From Eledone cirrhosa (lineage: Eukaryota): a stretch of 64,000 nucleotides of DNA. Position 1 is the stretch's first letter. Every line of letters starts with the position of its first letter. Shown piece by piece: positions 1-64,000 of the stretch. The notes under the pieces were generated by a model. It saw nothing but the letters and a program-made list of their open reading frames with translations. It was not told where the DNA came from and did not search any database. The stretch is from assembly GCA_964016885.1 (NCBI GenBank), contig OZ024743.1:327050001-327114000 (forward strand). The letters are read 5' to 3'. The position numbers and the translations under genes are program-made.

Positions 1-1335
1 GTCCTGGGTTCTAATCCTACATTTGTCCCTGTAAATAGTTATTTCTCTAATGTTACTCATACATAAGTCATGGGTGGACTGCAAGCAGAGATAGATGTAA
101 TAACCTCTATAATCTCCCACACACACACCCGAACCCCCTCTCCCATTACCTCCTACCACCAACTAGTTTCCTCTCTCTTTCACACCACTGATCCTTCCTT
201 ACCTCATCCAACCCATGTCAGCAAGGAAAGACAGCCACTCCCCTGATTTCTCTGTCCATCTAACCCTCACTCCCCAAGTTCCCTCTCCATTAACACTCTC
301 CATCCCCACTTTTCTCAACCCATGCCAGTAGAGTCATGATAAAATGTTCCCAGTACATGCTGTAAAGTAGTTGGTGTTAAGAAGGGCATCTAGCCATAAA
401 AACCATGCTCCCAGGACAAACTGTAAAGTGTTTTGTGTTAGGAAGGGTATTCAGCCATAGAAACCAAGCCAAAAATGGAAGCTTGGGCAAAACATGGTCA
501 CCTGACTAGTTAAGCCTCAGAACATGACACCCCGTCTAAGCCATCCAAGCATTGAAAATAGACATTAAATGAGGATGACGATGATGAACATATATGTAGT
601 TATATCCTGGAAATAAATTATTAGAATATTATCTTTAATTACTTCCACGTGTCAATAATGAATCAAATGCAAATTTCCTAGTTTTGATGTTTATATATCT
701 GGTACACAGGGCATACTAATCCTGGATTCCAAAAATTAATACATCATTATTGACAACACAGGTCTACAACTATTTGGTTTCTTCACCCAACACAGCTGTG
801 TATGTGTGCACATGCATTTACACTTACAATACATGCTTAACAACTGGTTCTGTTTTATAGATATCATTTAACGTCCGCTTTTCATGTAAGCATGAGTGGG
901 TTGAATCCTTATGGTCTTGACTCTTACATTCCATATTTGGCATGGTTTCTACAGCTGAATACCCTTCCTAACACCAACCAATTTACAAAGTACATTAGGT
1001 GCATTTTGTCATGGCACCCTCAGTGTACAGATTGCATTTTATGGTGGTACCAGCATTAATACTTTACAGAGTGTATTGAATGTATGATGATGAGATAGAA
1101 TTGAAAAATCTACTCTTAAAGTCACATTCAGTATGTATAATTCTATTGATAGGGTTCCAAAGTTTATAGAAATAGGAAGTCTGATTTTCAGCTGCTAACT
1201 TACTCAGCATTGTAGTAGTACCTAAATCTTTTGTGATTCTGATGATATTACTGGTAAGTAAAATTCAACGTTTCATCAAACCTGTTAAATTATACACAAG
1301 GACTTACATTGCTCTAATGGTGAACTAATTTTTAA

Positions 1336-1851
1336 CCCATTTGTTACCATATTTCTAATGAAAGACACTGCCTACGATTTCAAAATGTTTTTGAAAATAA
1401 ACAAGAATTTGAAAGGATTTCTCATTAACCCTTTAGCATTTACATTACTCTATATTTACTATTGTATTTTCACAATAAAGGCTTTATCTTACATAATTAT
1501 CTCACATAATATCGAATCTACAAGATTTTGATGTTATTTATTTTGAGAACAATACCTTAACGTCATCAATATGAATAGCCAGTTACAGTTGGTTTGAAGA
1601 GGAAGAGGTGAGAGAACTCTGTCCGGATACGGCCGGTTTAAATGCTAAAGGGTTAAACTAGTGATTGAAGTATAACAATAACAAAATTATGATGGAAGGA
1701 TTTTATAATTTAGTTTTAAACTAGCAATAACCACGCCTTGGATAACCCTCATTGGCTATGGTACGGCTTCTGTGCAAAACAAACACTTTAAAATAAACAG
1801 TTTTGCATCATAAAAGCAAGGGTGGTTTCAAGTGATTTGGTATAAAAAGGG
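1336..1851. mobile_element. piggyBac-type MITE family 2 (degenerate), interrupted by a family 1 MITE
   Basis: Begins TTAA|CCCATTTGTTACCATATTTCTAATGAAA and ends ...TATAAAAAGGG; body resembles the better-preserved copy at 30066-30312. Confidence 0.55.
1429..1652. mobile_element. piggyBac-type MITE family 1, intact, 224 bp
   Basis: TTAA on both sides (1425-1428, 1653-1656); 14-bp perfect TIR CCCTTTAGCATTTA / TAAATGCTAAAGGG; second copy at 34912-36720. Confidence 0.85.
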
Positions 1852-2542
1852 TTTTAAAAAAAAAAGGGAAGAGAAAAAGCTTTGTTTCAATTCCATCAGT
1901 AGCTATTACTAAAACTGAGTGACATGCATGTAAGTTCTTGGTGAATGAAATCTGTAACATGGTTTTGATTACAGGTTGGAACTACTGGGAAGAGATATCA
2001 TCCTTCCATTCTTTCTTTCTGCAATGTTATGCTTCATGCCAAATCAAGACATCGTTATTAATGACTGAATGGATTTAAAATTTTTTATTTTTTTCTATTT
2101 AGAGTGTGATCACATAATCTTAATCAGCTCATGATGACATCAAGTGAGACAGATTGGACAACATAGATGTTGATGAGTTGAGCAACTATGACTAGATTAG
2201 TATTTTATGTGCCTGTCAAAACACCTTCATTCCAAGAGGTTTTGTAATGGTAAAAATCAGGTACCTAGCTTACGTTGTACAATCAATTATTATTACCTTA
2301 TCTAAAAATTAAACCTCTTATAGAGCAGAGCATTTAGCCATTCATTAAATCCATTTATTTTTCTTTATATATTAGTATATTGTTGCTTGTTGGTCATAGG
2401 AAGTAGGCTTACATATTCTATTAGAGTGCTAATTAAAATTTTGTATTGCATTCTTTCTTCCAAACTTGGGCCTTTTTCCACTGTATTTCTTTCAGATCAT
2501 CATCATCATCCTTACTATTTCAAATTTCAGTTGTTATGCTAG

Positions 2543-2700
2543 TCTATATATATAAAACTGAGGATGTCTGTCTGTGTGTGTGTGTGAGTTTGAATCCCTA
2601 AAACTAGAGAAGCACCCAACCGACTGTTTTCAAACTTTACACATGTAATACTTATGTTTCAGGGAGTGTTCTGAGCAAAAAAATTTTCAATGCCCATTAT
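2543..2700 (+). mobile_element. possible non-autonomous Helitron 5' end
   Basis: TCTATATATATAAAA start followed by TGTCTGTCTGTGTG microsatellite, typical of invertebrate Helitron-N 5' ends; no matching 3' end found. Confidence 0.35.
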
Positions 2701-3021
2701 AGCTATTGGATTCATAGCCACAACTGTGTTGGAAATGTATGTTTACATTTTCTAAACATATTTCACCTACTTGATCCATGTGCCATTTCTAGCATGAGAA
2801 GTAATATTTTTTGATAGCACAGGAACATATGTGAAATGTGCCCCATCCACCCATCTGAGCTGTCAGTCGCTCTGATTAATTACATTACAGACCAAGTCTG
2901 TAATGACCTGTCTAACCCTTGCTAGCTGGGAGAATGAACAGTTAAATGATGATGATATAAGCACATTTGAATATAAAACATCTTAATGGTGTCATACTAA
3001 GTATAATCATACATATATATA

Positions 3022-6000
3022 TCATCATCATCACCGTTTTACGGCTATTCTTCCAAACTAGCATGGGTTAGATGGGTTTCCTGTTGTGGGCAATGCCACG
3101 TTGGGTGACCATGTCTTGCTCATACGGGAACTGATTTTGGTTTAATTTCTACAGCTGGATGCCCTTCCTAACACCAACCTCATTTACAGTGAGTCCAAGA
3201 TGCTTTTTTACCGTGGCAGCTACACGACCACTTTACAGTGTGGGCTGGATGCTTTTTTGTTGTGACACCACCTCCACGACCACTTTGCAGTGGGAGGGGG
3301 TAGGAGCATATTGTCTATATGCTTCAGCTTCGGCTTCTACCCATGGGAAGTCAGGTCTTCTGTATTACTGTGTGACGCCAGAGGTCACGGTCCTGTGTCA
3401 TCGCTTTTGAGAGGTGCAATTAGGCAAGGTCGGCCCTTATCACCTCATCCTAGGTCTTCTTGGGTCTCCCCAATCCGATGCTTCCATCGACTTTTAGTGC
3501 TCTGCACCTTTTTATGCAGCTGTCATCCTCCATACACATCACATGTTCATACCAACGCAATCTCCTCTCCTGCACACAGCATTTGATTCCTCTTATACTC
3601 AGTCTCTCTCTCAATTCGTTTATGCTTTGCCATTCACGTATATTACTATTACACATACATCAGAGCATGCAAGCTTTGTTTCTTTCTAATCTACACAAGT
3701 CTTCTACACACAGCGCCCAGGTCTCACTACCATGTAACATTGCTGTTCGTATGCATGCATCATACAGTCTGCCTTTCATTTTGAGGGAGAAGCCTTTTGC
3801 AGCTAGCAGTGACAGTAGCTCCCTGAACTTCTTCCATCCCGTTCTTACCCTAGTTATTGTACTTTCTGAACACCCACCTCCACTGTTAATTTGGTCACCT
3901 AGGTAGCAGAAGCTGTCTACTGTTTCTACAGAGCCCTCCCAGAGTTTGGTAGTGCTTGCTTCCTGTGGCCGTTTGCTGCTTACTGTCCCACTACAGCTGC
4001 TACATGTAAAGCCTACATTCCTAACTAAGCTTCCTGAGATCCCACTACATCTCTTGTGTACTCATAGTTTGCATTTGGAACAGAGGATGGAATTCCTACC
4101 TACACCTACATACTGAGCAAGGCCATTTCCCTGAGGGGATCTAGGCTCTGTTTTCTCGTCTACTTACGATGACCTTAGTCTTTGTCAGGTTGACTTTGAG
4201 ACCCTTTCTTTCTAGTCCCTGCTTCCATGTTTGGAATTTCTTCTTTAGTTTTGCCATAGATTCAGCTAGAAGTGTAAGATCATCCGCATACAGAAGTTCC
4301 CATGGGCATCTGGTCTTAAACTCCTCTGTTATAGCCTGCAATACTATAATAAACAGGAGAGGGCCAAGAACAGAGTCCTGGTGGACTCCGACCTGTACGC
4401 TAAATTCCTCGCTATAGTCATTGTTAACCCTAACTTTGCTGACTGCTCCCCTATACATGGCTTGTACAGCTTTCACAAGCCGTTCATCTACTCCTAATTT
4501 TCTAAGAGCCCACCAGATTATAGCACGGGGCACTCTGTCGAAGGCAGATCGACAAATGCCAGATAGAGCGACTTACTTTTAGCTAGGTACTTTTCCTGTA
4601 ACTAACTCACAAGGAAGAGAGCATCAGTGGTACTTTTTCCTGGCACAAACCCAAACTGCATCTCATTTAGTTTCACCCGGTCCCTAATCAACTGTGCTAT
4701 AACTCTTTCCATTACTTTCATGACCTGGTCCATCAGCTTTATACCTCTATAGTTTCCTCTATCTAGTGCATCTCCTTTACCCTTGAAGCAGTTGACAATG
4801 ATGCTGCTGCAACAATCCTTTGGTATGACACCCTCTAGTGTTATGTGGTTAACAATGCGTGTGGTTATGCTGTGACCTACCGACCCAGATGCTTTCAGCA
4901 TCTCGGCAGCTATACCCGATGGACCGATTGCCTTCCCAGTCTTCATATCTTTAATTGCCTTACTTACTACGCTGCTTCTGACTTGTATTGCTGGTCCCTC
5001 TATAGGGTCCACTTGGGGTAGAGTCTCTTTCTCCCATGCATTCTCCTCATTTAGTAATCTTTCATAATGGCTCTTCCACGCATCTTTCTTTTCAGCACTT
5101 GTGAGGGCAAGCTCACCTTTATCATTCTGGACACACTTCTCTCCAATGACATCACAATTTTCTCTAACACACTGCCTCGCAGTCCTGAACACCTCCTGTT
5201 TCTGGTACTCACGCTGCAAAATATGCTTGAATTTGCTATCCTCTGCTTCCTTCCTAGCTAAGTATACTTGTCGCCGAGCTTCCCTCCTGGTCTCTATGTA
5301 CCCTACTTCCCCCATTCTTCCATTCTTTCCATGCCTGTCTCTTAGCCTTAATTGCCTCATTTACCTTATTGTTCCACCACCAAGACACTCTCCTCCTCCC
5401 TGTGATCTTGCTCCAACCACAAATCTTGTCCGTCGCCTTTAGTAAGTTATTTTTTAGGAACTCCCAGTGCTCTTCTACATTGAATGTCTCTATCTGTTCT
5501 TCTTTACTGTCATAGGCGTAAGTAAGAAATTTTTAATTCTGTTACTGGCTGAAGGTTCTTTCAGCTTCCAGATCTTTCTTCTCCAGTTTGCCTTCTGTTT
5601 CCAAGTAATTCTAGTTCTGACAATGAAGTCGCTGACAACTAAATTATGTTGGGAGGAACATTCCTCCCCAGGGAAGGCTTTTGTGTTTACAACCGTCCAT
5701 CTATCTCATCCTCTGATAAGGATAAAATCTATCTGACTAGAATGCTCCCCTGATCTATAGGTGATCAGATAGTTGTCGGGTTTTTTGAAGTTTGTGTTAC
5801 ATATCGACATGTCATTGGCGTCACAGAATTCTAGAAGCCTGAAGCCTTCTTCATTTCTTGTCCCAAACTCGTAGCCTCCATGGACTCTTTAGTAACTGTC
5901 ATGGTGTATCCCGTGTCCGTTAAAGTCTCCTGGAATGATTAGGAAGTTATTGTCATTTGTTAGGGCAGTAGTGCCTGCGTCATGTGACCCAATATCAATA

Positions 6001-6950
6001 ATATCGATTACAACAACATATTTAACACCTCAAACATGGTCACTTTCGGAATGCAAGGAAACCTTCCTAAAATACTGGGGACACACTATAGGTATATGAA
6101 CACATGCTACAGTAGGTTCTATTTGTGCATTAAGGACTCATAAAGCCTATCCTTAAGTTTGTCTGGCAACCCTGATTGGGGTGCATAAACTGATATGTTT
6201 GTAGCAATTGTTTTATTCAGGACTAGTCTGAGTTTAATGATTCTTGCGTTCACCCTGTTCACTGAGATTACCTTATCTACCCATTTGTCAGCTAATAGTA
6301 TATCTACACCACCCATCCCATTGTCATTTCCCACCCAGAAAAATGTATAGGAACTGATTTTTACCAACAAGCACTCTAGCAGACTCTCCTCTCCACCTAG
6401 TCTCTTGCGCGCAGCATACATCGATTTCCTTTCGCTCTAACATCTCTACGATTTCTCTTGCTCCTTTCATTCTGTTTACATTGATGGTGCCAACTTGGAG
6501 TTTTGGGCATTTGCTATCACTCGTGGGAAAGGGTGAATTTTTGTGGGGGAGTGTGTATGCTTTCTGTCTCTGAATTAAAGTTTCACATGGGTGCTTGGTA
6601 ACTCGTGGATTCATATTCATTTATTTATTCGGAGTTGTTCCATTATCCTCAGCTCATCCATAGATAACGATAAACAAGAATTCTTTGGTGCAGGGCGAGA
6701 AGGACCGTAGTAGTAATGGCAGAATTTGTTGGGGCTGGTAATGGGTGAGGACATGTTGCTGTGGTTTGATTGGTCGAAAAGCCTATGGTGGTGTGTGGTG
6801 GTGGGAGGGAAATTGTGAGATAGGTAGCCATCATGGCGTATATCAACACAGAAGATTAGGGGGGAAATAAGCAGATACATGTAGGCATATTCAACAAGGC
6901 AAATGTACGAGAATTTTGAAGATGGTCACCGACTAAATGATAGATGAGTT
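3022..6950 (-). mobile_element. RTE-clade LINE (subfamily B), near full length, degenerate
   Basis: Minus-strand ORF pieces give APE endonuclease (VGTINV, DVCCAQETRW, SVYAPQSG) and RT (NYRGIKLMD, QFGF, ELLYADDL), then RLRWYEHV; (GAT)n tail at ~3022-3035; multiple stops and frameshifts; 5' boundary approximate. Confidence 0.92.
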
Positions 6951-7044
6951 GGGTTTGGGATGAGTTCATAGAGAGAGAGAAGGGGTTCCAACGTGGTTTA
7001 TTTCGAAAAGAAAACAAATATATACTTTGTGGAAACGAGAACGA

Positions 7045-7250
7045 TAATAATAATAATAATAATTGTTTCTACTGTTGGCACAAGGCCAGCAATTACTCAG
7101 TACATCACTGGTACTTTATTTTATCGACCTCGCAAGGATGAAAGACAAAGTCAACCTCGGCGGGATTCGACCTCAGATCGCAAAGGGAAGTAACTATGCT
7201 GCAAAGCATGGCACCCGACCCTCTACCGATATTGCCAATTCACCGCCCTG
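7045..7250 (-). mobile_element. tRNA-derived SINE (long-variable-arm head, (ATT)n tail)
   Basis: Minus strand GGGCGGTGAATTGGCAATATCGGTAGAG (A box-like) ... GGTCGAATCC (B box); central CTTTCATCCTTGCGAGGTCGATAAAATAAAGTACC; homologous copy at 12095-12287. Confidence 0.75.
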
Positions 7251-7303
7251 ATAATAATAATAATAATGTATACAGAACATATATATATGCTGTATACATA
7301 TCA

Positions 7304-7651
7304 CTTTCAATGCTTGACCGCTCCACTCACTCCCCTATTGTTCTACAGGCAAGTTCAGCCACCCCTACCTCCCACCAAATGCCATGATAGACTTATTTGT
7401 GTTTACAACAAATTTTAACCAATCCTCTTGACAACTACAATCTTCCCATATAAGGAAGTACCCCCTTGAAAAGTTCAGCTATTTATTCACCAGGCTAAAA
7501 ATTTAAATTTAGTCCAGAAATAGCCGTCGAAACAGCTTGAGCTCTGCCGTCAGGGTCATACTTTTTCCTATTTCCCACTCTACTACCCTAAGTATTGAGT
7601 ACTCTGATGCGTTATGGTCCATCTGGTTCCTTACCACTATTCCTTTGTTAT
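7304..7651 (+). repeat. 5' pseudo-LTR of the Penelope-like element
   Basis: Matches 9111-9435 from CTTTCAATGCTTGACCG to TTCCTTTGTTAT. Confidence 0.92.
7458..7561 (+). ncRNA. type I hammerhead ribozyme motif, U3-A8 core variant
   Basis: GTACCCCC-TTGAAAA-[stem II GCTATTT...AAATAGC]-GAAA-[stem III ACAGC...GCCGT]-C|AGGGTCATAC; GUC triplet at 7549-7551. Confidence 0.7.
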
Positions 7652-7741
7652 TTAGCTCCTATCTCTGTAGTAGAGCACTTTCCAACTCTACCATGCCATA
7701 TCCCGACTTTTCCACCTAGCTTAAGTTTCTTCACCCTCACC

Positions 7742-9115
7742 ATGCGAAAACACAACATCGACTCCACCAAGAACATTCCAGTTCCACCGAGAAAACTTTA
7801 CCTTCGGATGCTCACGCAAAAATCGACCTTTTTGCGAAAAGACAAAGATGGAGAACTTTTTTCTACGATAGATACCGCGACAATCAGGACTTCGACACCA
7901 AGGAGAGATTCGGATTCAATACCTACAAATCTCTCCCTCCGAACCCTATGCTCTCACCCTTCGAGAACGACCTTTTCCACCTGGTCAAGAGCATTAAATT
8001 CAAACCCAGACAACAGATTTCTACAACAACTCCGTAGCAAAATAACAGAGTATGAAAACACCAACGACATCCTGGTGCAGTTGGACAAACCAGGAAACCT
8101 CTACTTCGTCAACCCTGACAGATACCACACACTGATCAGGAGCAGTCTAAACTCCACCTATAAAAAGGCTAACCATTCAATTATCGAGGACATAAATCGA
8201 GATGGACAACAAATTACCTCCAGCCTCGGGGTCGCCGACCGCACTGAACCCCTAGACCCACGGACTCCCTACTTCACACTGAAGGACCACAAATCTGACT
8301 TCGACCGCAAACCATCCATTAGGCTTATAAACCCAACGAAGTCGGACATAGGGAGAATCAGTAAAAAGATCCTAGACCGAGTTATACCAAAAGTTAAGCA
8401 AAACGTGAGACTTAGCCTATGGGTCAGCACGCAGGAAGTAATCTCATGGTTCAGGAATATGGAGGACAAACGAGACACAAAATTCATCCAGTTTGACAGA
8501 GAGTTACTATGCATCTATTACCTTACCGCTCCTTACGGCCGCCTTGGACTTTGCCGAAACACTCACACCCATCACTGAGCAGGAAAGAAATATCATTCTC
8601 CACGCCAGGAAGACAGTCCTACTTTTCAACAACTCTAAGTGGATAAAGGGAGCTCCCAACTCCCCCTTCGACCTCAGTATGGGCGCGACGGATTCGGCCG
8701 AGGTCACAGATCTTATAGGATTATTCCTATTTAAACTCACCAAAATGTTTCCTGCATTCAGCAGTGGATTGTACCGGGATGATGGGCTCCTCACCCTCAA
8801 AGGGTACAACCCCAGTAGTACAGACCGGGTCCGTAAACAACTAATCAACTTCTTCCGGGACTGGGGATTTAAAATCACCGTACAAGCGTCCCTAACCAGA
8901 GTCAATTTCCTGGACGTTACCCGTAACCTCGAAAATGATCTGTACTAGCCATACAGGAAACCAAACGACAACCTGCACTACATCCACCATCGCTCTAACC
9001 ATCCTAGAAACATCACCAATAACCTGGTTAAAAACATCTCCCTCCGCATATCTCGTTTGTCCGCTAATGAGCAGATATTCGACGAACACACGCCTCATTA
9101 CAACCAGGCCCTTTC
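7742..9115 (+). pseudogene. Penelope-like (Naiad-type) reverse transcriptase, frameshifted, no GIY-YIG endonuclease
   Basis: Motifs across frames: STKNIPVP, RWRTFFY, FENDL, RLINPTKSDIGRISKKILD, FIQFD, HARKTVL, FDLSMG..DSAEV.DLIGL, GLYRDDGL, VNFLDVT, YIHHRSNHP. Confidence 0.85.
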
Positions 9116-9432
9116 AATGCTTGACCGCTCCACTCACTCCCCTATTGTTCTACAGGCAAGTTCAGCCACCCCTACCTCCCACCAAATGCCATGATAGACT
9201 TATTTGTGTTTACAACAAATTTTAACCAATCCTCTTGACAACTACAATCTTCCCATATAAGGAAGTACCCCCTTGAAAAGTTCGGCTATTTATTCACCAG
9301 GCTAAAAATTCTAATTTAGTCCAGAAATAGCCATCGGGGTCATACTTTTTCCTATTTCCCACTCTACTACCCTAAGTATTGAGTACTCTGGTGCGTTATG
9401 GTTCATCTGGTTCCTTACCACAATTCCTTTGT

Positions 9433-9435
<3 letters not shown>
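9111..9435 (+). repeat. 3' pseudo-LTR of the Penelope-like element (hammerhead GAAA and stem III deleted)
   Basis: Copy of 7304-7651 lacking GTCGAAACAGCTTGAGCTCTGCC. Confidence 0.92.
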
Positions 9436-9463
<28 letters not shown>

Positions 9464-9789
9464 TGATTGTACAGCAATAATTTTGAAAATTATCAAGAAT
9501 TTGAAGGGATTTGGTAATATAACTAATTTTATCATTATTAAGCTGGTTAAAGGTTCTTGCATAAAATTACAATGAAAGATTTTTAGATACATATAAACAC
9601 TTTGAAATAAAGTTTTGTATAGGCAAATTAGTATCAAAAGGGTTACTATGAACTGGTCAAAAGGTACCCAAATGTAGTATTACACATCCCTATCTCCATC
9701 ATTACCACCATTATCATTCATTTTTACATTGGTCTTTCATTTCAAGTTGAGTGTCTCCTCCAACACCACACTTCAACACAAGTTATGGT

Positions 9790-10106
9790 TCTTTGGCATC
9801 CCTTTTGTGTGGTGCAGTTTCTTAACATCAGTCTTCACTATTTTTGTCCCATGCCTACTTTAACCATCATCTTCTTTAGGTTTCATCCACTTCAAGTGCT
9901 CAGCATTTCTTTATACAACTAACATCCTCCATATGCACCGCATACTTGTACTAGCACAATCTTCCCTCTTACACACTACATACAATTCCTCTTATATGCA
10001 GTTTTTCTCGGATCATTTGTTGTCCATTATTCATGCCCGCTAATATTAAACATCCAGTGGAGCATGCTCCTCTCATTTCTTTCCAACCATCATACATCCA
10101 TCACAT
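9790..10106 (-). mobile_element. old RTE 3' ORF fragment, interrupted by a SINE
   Basis: Degenerate similarity to the LERNE.SML.W / RLRWYGHV region of the younger RTE copies. Confidence 0.6.
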
Positions 10107-10446
10107 TCAAGGTCCACACCATACTTTGAACATCGAAGACTCCCTTCGGTCATGAATGATCATGTGATTTGCACTTAGAAAGTTTCCCTCCGAGGCACAA
10201 ATCCGAGCAAGGTTGTTTGAGAAGACCAGCAGTCGCCCACGCCACCGATGATATCTGAAGGAAAGGCTATGGCCGATACAGCTTGGCACCGGTGACGTCG
10301 CAACTCACTTTTACAGCTGAGTAAACAGGAGCAACGTGAAATAAAGTGTCTTGCTGAAGGACACAACGCATCACCCAATCCGAGAATCGAACTCACAACC
10401 TTTCGATTGCAAGCCCAATGCTCTAACCACTAAGCCATGCGCCTTC
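10107..10446 (-). mobile_element. tRNA-derived SINE (head type H1, tail type 1)
   Basis: GGCGCATGGCTTAGTGGTTAGAGC (A box) ... GAGTTCGATTCTC (B box) ... GTGTCCTTCAGCAAGACACTTTATTTCAC; head shared with 55843-56108 and 61001-61140. Confidence 0.85.
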
Positions 10447-10818
10447 ACACTTTGTACATAAATATCACAGTCTACCCTCCACTCATCATCATCATCACCA
10501 CTGTATATCAGCTTTCCATGCTGGCATAGGTTGGAAAGGTTGTTACAGTTTAAGACTAGATGGGTCAGAGCAAACCATCTTGTTCATTACATTCCATATT
10601 CGGCATGGTTTCTACGACTGGATGCCTTTCCTTATGCCAACCCTCCTACAGAGAGTGCTGAATACATTTTTCATCACACCTGCACTACCACTTTTCAGAG
10701 TGGACTCGGTGCATTTTATTGTGGCACAAACACTAATACTTTAATGAGAGAGAAATTATTTGTTGCCAGCAGAGGTAATAGCTCTCTAAACGCTTTCCAA
10801 CCTATTTTTACTCTAGAC

Positions 10819-10890
10819 CAGAGTTTCCCAAACTTTTTTAAATGTGGAACCCTTTTTGGTTCAGAAACTTTTGGGTGAATCCCAAAGTCT
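10819..10890 (+). mobile_element. possible hAT-type transposon terminus
   Basis: CTCTAGAC followed by CAGAGTTTCCCAAACTTTTT, resembling hAT/Charlie termini and target; opposite end not found. Confidence 0.35.
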
Positions 10891-11586
10891 AATACTGTAA
10901 TATGGTTATAATATAAATATACAAGAGTCTAAGCATTATGTTTTCTGAACAGTATCCTACATTGCGAATGAGGTCATCTATGTAACAAAAGTATAATTAA
11001 TCTGTGGTTTTTGTATTATATCAGTCGTATGAGGATTTTCTTAAATTTCACTCATAAGACTGATATAATACAAAAACCACAGAATAATTATATTTTTGTA
11101 ATAATGCTTTTGACTTTCTTATTTGTGATTGGAGCACAATCAGAAAACTGTTTTTTGTTCAAAAAGAAAAACACTATCATTAAGAGAAAATAAACGTTAA
11201 CAAGATTATAACAGCACCTATCATTTATTGCACCTATACTCTATTGTATTATAGTAATTACAGGTATACTTCCTTAACTTACCATTAAAAGTTAGTGGGC
11301 ATACCGATAAAAATATTCTACACATTTAATCATATTTGTCAGCCTGATACACTTGAGACTGTCTAACCTAAAATAATCTTTTTTTAGATATGTATTTCTA
11401 CACTCCATACTAAGTATATCAGTATAAAACAGTAACCAGCACAACAAATGAATTTGATACACTCATTTAGTGAATACTTTTGTTTGATTCGGTTTAAACA
11501 CCATTCAATTATGTATTCAATTTGTGTAGGAATTTTCTTAATGAAGGGTTAAGTAAAAAGTGAGAAGAAAATAAGTATCCACTTAC

Positions 11587-11680
11587 ATCATTGCCGTGAG
11601 ATTTTAGTAATTCCATTTCATCTGCAGTAAAACTTGCCATTGATATTGACTTCACTCTGTGGGGAGGGTTTAATCCACGT
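11587..11680 (-). CDS. AGFG1: internal coding exon of an ArfGAP with FG repeats (AGFG1/HRB/drongo homologue), ArfGAP domain
   Basis: Minus strand ...TTTTTTACAG|A CGT GGA TTA AAC CCT CCC CAC AGA GTG AAG TCA ATA TCA ATG ... GGC AAT GAT|GTAAGT; 94 nt; RGLNPPHRVKSISMASFTADEMELLKSHGND matches the RGLNPPHRVKSISM signature that follows the AGFG zinc finger. Confidence 0.93.
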
Positions 11681-12094
11681 CTGTAAAAAATCAGTTAATC
11701 TTTTAATCATCTCATTTAAAACATCCATTACATTATTTTATTTTAATATAAGCTTATGGACCCATAAGGGTTGAGAAAACTTTTCAGTTGTGTTAAGGGC
11801 AAGTTGATGTCATGATAAAATGCACCCAGTACACTCTGTAAAGGAAAGGGATCCAGCCATAAAAAACTTGCCAAACAAAGAGTCAGGAAGATTCTTCAGC
11901 TGTGTCTAAGACATGACAACCTCCCTAGTGCTAATGCCATGATAAATGGACTTGGTGTACTCTGTAGTGTGCAAACTAGTGTAAATGAGATACAGACCCT
12001 AGCCCATCTGAGAGATCAGTAGCTCCAATTAAGGACTGACTTGATGTGTGACAACCTGCACAAACCTTGCAAGCAGATAAGAGGATGTTAGATA

Positions 12095-12287
12095 ATAATT
12101 GTTTCTACTTTTGGCACAAGGCCAGCAATTATCCCAGTGTATTATTGGTACTTTATTTAATCGACCCCGTAAGGATGAAAGGCAAAGTTAACCTCGGCGG
12201 GATTTGAACTCAGTCTGTAAAAGGACATAACTGTGCTGCAAAGCATGGCATCCGACCCTCTACCGATAATGCCAATCCACCGCCCTC
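12095..12287 (-). mobile_element. tRNA-derived SINE, same family as 7045-7250
   Basis: GGGCGGTGGATTGGCATTATCGGTAGAG...GAGTTCAAATCCCGCCGAGGTTAACTTTGCCTTTCATCCTTACGGGGTCGAT...; ATT tail. Confidence 0.78.
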
Positions 12288-12424
12288 TTGATATTAGGAT
12301 GTTAGATGATAATGGTGATAAGCAATGCAAATAAAAGAAGACAGGAGCATGGGGAGAGAAAACAAAAAACAAAAAATGTCATATATTAGTAATATATATA
12401 ATATTATTACATGAAGCCCATTAG

Positions 12425-12715
12425 ATGTCTAATGTTAGTGTGCATGAATGACAGGATGTGCATGAATTGAGAGGAAAACTGAGTATAAGAGGAATCAGAT
12501 GTAGTGTGCAAGAGAGAAGACAGCACTAGTATGGACATGTTATGCATATGGATAATGAATGCTGAGTTAAGTCCCAAGAGATGCCAGTGGAAAGAATCTG
12601 CAGTAAAAGAAGACCGAGAAAAACCTAGACAGAGATGATTAGAACTAATCTCAAAATACTGAGCCTCACAATACAGGAAAGGACCCATACAAGCATGGAA
12701 AAATGGATGCATGAT
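12425..12715 (+). mobile_element. old RTE 3' fragment
   Basis: Degenerate LR.KLSIRGIRCSVQERR / YGHVM segment and CCATACAAGCATGG tail remnant. Confidence 0.65.
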
Positions 12716-13669
12716 GGTGTTGGTAGTGAAGATGGTGGTGATGTAGATGATGAGGAGGAAGAGGAGGAAGAAGCAGGATATTTGGTTTCATTCTGCCTCC
12801 CCATCTTAAAGCTGATGAAGTCTAGTTCTTTGTTGTTCTGGCTCAGAAACTTAGAATCTTTGACTAATTTGCTTAAATTATTTTCTAGGAATGCACATCC
12901 AGCTTTATTACAATCAATAAGCTTAAAGTATATTTTATTTCTCGTCAGTGATGGATAAACAAGGACAGAATAACAAATATATGTTTACATTCCCTACAGA
13001 GAGTATTTATATGCAGATGAAGCATCAATAAAGAAAACATGGTTCAATTTGGCTTCATATATCTATAGAAAAACCGCTCTTCCACATATTCCAGCCAGTT
13101 GACTGTAGCCATGATGGGGTACCATTATAAAAATACTAGTTGTTCTCATGCCAGGAATAGCAGGCACGTGGACCACTAAGGTGAAAACCAGAAATCTGTT
13201 TTAAAAATATACATTTCCAATTCAGCTGTGGCTTACTCTGACTGAAAATGAAAAATTATATGGATCAAATAGTTATAATGAAGTAGACAACTACTATGGT
13301 GATATGAACTTAGCCATATCTAAGCATGATTTGTAGGTAGTAAAATTGGTTGAAAAGCAATACAGGTTTTCCCTCTAAAAATAGAATCTAGTTTTAAAGG
13401 CAAATATATTTTTTGTCAAGACATATGACACATTTTACATAATATATTGTAGGCTTGAAGTTTAAAATTTTAATGACAATACTTTCATTTATAATAAGAA
13501 AAATAAATTGTGTTTCTAGATTTAACTTGTTTTCTATCCTTACATGAAATTCACTTTATCACTTAATTCCTCCTCATACTATTTAACTATCAAGTTTATA
13601 GGTCAATAACATGTCATTCTTTACATAGTATGTTCTATTCTTTCATAGCTATATATCTTAACATTTTTA

Positions 13670-13892
13670 AACCTTTTCATATTTCAAACTGGCCTTAGTT
13701 TTATGATACAAGGCTGTTTATTCTAAAGTATTTGTATTTATCTAAAAACTTTCCATCATAATTTTTTGTGCAAAAACCTTTAAGTTATGTTTCTAACACC
13801 AACTAAATAATAATACAAAAGTTAGTTATATTACTAAATCCTTCCAAATTTTGGATTATTGAAAATCATAGGTAGTCTTTCATTAGAAAGGG
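13670..13892. mobile_element. piggyBac-type MITE family 2, degenerate copy
   Basis: TTAAACCTTTTCATAT start; body is the reverse complement of 30066-30312. Confidence 0.5.
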
Positions 13893-13909
13893 GCAAAATT
13901 TTTAATATA

Positions 13910-13940
13910 AACTAGCAGTTGTACCTGGCGTTGCCTAGAT
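13910..13940 (-). mobile_element. possible Helitron 3' end
   Basis: Minus strand CTAGGCAACGCCAGGTACAACTGCTAG|T: GC hairpin followed by CTAG and T. Confidence 0.4.
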
Positions 13941-14473
13941 TTCACTTGGTAAATAAAGCTTCTTTTTTTTTTATGGAGTTCTTTACATACACTGATTAAC
14001 AGATATACACACATACAATCACAATCTCAGTGACAGATATATATATATATGGCTCTCTTATGGTCAGAAACATATACTCTTACAGCTAATACAGACCAAC
14101 AAAATACACACACTCCACTTTTCCCTTCACAGCTCTGTATACACATACACACTCTTATATTAACATACTTTTGCTCATAGCTTCATACTTACAAGCACAG
14201 ACACACACTTTTACTTACACACACACACATCCTCTTAGCTTCGTACAGACGTAAAACAACACACACGTGCACACAAGTATATCTTTTTATACAAAACGTT
14301 TTTTTTTTTTCCATTTCGGGTAAACGTACTCCATCATCCACTTTTCTAAAAAAATATATACACAACAGTTTTCCAAGAGATGGCAACATGAATGGACCTG
14401 TTATTTTTCTCTAAAAACATTTTTCCCAATTCCACCCCGCCCGTCCCTTCAATCTATCTAATTTCTCATTCTT

Positions 14474-14509
14474 TCTTCTGATGAAGGACTAGCGTCCGAA
14501 ACGTTAAGA
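14474..14509 (+). ncRNA. minimal Penelope-type hammerhead ribozyme motif
   Basis: TCTT-CTGATGA-A-GGAC TAGC GTCC-GAAAC-GTT-AAGA: intact core, 4-bp stem II, palindromic AACGTT in place of stem III, stem I TCTT/AAGA. Confidence 0.75.
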
Positions 14510-14659
14510 CCCTCTTCCTGCTATTTCAAGCGTTAACCTAATATATTCCTTCTATATACTGTACCGACTGTGTTATTTCTGTTTACCTTTTACATACATC
14601 ATCATCGTTTAACGTCTATCTTCCACGCTAGCATGGGTTAAACAAATATACATATATAC

Positions 14660-14699
<40 letters not shown>

Positions 14700-14701
<2 letters not shown>

Positions 14702-15210
14702 GTGGAGGTGGATGTTCTGAAAGTACAGTAGCTAGTGTAAGAACCAGTTGGAAAAGGTTCAGGGAACCATGCTGGCTACAAGGGGTTTTCTTGTAAAATG
14801 AAAAACAAATTCTGTGTCAATTGTGTATGAATGCTGCACAGAAGTGAGACTTTGGCCTTGAACCCAGAGGATTTGCAAAAATTGGAAAGAAATGAGGTGA
14901 GCATGCTCAGATGGATATGTAGTGTACATGAACGACCAAATATTAATGGTAAACTGGGTATAAGAAGGATCAGATGCAATATACAAGAGAGAAGACTATA
15001 CTGGTATGGACGTGTGATGCATATGGAAGATGACAGCTACATAAAGATGTGCAGAACACTAAGTTAATGGAAGCTGTGGCAGAGAAAGATTGAGGGAAAC
15101 ATGGGCCAACGTGTTGCAGGTTACCTCAAGAAGGTGATGATACAGGATGGACTTTACTGGCAATTTACTGTACTAAAAAAGATATGCCTCTCCGTGCAAA
15201 CTGGATGAAA
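14700..15210 (+). mobile_element. RTE 3' ORF fragment
   Basis: SGGGCSESTVA, MLHRSET, LERNEVSMLRW, ERRLYWYGRVM. Confidence 0.8.
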
Positions 15211-15924
15211 AAAGCATGAGGCAAATGATATTGTAGAAACTGAGAGGTATATCCCTGCCTATATGCCCCTTCTTTGCGTCTGTGGGCGTTCCATTGGTCA
15301 TCCTCAACTATATTCTGCTGCCTCCCCCAATCATCAACTCTCTCCTCATTTAGTATCTAAATCATATGCACCAACTCTCATACTCAATGCTGATATAACT
15401 GAAGGATAGCTACCCACACACACAAAGTGGGCATCTTAGCCCAGTATATATCCAATCTTATGAACCTTTTCCCACATTTCATGATGAGCTGCTAGTCATC
15501 ATTTCCCCTCTGTTCATTATGAGTATTTTCAGCTGTAATCATATGTAACCATGTATAGGTTTCCACATACACCTCTCTTCTGAATCACACTGTGTTAGGA
15601 CTATTGCTAATTAATTGCAAGTCAAGCTTGCATTAAATGTAAATAAAACACCATCAAAAATGATTTATTTACAAATTCTATACATAAACCATGAACATCT
15701 ATGACTTAGTACCATAGTAAAATGTCCACTGAAAATGGATAAATGATCCTGAAATACATATATACAACATTCTTACATAGGTACTGAAGCATCTATATAT
15801 AATCATAGCTTAAAATACAATAAGACTGTAGGTATGTTTAATAAATAAACATTGCGTATGTTTTTCTCTCTCTCGGTGTGTGTGTCTGTGTGTGTGTGTG
15901 TGTGTGTGTGTCTATATATATATA

Positions 15925-17544
15925 CAGTGCCCCGCAAAGGTTTACAACACATTAGGAAAAATGTGGTTTTAGGTATTTTTAATAAAGTTAGGGTGATGGA
16001 AATTTAACTACTGATAGAACATATAATGAGGCATTTAATGATACAATCATAGTTTTAAAAAATAACAAGGAAATAACTCATGAAGAAAAATCAATATTTT
16101 TATAACGCAAAAGTTTACAACACATTTATTAAATCATTTCTTAATATTTTGTAGCGTAACCTTTGTTGCTAATTACAGCCTGTAGGCGTTTGAGGTAGCC
16201 TCTTACAAACTTCTTGCATGTTTCTTGGCTAATATTTATCCATTCTTCATAACAAATTTTCTTTAGTTCAGGGATATTTTGGGGTTTCCTTTTTTGAATT
16301 CTGAGTTTCAGTTCTCTCCACAAATTTTCGATCAGATTAAGATCTGGAGACTGACTTGGCCATTTTAGAACATTTGTTCCATTCGTACTTAACCAAGATT
16401 GTGTTAGCTTTGCAGTATGCTTTGGATCGTTACCTTGTTGAAAAAACCAACCTGGCTTTAAGCTGAGAGAATGTGCATTTTGATGTAAATTCCTTTGCAA
16501 AATACCTCTATAATAAGTGCCGTCCATTCTTCCTTCTATTATTTCAATATTTCCTACACCTATGGCACTAAAGCAACCCTAGACCATGATTGATCCACCT
16601 CCAAATTTTACAGTTGGAATAGTATTCTCCAGCGAATATTCAGTACCTTTCTTTCTCCAGACTTTTGCCACAGCATTTCGACCAAAAAGTTCAATTTTTG
16701 TTTCGTCCGACTAAAGTACATCTTCCCAAAATGACGCAGGTTTGATGAGATGCTCATTTGCAAAGTTTAATCGACGAAGAACGTGTTTCCTCGTAAGAAG
16801 TGGTGTTTTCCTTGGAGACCTCGAGAAAATATTATATTAACGAAGTGAACGACTAATTGTATCTGTGCTCACTTTTACTCCACTTCCTTCTAGGTCATCC
16901 TAAAGATTTTAAAGAGTACACTGGGGTTCGTTGCCAACCTTTCTCATCAATAACCGAGCTGCACGTTCCGTTATCTTTCTAGGACAACCAGAACTATTTA
17001 GAGGACAGATGGAATGATGAGATTTCCAGTGACTGAACACAATGGCACATTTAACTGACAAGATATCTTTCTATAACCAACACCATTTGTATGAAGGTCT
17101 ACAATGCATTTACGGTGGTCTTCATCAATCAGTTTATTTTTCCCCATATTGTCAATGTTTACAGAACGGTTGTCAATGTTTACAGGATGGTTATCAATGT
17201 TTACAGGATGGTTATCAGACAAATAATAACGTAATGTTTTTAATAGTCCTTCGAAGTTACCTTAAACCTAATCTAGAACATTCTACTGAATTTTAAATCC
17301 GAAAATTTAAGAATTTTCTTGAAAAAAAGCGATAAATATAAAATGTGTTGTAAACTTTTGCGTTATAAAAATATTGATTTTTCTTCAGGAGTTATTTCCT
17401 TGTTATTTTTTTTTAAATATGATTGTATCATTAAATGCCTCATTATATGTTCTATCAGTAGTTAAATTTTCATTACCCTAACTTCATTAAAAATACCTAA
17501 AACCGTATTTTTCCTAATGTGTTGTAAACTTTTGCAGGGCACTG
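15925..17544 (-). mobile_element. Tc1-family DNA transposon with long IR/DR-type TIRs
   Basis: TA|CAGTGCCC ... GGGCACTG; ~205-bp TIRs (15925-16130, 17338-17544), each with outer and inner GTTTACAACACATT repeats; sits in (TA)n. Confidence 0.93.
16141..17147 (-). pseudogene. Tc1 DD34E transposase, inactivated
   Basis: MGKNK start at 17147; SDETKIELFG, TVKFGGGSIMV, FQQGNDPKH (D mutated), WPSQSPDLNLIENLW, KGYATKY*; in-frame stops and frameshifts. Confidence 0.92.
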
Positions 17545-17560
17545 TGTATATATATATAGG

Positions 17561-17747
17561 TAAGTTATACCGGGTTGAATCGGAGGTAGCCACATAAGGC
17601 ACTCAATACATAGCAGATTATAAAAGTTTTAATATAGATGAGATTCTACAGAACTAGAGCTGTTTCATTCTTTAGAAATCATCAGGGATTCCTGATAATT
17701 TCTAAAGAATGAAACAGTTCTAGTCCTGTAGAATCCCATCTATATTA
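17561..17747. mobile_element. palindromic twin-hammerhead element, copy 1 (Penelope pLTR-derived)
   Basis: 57-bp inverted arms 17630-17686 / 17691-17747 (53/57 matched); each arm carries CTGAT(G/A)A...GAAACAG...CTGTA on its own strand; homologous to 20563-20756; flanked by TA repeats. Confidence 0.8.
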
Positions 17748-17750
17748 TAT

Positions 17751-20549
17751 ATCATCATCATCATCATTTTACGTCCGCTTTTCCCTGCTTGCAAGGGTGG
17801 GACGGGTCTTATTCAGCACAGCATCTCTCCACTTGTCACCGTCCTTTGTCATCTCCACCGTGAGCTTCAGCGATCTGAGGTCTGTTCTCACCACCTCTGC
17901 CCATGTTTTTCGTGGTCTGCCTCTACCACGTCTTCCCTCAACTGGCATTTCCTGGCACTTCTTCACCCATCGGTCATCCTCCATGCGCATTACATGTCCA
18001 TACCACCTCAGTCTCTTCTCCTGTACACTACATTCTATCCCTCTCAGAGACAGTTTCTCTCTCAACACATTTACACTGCACATCCAACAGAGCATGCTTG
18101 CCTCATTTCTCTCCAGCCGTTGCATATCCTCTGCAGTTGCTGCCCATGTTTCACTACCATGCAGCATCGCGCTCCTCACACAGGCATCATATAACCGGCC
18201 TTTCGTACGTAGGGAGAAACGCTTCTTCGTCAGCAGAGGAAGCATCTGCCTAAACTTCTTCCAACCCGTCCTTATTCTAGATACTATGGCCTCGGAACAC
18301 CCCCTCCCATGCTAATCTGATCTAGGTACCAGAAGCTATCCACCACTTCTATAGCACCAGCCTGCATTTGAAAAATGTGTCTATCAATGCGACTTCTACT
18401 GTCTAATTTCCCTGTACATCTACTGCATACATATTTCTCCCTACCTGTTAGTTTGCCTGCTATCCCACTACATCTCTTGTGTACCCAGGATCTGCATTGT
18501 GTGCATTTTATAGAATTTATGCCAGTTCCTTTTCTGCATATCGAACATGGCCATTTCCCTGACGGAATCAGAGTTTTGTCCTCTTTTCTACTCATCAACA
18601 CTTTTGTCTTAGCTAGGTTCACTCTCAGTCCTCTTGCTTCTAACTGCTGTTTCCATAGCCAGAATTTATTCTCTAGGCTCCTCTACTGATTCTGCTACAA
18701 GAACCAGATCGTCAGCATAGAGAAGTTCCCATGGACAGCCAGTCTTAAACTCCTCTGTTATGGCTTGGAGGACTATAATGAACAAGAGCGGCTTGATGTA
18801 CTCCTACTTGTATCTGGAATTCCTCACTAAACTCCATTCCTACCCTCACTTTACTGACAGCACCTCTGTACAAAGTTTGCAGTCCTCACGAGCCATTCCT
18901 CAACACCTAGTTTCCTTAGGGACCACCAGATGACAGATCGGGGTACCCTATCAAAGGCCTTCTCTAGGTCAACAAAGGCTAAGTATAGTGGCTTATTCTT
19001 CTCTAAGAACCTCTCTTGTAATTGTCTCACCAAAAAGAGAGCATCTGTTGTACTTTTCCCAGGCACAAAACCAAACTGCATCTCATCTAGTTTGACCCTT
19101 TCTCTAATTAGTTGTGCTAATATCCTTTCTGCCACTTTCATAACCTGATCCATCAGTTTTATACCCCTATAATTGCTCCTCTCCAGAGCATCCCATTTAC
19201 CTTTGTAGCAATTTATGAGAATACTGCTGCACCAGTCTTTGGGTATGACACCACCATATATAGCCTGATTGATGATGCGTGCAACCAGTTTAGTGCCTAC
19301 GTCCCCTGATGCCTTCAGCATCTCAGCAACTATTCCCGATGGTCCAGCAGCCTTACCATTTTTCATTTCCTTAATCGCCTCTTGGACCCTATATTCGTCA
19401 ATCTCAATAGCTGGTCCCTCTGTCGGATCTACTAAGGTTAATTTCTCTCTCCCATTCGTTCTCCACATTCATCAGTCTCTCATAATGACATTTCCAGGCC
19501 TCCTTTTTCTGATCATTCGTGACACTAAGTACACCGGCATCATTCTGGACACATTTATCTCCAACATCCTGATTTGCATTGACACACTGACTTGCAATGT
19601 GGAACACCGCACGCCTCTGATCTTCTCGTCGCAGAACATTGGCAAACCTCCTACTCACAGCCTCTCTGCGTGCTAAGTACACCTGACGTCTAGCTTCTCT
19701 CTTAGCGGCTGTATATCCTTCTCTACTCCCACCCTTTTTTCCAAGCCTTACATGCTAGTCTTTTGTCTCTAATGGCCTTATCTACTGTGCTGTTCCACCA
19801 CCAGGTCACTCTCTGTCTGGTTGGAGCTCTGCTCCACCCACAAGTTTCATCAGTAGCCTGCAGTAAGTTGTCACCCCAGAGTATGCCTTGGTATTTGACA
19901 CCATCTGCCTGTCCCGCTGCCTAACTACTAAGAAGTCAATCTGGCTTATGTGCTCGCCTGATTTGTAGGTTATTAGGTGGTTGGCAGGTTTCTGGAAGTT
20001 AGTGTTGCAAATGGTTAGTGCACTTGCATCACAAAATTCAAGAAGTCTCACTCCTTCTTCATTTCTTGAGCCGTAACTGTGCCCACCATGTACCCCAGTG
20101 TAACCATCCTGGAGCTGTCCAACATGACCATTGAAGTCTCCTGCTAGCATAACAATGTCTCCGTCCTCTGTCATTACGGTTGTTTGTAAAAGTTGCTCGT
20201 AAAAGCAGTCTTTCTCTTCTCTGCCTGTGCCTGCTTGGGAAGCATAGGCAGAGATGATTGTCAGTAGTCTCCTGCCTACAACTAATCTAAGCTTAATTAT
20301 TCGATTACTAACTCGAACTACCTCTATTGTCTTATTGATCCATCTTTCAGCCAGGAAAATGCCTACTCCCCCAAACCCATCATCCTTACCTACCCAGAAA
20401 AGCTTATAGCTAAGATGTTTGCCTGCAACTAGTCTCGCAGAGGCACCTCTCCATCTCACCTCTTGCACGCAGCACACATCCACATGTCCTCTCTCCAGCA
20501 TCTCCGCTATTTCAGCAGATCTACCTGAGAGAGTGCCAACATTAAGTGT
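17751..20549 (-). mobile_element. RTE-clade LINE (subfamily C, very short 3' UTR), 5'-truncated and internally deleted
   Basis: APE (DVCCVQEVRW, GDFNGHVG, SQIDFL), RT (AFVDLEKAFDRV, ELLYADDL), C4HC3 finger, RLRWYGHVMR; ORF runs into the (GAT)n tail. Confidence 0.93.
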
Positions 20550-20562
20550 ATATATATATATA

Positions 20563-20756
20563 TAAGTTATTCCGGGTTGAATCGGGGGTAACCACAGTAA
20601 GTAAGGTACTCAATACATAGCAGAGTATAAAAGTTTTAATATAGAAGAGCTTCTACAGGACTAAGACTGTTTCATTCGTGAGAAATCATCAGGAAGCTTC
20701 CTGATGATTTCTCACAAATGAAGCAGTTCTAGTCCTGTAGAAGCTCTTCTATATTA
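20563..20756. mobile_element. palindromic twin-hammerhead element, copy 2
   Basis: 60-bp inverted arms 20637-20696 / 20697-20756 (56/60 matched), no spacer, axis in GGAAG|CTTCC; flanked by TA repeats. Confidence 0.82.
20648..20698 (-). ncRNA. type I hammerhead ribozyme motif with intact core
   Basis: Minus strand AGCTTC-CTGATGA-T TTC TCAC GAA T-GAA-ACAG TCTTAGTC CTGT-A|GAAGCT: 6-bp stem I, 4-bp stem III, GUA cleavage triplet. Confidence 0.75.
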
Positions 20757-20773
20757 TATTATATTATATATAT

Positions 20774-21240
20774 ATCATCATCATCATCAACGTTTAACGT
20801 CCGTGTTCCACGCTTGCATGGGTTTGGACGGGGGTAGTCCCACTTGAGGCAAGAGTGATTGTCTTGCTCGCATAGGACTGTCTGGCAGGTTTTCTACAGT
20901 TGGATGCCCTTCCTAACACCAACCACATTTACAGTGTGGGTCTGGGAGGTTTTTACCGTGTTGCCTACATGGCCACATTACAGCGTGGACTGTGTGTTTT
21001 TTGTCGTGACACCTACACGATCTCATTTGTTTCGGCCTCGATGGCGCGGCACCAACATAACTTTACATAGAACGGGGTGGTGTGGATCGGGTGGGAGTGG
21101 TGGTGGTGGGACGGGGTGTATTTTGTTAGAGATGCCTACTGGCTGGAGTAGGTTTTACTATATATTTAGGTAAGGCGGGTCTTCTCTGTTACTGAGTACC
21201 GCCAAAGGTCTCGGTCCAGTGACATTGTCTTGGAGAGGTG
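20774..21240 (-). mobile_element. RTE (subfamily A) 3' UTR, 5'-truncated
   Basis: (CAT)n then AACGTCCGTGTTCCACGCTTGCATGGGTT, GGATGCCCTTCCTAACACCAAC; homologous to 55330-55740. Confidence 0.85.
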
Positions 21241-21274
<34 letters not shown>

Positions 21275-22204
21275 TCATCATCGTTTTCATGTCCGCTTTC
21301 CCTGGGTTGGATGGGGCATATATGTAGGGCAAATATATATATTTTGTTTTTAAATATATTATCATTTTTGAGTCCATTTTTCCATGTTTGTATGAGTTGG
21401 ATCAGTCCTTCTCAGCACAGCATCTCTCCACTCATCGTGTTCCTTTATTATTTCCTCTTAGTCTCAGAGATTTAAGGTCAGCTCTCAGGCATTCTGCTCA
21501 AGTCTTTCTTGGTCTACCTCCACTGGGATTTCCTGACACTTCTTCACCCAGTGATCATTGTCCATGCACATCATGTCCATACAAATGCAGTCTTCTCCCT
21601 GGCACACCACCTCAGGTTCCTCTTAAACCCAACTTCTCCCTCAACTCGTCCAAGCTCTGCCTTTCTCTCACACTTACATTACGCATCCAATGAAGCAAAG
21701 TTTCACTACCATACAGCACGGTAATTCGCACACAGACGACATAGTCATCCCAACAGTGGGAGTAGCTCTCTAAACTTTTTCCATCCTATCCTTATTCTAG
21801 CTATTAAGTTCTCAGTTCACTAAGCTACACAGTATCAAGTAATGTTACTCCAAAGACTCTTCAGAAAAACCCCATGTCGACTGTTTGTATTCACAATCAT
21901 ATTCTTTTGGTCATTACCCAAGATTCATGACCATAGGTAAGGGTTAGCATGAATACTCAATTGAAGATAGTGAGTTTGGCTTTTACACTTACCTACCTTA
22001 TTATTACCTTTTGATACACACACACACATGATGGGTGACCTGGTGGTGGAAGAGGACTATAGATAGAGCAATTAGAGCTAAGAGATAAGCATGGAAAGAT
22101 TGGAAAAATTAGAGCAGCAAAGAACTGGACAAGCAAGATGGCAGGTTTACTAAGTGCATAAATAAACTGAGATAGTTACAAGAGATGTTCCTAGCTAAGT
22201 GTAA

Positions 22205-22675
22205 TCATCACCATCACCGTTTTACGTCAATGTTTCCACGCTAGCATGGGTTAGACGGGTTATCCTGTTGCGGGCAATGCCCGGTCAAGTGACCATGTCT
22301 TGCTCATAGAGGACTGATTTTAGCTCAGTTTCTCCAACTGGATACCCTTCCTAACACCAACCTCATATACAGTGAGTGTTGGGTGCTTTTTTACTGTGGC
22401 GCCTACACAACCTCTTTACAGTGTAGACTAGGTGCTTTTTGTCGTGACACCTACACGATCACTTTACAGTGGGAAGGGATGGGGGAATACTCTCTATATG
22501 CTTCAGCTTTGGCTTGTACCCGTAGGAACTCAGGTCTTCTGTATTACTGCATAACGCCAGAGGTCTCGGTCCTGCCATCGCCTTTGAGAGGTGCAATTGG
22601 GCAACGTCAGTTTTTATCATCTCATTCTAGGTCTTCTTGGGTCTCCCCACTCTAAGGCTTCCATCGACTTTTAGA
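22205..22675 (-). mobile_element. RTE (subfamily B) 3' end
   Basis: Collinear with 3022-3500. Confidence 0.85.
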
Positions 22676-22689
22676 GTTTTAGTTTTAGT

Positions 22690-23915
22690 TAATCTGGAGA
22701 AGGCCTTTGACAGAGTTCCACAATCTGCCATCTGGTGAACCTTAAAGAAACTCGGTGTAGATTAGTGGTTTGTGAGTACAGTTCAGAGATGCTGTCAGTA
22801 AAGAGTGAGTAGGTAATGAGATTAGTGAGGAATTCAATGTGCAAAATGTTCATCAGAACTCAGTTCTCAGCTCACTTCTGTTTAGTCCTCTAGACCATAA
22901 CTTAGGAGTTTAAGATTGGCTGCCCATAGGAACTCCTATATGCTGACAACCTGATTCTTATAGTTGGATCTGTGGAAGAGCTAAAGAAGAAAATCCTAGT
23001 TATGAAACAGAACTGAGAATCAAAAGGGTTCAGAGTAAACTTGAGGAAAACTAAAGCCTTAGTGAATAGAAAAGAAGACAGGACTGATCTCATCGGGGAA
23101 GTTGCCATTGCTTGATATGTAGAAAAGGAATAGGTAAACGCTCTATACAATGTACTGAGTATAAAAGCTGGGTACACAAGAGATGTAGTGGGATTGTAGG
23201 CAGACTAACAGAAGAGGTTAACTTTGTAAGTAGGAATGTTAGTAATAAGAGCCCCAGGAGATAGTTAGTAGTAAGAGCCCCAATTAATTAGACTTTTTCC
23301 AATCTAGGTAAGACTCCATAGAAGTGGTTGATAGCTTTTTGCGACCTAGGTGATCTAATTAGCAGTGGAGGCAGTTGCTCTGAAAGCATAGTAGCTAAAA
23401 GACTAGAATGGAAAAAGATCAAGGCGTTACAACCTCTGTCGTCAATAATAAGGTTTCTCTCTACAAACAAGACTGACTATAATTCCTGCATGAGAAGTGC
23501 AGTATCACATCGAAGTGAAGAATGGGTAGTAAATGCAGAAGATATGTAAATGCTGGAGAGAAATGAAATGAAATGATCATGCTTTGATGGTTGTCCCTTG
23601 CAAGCAAGGAAAAGCGGACGTAAAACGATGTTGATGATGATGAATGTGCTGAAAGTGAAATTGAGTATAAAAGGAATCAAATGTAGTGTGCAAAATGGCC
23701 ATCTGATGCACATGGAGGATGATTGTTGTGAAGAAGTGACAATAGTCCCAGTGGAAGGAAGCTGTAGTAAAGGAAGTCCAAGGAAAGCCTAGGCGGAAGT
23801 GGTGAGGGTGGATCTCAAAATGCTGAACTTCAGAGAAGATGACAAAAGATCACAACATATGGAAGGAGGCTTTGCATGGAAAAAAAAAACATAAAAAGCA
23901 TGATGATGATGATGA
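22690..23915 (+). mobile_element. old degenerate RTE RT to 3' end
   Basis: LEKAFDRVP, ELLYADNL, LGDLISSGGSCSESIVA remnants; (GAT)n tails at ~23632 and ~23900. Confidence 0.75.
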
Positions 23916-25002
23916 TATTACCAATATCATTAACAATGTCTTTGTGCTTTATAAAGACATGTGACCAAATAAATACATGTCTGAATTTTTGTCTGAACTG
24001 TCACACAAACCTATAATTAAAGCAACAGTTAGAAAGTAATATTAGAAAGTGAAAAGTGCATATATCTAAGTGCAATACTAATACTAATATCAAATGAAGT
24101 GGATCCTTTAGCTATCTTTAAAAACTACTCCAGATCACAGTAATTTAAGAGCAGTCTTAGTTATTCATAAAGTTTCACATAAACTGATACTTCAAATACA
24201 ACTTTTGAGCATTAACCTTAAATGTATATTATGAGGTCAAGTATATGTTAAGTATTTTCTAAGTGGAGAATGCAGTTGACTAAAGACATTAGTTTAAATT
24301 AGATGCTGATATTACTTTATCATTGTAACCTTCATTTTCCATGCCAACAGATTGACCATCATCATCACCGTTTAACATCTATTTCTCCACACTTGCATGG
24401 GTTAGTTGGGTTATACTTTGCTCATAACATGACCACATTTTAGCTGGGTTTTTATGGTTACTGGAAGCCCTTCCTAACACCAACCACATTTACAGTGTGG
24501 AAACTGAGTGGTACCGTTATGGGACAGGTCTGGTCAGTTGGCTGCACCGTACCTTGCTCATAGTAGAACAATGTTTCGGCTGAGTTTATCTGACTGCTGG
24601 ATGCCCTTCCTAAACCTTGTCCATGTTTATACCAACCACATTTACAGTGTGGAAACTGGGTGGTACCGTTTTGAGGAAGGTCTGGCCATTGGCTGTGCTG
24701 TATCTTGCTCATAGTGGAATCGCATTTCCAGACATTAAAAGGGCATCCAGCTGTAGAAATCAAGCCAGATCAGTTCCTGTATGAGCAAGGCATGGTCAGC
24801 CGACCAGACACTGCCCACAACAGGACAACCCGTCTAACCCATGCTAGCGTGGAAGAACGGACGTAAAACGGTGATGATGATGATGATGATGAGACATCAT
24901 AAAAAAAAAAAAACATTTTGTTACCATACTTCTAGTGAAATACATTGTATTTGAATTGATTATTGAAGAATTTTGAGAGTTGTCAAAATTATTATTGTGT
25001 TA

Positions 25003-28000
25003 TCTATCTAATCCATCTTACGGCCAATCTGTCGATTTTGAGAATGTAAGCAAAACACTTGTCTTTCCTTTTACCCGTAGTTGACTCAATACGCAGTGTT
25101 CTAAACTTCTATTTATGCCAGTCTAGAATTCAAATTCTTCATTTTTCTTTCAGATTTTCAATTAATATTTTACATGTTTTTAATAATATGTCTCATTCGG
25201 TTGGACCCTTCCTAAAAACTTACCTTATCCTAAAGTTACCCATAAAGTTGACTCAATAAGCAGTGTTTTAAATTTCTATTTATGCCAGTCTAGAATTCAA
25301 ATTCTCCGCTTTTCTCAGATTTTTAATTAATATTTTACATGTTTTTAATAATATGTCTCATTCTGTTGGACCCTTCCTAAAAACTAACCTTCTCCTAAAG
25401 ATACCCCCTCCCCACACACACACACACAACCATTGCTATATGGTCCAATCAGAACTCAGCGGCTTTAGTAAGTTCTCTAACAAATCAGTATAGTAAAGCT
25501 ACTACCTCGGTTACTACTCCATAAGTTTAGACCTATTTGATGGGTGGACTGCGGAATTTGGTAAGTCTAAACACTCAATGACGATGTCAAAGATAAAGAT
25601 AAATTCACCTCCCACTGCAGGATGAGAATACAAGGACCCCTCTTTATTTCAGACACGGATGACCAACATAATTTCGCCTCCCACACCCCTCACTGCCCCT
25701 CCAACCCATCCATCCCACCCTCCCAACTTCAGAGTTGGTACGATGAACGTAGGCACATTGAAAGGTCACTCAAATGAGGTTGTAGAGATGCTTGAACGTA
25801 AGGAAGTTGATGTTTGTTGTATTCAAGAGACTAGGTTGAGAGGTGGGTCTGCCAGATTCATCGTGGGTAAAAAACGATGCTATAAATGTTTCTGGGTAGG
25901 AAATGACAACGGACTGGGTGGTGTAGGAATTATGTTAGCTGAAAAATAGGTAGATAAGGTAATTGACGTAAATAGAGTGAAATACAGAATAATTAAAATA
26001 AGACTAGTTCTAAATAGAACTACTGTGACAATAATATCCGCTTATGCACCCCAATCTGGTCTACATGACGTTATAAAGGACAGGTTCTACGAGACGCTAA
26101 TGCACACTACCTCCCAAATAACCGACAGCGACTACTTAATTATTGCTGGCGACCTAATCAGTCACGTTGGACAACATAGTGATGGCTATGGTGGAATCCA
26201 TGGAGGCTATGGGTTTGGAAATAGAAATGAGGAGGGCTTCAGAATCCTGGAATTCTGTGACGCTAATAACCTAACTATCTGTAACACAATACCACTTTGG
26301 AAGAAGAATCAGGATGGAGAGAGAGGTGCTGTACCCCAGCAAGTTTTATGAAAGGTGGGTGAAAGTGGCGAGAATGGCCCGAGTGAATGGGCCTTCTCTC
26401 TATATCAGCCTGTAGGTTGAGGAAAAGGAGGAGGAGAGGAAAGGAGTACAAGCTCTTCGTACTCCTGGAGATGAGGGTTGCACATTTTTTTTCGGGGGTA
26501 TGTGTTACCCATATAAACTGTCTCCCTCTATTGGGGAAAATCGACTAACTTTTAAATTCCATCTGTGATAACATTTTACACGTTTTTATTGTATGTAAAC
26601 TTCCCCCTTTGTATTTGTCCCCTTCTTTTGTGCCCCTGTGGCTAATAAAGAAATATATCTGTAACACAAACTTCAAAACATGACAAAACCACTTGATCAC
26701 CTATAGATCAGGGGAACACACCAGCCAGATAGATTATATCCTTACTAGAAGACGTGACAAAGTGTCTATTGTAAACATTAAATCTCTCCCCCGTGAAGAA
26801 TGCACCTCCCAACATAGCCTAGTAGTTAGTGACCTCATAGTCAGGAATAGACGTACTCAACAGAGGAGGCCTACCTTGAGAAGAATATGGAAGTTGAAGG
26901 ACCCCACAGCCAGTGACAAATTTAAAAGTTTATTACTTGACGCCCTTGACAATAAGGAAGAGCAATTAGAGACATGCAATATAGAGGAACAGTGGGAATG
27001 CTTGAAAGTGTACCTGCTGAAAGCAACAGATGAAATTTGTGGCTGGAGCAGACCTATTGACAGAAGGAGAGTAACTTGGTAGTGGAACAGTAAGGTGGAA
27101 AAAGCAGGTTAGGAAAGTATGGCAGGATAGGGGGAGTAGAGAGCACTATCAAGTGGCCAGGAGAGAAGCTAGGAGACAAGTGTACTTTGCAAAAAGGGAA
27201 GCAGAGGATAGAAAGTTCAAGCATGTTCTACAACGTGAGGATCAAAAATGTGAGGTGTTTAGGATTGCTAGACAATGTGTCAAGGAAAACCGTGATATTG
27301 TCGGGGAGAAGTGTGTGTGTCCGTAATGATAACGGTGTACATGCCCTCACTGATACTGATAAGAAGATAGCTTGGAAGTGTCACTACGAGAGACTATTAA
27401 ATGAGGAGAATAAATGGGAGAAAGTTAGTCTGCCCCAAATCAATCCAATAGAAGAACCAGCGGTGCAAGTTAAAGGTAGTATAATAAGTAAGGCAATCAA
27501 AGATATGAAGACAGGCAAGGCAGCTGGGCCTTCGGAGATAGTTGCTGAGATGTTGAAGGCATCTGGAATGGTGGGACACATTATGGTCACCCATATAGTT
27601 AACCAAATAAAACAGAATGGGGTCATACCAAAAGACTGGCGTAGCAGCATCATCATTAACTGCTACAAGGGTAAAGAGGATGCTCTAGATAGGGGAAACT
27701 ATAGAGGCATTAAGTTAGTTGACCAGGTCATGACGGTCACAGAAAGAGTTATAGTGCAACTAATCAGAGAGCGAATTGATCTAGATGAAATGCAGTTTGG
27801 GTTTGTGTCAGGTAAAAGTACCACATACGCTCTTTTCCTTGTACGACAACTACAGGAGAAGTACCTAGCTAAAATTAATCCCCTCTACTTAGCTTTTGTA
27901 GACCTGGAGAAAGCCTTTGACAGAGACCCCTGCTCCATTATCAGGTGGACTCTTAGAAAACTAGGTGTAGATGAATGGCTTGTGAGAGCTATACAAGCTA

Positions 28001-29280
28001 TGTATAAAGAAACAGTCAGTAAGGTTAGAATTAACAATGAATATTGTGAAGAATTTAGGGTAAAAGTTGATGTTCATCAAGGCTCTGTCCTTAGCCCCCT
28101 CCTATTTATTATTGCCCTTCAGGCTATAACAGAGGAGTTCAAGACCGGCTGCCCATGAGAACTCCTATACGCAGATGATCTAACTCTCATAGCTGAATCT
28201 ATGGCTGAACTAGAGAAGAAATTCCAAACATGGAAGCATGGCCTAGAATCAAAAGGCCTTAAAGTTAACTTGTCTAAGACTAAAGTTCTAGTATGTAGAA
28301 AGGAAAATAGGGCACAGGCGCCCTCAAGGAAATGGCCATGCTCAGTGTGTAGGAAAGGAGTAAGCAGAAATTCCATTTTATGTCCCAAATGCAAACTATG
28401 GGTACATAAAAGGTGTAGTGGGATCACAGGTAAACTATCTAAGAACATAGACTTTATATGTGGCCGATGCTCAGGTGCAATAAGTAGCAAGTGTCCACAG
28501 GATACTAGCTCCTTCTATTGCCCAGATGGTTCTATAGAAATAGTGGACACTTTCCGTTACCTGGGTGACAAAATCAGCAGTGGTGGAGGGTGCTCTGAAA
28601 GTACAGTAGCCAGAGTCAGAACGGGATGGAAAAAGTTCAGAGAGCTTATACCGCTGTTGGCCACAAAAGGTTTCGCTCTAAAAATGAAAGGCAGATTGTA
28701 TGATGCCTGTATATGAACAGCAATGCTACATGGCATTGAGACATGCGCATTACGTGCAGAGGACCTGCACAGACTGGAAAGGAACGAAGCATGCATGCTC
28801 TGTTGGATGTGTAATAGTAATATACGTGAACGGCAAAGCATAAATGAACTAAGTGAGAAATTAGGAATAAGAGGGATCAGCTGTTTACTTGAGAGAAGAC
28901 TACGTTGGTATGGCCACGTGATGCGCATGAAAGACAACAGCTGTATAAAAAAAGTGCAGGGCGATCAAAATTAATGGTGGTTACGGAGTAGGTAGACCCA
29001 GAAAAACCTGGGACGATCTGATAAATTCCGACCTTACACACTTACACCTCTCTAAGACAATGTCACTGGACCGAGATCTTTGGCGCTACCCAGTAATACA
29101 GTTCCCAGTTCCCCACTAAATGTGGTTGGTGTTAGGAAGGGCATCCAGCCATAGAAAACCTGCCAGATAGTCCTATATGATCGAGACACGGTCACCCAAC
29201 CAACCTTGCCTCAAGTGGGACAACTCCCGTCTAACCCATGCTAGCATGGAAGATGGATGTTAAACGAAGATGATGATGAT
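25003..29280 (+). mobile_element. RTE-clade LINE (subfamily A), full length including 5' UTR, inactivated
   Basis: 5' end (CTATCTAATC...TTACGGCC..GTCGATTT) matches the 5' end of the copy ending at 46307; APE 25659-26800, RT 27187-28260, C4HC3 finger, (GAT)n tail at ~29268-29280; many stops. Confidence 0.93.
26290..26655 (+). mobile_element. 5'-truncated L1/Tx1-like LINE 3' end inserted in the RTE endonuclease
   Basis: Perfect 14-bp TSD TATCTGTAACACAA (26276-26289, 26656-26669); opens with ORF end RRIRMEREVLYPSKFYERW...*; terminal AATAAAG. Confidence 0.75.
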
Positions 29281-30065
29281 TAGATGACAGGTTGCATAAA
29301 TTGTCGGGGGGGGGGGGGGGTCTTACAAGGAAATTCGATGAAAGAAAAAAAGAAAAAGGAATAAAATAAATATACACACTTCATATGGGTAGAGCTCCAC
29401 CTAGGGCCAATTGAGGAACCACACAGATCTAGAATCACTGATACAAGGAGCAAAAACCCTCTCCCAACTGTCATTTTCCAGCCTACAAGCACATGCTAAG
29501 AACAGATACATTTATTCTTGCTGTTTTCACTACTTTCACCCACTTTTTCACAAATTTACTGGAGGAAAGAACCTCCCTCTTCACTTTCACGTTCCTTTCC
29601 AAATGAAACTTGAAAAAGTTAGTGAGGGTCAGAATCAAATAATAATGATAATGGTTTCTAATTTAGGCACAAAGCCAGCAATTTCAGTAATAAAGAAAGT
29701 TAATTAAATTGACCCCGGTACTTAACTGGTACTTTATTTGAACTTGGAACATAAAGAGCTAGAACAAATGCCACAAAACACTTTCTCCAGCACTCTAATA
29801 ATTTTGCTAATGTACAATTTCTTTATAACAACATTTTTCTGTTTAAAACACACCATCGGTCTTAAGTTTATTTAAGTGAATAACGACGGTTAAGAAAAAC
29901 GAGTGCAATTAAATATTGACAGAAAAATTAAATTCTCATATTACTGAATTCATATTTGGCAAACAAACAACTGTATCTATAAATGAAATTAGTTCCTTAA
30001 TGTTCTGTATATTGAATTAGCATATATCAAATTTATAAAAAGAAGCCAACATGGTAAATTTTTAA

Positions 30066-30312
30066 CCCTTTCATTACAATATTTCTAATGAAAAACACTG
30101 ACTATGATTTTCAAATAATTTTGAATATAATCATGTATGTGGAAGTATTTAATAATATAACTAACTTCTCAATTTCAAGTTGGTTTCTGGAGCATCACTT
30201 AAAGGTTCTTACATAAAATTAATATGCAAAGTTTTTAGATAAATATAAAAACTTTAAAATAGATTGCATCATGGAGCCAGGTGCAATTTCAGGTCGTTTA
30301 GTATTGAAAGGG
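30066..30312. mobile_element. piggyBac-type MITE family 2, intact
   Basis: TTAA flanks (30062-30065, 30313-30316); TIR CCCTTTCATTAC / GTATTGAAAGGG; related copies near 9460-9645, 31290-31530, 33835-34512 and 39595-39810. Confidence 0.8.
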
Positions 30313-32069
30313 TTAAAAATTCAAATTGAAAAAAAGATTAAGTTGAGAAAAATATGAAATTTTCAGTAATGTATGATGTGACTATTGTTGAATAAAGACA
30401 TTTTTTTTATAAGTTAAGAGACAGTAACTATGACCTTTAGAAACCTTCTGAAACTTAAGATCAGTTCAAATTTCTGGAACAGACCCACTTTGCTTTCGAT
30501 AAAGAGTGCTCCAATTGTTTGATCACTGGAACAGCCAACTCATGAAATTAACATGTAAGTAACTGAGCATTCCACAAACACATGTGCCTATTATATAGTT
30601 CTCGAGATTCAGCATGACACAAAGTATGTCTGACAAGGCCCTTTGAATTACAGTCCAAACAAGCTTCCAAACAGTTTCTGTCTATTCAATTTCACTTACA
30701 CAGCATGGGTAGACCCAACACTTGGCCTATATTCCGCATAATGGGATCGAACCTGGGGTTTAATGATTGCTGCATCTACTACAAGAGCTTTATAAAGTAT
30801 CAGCAACTGATCATAGTTAAAGTATTTTGAGCTCTGAAGAAGAAGCATAGCTTTTAGGATGCAGTTTTGGTAACATTAGTTATGTGATGGAATGAGAGTT
30901 AATCAGAAATTATGAAGCATATTTAAGGGATTTAGTTGTGTGTTATTGATATGCAGATGAGGTTTAGTGCCTCATTGTTTCCTTGACATATATAGTTAGG
31001 TACCCTAATGCTATTGAAGGAAATAAGGTTATCACATTTCCATTGAAGAATGTTTACAAAGTGTCATTATCATCATCATTTACTCTCCATTTTCCCTGCC
31101 AGCATAGATTGAACAAGGTGTCTGTTCATGAAAGCAGTGCATATCTGAAATGAGGTGTTCACGCTATATGGAGAAAGCTTAGAAGGCAGGAAATAAGTAG
31201 GAGTCTATGTTGTTAGGAGTAACAGCAAGTAGACCATTATTATACAATATACAGAAGAATGAACAGAGGAAGATATAACCAAACATTGGTTAACTCTTTC
31301 ATTACTCTATTTCCAATAAAAAAAAAAAACACTGCCTATGATTTTCTATTGAATCAAGAATTTGGAAAGATTTAGTAACACAAGTATTTTTCTCATTACT
31401 AAACTGGCATTTAAAACATAACATTTGTTCTTACATAACAGAAGATTTTTAGATAAATATTAACATTTTAAAACACATTTTATATCATAGAACCAGTGGC
31501 AGTTACAGGTGATTTGGTATCAAAAGTTTCTAAAATGTAGCCCACATAAGTGCTTTTTCATTGATTGCTGCAGTCAAATAATTTGACAGGAAACATTCAT
31601 AAAACTGATACAAATATATTTGACTACATATAAAACCAAAAAGACCAAGAAAGACATGGGAAGAAGTGGTGAAAGCAGATCTCATGAGGCTGAATGTCAG
31701 AAAGGTGAGCAAAAGAAGACCATCCAACCCATACAAGCATCTAAAAACAGCTATAATGATGATGATGATGATGATAATGACTCATACTCTACATATCAAA
31801 TATTCAGTTACTAGAAATTATCTAATGCAAAGCTCAGAACAAATGAGTGTAGACAATACTAGAGAGTGTACACTGCCATAGTGAAATATTTAAGCAAATC
31901 AAACTCTAAAAACCGAAACAAAATAAACAATGAATGGTTAACCATGTGATTCTAGATTCAGTCCTGCAGTGGGGTACCTTGGAGAAGTGTCTTCTACTAT
32001 AGCCTTGAGTTGAACAATTACTTGTGAGTGGAACTTGGTAGGCGGAAACTGCAGAAGCCCATTTATACG

Positions 32070-32107
<38 letters not shown>

Positions 32108-32328
32108 TAGATAGATAGAAAGATAGATTGATAATATAATAATAATAATGAGCAGGAACGAAGTATTAATATAGGATCATTATGTATATTCGAGTGACGT
32201 GCTTTTGTGATCGATCAGCTCAAGGTACGATCAGTGATCGCACCCAACTATGGAATTGATAGCTCACCAATAAACTATTTATCATCATCATCGTTTAACG
32301 TCTATCTTCCACACTAGTATGGGTTAGA

Positions 32329-32600
32329 TTCAATGAATTACTGGTGGTGGTACCAAAATGAGCACTCAATGCACAGGCAAAGTGTATAAAGAAAAACAAA
32401 GTTTATTTTACATACAGTTTTTGTTTTGTGTATCAACTTTTTGTTACACGCATTTCGCAGAGGACTGGCTCAGGGTCACCCATAGAAGTTATGGACCCGA
32501 CTATTATCGATCTGCTCTTCAAACTGGTGATTCAACAAAAAAATACAGTATTCATTTTATTATAGAAATGACTTCTACAGGGCTAGAGCTGTTTCATTTG
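32329..32600 (-). mobile_element. Penelope-like pLTR fragment with two tandem hammerhead-like motifs
   Basis: Minus strand: GAAACAG..CTGTA|GAAG half-motif (same family as 17561 and 20563), then TTGAAGA-GCAGA...TCTGC-GAAATGCGTGTA, then GCATTGAGTGC tail motif. Confidence 0.6.
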
Positions 32601-32869
32601 AATTCTACATATATGTGTGTATTGTGTGTGTGTGTGTGGGGGGGGGGGGGCATATATGTATTTGCATGTCTGTATTTGTGTCTCGTAATGTGGCACTTCA
32701 GCAAACAGGAAATCGATAAAATAAATACAAGACTTGAAAAAACAAGTACTGGGGTCATGATCAACTAAATCAACATACTGCCCCAGCATGGCCAGTCAAA
32801 TGATTGAAACAAGTAAAGAATAAAAAGAATAAACATCAAAAATGATTTACAAGTAGATTATAAATAAAG

Positions 32870-33030
32870 GCACAGGCATGGCTGTGTCATTAAAAAGTTT
32901 GCTTCACTATGTGGTTTGGATTCAATCTCTATGAGTGACACCTTATGGAAGGATCTACAATAGCCCCAAGCTGACCAATGCCTTGAGGGAAATTGGTAAA
33001 TGGAAAATGTGTGGAAGCCACTTATATATA
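32870..33030 (+). mobile_element. old tRNA-derived SINE
   Basis: GGCACAGGCATGGCTGTGTCATTAAAAAGTTTGCTT...GGATTCAATC head; related copies at ~31940-32065 and ~41200-41360. Confidence 0.5.
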
Positions 33031-33869
33031 TATGTGCATGCACGTATGCATGAGTTAATCTCCATATTGACACCAGTCAGGCATCCAGTAACAACCCAAC
33101 TGAAGAGTCCTCCTGGCCCCTTTGTTTGGCTGGATACCTTCCCTATCTCCAACCACTTTATAGAGTGCACTGAGTCCATTTGTCATGTAGATCACTAACA
33201 CTAGAGAGGCTGTCGTGCCTTTGACACAACAGAAGAGTCCTCGTAACACTTCTTTGACATGTTTTCTACAGCTGAGCATCAGGCTGTAGACTACTGCCTC
33301 AAATATTCTTGTCTAACTAACCCATATCAGAATGGAAATGTGGACATTAAAACAATGACGATGAGTTAGTATAACTAATACAATAAATTCACCCCTATAA
33401 CCAACATCGTTTTCTATAGTTTCCATTTAATTTATATATAAAATATAAAATTGGTTGTGCATAAAGCTACAAATAAAACTGTGACATTACAAATATAAAT
33501 ACATCTACCAACATTTATCTAGAGAAAAATAGAAAACAAATGCAGCATGTGATAGAACCTACTAAACAACCACTGCATTAAAATAACTTTAAGTCAAAAT
33601 TTTGCCACTCCGATAAAACTAACAATTAAAAGAAAATAAAACATCCTGAAACTCATGTGATTAATTTTGTTTACTAGATTTTATGGGTGCCATACTCATG
33701 TTTCTGAGACTATCAAGTTTAAATTTTAAGATAGATCAAAAGCATATTCCCTAATGAATATAACATTTCAGCAAGCAGGCAATTTAAAATTACATAAACT
33801 GAAAAACAAAAGAGACAAATGCTCTCCTAACACTTAACCTTTTCATGCCCATATTTCTAATGAAATACA

Positions 33870-34320
33870 TTCTTCTTCTTCACCCACTTATTCATGAGGG
33901 GGTCATGGGGGCAGAGTCCTCAAACACTCCTTCCAGCAGGTCCTGACAGAAGCAACTGTCTCCAACTGATCCTGTTGGATCCCCAAGCGAGACCAGCCAA
34001 GCTCATGAATGTTATCGAACCATCTTGCTTGGGGTCTACCTCTGGATCTACCTCCTGCCAGTTGGTTTTGCCCGTAAAATCTGCCGAATGATTCTTTCCT
34101 GAAACATGCTCATAGTATCAGAGCTATGATCACTCAATTCAGAGAAGTAGCAGCTCTACTTGGAGTGACTCTCTGATCTCCAAGCTACACACTTTATCGA
34201 GTAACGTTACTCTAAGGACCCTTCGGCAGAACCCCATTTCGGCTGCTTGTATTCATGATCATATGCTTTCAGTCATTACCCAAGATTCACAATCATAGGT
34301 AAGAGTTGGCATGAATACTA
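33870..34320 (-). mobile_element. RTE-clade LINE 3' fragment of a different family ((GAA)n tail), inside a MITE
   Basis: Minus strand VFMPTLTYDCESWVMT...RIQAAEMGFCRRV; CTTCTTCTT tail. Confidence 0.65.
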
Positions 34321-34911
34321 AATTCTATTTCAATTAATTAGAGAAAAATTTTGAATTATTAATTTTATCATCACTCATATTGTAACTTACTATATGATTC
34401 TTATTGAAAATTATGTTAGAAGATGTTTATTTAAATAGGAACCCTTCAAAATAAATGATTTTGTTTCATAGAACCAGAGCCAGGTTTGGACGAGTTAGTA
34501 TCAAAAGGATTAACGAAGAATTAAAAATGAAAATACAAAATAACATGCAGCTCAACATCAGGCATCATTATCATCGTTATGTCTATTTATCCAGGATGGC
34601 AAAGGCTGGATGGAACTATTTTTAATGCAGTAGTTCTATGGTCACATGCCTTTCCTGACACCAACACACAATTTATTTTTATGTACAATATATACTACTG
34701 ACATTCCTTGAGTCACTAATCTCCAAGAGTATTTGATATGAAAATATCAATACATATATATATCCACACACAATGGACTTCTTTACAGTTGGCCCAAAGC
34801 TCTAAAACTCATTTGAAAATCAAGGTGATGTACAGTGAGAGCGATCTCCAAATCAAATGGTTGCAAAGTGAATTTTTTTAGCTACAAAACAATGCCTGCA
34901 CCAAATATTAA

Positions 34912-36720
34912 CCCTTTAGCATTTACATTACTCTATATATACTATTGTATTTTTGTGGTAAAGGCTTTATCTTACATAATTATCTCACATAATATAATAA
35001 TAATGAAACGTTTGTGTAAAGTGCTCAGGTGCACTACAACTCGTCAAAGGTGCATGTATACTACATAGAATAATATACAAATGTCAGGGAAATGAACTGT
35101 GTATGAGTTGTGATATACATGTGTGCATGTGTATGGATGGGGAACATTAGGTGTAGTGTTGGCGAATCTCGGGAAACATGGAGGTTTTAAAGGATGCAGA
35201 GTCTCGACAGCTAACAACTGATGCAGGTAGTTTGTTCCATGCTTCAGCAACTCTGAGCGTGAAAAAATGTTTCCGAAAGTCAAGGGAACTGTGCTGTTTT
35301 CTGACTTTGTGGACATGCCCACGTGTGTTAGACACATGGAAATCAAAAAGGTACTCAGGGTTGTTGTTGGCAAGATGGTTAACAATTTTGTGGGCGTTTA
35401 CCAAGTCAGTTGCCAGGCGTCGGAGCTTCAATGTATCCATGCACAGGGAAGCAAGGCGTTCAGAGTATGGTAGATGCTTGATGGAGGGTATTCGCTTGGT
35501 TGCATGTCTCTGAACAGTTTCCAGGTGGTCAATGTTCTGAGCAAGATAGGGGTTCCAGACTGGTGATGCAAATTCTAAGTGTGGCCACACCATAGTCATG
35601 TACAGCCTTAAATAGATAGCTGGAGAGCAGCTGACAAAGGTCTTGCTGAGTGATGCTAAGACACCCTCAGCCCTCTTGACAATTTTAGAGACGTACTTCG
35701 TCCAACACAAATCGTTGCTGACCGTAATGCCCAGGTCACGTTCACAAGAAGACTTCTTGATATTAGTGCTGTGGAGGGAGTATGTGGACACTGGGTTTTT
35801 ACTCACAAAATGCATGGTGGTGCACTTGTCCACAGCTAGCTTGAGTTGCCAGTCTGAGAGCCATTGTTGCATTGTGTCCAGGTCAGACTGCAAGCAAGAT
35901 CTATAGTGTTCAGGATCTGTCCTTTTTATCTCAAGGTACAGCTTGATGTCATCTGCATACTTTAGTACTGTGGCATTCTTTAAGTTGGCATCTATGTCAT
36001 TAATATATGCCACAAACAAAAGGAGGCCAAGAACAGATCCCTGTGGTACACCAGATGACATCTCATATGGTGAGGAATGCTGTCCCAGAATCGTGACTAC
36101 CTCTCTCCAACTGAGAATGAAGGACTTCAACCAGTTAAAAAGATCATCCTTCACACCCATTGCAGAGAATTTTGCCATAAGCCTTTTGTGTGGCACAGAA
36201 TTGAAAGCTTTCTCAAAGTCAAGGTAAACAACATCCACCCATGAGCCGCCATCAGTGATCCGGGTGATGTCCTCAAGAAAGTCGATAAATTGATCAAGGC
36301 AGCTGGAGTTGGGGATAAATCCAAATTGCGAGGGCCGGATAAGACTGTGAGAGTTCCAGAATTTCCAAAGTGTTTCTCTGACACAGGATTCCATCAGTTT
36401 GGCAATGCAACTAGTAAGACTGACTGGACGATAGTTCACAGGTGATGTGCGGTCACCCTTTTTGAACAGAGGAATGACACTGGCAGTTTTCCACTGTTCT
36501 GGAGTAGCACCGTTGTTCAGACAGAATTGGAAGAAGCGTGATAGCTGCTTCCAATTCTGTCTGAACAACAGTGCTACTCCAGAACAGTGGAACCTATGAG
36601 ATTTTGATATTTATTTTGAGAACAATAGCTTAATATCAGCATGAGCAACCGGTTACAGCCGGTTTGAACAGAAAGAGGTGAGAGAATTCTGGCCGGATAT
36701 GGCTGGTTTGAATTAAAGGG
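34912..36720. mobile_element. piggyBac-type MITE family 1 split by a CR1 insertion (halves ~34912-34994 and ~36590-36720)
   Basis: TTAA|CCCTTTAGCATTTA ... AAAGGG|TTAA; the joined halves are collinear with 1429-1652. Confidence 0.85.
34995..36592 (-). mobile_element. CR1-clade LINE, 5'-truncated, with uninterrupted RT reading frame (ORF 35147-36568)
   Basis: PLFKKG, NYRPVSLTS, VVYLDFEKAFNSVPH, SGVPQGSVLG, KYADDIK, ERDLG, HLEFASPVWNP, TRGH, FFTLRVAEAWNKLP; ATT-rich tail. Confidence 0.93.
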
Positions 36721-37019
36721 TTAAAATACATTTGAATGAGAGGGATCTTCAGTTGTGTTAAAGACATGACAACTTCCATAGTGTTGCTGCCATAAAAATA
36801 CAGAGAGAGAGAGAGAGAGATGTAGCCCCCAGCCCATCTGACAGATCAGTAGTTCCAATCCAACCCTTGCTAGCAGGGAGAACAGATGTTAAATGATGAT
36901 AATGATTCAAAACAAAAATATGAATGTTTAAAAAATAAGACCATCCAATCACCATCATCATCATCATCGTTTAACGTCCATCTTCCATGCTTGCATGGGT
37001 TATAGTAATAGTAATATTG

Positions 37020-37580
37020 TAATGAATTGAGAGAGAGACTGAGCATAAGAGGAATCAAATGCTGTGTGTAGGAGACGTCGTTGCGTTGGTATGGACATGT
37101 GATGCGTATGAAGGATGACAGCTGCATAAAAAGGTGCAGAGCACTAGAAGTCAATGGAAACCGTGGAGTGGGGAGACCCAAGAAGACCTGGGATGAGGTG
37201 ATAAAAGCTGACCTTACCCAATTACACCTCTCAAAGGCGATGACACACGACCGTGACCTCTGGCGTCACGCAGTAATAGTGTACCCAACCTCCCATGGGT
37301 ACAAGCTGAAGCATATAGACAATATTCCCCCACACCCTCCCACTGCAAAGTGGTCGTGGAGGGGCCACGGCTAAAAAGCATCCAGCCCACACTGTAAAGT
37401 GGACGTGTAGGCGCCACAGAAAAAAGCACCCAGCACTCACTGTAAATGAGGTTGGTGTTAGGAAGGGCATCCAGCTGTAGAAATCAAACCAAAATCAGTT
37501 CCTGTATGAGCAGGACAACCCGTCTAACCCATGCTAGCATGGAAGAACGGACGTAAAACGGTGATGATGATGATGATGAT
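37020..37580 (+). mobile_element. RTE (subfamily B) 3' end
   Basis: RWYGHVMRMKDDSCIKRC, GRPKKTW; 3' UTR; (GAT)n tail. Confidence 0.88.
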
Positions 37581-37588
37581 ATATATAT

Positions 37589-38896
37589 ATCATCATCATC
37601 ATCGTTTAACGTCCATCTTCCATGCTAGCATGGGTCTGGACGGGAATTGTCCCATTTGAGGCAAGATTGGTTATCTTTCTCATGACTGTCTGGTAGGTTT
37701 TCTACGGCTGGGTGCCCTTTCTAACACCAACCACGTTTACAGTGTGGACTGGGAGGTTTTTACCGTGTTACCTACGCGACCACATTACAGCGTGGACTGT
37801 GTGTTTTTTTGCCGTGACACCTACACGACCTCATTTATTTAGGACTGGATGTTGTGGTACCAACATAGCTTTACATCGAAAGGGGTGATGTAGATGGCGT
37901 GGCGGTAGGGGTAGTGGGACGGGGATGTATTTTGGTTAAGAGGTGCCTACTGACTGTAGGTTTTGCTTTGTATTTAGACAAGGCGGGTCTTCTGTATTAC
38001 TGCATAGCGCCAAAGATGTCGGTCCAGTGAACTGTCTTGGAGAGGTGTAAGTGTGTGAGGTCGGAATTTATCAAGTCGTCCCAGGTTTTTCTGGGTCTGC
38101 CTACTCCGTGGCTACCGTCTATTTTGATCGCCCTGCACTTTTTTTATACAGCTGTCGTCTTTCATGCACATTACGTGACCATAGTAGTCTTCTCTCGAGT
38201 AAACAGCATCTGATCCCTCTTATTCCTAATTTCTCACTTAGTTCATTTATGCTTAGCCATTCGTGCATATTACTATTACACATCCAACGGAGCATGCAAG
38301 CTTCGTTCCTCTCCAGTCTGCGTAGATCCTCTGCTCACAAGGCCCATGTCTCACTGCCATGTAACATTGCTGTTCGTATGCAGGCATCATACAGCCTGCC
38401 TTTCATTTTTAGAGAGAAACCTTTAGCGGCCAATAGTGGTATAAGCTCTCTGAACTTTTTCCATCCCATTCTGACTCTAGCTACAGTACTTTCGGAGCAC
38501 CCTCCACCACTGCTGATTTTGTCACCCAAGTAACGGAAAGTGTTTTTTCTGTAGAAGGTGTTTTTCTATAGAACCATCTGGGCAATGGAATGAGCTAGTA
38601 TTCTGTGAGAATTTGCTGCTAATTATTGCACCAGAGCACCGGCCACATATAAAATCTATATTCTTAGTTAGCATACCTGCATCTTTTATGTACCCATACT
38701 TTGCATTTGGGGCATAAAATGGAGTTTCTGCCTATTCCTTTCCTACACACTGAGCATGGCCATTTCCCAGATGGGACCAGTGCCCTATTCTCCTTCCTAC
38801 ATATTAGAACTTTAGTCTTAGACAAGTTAATTTTAAGGCCTTTTGATTCTAGGCCATGCTTCCATGTTTGGAATTTCTTCTCTAGTTCAGCCATTG

Positions 38897-38897
<1 letters not shown>
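37589..38897 (-). mobile_element. RTE (subfamily A) 3' portion
   Basis: AELEKKFQTWK, C4HC3 finger remnant, SSGGGCSES, 3' UTR; tail-to-tail with the preceding copy across (AT)n. Confidence 0.9.
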
Positions 38898-38944
<47 letters not shown>

Positions 38945-39181
38945 CATCCAGCCCACACTGTAAAGTCGTTGTGTAGGAAACATGGCAAAAGGCACTCAGC
39001 ACACATTGTAAATGTCGTTGGCGTTTGGAAGGTCACCCAGCCATAGTAATCTAGCCAGATACCGTCCTATATGAGTGAGACACAGTCACCCGACCCAACT
39101 TGCCTCTAATGGGACAAACCCGTCTAACCCAGTGTGGAAAATAGACGTTAAATGATGATAATGATGATAATGATATATATA

Positions 39182-39423
39182 TGAGATACAAATACAACTA
39201 GGAAATAAGTTTGGTTATTTGGAAGCCTCACAATGCATGCAAGATATATTTGGGATCATTGAAATTGCTAATGTATCCTATCGTTCTCATTCTTTTATCT
39301 CAATTCTTTTGTTTTTTCTTTTCTCTATTTTCTCCAATTCTTAATACGTTGCCACTTATATCTAGCATGCATTGTCGGGCTTCCAAATAACCCAACTTAT
39401 TTTTTAGTCATATTTGTATCTCA
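39182..39423. repeat. foldback / MITE-like inverted repeat
   Basis: 67-bp arms 39182-39248 and 39357-39423 (TGAGATACAAATA...GCATGCAAGATATA and its reverse complement, about 8 mismatches) around a ~108-bp spacer. Confidence 0.8.
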
Positions 39424-40274
39424 AATTCCACAATGCTTCAAGCAAACTACAACACTTCATATATATGTTTTAACTCCAGACCTTGCATTAAACATTTTTT
39501 ACAATCCTTCTTCCTCAGAGCATTGACCCTCTCATATGTGATCATCCCAACACACACTAACAACAATGCCCATCCTTTAAAAAAAGGAAAAAATTTAAAC
39601 ATTTGATACCAAACTGTCTGAAACCACCTGATTCTATAATGTATATTTTAAAGTTTTTATATTTATCTAAAAACCTTCCATCATAATTTTATGTAAGAAC
39701 ATTTCTTAAGTTATGTTCCCATCACCAGCTTATTAACGACAACGTTATATTACTAAATCCCTCCAAATTCTTGATTATTTTCAAAATTATCTGAAAACCT
39801 TCAGTAGAAAAGCTTAGAAAACAACAACAAAACAACACACTAGTGAAACATTTCCACCAGGAGAAGCTTCCAAAAACTATGTCCCACAAGGAAATCTCAG
39901 ATACACCCCTCCATCACTGCAAACAATACCAATAAAACACAGCATCAAGCAACCAAAAGAAAGAATAAAAAAAACAAATCAAAGAAAAACATTAAAACTG
40001 GCAAATTTCCACACCCAACACAAATGATAAAAAAAAGCATTAACTCTTAACGTCCTGTACCACAAGAAAATGTATTATCAAGACATCCTTTAAAAAAAAA
40101 GTACAAAAACATGCTATGATTGCATTACATTAAAAATTATAGCTTTTATCCAAATACTGCAAATTTTCATATCAATCTATCCAGCAGTAAGGCTACTATA
40201 AACATTTGAATTAAACATGTTTAGATATTTTCTACTAAATCATTACAGGATGTTAAGGGTCAAATCACTTTATA

Positions 40275-40600
40275 ATGTAATTAGAGTTGGAGATCTACCA
40301 GTTCCAACGATGAATGTTTCAATTGTTTGACCAACAGAACTGCTTGGTCATGAAATTAATGAACAAGTGGCAGAGCAATCCAGACATGCATACCTTTAAT
40401 GTAGTTCTCAGGAAGATTCAGCATGACAAAGAATATGATATGATCAGACCTCTAAATTACAGATATAACTCATTTTAACCAGCTGGGTGGATAGGAAAAC
40501 CATGGCATAAAATGCCTTGCTCAAGGACACATGTTGCCAAGTTTGAAAATCAAACTGAGGACCTTATGATTGTAAGCAATACACACTAACTGCTATCCCA
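40275..40600 (-). mobile_element. old SINE (degenerate tRNA head, CCTTGAGCAAGGCA core)
   Basis: Degenerate similarity to the H1 head; its tail is related to ~30465-30660. Confidence 0.5.
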
Positions 40601-42867
40601 GATACCCTTACAATGTAATTAGCAGCAACAGCCAAACTACATTACATATCGCAATAACAATTAAACATACACTTAAAAAAATCTTCCACAATATCACCAA
40701 TGCATACATTCTCCTTTTTCAATTTGCCACATTAACTACACTACTCACAAATCTAAGACAAAAAATACCTGATACTTCAAATACAAGATTCCAAATACCC
40801 TACACTTTAACTAAACCTGATATTAGCAAAGTTTTCAACTATTTCCTGCTACCTATACCTAAACTTCAAATCACTTGACCTGCTAGAATAGGCAGCCAAA
40901 TTTCCCTAAAATCCCACCTTACTATCTTTAAAAAGAAAGACATTCATTAATGTAGTCCTGGATGCAGAATTATCGTCATCATTTAACATCCATTCTTCCT
41001 ACTAGCAAGGGATGGACGGGTCATAACAGTACAATATATGCCTACCGAATGTAATTTCCCAAAACTACCACAATAATTTGACCTCTCATCTACTTTTTTA
41101 ACTGGACTGGGTGCTATTGTGGCACCAGCATTACCACTTTATAGAGTGTACTGGGAGGGGGCTTTATATCATGCAAGAAATAGCAACCATATCTAATAGG
41201 TGTAGACATGGCTATGTGATTAAGAAGTTTTCTTTGCAACCAATCTGCTTTCAGGTTCAATTTCACTGTATGGAACTTTGGGCAAGAATTGTCTATAGCT
41301 TCAGGGTAACCAATGATTTGTGAGTGAAATTTAGTAAATCATTACTTCACAGAAGCCTGTAGTATAGATATAGAGTTGTGTTTATCTTTATGTTGATATT
41401 GCTTACTTAAAGAAAAAAAATCAATAACTAGTGACGTTTTTTATGTCGTACATAAATATATTGTCATGCAGCTTCGCAGTTCAAAGTTCAGTAGAAAAAG
41501 TACTATACTTAAAAATAATTACAGAAAGGGCATTCGAAAGCACTACCTCAAAAAAGTATCACCTGACCCAAACCAGAATGGAAGTGGCAAATGAAAATGA
41601 TGATCTACTTCAAATTACACCCTACCATCTTAAAAAATAACAGTAAAGACTTTGATGGTCATGAGTAGGATGCCTTTTATCAGAGGTCTGCTTGACAGAA
41701 AATTTTATAATAAATAATAAATCACAAAGAGCACAAAACATTGCACTTTGTATCATCAAAGGTTGCATATATAGATAATTAAACAAAAATACTCAAAATG
41801 AAAGGTCACCTGAAAATACGAGAGAAACAATTTGCAACAATAATTCTAACCTAAACACATCTTTCCACTGCATGTTCAATAATACCAAACACATTTACAG
41901 CATTCCAGAACACCACTAGACCACCATTCATCCATCATCATTTGTTCTCCCAGCTAACAAGAATTGGATGACAGGTTTTCACAGACCAATTCAGTACTTA
42001 ATCAGATCTACTGACCTCTCTGATGGGCCTCGCGCTGCATCTCACTTACATACATTCCCGCACACTTCAGTGTCCCAAGTGCATTTTTGTTAAATGAGCA
42101 CTAGGAAGATTGGCATGTCTTTGACACAGGCGAAAGTTCATCTCAATCATTTGTTTGACAATTTATCTATGGCTGGGTACCCTTCCACCCAGTCCAGACT
42201 AATATATGCACACACACAGCAGCATCAACAACCACATTAATCCAAAACATTGACTTGAGATGCACTACTACCATAAATGCAAAAGAACAGCAATTAATCC
42301 TTCCTGCTAACTTCAACTATTACAACCACCAGAACCTGTAGATATAGATTGGACTGAACAGTGTAGGAAACACACCATGATCAGACTATTGCCACCACAA
42401 AAGCCAGTAGATAAATATAACTTGACTAGACAGTGGAGAAAATACACCATTATCAGACTATAACACATGACAGTATATTGGAAGAGGGGGTTCTCAAATG
42501 GAAGTGCGTTATATCTGAAGTGCCAGATCATACATACCTAACACTGCACCACATGACAGTGTATTGGAGACGGTTCTCAATGAAATGAAGGTATGTTATG
42601 TCTAGGGTGCAGGATCATGCATAACCTGTCAATAAACTGACAATGTAGCATAGCACAGTTTGATGAAGGCTACTGGCAACTACACTATACACTACTACAG
42701 GCATACAGAAACAGCTTGTACAGTGGAATACAACATACCACCACATACTATATGTAAATGCTGTATATAAACATATGTTCACCTCAACCTGACAGGTATG
42801 CTTAGAACACCAGTTTGTGGATCATAGTAAGTCAATCAGTCAGCTGTCTATGTGATATATATATATC

Positions 42868-45800
42868 TCATCATCATCGTTTAACGTCCCATGCTAGCAT
42901 GGGTTAGACGGGATTGTCCCACTTGAGGCATGATTGGCCAGATGACCGTGTCTCGCTCAAATAGAACTACATCTGGCAGGTTTTGTATGGTGGGGTGCCC
43001 TTCCTAACACCAACCACATTTACATTGTGGACTGGGAGCCTTTTTACCATGTCTCCTACACGACACATTACAGTGTGGACTGGATGTTCAGTGGTACCAA
43101 CATAACTTTACGGAGAAAGGGTGGTGTGGGTGGAAGTGGGAGGATGAAGTAGGGGTACTGGAGTGGGGTTGTATATTTGGTTAAAAGGTGCCTACTGACT
43201 GTAGGTTTAACTTCATACATAAGGGAAGGTAGGTTTTCTGTATTACTGCATAGCGCCAAAGGTCTCGGTCCAGTGACATTGTCTTAGAGAGGTGTAAGTG
43301 TGTAAGGTCGGATTTTATCAAGTCATCCCAGGTTTTTCTGAGTTTACCTACTCCATAGCTTCCGGCAATTTTGATCGCCCTGCACTTTTTAATACAGCTG
43401 TCGTCTTTCAACTGCATCACATCACCATACCAACGTAATCTCCTCTCAAGTAAACTGCATCTGATCCCTCTTATTCCTAATTTCTCACTTAGTTCATTTA
43501 TGTTTTTCCGTTCATGTATTACACATCCAACAGAGCATGCATGCTTTGTTCCTTTCAATCTGCGCAGATCCTCTGCACACAATGCCCAGGTGTCACTGCC
43601 ATGTTCGTATATAAACATCATACTGTTCGTATACAAGCATCATACAATCTGCCTTTCATTTTCCGGAAGAAACATTTTGTGACCAACCCAACCCGTTCTA
43701 ACTCTGGCTAACTTTGTTCCTTTCCAGTCTGCGCAGATCCTCTGCACACAATGCCCATGTCTCACTGCCATGTAACATAGCTGTTCGTATGCAGGCATCA
43801 TACAGTCTGCCTTTCATTGTTAGAGAGAAACCTTTTGTGGCCAACAGCGGTATAAGCTCTCTGAATTTTTTTTCATCCCGTTCTGACTGGCTTTCAGAGC
43901 ACCCTCCACCACTGCTGATTTTGTCACCCAGCTAACGGAAAGTGTCCACTATTTCTATAAAACCATCTGGGCAATAGAAGGAGCTAGTATCCTGTGGGCA
44001 CTTGCTACTTGTTGCACCCGAGCAAACTGCATTTCATCTAGATCAATTCGATCTCTGATGAGTTGTGCTATAACTCTTTCTGTGACCTTCATGACCTGGT
44101 CAACTAACTTAATGCCTCTATAGTTTCCCCCTATCTAGAGCATCTCCTTTACCCTTGTAGCAGTTAATGATGATGTTGCTACGCCAGTCATTTGGTATGA
44201 CCCCATTCTGTATTACTTGGTTTACTATCCGAGTGACCATAGTATGTCGTCTCACCATTCCAGATGCCTTCAACATCTCAGCAACTATGTCTGAAGGCCC
44301 AGCTGCCTTGTCTGTCTTCATATCTTCGATTGCCTTACTTATTATACTACCTTTAACTTGCACCGCTGGTCCTATTGGATTGATGTAGGGCAGACTATCT
44401 TTTTCCCATTTATTCTCCTCATTTAGTAGTCTCTCGTAGTGACACTTCCAAGCTACCTTCTTATCAGTATCAGTGAGGGCAAGTACACCATTATCATTAC
44501 GGACACACTTCGCCCCGACAACAGCAGTTTTCCTTGACACATTATCTTACAACCCTGAACACCTCATGTTTTTGGTCCTCACGTTGTAGAACATGCTTGA
44601 ACTTTCTATCCTCTACTTACCTTCTTGCAAAGTACACTTGTCTCCTAGCTTCTCTCCTGGCCACTTGATAGTGTTCTCTACTTGCCCCATCCCGCCATAC
44701 TTTCCAAGCCTGTTTTTGGCCTTGCTTGTCTCCTTCACCTTACTGTTCCACCACCAAGTTACTCTCCTCCTGCCTATAAGTCTGCTCCAGCCACAGATTT
44801 CATCCGTCGCCTTCAGCAGGTTAACTTTCAAGAATTCCCACTGTTCCTCTATAATGAACGTTTCTAATTGCTCTTCCTTACTGTCGAAAGCATCAAGTAA
44901 TAAGCTTTTAAATTTGTCACTGGCTGTGGGGTCCTTCAACTTCCATATTCTTCTCCTCAAGGTAATCCTACTCTGTCGCCGAGTACGTCTAATCCTGACT
45001 ATGAGGTAACTAACTACTAGGCTATGTTGGGAGGTGCATTCTTCACGGGGGAGAGATTTAGTGTTTACAACAGACACTTTGTCACGTCTTCTAGTAAGGA
45101 TATAATCTATCTGGCTGGCGTATTCCTCCAATCTATAGGTTATCAAGTGATTGTCTCATTCTTTGAAGTTTGTGTTACAGATAGTTGGGTAATTAGCGTC
45201 ACAGAATTCCAGGATTCAGAAGCCTTCCTCATTTTTAGTACCAAACCCATAGCCTCCATGGATTCCAACATAGCCATCACTATGTTGTCCAACGTGACCA
45301 TTTAGGTCGCCAACAATAATTAGGTAGTCGCTGTCGATTATTTGGGAGGTAGTGTGCATTAGTGACTCATAGAACCTGTCTTTTATAATATCAGGTAAAC
45401 CAGATTGTGGTGCATAAGCGGATATTATTGTCACAGTAGTTCTATTTAGAACTAGTCTTATTTTAATTATTCTGTCGTTCACGCTATTTACGTCAATTAC
45501 CTTATCTACCCATTTTTCTGCTAACATAATTCCTACTCCACCCAGTCCGTTGTCATTTCCCACCCAGAAAAGTTTATAGCATCATTTTTTATCCACAATG
45601 AATCTAGCAGACCCACCTCTCCACCTAGTCTCTTGAACACAACAAACATCAACTTCCTTATGTTCAAGCATCTCTACAACCTCATTTAAGTGACCTTTCA
45701 ATGTGCCTACATTCATGGTGCTAACTCTGAAGTTGGGAGGGTGGAATGGATGGGTTGGATGGGCAGGGAGGGGTGTGGGAGACGGAATTATGTTGGTCAT

Positions 45801-46307
45801 CCATGTCTGAAATAAAGAGGGGTCCTTGCATTCTCGTCCTGCAGCAGAAGGTGAATTTATCTTTATCTGTGACATTGTCATTGAATTGTCAGACTTTCCA
45901 AATTCCGCAGTCCACTTAGCAAACCGATAAAACAACCAGGTCTAAACTTAAGGAGTAATAACCGAGGTGGTGGGTTTGCTATACAGATTGGTAAGAGAAC
46001 TTACTATAAACCGCTGAGTTATGATTAGACCAAATAGCAATGGTGGTGTGGGAGGGTGGGAAATGGGTAACTTTAGGATAAGTTTAGTTACTAGGAAGGG
46101 TCCAACAGAATGAGGTATATTATTAAAAACATGTGAAATATTAATTGAAAATCCATGAGAAAAATGGAGATTAGATTCTAAACAGACATAAATAACAGAT
46201 TAAATGACACTGATCAAATGGACTACGGAAAATGCAAAGACAGAAAAAAGTGGTTTGCTTACATTTCTCAAATCGACAATTCGGCCGTAAATAGAGATTA
46301 GATAGGA
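42868..46307 (-). mobile_element. RTE-clade LINE (subfamily A) with 5' UTR; RT core deleted
   Basis: 5' UTR homologous to 25003-25650; APE ORFs 45216-45935; jumps from LDEMQF to the post-finger region at ~44025; tail at ~42868. Confidence 0.92.
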
Positions 46308-46363
46308 TATGTCTGTGTATATATATATATATGTCTGTGTGTGTGTATATTTATATATATATA

Positions 46364-46404
<41 letters not shown>

Positions 46405-46435
<31 letters not shown>

Positions 46436-46900
46436 GGTTTAGCGTCCGTGTTCCACGCTTGCATGGGTTTGGACGGGGGTTTTCCCACTTGAGGCAAGAG
46501 TGGTTGTCTTGCTCGCATAGGACTGTCTGGCGGGTTTTCTACAGTTGGATGCCCTTCCTAACACCAACCACATTTACAGTGTGGGGCTGGGAGGTTTTTA
46601 CCGTGTTGCCTACACGGCCACATTACAGCGTGGACTGTCTGGCGGGTTTTCTACAGCTGGATGCCCTTCCTAACACCAACCACATTTACAGTGTGGGGCT
46701 GGGAGGTTTTTACCGTGTTGCCTACACGGCCACATTTACAGCGTGGACTGTGTGTTTTTTGTCGTGACACCTACACGATCTCATTTGTTTCGGCCTGGAT
46801 GTTGTGGGACCAACATAACTTTACATTGAAAGGGGTGGTGTGGGTGGGGTGGAGGTGGTGGGACGGGGGTGTGTTTTGATAGAGGTGCCTACTGACTGTA
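46405..46900 (-). mobile_element. RTE (subfamily A) 3' UTR with internal ~112-bp tandem duplication
   Basis: (CAT)n tail; unit GGACTGTCTGGCGGG...ACAGCGT repeated at 46520-46631 and 46632-46744. Confidence 0.88.
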
Positions 46901-46940
46901 GTATATATATATATATACATATATATATACTTGTATATAC

Positions 46941-47023
<83 letters not shown>

Positions 47024-47040
47024 TATATACTTGTATATAC

Positions 47041-47076
<36 letters not shown>

Positions 47077-47086
47077 TTGTATATAC

Positions 47087-47131
<45 letters not shown>

Positions 47132-47148
47132 TATATACTTGTATATAC

Positions 47149-47201
<53 letters not shown>

Positions 47202-47230
47202 CATATATATATACTTGTATATACATATAC
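46901..47230. repeat. (TA)n microsatellite with higher-order unit (TA)nCA(TA)5CTTGTATATACATGTG
   Basis: CTTGTATATACAT recurs five times among TA runs. Confidence 0.9.
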
Positions 47231-48829
47231 GCTAGCATGGGTTAGACGGGAGTTGTCCCACTTGAGGCAAGATTGGTCGGGTGACAGTGTCTCACTAGTA
47301 TAGGACTATCAGGCAGGTTTTCTATGGCTGGATGCCCTTCCTAACGCCAACCACATTTACAGTGTGGACTGGAAACTTTTTACCGTGTTACCGACGTGGC
47401 TGTGTGTTTTTTTGTCGTGACACCTACACAATCTCATTTAGTTTGGACTGGATGTTGTGGTACCAACATAACTTTATAGCGAATGGGTGGTGTTGGCGGG
47501 AGTGGGATGATGGAGTAGGGTAGTGGTTTGGGTGTGTTTGGTTTGGAGGGGCCTACTGACTGTAGGTTAACTTTGCATGTAGGGGAGGCGGGTCTTCTGT
47601 AATACTGCATGCCGCTAGAGATCTCGGTCCAGTGACATTGTCTTACAGAGGTGCAAGTGTGCAAGGCCAGACTTTATCATGTCGTCGCAGGTTTTTCTGG
47701 GTCTATCTACTCCGTAACTTCCCTCAATTTTGATCGCCCTGCACTTTTTTATACAGCTGTCATCTTTTATGCACATCACGTGACCGTACCGATGTAATCT
47801 TCTCTCGAGTAAACAGCATCTGATCCCTCTTATTCCTAATTTCTCACTTAGATCATTTATGTTTAACCATTCGTGTATATTACTATTACACATCCAACGG
47901 AGCATGCAAGCTTCGTTCCTTTCCAGTGTGCGCAGGTCCTCTGCACACAATGTCCATGTCTCACTACCATGTAACATTGCTGTTCATATACAAGCATCAT
48001 ACAATCTGCTTTTCATTTTCAGAGAGAAACCTTTTGTGGCCAACAGCGGTATAAGCTCTCTGAACTTTTTCCATTACGTTCTGATTCTGGCTACTGTACT
48101 TTCAGAACACCCACCACCACTGCTGATTTTGTCACCCAGGTAACAGAAAGTGTCCACCATCTGGGCAGTTGAAGGAGCTAGTATCTTGTGGACATTTGCT
48201 ACTTATTGCACCTGAGCATCGGCCACATATAAAATCTACGTTCTTAGATAGCTTGCCTGTGATCCCAATACTGTGATCCCATAATTTGCAGTTGGGATAT
48301 AGAGTGGAATTTCTACTTACTCCATTCCTACATACTGAGCATGGCCATTTCCCAGAGGGCACTTGTGCCCTAATTTCCTTTCTACATACTAGAACTTTAG
48401 TCTTAGACAAGTTAACTTTAAGGCCTTTTGATTCTAGGGCATGCTTCCATGTTTGGAATTTCTTCTCGAGTTCAGCCATAGATTCAGCTATGAGAGTTAG
48501 ATCATCTGCGTATAGAAGTTCCCATGGGCAGATGGTCTTAAACTCCTCTGTTATAGCCTGAAGAGCAATAATAAACAGGAGGGGGCTAAGGACAGAGCCT
48601 TGATGAACACCGACTTTTACGCTAAATTCTTCACTATAGTCATTATTAATTCTAACCTTACTGACTGTATCTTTATACATGGCTTTTATAGATCTCAGGA
48701 GCCATTCCTCTACTCCTAGCTTTCTAAGGGCACACCAGATAATGGAGCGTCGGACTGTCAAAGGCTTTCTCCAAGTCAACAAAAGGTAAGTAGAGGGGTT
48801 TGCTTTTAGCTAGGTACTTCTCCTGTAGT

Positions 48830-48830
<1 letters not shown>
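47231..48830 (-). mobile_element. RTE (subfamily A-related) RT to 3' UTR
   Basis: ORFs 48132-48782 (GVHQGSVLSPLLF, ELLYADDL) and 47615-47977. Confidence 0.9.
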
Positions 48831-48864
<34 letters not shown>

Positions 48865-48883
48865 GTATATATGTATATATATA

Positions 48884-48916
<33 letters not shown>

Positions 48917-48919
48917 GTA

Positions 48920-50990
48920 TATCATCGACATCATCATCATTTTACGTCCGCTCTTCCCTGCTTGCAAGGGTGGGACGGCTCTTATTCAGCACAGTATCTC
49001 TCGAACTTGTCACCGTCCATCGTCATCTCCACCGTGAGCTTCAGCGATCTGAGGTCTGTTCTCACCACCACCGCTCATGTTTTTCGTGGTTTACCTCTAC
49101 CACGTCTTCCTTCAACTGGCATTTCCTGGCACTTCTTCACCCATCGGTCATCCTCCATGCGCATCACATAGAGGTACGCTATCAAAGACCTTCTCTAGGT
49201 CAACAAAGGCTAAGTATAGTGGCTTATTTTTCTCTAAGAACCTCTCTTGCAATTGTCTCAGCAAGAAGAGGGCATCTGTTGTACTCTTCCCAGGCACAAA
49301 ACCAAACTGCATCTCATCTAGTTTGACCCTTTCTCTAATTAGTTGTGCTAATATCCTTTCTGCCACTTTCATAACCTGATCCATCAGTTTTATACCCCTA
49401 TAATTGCTCCTCTCCAGAGCATCCCCTTTACCTTTGTAGCAATTTATGAGAATACTGCTGCACAAGTCTTTGGGTATGACACCACCATATATAGCCTGAT
49501 TGTTGAGGCGTGCAACCAGTTTAGTGCCTACGTCCCCTGATGCCTTCAGCATCTCAGCAACTATTCCCGATGGTCCAGCAGCCTTACCATTTTTCATTTC
49601 CTTAATCGCCTCTTGGACCCTATATTCGTCAATCTCAATAGCTGGTCCCTCTGTCGGATCTACTGAGGGTAATTTCTCTCTCTCCCTTCGTTCTCCACAT
49701 TCATCAGTCTCTCATAATGACATTTCCAGGCCTCCTTTTTCTGATCATTCGTGACACTAAGTACACCGGCGTCATTCCGGACACATTTATCTCCAACAAC
49801 ATCCTAATTTACATTGACACACTGACTTGCAATGTGGAACACCACACGCCTCTGATCTTCCCGTCGCAGAACATTGGCAAACCTCCTACTCACAGCCTCC
49901 CTGCATGCTAAGTACACCTGACATCTAGCTTCTCTCTTAGCGGCTGTATATCCTTCCCTACTCCCACCCTTTTTCCAAGCCTTCCATGCTAGTCTTTTGT
50001 CTCTAATGGCCATATCTACTGTGCTGTTCCACCACCAGGTCACTCTCTGTCTGGTTGGAGCCACAAGTTTCATCAGTAGCCTGCAGTAAGTTGTGACGTA
50101 AGAAATTCCAGTTATCTATGTCATACGTCTCTAAATCGTCTTCTTTTTCGTCATACACATCTTGAAGGGCTTTCCTAAATTTGTATTTTAGTGAAAGGTC
50201 TTTTAGCTTCCAGACCTCTCTTGTCCACACCTTCCTGTATGTCTCATTCCATCTCTTGCTTACTGAGATATCACTAACGAGTAACCTATGCTGTGGGGTA
50301 CATTCTTCCCCAGGGTATGCCTTGGTATTATTAGACACTATCTGCCTGTCCTGCTGCCTAACTAGTAAGAAGTCAATCTGGTTTATGTGCTCGCCAGATT
50401 TGTAGGTTATTAGGTGGTTGGCAGGTTTCTGGAAGTTTGTGTTGCAAATAGTCAGTGTACTTGCATCACAAAATTCAAGAAGTCTCACTCCATTTCTTGA
50501 GCCGTAACCGTGCCCACCATGTAGACCAGTGTAACCATCCTGGAGCTGTCCAATATGACCATTGAAGTCCCCTGCTAGCATAACGATGTCTCCGTCCTCT
50601 GTCATTGCGGTTGTTTGAAAAAAGTTGCTTGTAAAAGCAGTCTTTCTCATCTTTGCCTAGGCCTGCTTGGGGAGCATAGGCAGAGATGATTGTCAGTAGT
50701 CTCCTGCCTACAACTAATCTAAGCTTAATTATTCGATTACTAACTCGAACTACCTCTATTGTCTTATTGATCCATCTCTCAGCCAGGAAAATGCCTACTC
50801 CCCCTAACCCATCATCCTTACCTATCCAGAAAAGCTTATAGCTAAGATGTTTGCCTACGACTAGTCTCGCAGAGGCACCTCTCCATCTCACCTCTTGCAC
50901 GCATCCACATGCCTTCTCTCCAGCATCTCCGCTATTACAGCAGATCTACCTCTGAGAGTGCCAACATTAAGTGTTGCAACTCTGAGATGC
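48920..50990 (-). mobile_element. RTE (subfamily C), internally deleted
   Basis: Collinear with 17751-20549; deletion joins LEKVFD directly to VMRMEDDRW at ~49170. Confidence 0.9.
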
Positions 50991-51176
50991 GACATCTTCA
51001 TATTTTGTTGTTGTTCCTATTTGTTGCTGTGCTGATAAGCGTTTTAGCATTGATACTGGTTGGATGCCCTTCCTAACACCAGCACCACTTTACAGCATGG
51101 TGCTTTTGTTTGTGCCACCAGCACTATGTGTATATGTATATATGTATATGTGTATATGTATATATATATGTATATA

Positions 51177-51226
<50 letters not shown>

Positions 51227-51229
51227 TAG

Positions 51230-51660
51230 AAAGATTTGAATGGATACAGTTTAGTTGAAAGGAATTTATTGACACGTGTTTCTATAACAGTTACATAACC
51301 TAAAACAGCTATCTACAAACTTTTAGTTATGCAGACATTCAATATTTCAATGTTATTATTTACTGTCATTTCATCAGAATAATATTACTGAGGACCTATT
51401 TAGTTTTTATAGAGAATATTAGGAGGGAGGGGTGAAGTTGTTAGAAGAATAGTTGAAGGAGTGGTTTTTCGATAGCAGTGAGAATTCTTGGTGGCAGTGA
51501 GTAATTAGATTCCCATCTGTTGTTTTGACATTTTTTATAGAATATATTATTGGTTATTTTTCTAAATCTATAGAAGGATTAGAGATAGTGAAGATATGCG
51601 TGGTTGGTTTTGTGTTTGCACTTAATTAACATTCAGGCTTAAATTTTTCTTTCAAGTGTA
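51230..51660 (-). mobile_element. old Penelope-like 3' end with two degenerate hammerhead motifs
   Basis: Minus strand KKFKP-like ORF end, then CTGATGA-AATG..CATT-GAAATATT (51337-51380) and ...GAAACACGTGTC (51271-51282). Confidence 0.45.
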
Positions 51661-51689
51661 CGTATCCTTTCACCCACGCATTCACACAC

Positions 51690-51968
51690 AAATATATTTG
51701 CACACCTCTACAAAATACATATACACACAATTCACATATTCATACTTACATATATATACACATGCATACACATATATATACACACATGTATTCATGTACA
51801 TACATACGCGCTCATGTGTATACATTTTCATACTCAACTTATCTTTATATACACACGTATAGACACACACATATATACATACATACTCTAGTCCATGTGT
51901 ACACACATACACATACATACACATCCATATACACATATATACATACACATATATACATACACACATAC

Positions 51969-52014
<46 letters not shown>

Positions 52015-52170
52015 GCATACATACACAAACATACATATACACACATATACATATATATATATATATAAGCACTTTAATACATGAATACACTTACATCTAA
52101 CTATACACATCAAACATATATATATATTTACTTATTTATATACATTTTCACATATATATACATACTTATG
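51690..52170. repeat. (TA/CA)n low-complexity tract
   Basis: Direct inspection. Confidence 0.9.
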
Positions 52171-52194
52171 GACGTTTTTAGACACATTCATGAA

Positions 52195-52775
52195 TGTTGG
52201 TACGGTCACGTGATGCGCATGAAAGATGACAGCTGTGCAAGGCCATAAAAATAGACGGTAGCCACAGAGTAGACAGTCCCAGAAAAACCTGGGACGACTT
52301 GATAAATTCCGACCTCACACACTTACACCTCTGCAAGACAATGTCACTGGACCGAGATCTTTGGCGCTACACGGTTATACAGAAGACCCGCCTTGCCTAA
52401 GTACAAAGCAAAACCTACAGTCAGTAGGCACCTCTAACAAAAATACACCCCTGTCGCACTACCCCCATCCACACCACCCTCTCCAATGTAAAGTTATATT
52501 GGTACCACCACATCCAGTCCAAAACAAATGAAGCTGTGTAGGTGTCACGACAAAAATACACACGCAGTCCACGCTGTAATGTGGCCGTGTAGGTAACGCG
52601 GTAAAAACCTCCCAGTCCACACTGTAAACGTGGTTGGTGTTAGGAAGGGCATCCAGCCGTAGAAAACCCGCCAGACAGTCCTCTACAAGCAAGACAACCA
52701 ATCTTGCCTCAAGTGGGAAAACTCCCGTCCAAACCCATGCAAGCGTGGAAAATGGACGTTAAACGATGATGATGA
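52195..52775 (+). mobile_element. RTE (subfamily A) 3' end
   Basis: WYGHVMRMKDD, 3' UTR, (GAT)n tail running into (TA)n. Confidence 0.88.
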
Positions 52776-52953
52776 TATATATATATGTATATATATATAT
52801 GTATATATATATGTGTATATATATATATATGTATATACATATATGTATATACATATATATATGTAGATACATATGTGTATATATATATATGTATATACAT
52901 ATATATATATGTATATGTATATACATATATATATGAATATACATATATGTATA

Positions 52954-52984
<31 letters not shown>

Positions 52985-53077
52985 GTATATGTATATACAT
53001 ATATATATATGTATATGTATATACATATATATATGTATATACATATATGTATATATATATATATATATATACATATA
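52776..53077. repeat. (TA)n/(TATG)n microsatellite
   Basis: Direct inspection. Confidence 0.9.
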
Positions 53078-55740
53078 TGAGGACTATCCTCAGGAGAAAA
53101 ATATGGAAGCTAAAGGACCCCATAGCCAGAAATAAATTTCAAAGCAAATTACTTGACGCTTTCGACAGTAAGGAAGAGCAATTAGAGTCGTATAATATAG
53201 AGGAACAGTGGGAATTCCTGAGAGCAAACCTGCTGACGGCGGCAGACGAAGTCTGTGGCTGGAGCAGGCCTGTAGGTAGGAGGAGAGTAACATGGTGGTG
53301 GAACAGTAAGGTGGAGGAGTCAATTAAGGCCAAAAAGCAGGCTTGGAAAGTATGGCGGGATGGGGGAAGTAGAGAAGACTATCAAGTGGCCAGGAGGGAA
53401 GCTAGGAGACAAGTGTACTTCGCAAGAAGGGAAGCAGAGGAAAGAAAGTTCAAGCATGTTCTACAACGTGAGGACCAAAACGTGAGGTGTTCAGGATTGC
53501 CAGGCAATGTGTCAAGGAAAACCGTGATATTGTCGGGGAGAAGTGTGTACTTAACGATGATGGCATACTTGCCATCACCGACGCTGATAAGAAGGTAGCT
53601 TGGAAGTGTCACTACGAAAGGCTTCTAAATGAGGAGAACAAATGGGAGAAAGACAGTCTCCCCCAGATCGATCCAATAGAGGGACCAGCAGTGTTAGTTG
53701 AAGGTAGTATAATAAGTAAGGCAATCAAAGATATGAAGACGGGTAAGACGGCTGGGCCTTCGGAAATAGTTGCTGAGATGCTGAAGGCATCTGGTTCGGT
53801 GGGACACACCATGGTCACCCGGATAGTTAACCAAGTCGTACAGAATGGGGTTGTTCCGAAGGAATGGCGTAGCAGCATCATCGTTAACTGCTATAAGGGA
53901 AAAGGAGATGCCCTAGATAGGAGTAACTATAGAGGCATTAAATTAATCGACCAGGTCATGAAGGTCACGGAAAAAGTAATAGCGCAACTAATCAGAGAGA
54001 GAATTGATCTAGATGAAATGCAGTTCGGGTTTGTGTCAGGCAAAAGTACCACAGACGCTCTTTTCATTGTACGACAACTACAGGAGAAGTACCTAGCTAA
54101 AAGTAAACCCCTATACTTAGCTTTTGTCGACTTGGAGAAAGCCTTTGACAGAGTCCCCCGTTCCATTATCTGGTGGTCTCTTAGAAAACTAGGTGTTGAC
54201 GAATGGCTTGTGAGAGCTATACAAGCCATGTATAAAGAAACAGTCAGTAAGGTTAGAATTAACAACGAATATAGTGAAGAGTTTAGCGTAAAAGTTGGTG
54301 TCCATCAGGGCTCTGTACTTAGCCCCCTACTATTTATTATTGCCCTTCAGGCTATAACAGAGGAGTTCAAAACCGGCTGCCCATGGGAACTCCTATACGC
54401 AGATGATCTAACGCTCATAGCTGAATCAATGACCGAACTAGAGAAGAAATTCCAAACGTGGAAGCACGGCCTAGAATCAAAAGGCCTTAAAATTAACCTG
54501 GCTAAGACTAAAGTTCTAGTTTGTAGGAAAGAAAATAAGGCGGCGGTCCCATCGGGGAAATGGCCATGCTCAGTGTGTAGGAAAGGCGTAGGTAGAAACT
54601 CCATTTTATGTCCCAAATGCAAAGTATGGGTGCATAAAAGATGTAGTGGGATCACAGGTAAGCTAACTAAGAACATAGATTTTACATGTGGCCGGTGCTC
54701 TGGTGCAATAAGTAGCAGCAAGTGCCCACAAAATACTAGCTCCTTCAACTGCGCAGAGGGTTCTATAGAAATAGTGGACAGCTTCCGTTATCTGGGTGAC
54801 AAAATCAGCAGTGGGGGAGGGTGCTCTGAAAGTACAGTAGCTAGAGTCAGAACTGGATGGAAAAAGTTCAGAGAGCTTATACCACTATTAGCCGCTAGAG
54901 GGTTCTCCCTAAAAATGAAAGGCAGGTTATACGATGCCTGCATACGAACAGCAATGCTGCATGGCAGTGAGACCTGGGCATTGTGTGCAGAGGATATACG
55001 CAGACTAGAGAGGAACGAAGCTTGCATGCTCCGCTGGATGTGCAATAGTAATATACGTGAACGGCAAAGCATAAACGAACTAAGGAAAAAATTAGAAATA
55101 AGAGGGATCAGATGTTGTTTACTCGAGAGAAGGCTACGTTGATACGGTCACGTGATGCGCATGAAAGACGACAGCTGTATAACAAAGTGCAGGGCAATAA
55201 AGATAGACGGTAGCCACAGAGTAGGCAGACCCAGAAAAACATGGGACGAGCTGATAAATTCCGACCTCACACGCATACACCTCTCAAAGACAATGTCACT
55301 GGACCGAGACCTTTGGCGGTACTCAGTAATAGAGAAGACCCGCCTTACCTAAATACAAAGTAAAAACCTACTACAGTCAGTAGGCACCTCTATCAAAACA
55401 CACCCCCGTCCCACCACCTCCACCCCACCCACACCGCCCCTTTCAATGTAAAGTTATGTTGGTCCCACAACATCCAGGCCGAAACAAATGAGATCGTGTA
55501 GGTGTCACGACAAAAAACACACAGTCCACGCTGTAAATGTGGCCGTGTAGGCAACACGGTAAAAACCTCCCAGCCCCACACTGTAAATGTGGTTGGTGTT
55601 AGGAAGGGCATCCAACTGTAGAAAACCCGCCAGACAGTCCTATGCGAGCAAGACAACCACTCTTGCCTCAAGTGGGAAAACCCCCGTCCAAACCCATGCA
55701 AGCGTGGAACACGGACGCTAAACCTGATGATGATGATGAT
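53078..55740 (+). mobile_element. young RTE (subfamily A), 5'-truncated; 551-aa open RT plus PHD-like finger (53487-55142)
   Basis: All RT motifs in one frame; only a 1-bp deletion near 53480 and a TGG>TGA at 55140 interrupt it; complete 3' UTR and (GAT)n tail. Confidence 0.95.
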
Positions 55741-55773
55741 GTATATATATATATATATATATATACATATATG

Positions 55774-55836
<63 letters not shown>

Positions 55837-55842
55837 ATATAT

Positions 55843-56108
55843 ATCACCTTGATCACCTTGACCGACCAGTCTGTCGGGCGCCAATCGGCGCCGCTGGTCA
55901 CAGCACGTCGTGCTGTTTTAGCCATAAGATAATGCCATCCCACTGGCTGGGCGGGCAGGCCGGTACTCATTTCTACAGCTGAGTAAACTGGAGCAACATG
56001 AAATAAAGTGTCTTGGTCAAGGAAACAACACATCACCCGCTCCGAGAATTGAACTCACAACCTTTCGATTGCAAGCCCAATGCTATAACCACTAAGCCAT
56101 GCGCCTTC
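55843..56108 (-). mobile_element. tRNA-derived SINE (head H1, tail type 2)
   Basis: Same head as 10107-10446; GC-rich tail ending in (CAAGGTGAT)2; embedded in (TA)n. Confidence 0.85.
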
Positions 56109-56129
56109 ATATATATATATGTGTGTGTG

Positions 56130-56174
<45 letters not shown>

Positions 56175-56233
56175 GTGTGTATATATATATATGTGTGTAT
56201 ATATATATATATATATGTGTATATATATATATA

Positions 56234-56277
<44 letters not shown>

Positions 56278-56280
<3 letters not shown>

Positions 56281-56430
56281 TCATCATCATCATCATCATC
56301 AACGTTTAACGTCCGTGTTCCACGCTTGCATGGGTTTGGACGGGGGTAGTCCCACATGAGGCAAGAGTGATTGTCTTGCTCGCATAGGACTGTCTGGCAG
56401 GTTTTCTACAGTTGGATGCCCTTCCTAAAC
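56278..56430 (-). mobile_element. RTE (subfamily A) extreme 3' end
   Basis: Nearly identical to 20774-20915. Confidence 0.85.
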
Positions 56431-56604
56431 ATATGTGTGTATATATATATATATATGTGTATATATATATATATATATGTGTATATATATCTATATATAT
56501 GTGTGTATATATCTATATATATGTGTGTATATATCTATATATATGTGTGTATATATCTATATATATGTGTGTATATATCTATGTGTGTATATATATCTAT
56601 ACAT

Positions 56605-57366
56605 ATCATCATCATCATCACCGTTTTACGTCCGTTCTTCCACGCTAGCATGGGTTAGACGGGTTGTCCTGTTGTGTGCAGTGTCTGGTCGGCTGACCAT
56701 GCCTTGCTCATACAGGAACTGATCTGGCTTGATTTCTACAGCTGGATGCCCTTCCTAACACCAACCTCATTTACAGCGAGTGCTGGGTGCTTTTTCGTGG
56801 TGCCTACACGTCCACTTTACAGTGTGGGCTGGGTGCTTTTTTGCTGTGGCACCTCCACGACCACCTTGTGGTGGGGGGTGTGGGGGCATATTGTTTATAT
56901 GCTTCAGCATGTACCCATGGGAGGTCGGGTACTCTGTATTACTGCGTGACGCCAGAAGTCACGGTCGTGTGTCATTGTCTTTGAGAGATGTAGTTGGGTA
57001 AGGTCGGCTTTTATCACCTCATCCCAGGTCTTCTTGGGTCTCCCCACTCCGCGGTTTCCATCAACTTCTAGTGCTCTGCACCTTTTTATGCAGCTGTCAT
57101 CCTTCATACGCATCACATGTCCATACCAGCGCAACCGCCTCTCCTGCACACAGCATTTGATTCCTCTTATGCTCAGTCTCTCTCTCAATTCATTTATGCT
57201 TTGTCGTTCACGTATATTACTGTTACACATCCATCAGAGCATGCAGGCTTCGTTTCTCTCTAATCTACGTAAGTCTTCCACCTTCAGCGCCCAGGTCTCA
57301 CTACCATGCAACATCGCTGTTCGGATACACGCATCACACAGTCTGCCTTTCATTCTGAGGGAGAAG
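56605..57366 (-). mobile_element. RTE (subfamily B) 3' portion
   Basis: ORF 56904-57230 (RRLRWYGHVMR, GRPKKTW); tail CATCATCACCGTTTTACG. Confidence 0.9.
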
Positions 57367-57394
57367 TGTGTATATATATATATATATATACACA

Positions 57395-58668
57395 CAGGAT
57401 GATATTTGTTCACAATTTTTAACTGCTAATTTTATGCAAATTTTTTTTACTTCCGTTGTTACTCGTCTTCATGAAAACAGTGACTATATTTCCATTATTT
57501 ATTTTCAGAATAATTGATTATGAATAATTTTGAACCTCCAAATTTGTGGAAGAGATCCGGAGTTCTTCTTGGAATCCGTGCCAGGAGGACAAATAAGGAA
57601 ATTTCAGAGTTTCTCAGCGTCAGCAGTAGAATGGTGGAAAAGGTCAGAAAGGAATTGGAAGATTAAGGATTCGACTACGAAGCAACATCAGAGAGGAAAA
57701 CACATTATCGACGATCTGACGCCTTCAGAATGCCTGAGTTCATCGCTGAAGTTCAGGATATCATCAACAATGAACCTACCAAGTCGATGCATGCCAAGGG
57801 AGAAAGGCGTGGATGAAAAGCTCATTAGGCTGGTGGTACATGAAGATATTTGCTACGTTTCATACAAGATGAGGAAAGGACAATTTCTGTCAAAGGCAAT
57901 GCAAGAAAAGCGACTGAAGCACGCAAAGAAGCTGATCAACAAGTTGAAACACCCACTGGAGCCAGACATGCTGTGGTTTTTCTCCGATGAGAAAAACTTC
58001 TGCCAAGACCAGAAGATCAACTCCCAGAACAACAGGTGGCTCGCTGTCTCATCCAAAGACGTGCCCAGAGTCATGCAGACCAAGTTTCCAGCGACAACAT
58101 TGGTCTTAGGTGTCGTCATGCCACCTCACTTCTTCCCTGAGGGCCTCAAGCTGAACACCGATGGCTACATCCGCATTCTGAGCGAGGTAGTAAAGCACTA
58201 GATAGATCAGGTAGCTGCAGGTAGGCATTGCGTGTGGCAGCAAAACTCAGCGCCCTGCCATACCAGCCGAAAGACCCAAGCCTGGCTGTCAGAGAACTTC
58301 GTCAACCACACTTCACCTGACATCTGGCCTCCCAGCTCGCCTAACTGTAACCCCCTCGACTTCTGTGTGGAGCGCAATGGAACGAGACACCAACAGATCT
58401 AGCTGCAATACGAAAGACGATCTGAAGGCCAGGATCACAAGTGTGTTTAGGGGCCTAAATCGGGGGACAGTGACAAAGGCCTGTAGCCGGTTCCAAGGCC
58501 GCCTTGAAACCGTAATCAAAGCCAATGGCGGGTTTATCGAGTGAGATCGAAAGAACAAGTCATGAAGACAAACTGACCCAAGTTTGATAAATATATCTTA
58601 AAAAATAAAACTACTGTGTTATTTTTTCCTAGACAGTAATCTTGCGAACAAATATCGTCCGCACCCTG
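57395..58668 (+). mobile_element. maT (DD37D-type) Tc1/mariner transposon, transposase pseudogene
   Basis: TIRs CAGG..ATGATATTTGTTCACAA / TTGCGAACAAATATCGTCCGCACCCTG|TA; FSDEKNF, NSQNNRW, TKFPA, QQNSAPCH, WPPSSPNCNPLDF; stop at ~58544; in TA repeats. Confidence 0.88.
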
Positions 58669-58696
58669 TATATATATATATATATATATGTATATA

Positions 58697-60922
58697 ACAA
58701 CGTGAGGACCAAAAACGTGAGGTGTTCAGGATTGCTAGGCAATGTGTCAAGGAAATCCGTGATATTGTCGGGGAGAAGTGTATCCTTAATGATGATGGTA
58801 TGCTTGCCATCACAGACGCTGATAGGAAGGTAGCTTGGAAGTGTCACTACAAGAGGCTACTAAATGATGAGAATAAATGGGACAAAGATAGTCTGCCCCA
58901 CATCGATCCAATAAAGAGACCAGCAGTGCAAGTTGAAGGTAGTATAAGTAAGGCAATCAAAGATATGAAGACAGGTAAGGCAACTGTGCCTTCGGAGATA
59001 GTTGCTGAAATGCTGAAAGCATCTGGAACACGGTGGGACACACCATGGTTACACGGATAGTAAACCAAGTCATATAGAACGAGGCCATACCAAATGACTG
59101 TCGTAGCAGCATCATCATTCACTGCTAACTGCTACAAGGGTAAAGGAGATGCACTAGATAGGGGGAAACTATAGAGGCATTAAATTAATTGACCAGGTCA
59201 TGAAGGTCACCTAATCAAAGAGCAAATTGATCTAGACGAACTGCAGTTTGGGTTTGTGTCAGGTAAAAGTACCACAGACGCCCTTTTCCTTGTACGACAA
59301 CTATAGGAGAAGTACCTAGCTAAAAGTAAACCCCTCTACTTAGCTTTTGTTGACCTGGAGAAAGCCTTTGACAGGGTCCCCCGCCCCATTATCTGGTGGG
59401 CTCTTAGAAAACTAGGGGTTAATGAATGGCTTGTGAGAGCTATACAAGCCATGTATAAAGAAACAATCAGCAAGGTTAGAATTAACAACGAATATAGTGA
59501 AGAATTCAGCGTAAAAGTTGGTGTCCATCGGGGCTCTGTCCTTAGCCCCCTACTATTTATTATTGCCCTTCAGGCTATAACAGAGGAGTTCAAGACCGGC
59601 TGCCCGTGGGAACTTCTCTATGCAGACGATCTAACGCACATAGCTGAATCGATGGCTGAACTAGAGAAGAAATTCCAAACATGGAAGCATGGCCTAGAAT
59701 CAAAAGGCATTAATGTTAACCTGTCTAAGACTAAAGTTCTAGTATGTAGGAAGGAAAATAGGGCACAGGTCCTCTCTGGAAAATGGCCATGCTCAGTGTG
59801 TAGGAAAGGAGTAAGTAGAAATTCCATTTTATGTCTCAAATGCAAAGTATGGGTGCATAAAAAATGTAGTGGGATCACAGGTAAGCTATCTAAGAAAGTA
59901 CATTTTATATGTGGCCGGGGCTCAGGTGCAATAAGTAGCAAGTGCCCACAGGATACTAGCTCCTTCTATTGCCCAGATGGCTCTATAGAAATAGTGGACA
60001 GCTTCCGTTACCTGGGTGGCAAAATCAGCAATGGTGGAGGGTGCTCCGAAAGTACAGTAGCCAGAGTCAGAACAGGAAGGAAAAAGTTCAGAGAGCTTAT
60101 ACCACTATTGGCCGCTAAAGGTTTCTCTCTAAAAATGGAAGACAGACTGTATGATGCCTGCATATGAACAGCTATGTTACATGGCAGTGAGACATGGGCA
60201 TTGTGTGCAGAGGATCTGCACAGACTGGAGAGGAACAAAGCATGCATGTGCTGCTGGATGTGTAATAGTAATATACGTGAACAGCAAAGCATAAAGGAAC
60301 TAAGTGAGAAATTAGGTATAAGAGGGATCAGATGCTGTTTACTCGAGAGAAGACTACGTTGGTATGGTCACGTGATGCGCATGAAAGATGACAGCTGTAT
60401 AAAAAAGTGCAGGGCGATCAAAATTGACAGGACTTATGGAGTAGGTAGGCCCAGAAAAACATGGGACAATCTGATAAATTCCGACCTTACACACTTGCAC
60501 CTCTCTAAGACAATCTCACTCTTTGGCGCCACGCAGTAATACAGAAAACCCGCCTTGCCTTAGTACAAAGCGAAACCTACAGTCAGTAGGCACCTCTTAA
60601 TCAAATATACACCCCCTCCCACTACCCCTTTATCTGTAAAGTTATGTTGGTACCACAACAGCCAGTCCTAAATAAATGAGGTTGTGTAGGTGTCACAACA
60701 AAAAAACACACAGTCCACACTGTAATGTGGCCGTGTAGGTAACATGGTAAAAACCTCCCAGTCCACACTGTAAACGTGGTTGGTGTTAGGAAGGGCATCC
60801 AGACGTAGAAAACCTGCCAGACAGTCCCATACGAGCTAGACAACCAATCTTGCCTCAAGTGGGACAATTCCCGCCTAAACCCATTCTAGCGTGGAAGATA
60901 GACGTTAAACGATGATGATGAT
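58697..60922 (+). mobile_element. RTE (subfamily A), 5'-truncated
   Basis: ORFs 58722-59060, 59433-60167 and 60174-60539; 3' UTR and (GAT)n tail. Confidence 0.93.
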
Positions 60923-61000
60923 GTGTATATATATATATATGTGTGTGTATATATATAGAGTGTATATATATGGAGTATATATATATATGTGTATATAAAT

Positions 61001-61338
61001 GGAGGCACATGGCTTAGTGGTTAGAGCATTAGCCTTGCAATCGAAATGTTGTGAATTCAATTCTCAGACCGGGTGATGTGTTGTTTCCTGGAGCAAGACA
61101 CTTTATTTCACATTGCTCCAGTTTACTCAGCTGTAGAAATGAGATGATAGGGACTGGGGTCCATATCATTCCACTGCAAAGTGGTCGTGGAGGTGCCACG
61201 GCAAAAAAACACCCAGCACTCACTGTAAATGAGGTTGGTGTTAGGAAGGGCATCCAGCTGTAGAAATCAAGCCAGAATCAGTTCCCGTCCCACACTTGCA
61301 AGCAGGGAAAAGTGGACGTAAAATGAAATGATGATGAT
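61001..61338 (+). mobile_element. chimeric SINE: H1 tRNA head joined to RTE 3' UTR and tail
   Basis: 61001-61140 is the H1 head; ~61170-61282 is subfamily B 3' UTR; 61283-61338 is a subfamily C-like tail (CTTGCAAGCAGGGAAAAG.GGACGTAAAATG). Confidence 0.7.
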
Positions 61339-61349
61339 ATATGTGTATG

Positions 61350-61885
61350 TCCTCTGTAATACATACAACATCCCTCACTAGCTATGCTGATGACATAAAG
61401 GTAGCACAGGCAATCAAAAACCCGGCTGACGCTGCCCTTTTACAACAAGATCTGGATGCCATATACAAATGGGCAGAAGACAACAACATGCAGTTTAATG
61501 CTGGCAAATTCCAAGCCCTACAATACAAACCTGCAAACACAAATACAGTACAACAGTTACGCCGACCAGGAGGGACCGATATCCCCGTGTCAAAATCGAT
61601 ATGAGACCTGGGTATAGACATGAGCGATGATTCATATTTTTCCTCACACATCATGAAAGTGGCGATAATGTGCAGACGACTCGCTGGCTGGATCTGAAGG
61701 ACTTTCCGGACAAGAGACCAAGACACCATGTTGACACTATGGAGGACATTTGTCCTAAGCCGCCTGGACTATTGCTCCCAGTTGTGGTCACCCCATAGTG
61801 TCAAACTAACCACGGAGCTTGAGGCAATCAAGCAAAGCTACACCAAGAGGATTGCGACGAAGGAGATAAGCTACTGGGAGAGGAA
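61350..61885 (+). mobile_element. CR1-clade LINE RT C-terminal fragment (different family from 34995-36592)
   Basis: SYADDIK, LQQDLDAIYKWAEDNNMQFN, DLGI, RLDYCSQLWSP. Confidence 0.8.
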
Positions 61886-61896
61886 CTGAACCACTA

Positions 61897-64000
61897 CTCT
61901 ATGCTTTGCCGTTCACGTATATTACTATTACACATCCAGCGGAGCATGCAAGCTTCGTTCCTCTCCAGTCTGCGTATATCCTCTGCACACAATGCCCAGG
62001 TCTCACTGCCATGCAACATTGCTGTTCGTATGCAGGCATCATACAGCCTGCCTTTCATTTTTAGGGAGAACCCTTTAGCGGCTAATAGTGGTATAAGCTC
62101 TCTGAACTTTTTCCATCCAGTTCTGACTCTAGCTACTGTACTTTCAGAGCACCCTCCCCCACTGCTGATTTTGTCACCCAGGTAACGGAAGCTGTCCACT
62201 ATTTCTATAGAACCATCTGTGCAATGGAATGAGCTAGTATTCTGTGGCACTTGCTGCTATTTATTGCACCAGAGGACCGGCCACAGATAAAATCTATGTT
62301 CTTAGTTAGCTTACCTGTGATCCCACTACATCTTTTATGCACCCATACTTTGCATTTGGGACATAAAATGGAGTTTCTACCTACTCCTTGCCTACACACT
62401 GAGCATGGCCATTTCCCGGTTGGGACCGGCGCCCTATTTTCCTTCCTACAAACTAGAACTTTAGGCTTAGACAGGTTAATTTTAAGCCCTTTTGATTCTA
62501 GGCCATGCTTCCATGTTTGGAATTTCTTCTCTAGTTCGGCCATTGATTCAGCTATGAGCGTTAGATCATCTGCGTATAGGAGTTCCCATGGGCAGCCGGT
62601 CTTGAACTCTACTGTTATAGCCTGAAGGGCAATAATAAATAGTAGGGGGCTAAGAACGGAGCCCTGATGAACACCAACTTTTACGCTAAACTCTTCACTG
62701 TATTCGTTGTTAATTCTAACCTTGCTGACTGTTTCTTTATACATGGCTTGTATAGCTCTCACAAGCCATTCATCAACACCTAGTTTTCTAAGAGCCCACC
62801 AGATAATGGAACGGGGGACTCTGTCGAAGGCTTTCTCCAAGTCGACAAAAGCTAAGTATAGGGGTTTACTTTTAGCTAGGTACTTCTCCTGTAGTTGTCG
62901 TACAATGAAAAGAGCGTCTGTGGTACTTTTACCTGACACAAACCCGAACTGCATTTCATCTAGATCAATTCTCTCTCTGATTAGTTGCGCTATTACTTTT
63001 TCTGTGACCTTCATGACGTGGTCGATTAATTTAATGCCTCTATAGTTACTCCTATCTAGGGCATCTCCTTTACCCTTGTAGCAGTTAATGATGATGCTGC
63101 TACGCCAGTACTTCGGAACAACCCCATTCTGTATGACTTGGTTTACTATCCGGGTGACCATGGTGTGTCCCACCGTTCCAGAAGCTTTCAGCATTTCAGC
63201 AACTATTTCCGAAGGCCCAGCCGCCTTACCCGTCTTCATATCTTTGATCGCCTTACTTATTATACTACCTTCGACTAACACTGCTGGTCCCTCTATTGGG
63301 TCTATGTGGGGGAGACTGTCTTTCTCCCATTTATTCTCCTCATTTAGTAGCCTTTCGTAGTGACACTTCCAAGCTACCTTTTTTATCAGCGTCAGTGATG
63401 GCAAGTACACCATCATCATTAAGGACACACTTCTCCCCGACAATATCACGGTTTTCCTTGACATATTGCTTAGCAATCCTGAACACCTCACGTTTTTGGT
63501 CCTCACGTTCAACTTTCTTTCCTCTGCTTCCCTTCTTGCGAAGTACACTTGTCTCCTAACTTCCCTCCTGGCCACTTGATAGTCTTCTCTACTTCCCCCA
63601 ACCCGCCATACTTTCCAAGCCTCCTTTTTGGCTTTAATTGACTCCTCCACCTTACTGATCCACCACCATGTTACTCACCTCCTGCCTATAGGCCTGCTCC
63701 AGCCACAGACTTCGTCTGCCGCCATCAGCAGGTTTGCTTTCAGGAATTCCCACTGTTCCTCTATATTGTACGATTCTAAATGCTCTTCCTTACTGTCGAA
63801 AGCATCAAGTAATATGCTTTTAAATTTATTTCTGGCTGTGGGGTCCTTTAGCTTCCATATTTTTCTCCTGAGGATAGTCCTCTTCTGCTGTCGAGTACGT
63901 CTCGTCCTGACTATGAGGTCGCTAATTATCAGTCTATATTGGGCGGTGCATTCTTCGTGGGGGAGGGATTTAGTGTTTACAACAGACACTCTGTCACGTC
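61897..64000 (-). mobile_element. young RTE (subfamily A), 3'-truncated, continuing past the window
   Basis: ORF 62205-63650 with all RT motifs; highly similar to 53078-55080 in inverted orientation. Confidence 0.95.

Follow-up and report, generated by a model that had tools for sequence, protein, structure and literature searches.

The stretch of DNA analysed here (the window) comprises 64,000 nucleotides of the Eledone cirrhosa genome (GenBank assembly GCA_964016885.1, contig OZ024743.1, positions 327,050,001 to 327,114,000, forward strand). It contains two related palindromic elements, 85% identical to each other and lying at 17561-17747 (copy 1) and 20563-20756 (copy 2), where the first-pass annotation had placed them. 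Both are built as described there, from a unique tail of about 70-75 bp and a palindrome, set in (TA)n. The palindrome of copy 1 matches at 54 of 59 pairs around an axis at 17688/17689 and that of copy 2 at 56 of 60 pairs around an axis at 20696/20697, each axis falling, again as claimed, within the 5' strand of stem I of a hammerhead ribozyme motif. The component parts are listed in Table 1, together with a decayed fragment of the same family.

Table 1. Positions in the window of the two palindromic elements, their parts and associated features
Feature	Position	Strand	Remarks
Copy 1 unique tail	17561..17629	-	Between two inferred RT start sites
Copy 1 long (tail) arm	17630..17688	-	Hammerhead core, C3 at 17685; loop II of the UAAA subfamily
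Copy 1 junction GGATTC	17686..17691		1 nt kept by the tail arm, 5 nt by the short arm
Copy 1 short arm	17689..17747	+	Hammerhead with G8 to A (17697); stops at the second inferred RT start site
LINE, APE-type, 5'-truncated	17748..20548	-	Endonuclease and RT, (ATG)n 3' tail; separates copies 1 and 2
Copy 2 unique tail	20563..20636	-	Counterpart of the copy 1 tail
Copy 2 long-arm hammerhead	20648..20698	-	C3 at 20692; predicted cut after GUA at 20654; loop II of the UCAC subfamily
Copy 2 junction GAAGCTTC	20693..20700		6 nt kept by each arm; AGCT overlap
Copy 2 short arm	20697..20756	+	A15.1 to G (20723), stem II change (20716); ends in (TA)n
Decayed 44-bp fragment of the same family	32555..32600	-	Stem III and stem I 3' strand; blastn E 4e-7, 84%

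The LINE between the two copies, which we take to be RTE-like, was recognized by its Pfam domains (Exo_endo_phos, E 3e-7; RVT_1, E 1e-11) and has further copies in the window. It is unrelated to the palindromic element. We rejected the idea that copies 1 and 2 represent LTR-like ends of this LINE, since their sequences agree at 85% and fall into separate subfamilies, and the LINE has nothing but the (TA)n target in common with them.

Each of the four arms had been read as a hammerhead, yet only one, the left arm of copy 2, carries the motif intact. The type I core (CUGANGA, GAAA, NUH and stems I-III) is present in this arm, whose stem I reads AGCUUC/GAAGCU, and in the parent element described below; it is impaired in the other three window arms. 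The core of the copy 1 right arm reads CUGAUAA, the right arm of copy 2 combines its A15.1 substitution with a broken stem II pair, and the left arm of copy 1 has lost the 5' strand of stem I to the junction, retaining just 1 nt of it. The reported difference in the stem II loop is real and marks two subfamilies, UAAA and UCAC. The covariation seen in GGGAUUC/GAAUCCC dissolves on comparison, being a blend of junction bases with a rare variant (GAAUCC in one of 57 promoter-bearing copies), and the copy 1 junction type, GGATTC, was found again in further copies. Across these 57 copies, a set that includes one spurious member (L212), a compensatory change is seen at pair 4 of stem I, which is A-U in 32 and C-G in 22 copies; stems II and III are essentially invariant. 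The pair 4 change, the sole compensatory one, is probably a single event between subfamilies. An Rfam scan gave no match to the hammerhead models at E<=1 and only chance matches to miRNA hairpins.

The whole elements are predicted to fold into hairpins with energies between -88 and -106 kcal/mol. Folding of the intact arm as a hammerhead is given -6.7 kcal/mol, and this active fold lies 2 kcal/mol above the predicted minimum of the arm. Since the antisense arm is transcribed first on either strand, a read-through RNA would bury its ribozyme. The predicted hairpin would hide the ribozyme whichever strand is read, and the palindrome probably does not act as a working two-way ribozyme. On co-folding, two hammerhead copies are predicted to pair through stem III and a CUAG loop, with energies of -20.0 and -22.8 as compared with about -7 per monomer. 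Pairing of two copies has already been proposed for hammerheads of Penelope-like elements (PLEs) (PMC4209133).

Next, we examined the distribution of the family in the genome. Exact matches to a 27-nt core number 17,113 in the 3.0-Gb genome, against none for the reversed control; the palindromes are therefore not products of chance. Head-to-head pairs of the core at most 30 nt apart occur at no fewer than 4,179 loci genome-wide (control, 0), and the tail motif has 12,173 matches. Among the first 30 of these 12,173, the commonest unit (12 of 30 tail-bearing copies) is a stub of about 190 bp with neither ORF nor promoter. A single tandem array (L015) is made of whole palindromes. At the examined loci, the (TA)n flanks mask any target-site duplication.

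Two of the first 30 BLAST loci show no inversion and continue into common upstream DNA. At one locus, L052, the tail continues into a reading frame, and a search started from it returned 30 loci, many of which show promoter, hammerhead, tail and ORF consecutively. The parent element assembled in this way has the order CCAAT, TATA, hammerhead, tail, ORF (RT, CxCx5C, GIY-YIG), 3' UTR and a second promoter/hammerhead/tail. Its tail sequence runs on into the 5' UTR and ORF, the first ATG lies about 175 nt downstream of C3, and its 3' UTR contains a microsatellite. In L096 the ORF end, 3' UTR, promoter, hammerhead and tail follow one another, and a full transcript would accordingly bear the hammerhead-tail region at both ends. 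The same locus disposes of the possibility that the long pLTR copies form a non-autonomous family, as it joins them to the end of the ORF. The proposed PLE origin, with a hammerhead in the pLTR, is thereby borne out. The data do not support the accompanying suggestion of a non-autonomous or retrozyme-like family: there is an autonomous parent, whose promoter is missing from the stubs, and the junctions at 49 loci are of 32 kinds.

Open frames in parent copies reach 696 and 474 residues. The protein contains the motifs SDKT, RWR, LYRDDG, CNCLNKEAC, VYKC...TYIGMT (GIY-YIG-type), CDLCISE and CMH. Pfam returned GIY-YIG with E 8e-4 and 20.1 bits, below the 22.6 cut-off, and no match to an RT domain. 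A search for relatives yielded 1,273 at E<=0.001, and YRDD is present in all 120 of those listed. The Hydra clade is defined by DKT for DKG, a CxCx5C linker, and CxxC and CxH around conserved E and N (PMC8557442, section 11). The definition has RWK where the parent has RWR; RW[KR] is found in 110 of the 120 listed relatives. By its motifs, the parent is an autonomous PLE bearing the marks of the Hydra clade.

Hydra-clade EN+ PLEs (Craig et al. 2021, PMC8557442) include Hydra-1_Obim, Hydra-2_Amil and Penelope-n_HM, and share with the parent the C-terminal GIY-YIG, DKT, the CxCx5C linker, CxxC, CxH and the (TA)n target. The likeness extends to the ribozyme. CUGAUGAU...UGAA around stem II is common to the Hydra-clade hammerheads of File S2 of that paper, the parent and the copy 2 long arm, and an ACAG/CUGU-A stem III is found in the parent as in the listed motifs. 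Stem II is flanked by U...U, which a textbook hammerhead would not lead one to expect but which is usual in the Hydra table of the same source. Loop III, however, has 8 nt with a palindromic CUAG here as against 1-3 nt in the listed Hydra motifs, and the tail is about 70 nt long instead of 30-40 in Hydra-clade PLEs. The family is distinct from Hydra-1_Obim, since the hammerhead listed for the latter differs.

The outer ends of the inverted copies are well defined. Taking the first 50 of the 4,179 loci, we place the end of the long (tail) arm at +125..133 from C3 in 39 and that of the short arm at +54..67 in 41, the short-arm values near 67 reflecting alignment creep into TA. Twelve longer inverted copies with scattered seams have the same two outer ends, 11 of them fully. 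Inverted copies of either length thus have one outer end some 130 nt past C3 and the other some 55-60 nt past it. The tail geometry is that of PLE insertions in the Fig. 2 legend of PMC8557442, and according to PMC11167929 a PLE tail is bounded by two internal RT start sites that are used from both nicked strands.

The arms of a locus are closely matched. As had been noted, they are closer to their partners than to other copies, with a mean of 1.8 as against 5.3 differences over 38 positions (43 loci). For the two young loop II variants, arms of mixed subfamily were found in 27 of 2,606 loci; random pairing would give about 49%, as calculated from the 21:29 split counted by eye in the first 50 listed. 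This suggests that both arms derive from one RNA or one source locus, although one active source per cell or later gene conversion could produce the same matching.

We then turned to the position of the seam, using the first 50 of the 4,179 loci in genome order, from which a duplicate (L190) was dropped to leave 49. The axis is not one fixed base, as these unselected loci show 32 kinds of junction, but the arms stop close to one point, which we call the wall. A single fixed axis, apparent in the 30 best BLAST loci, was discarded: the query carried junction bases, and the unselected loci give a cluster. Ahead of CUGAUGA, the longer-kept arm retains 5-6 nt in 32 of the 49 loci, 7 nt in six, at most 4 nt in ten and clearly more in one; the 7-nt cases are chance overlaps with the other arm, and in the UCCC subfamily the reference sequence for this upstream stretch was deduced from stem I. 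In promoter-bearing copies, the TATA box starts 35-36 nt before C3 in 40 of 57 and 37-39 nt before it in 14, with CCAAT upstream of TATA in 47. As stub arms end 5-6 nt before C3, the wall of the main class lies about 30 nt past the TATA box, at an initiator-like CCAG. About 30 nt downstream of TATA is the usual position of a Pol II start, and the wall is, to judge from the promoter sequence, likely the transcription start. Against this identification count the 37-39-nt spacing from TATA to C3 in 14 copies, the ORF copies L098, L108 and L117, which begin 7-12 nt before C3, and the fact that the wall falls where stem I ends and where a CAG could serve as a splice acceptor.

The latter points invite another reading, that the wall is an RT stop or a processing site in the 3' pLTR copy, either a 3' splice site at CAG or a block by structure or protein at stem I. 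CAG does stand at the wall in both main subfamilies. The arms nevertheless retain the G or AG of CAG, the junctions have no common upstream exon or leader, and TATA and CCAAT lie at the usual distances by the general spacing rules for promoters. A stop at stem I meets the further difficulty that its 5' strand is unpaired once RT has copied the 3' strand. We regard this reading as unlikely, even though in D. virilis Penelope the intron extends up to the 5' end of helix I (PMC4209133).

The composition of the seams bears on how the two arms were joined. Of 49 junctions, 23 overlap by microhomology (1-3 nt), two are blunt and 24 contain inserts; perfect palindromes were found in three of 50 loci. 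The main route proposed at first was snap-back, in which a tail-primed cDNA extends as far as stem I and doubles back, whereupon DNA synthesis on it yields the short arm. It would account for arms agreeing within each locus, and a few junctions do hold sequence templated by a stem I fold-back (ATGAGATTC in L183 and L184; also L004). Fold-back is visible only as this minor source of inserts, however. Among 41 tailed loci the longer arm is the tail arm in 17 and the short arm in 18, with six equal, and the fact that either arm may be the longer speaks against snap-back and for two end-joined cDNAs. In 12 of the 41, at least 5 nt of the 5' end survive in the short arm but no more than 2 in the tail arm, which is impossible for a copy of the tail-arm cDNA. 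Furthermore, the 23 overlapping junctions leave no loop, and a genuine fold-back at stem I would omit the core, not mirror it. Snap-back as the main route is thus very improbable. A cap-copied G at the seam was also considered: of 11 distinct loci listed whose arm opens with AGATTC after (TA)n, 8 carry a G just before it where the parent has C (counted by eye). It was not taken as support, since stem I fold-back would put a G there as well and a remnant of an inverted arm is among the eight.

The published view of head-to-head PLE palindromes, self-priming on an antisense template (PMC3846280), explains both the head-to-head geometry and the matched arms. Applied to the present family, it requires antisense RNAs ending exactly at the start predicted from the sense promoter. 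It leaves unexplained the junctions with microhomology and inserts, as well as the two fixed outer ends at RT start sites of the sense RNA (PMC11167929), and we consider it highly improbable here.

High copy number and the recurrence of some junction types could likewise indicate a self-propagating, non-autonomous palindrome (SINE-, MITE- or retrozyme-like), copied whole from master stubs. The recurrence arose from queries that carried junction bases, though, and 32 junction kinds in 49 loci, with three perfect palindromes in 50, leave no fixed junction that was inherited. The stubs have neither a promoter nor head-to-tail units, and every subfamily shows the same spread of junctions. A self-propagating palindromic family is largely refuted and we accord it hardly any probability.

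We therefore consider it probable that the palindromes are the shortest insertions of the autonomous, Hydra-marked PLE, formed by two-strand priming on the 5' end of its RNA and head-to-head joining of the products. The PLE protein would nick both strands of a (TA)n target, and the cut strands would prime reverse transcription at the two RT start sites. An RNA starting at the wall would contain two pairs of these sites, one close to the 5' end and the other within the 3' pLTR. Use of the pair in the 3' pLTR would give ordinary long insertions, randomly truncated; with the 5' pair, the two cDNAs would come to the end of the template after about 60 and 135 nt. Repair would then join the two cDNAs head to head via 1-4 nt of microhomology or short templated inserts, and the resulting stubs would be promoterless dead ends. 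In vitro work agrees with the early steps: purified PLE protein introduces a nick into each of the two target strands and extends both, initiating at two internal sites of the RNA, and it accepts uncut RNA as template (PMC11167929). The first-pass proposal that every insertion creates its own inversion, close to the 5' strand of stem I, and pairs a ribozyme with its own antisense copy is to this extent supported.

Nearly all stubs retain the whole motif, which implies that their templates were uncut, and the ribozyme would appear to leave the template mostly intact. Palindromes whose seam lies close to the cut site form a rare class of under 100 loci (79 and 75 matches on the two strands). Of the roughly 62 loci listed for this class we examined 49. 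Microhomology is absent from 18 of these, and 10 of their 36 arm ends coincide exactly with the predicted scissile bond, which is the mode (binomial P between 5e-6 and 2e-3 at null rates from 0.048 to 0.10, the null being rough). The peak, read from the positions of arm ends, is no more than a hint of cleavage in vivo; a similar one could result from later deletion or from RT pausing at the base of stem III. PMC11167929 found no reads that end at the cut site. Tentatively, then, the seams may form a fossil map of the capped 5' ends of PLE RNA, with the small class corresponding to hammerhead ends in the germ line and about 1% of templates cut, and the inverted repeats may arise by double priming on one RNA and end-joining.

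Inverted pLTRs with a tail are already known in PLEs, and the stubs are no new kind of ribozyme element. Published EN+ PLE insertion units (PMC3846280; PMC8557442, Fig. 2 legend) likewise have head-to-head arms, an inverted 5'-truncated pLTR and an optional tail, which is confined to one end. In the present family, unlike the units as there described, the commonest form has shrunk to about 190 bp and lacks ORF and promoter, the seam piles up at one wall, and the junctions fit two end-joined cDNAs better than the antisense self-priming published for such units. PAc, a Poseidon element of Anolis (Frangieh et al. 2024, PMC11167929), shares the AT-rich DNA and the two internal RT start sites that bound the tail; in vitro, both strands are nicked and uncut hammerhead RNA serves as template. 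PAc belongs, however, to another clade and its ORF starts within the hammerhead, in contrast to the distant first ATG of the parent. The available text of that paper does not treat the joining of two cDNAs or mini-palindromes. Non-LTR retrozymes (PMC7229834; bioRxiv 10.64898/2026.07.22.740005) are similar in being short non-coding repeats with a type I hammerhead and kinship to PLE pLTRs. As described in these sources, they form head-to-tail tandems that give rise to circular RNA. The stubs are instead dispersed head to head, with each ribozyme opposite its own complement, and do not show the head-to-tail units with a hammerhead in each by which retrozymes are recognized. The literature covered, which lay outside most subscription journals, yielded no description of PLE stubs in the form of mini-palindromes whose seam sits at the start site.

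How the inverted ends of PLEs form and whether their hammerheads cut in vivo are open questions stated in PMC8557442. The family offers thousands of independent seams with sequence markers that discriminate between models, and it yields a start site predicted to the base and a candidate signal of cleavage in vivo. Beyond this, at least 4,179 near-perfect hairpins of 55-60 bp have been seeded in the genome. They would form dsRNA if read through, a possible substrate for ADAR or for small-RNA pathways.

Directly after each stub (a ~190-bp head-to-head palindrome with hammerhead arms and a tail) in the window comes a LINE-like element, which begins there with its (ATC)n 3´ end; the site is a nested (TA)n hot spot. 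The parent, an autonomous Penelope-like element (PLE), itself carries a long (TA/CA) microsatellite in its 3´ UTR. This is the parent's own favoured target type, and the 3´ UTR is frequently broken up by other insertions. In one parent copy this region harbours a second PLE family, represented by a 507-residue open stretch with a YVDD RT plus a GIY-YIG-like part at the C-terminal end. Fragments of an additional PLE-like RT (GLPKIHK...YLDD), found on the minus strand of locus L093 and in L092, occupy two near-identical blocks separated by 21 kb.

Features of the window and of loci elsewhere in the genome
Feature	Location	Strand	Remark
LINE-like 3´ end, (ATC)n	window 17748-17767; 20774-20789		after each stub
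487-codon open frame	window 35147-36610	-	outside large LINE families
21-bp tandem repeat	window 17152-17217		three copies
(TA/CA) microsatellite	L172:3300-4030; L178:4200-4600; L040:1900-2260		parent 3´ UTR
Second PLE family	L174:5617-7137	+	
Palindrome array	L015:1500-3133		locus as oriented for analysis

At L015, entire palindromes also occur in tandem, with 12 matches within 3 kb and a ~100-bp spacer almost palindromic in its own right; the array looks like a satellite expanded from a single stub. In an older-looking subfamily (L329 and stubs with UCCC in loop II), stem I of the hammerhead is apparently GGCUUC/GAAGCC, possibly a second compensatory pair.

Four ORF copies (L099, L107, L175, L177) carry at least 200 nt upstream of the inferred transcription start site; such copies require a longer-than-unit or read-through template, a familiar puzzle of PLEs.
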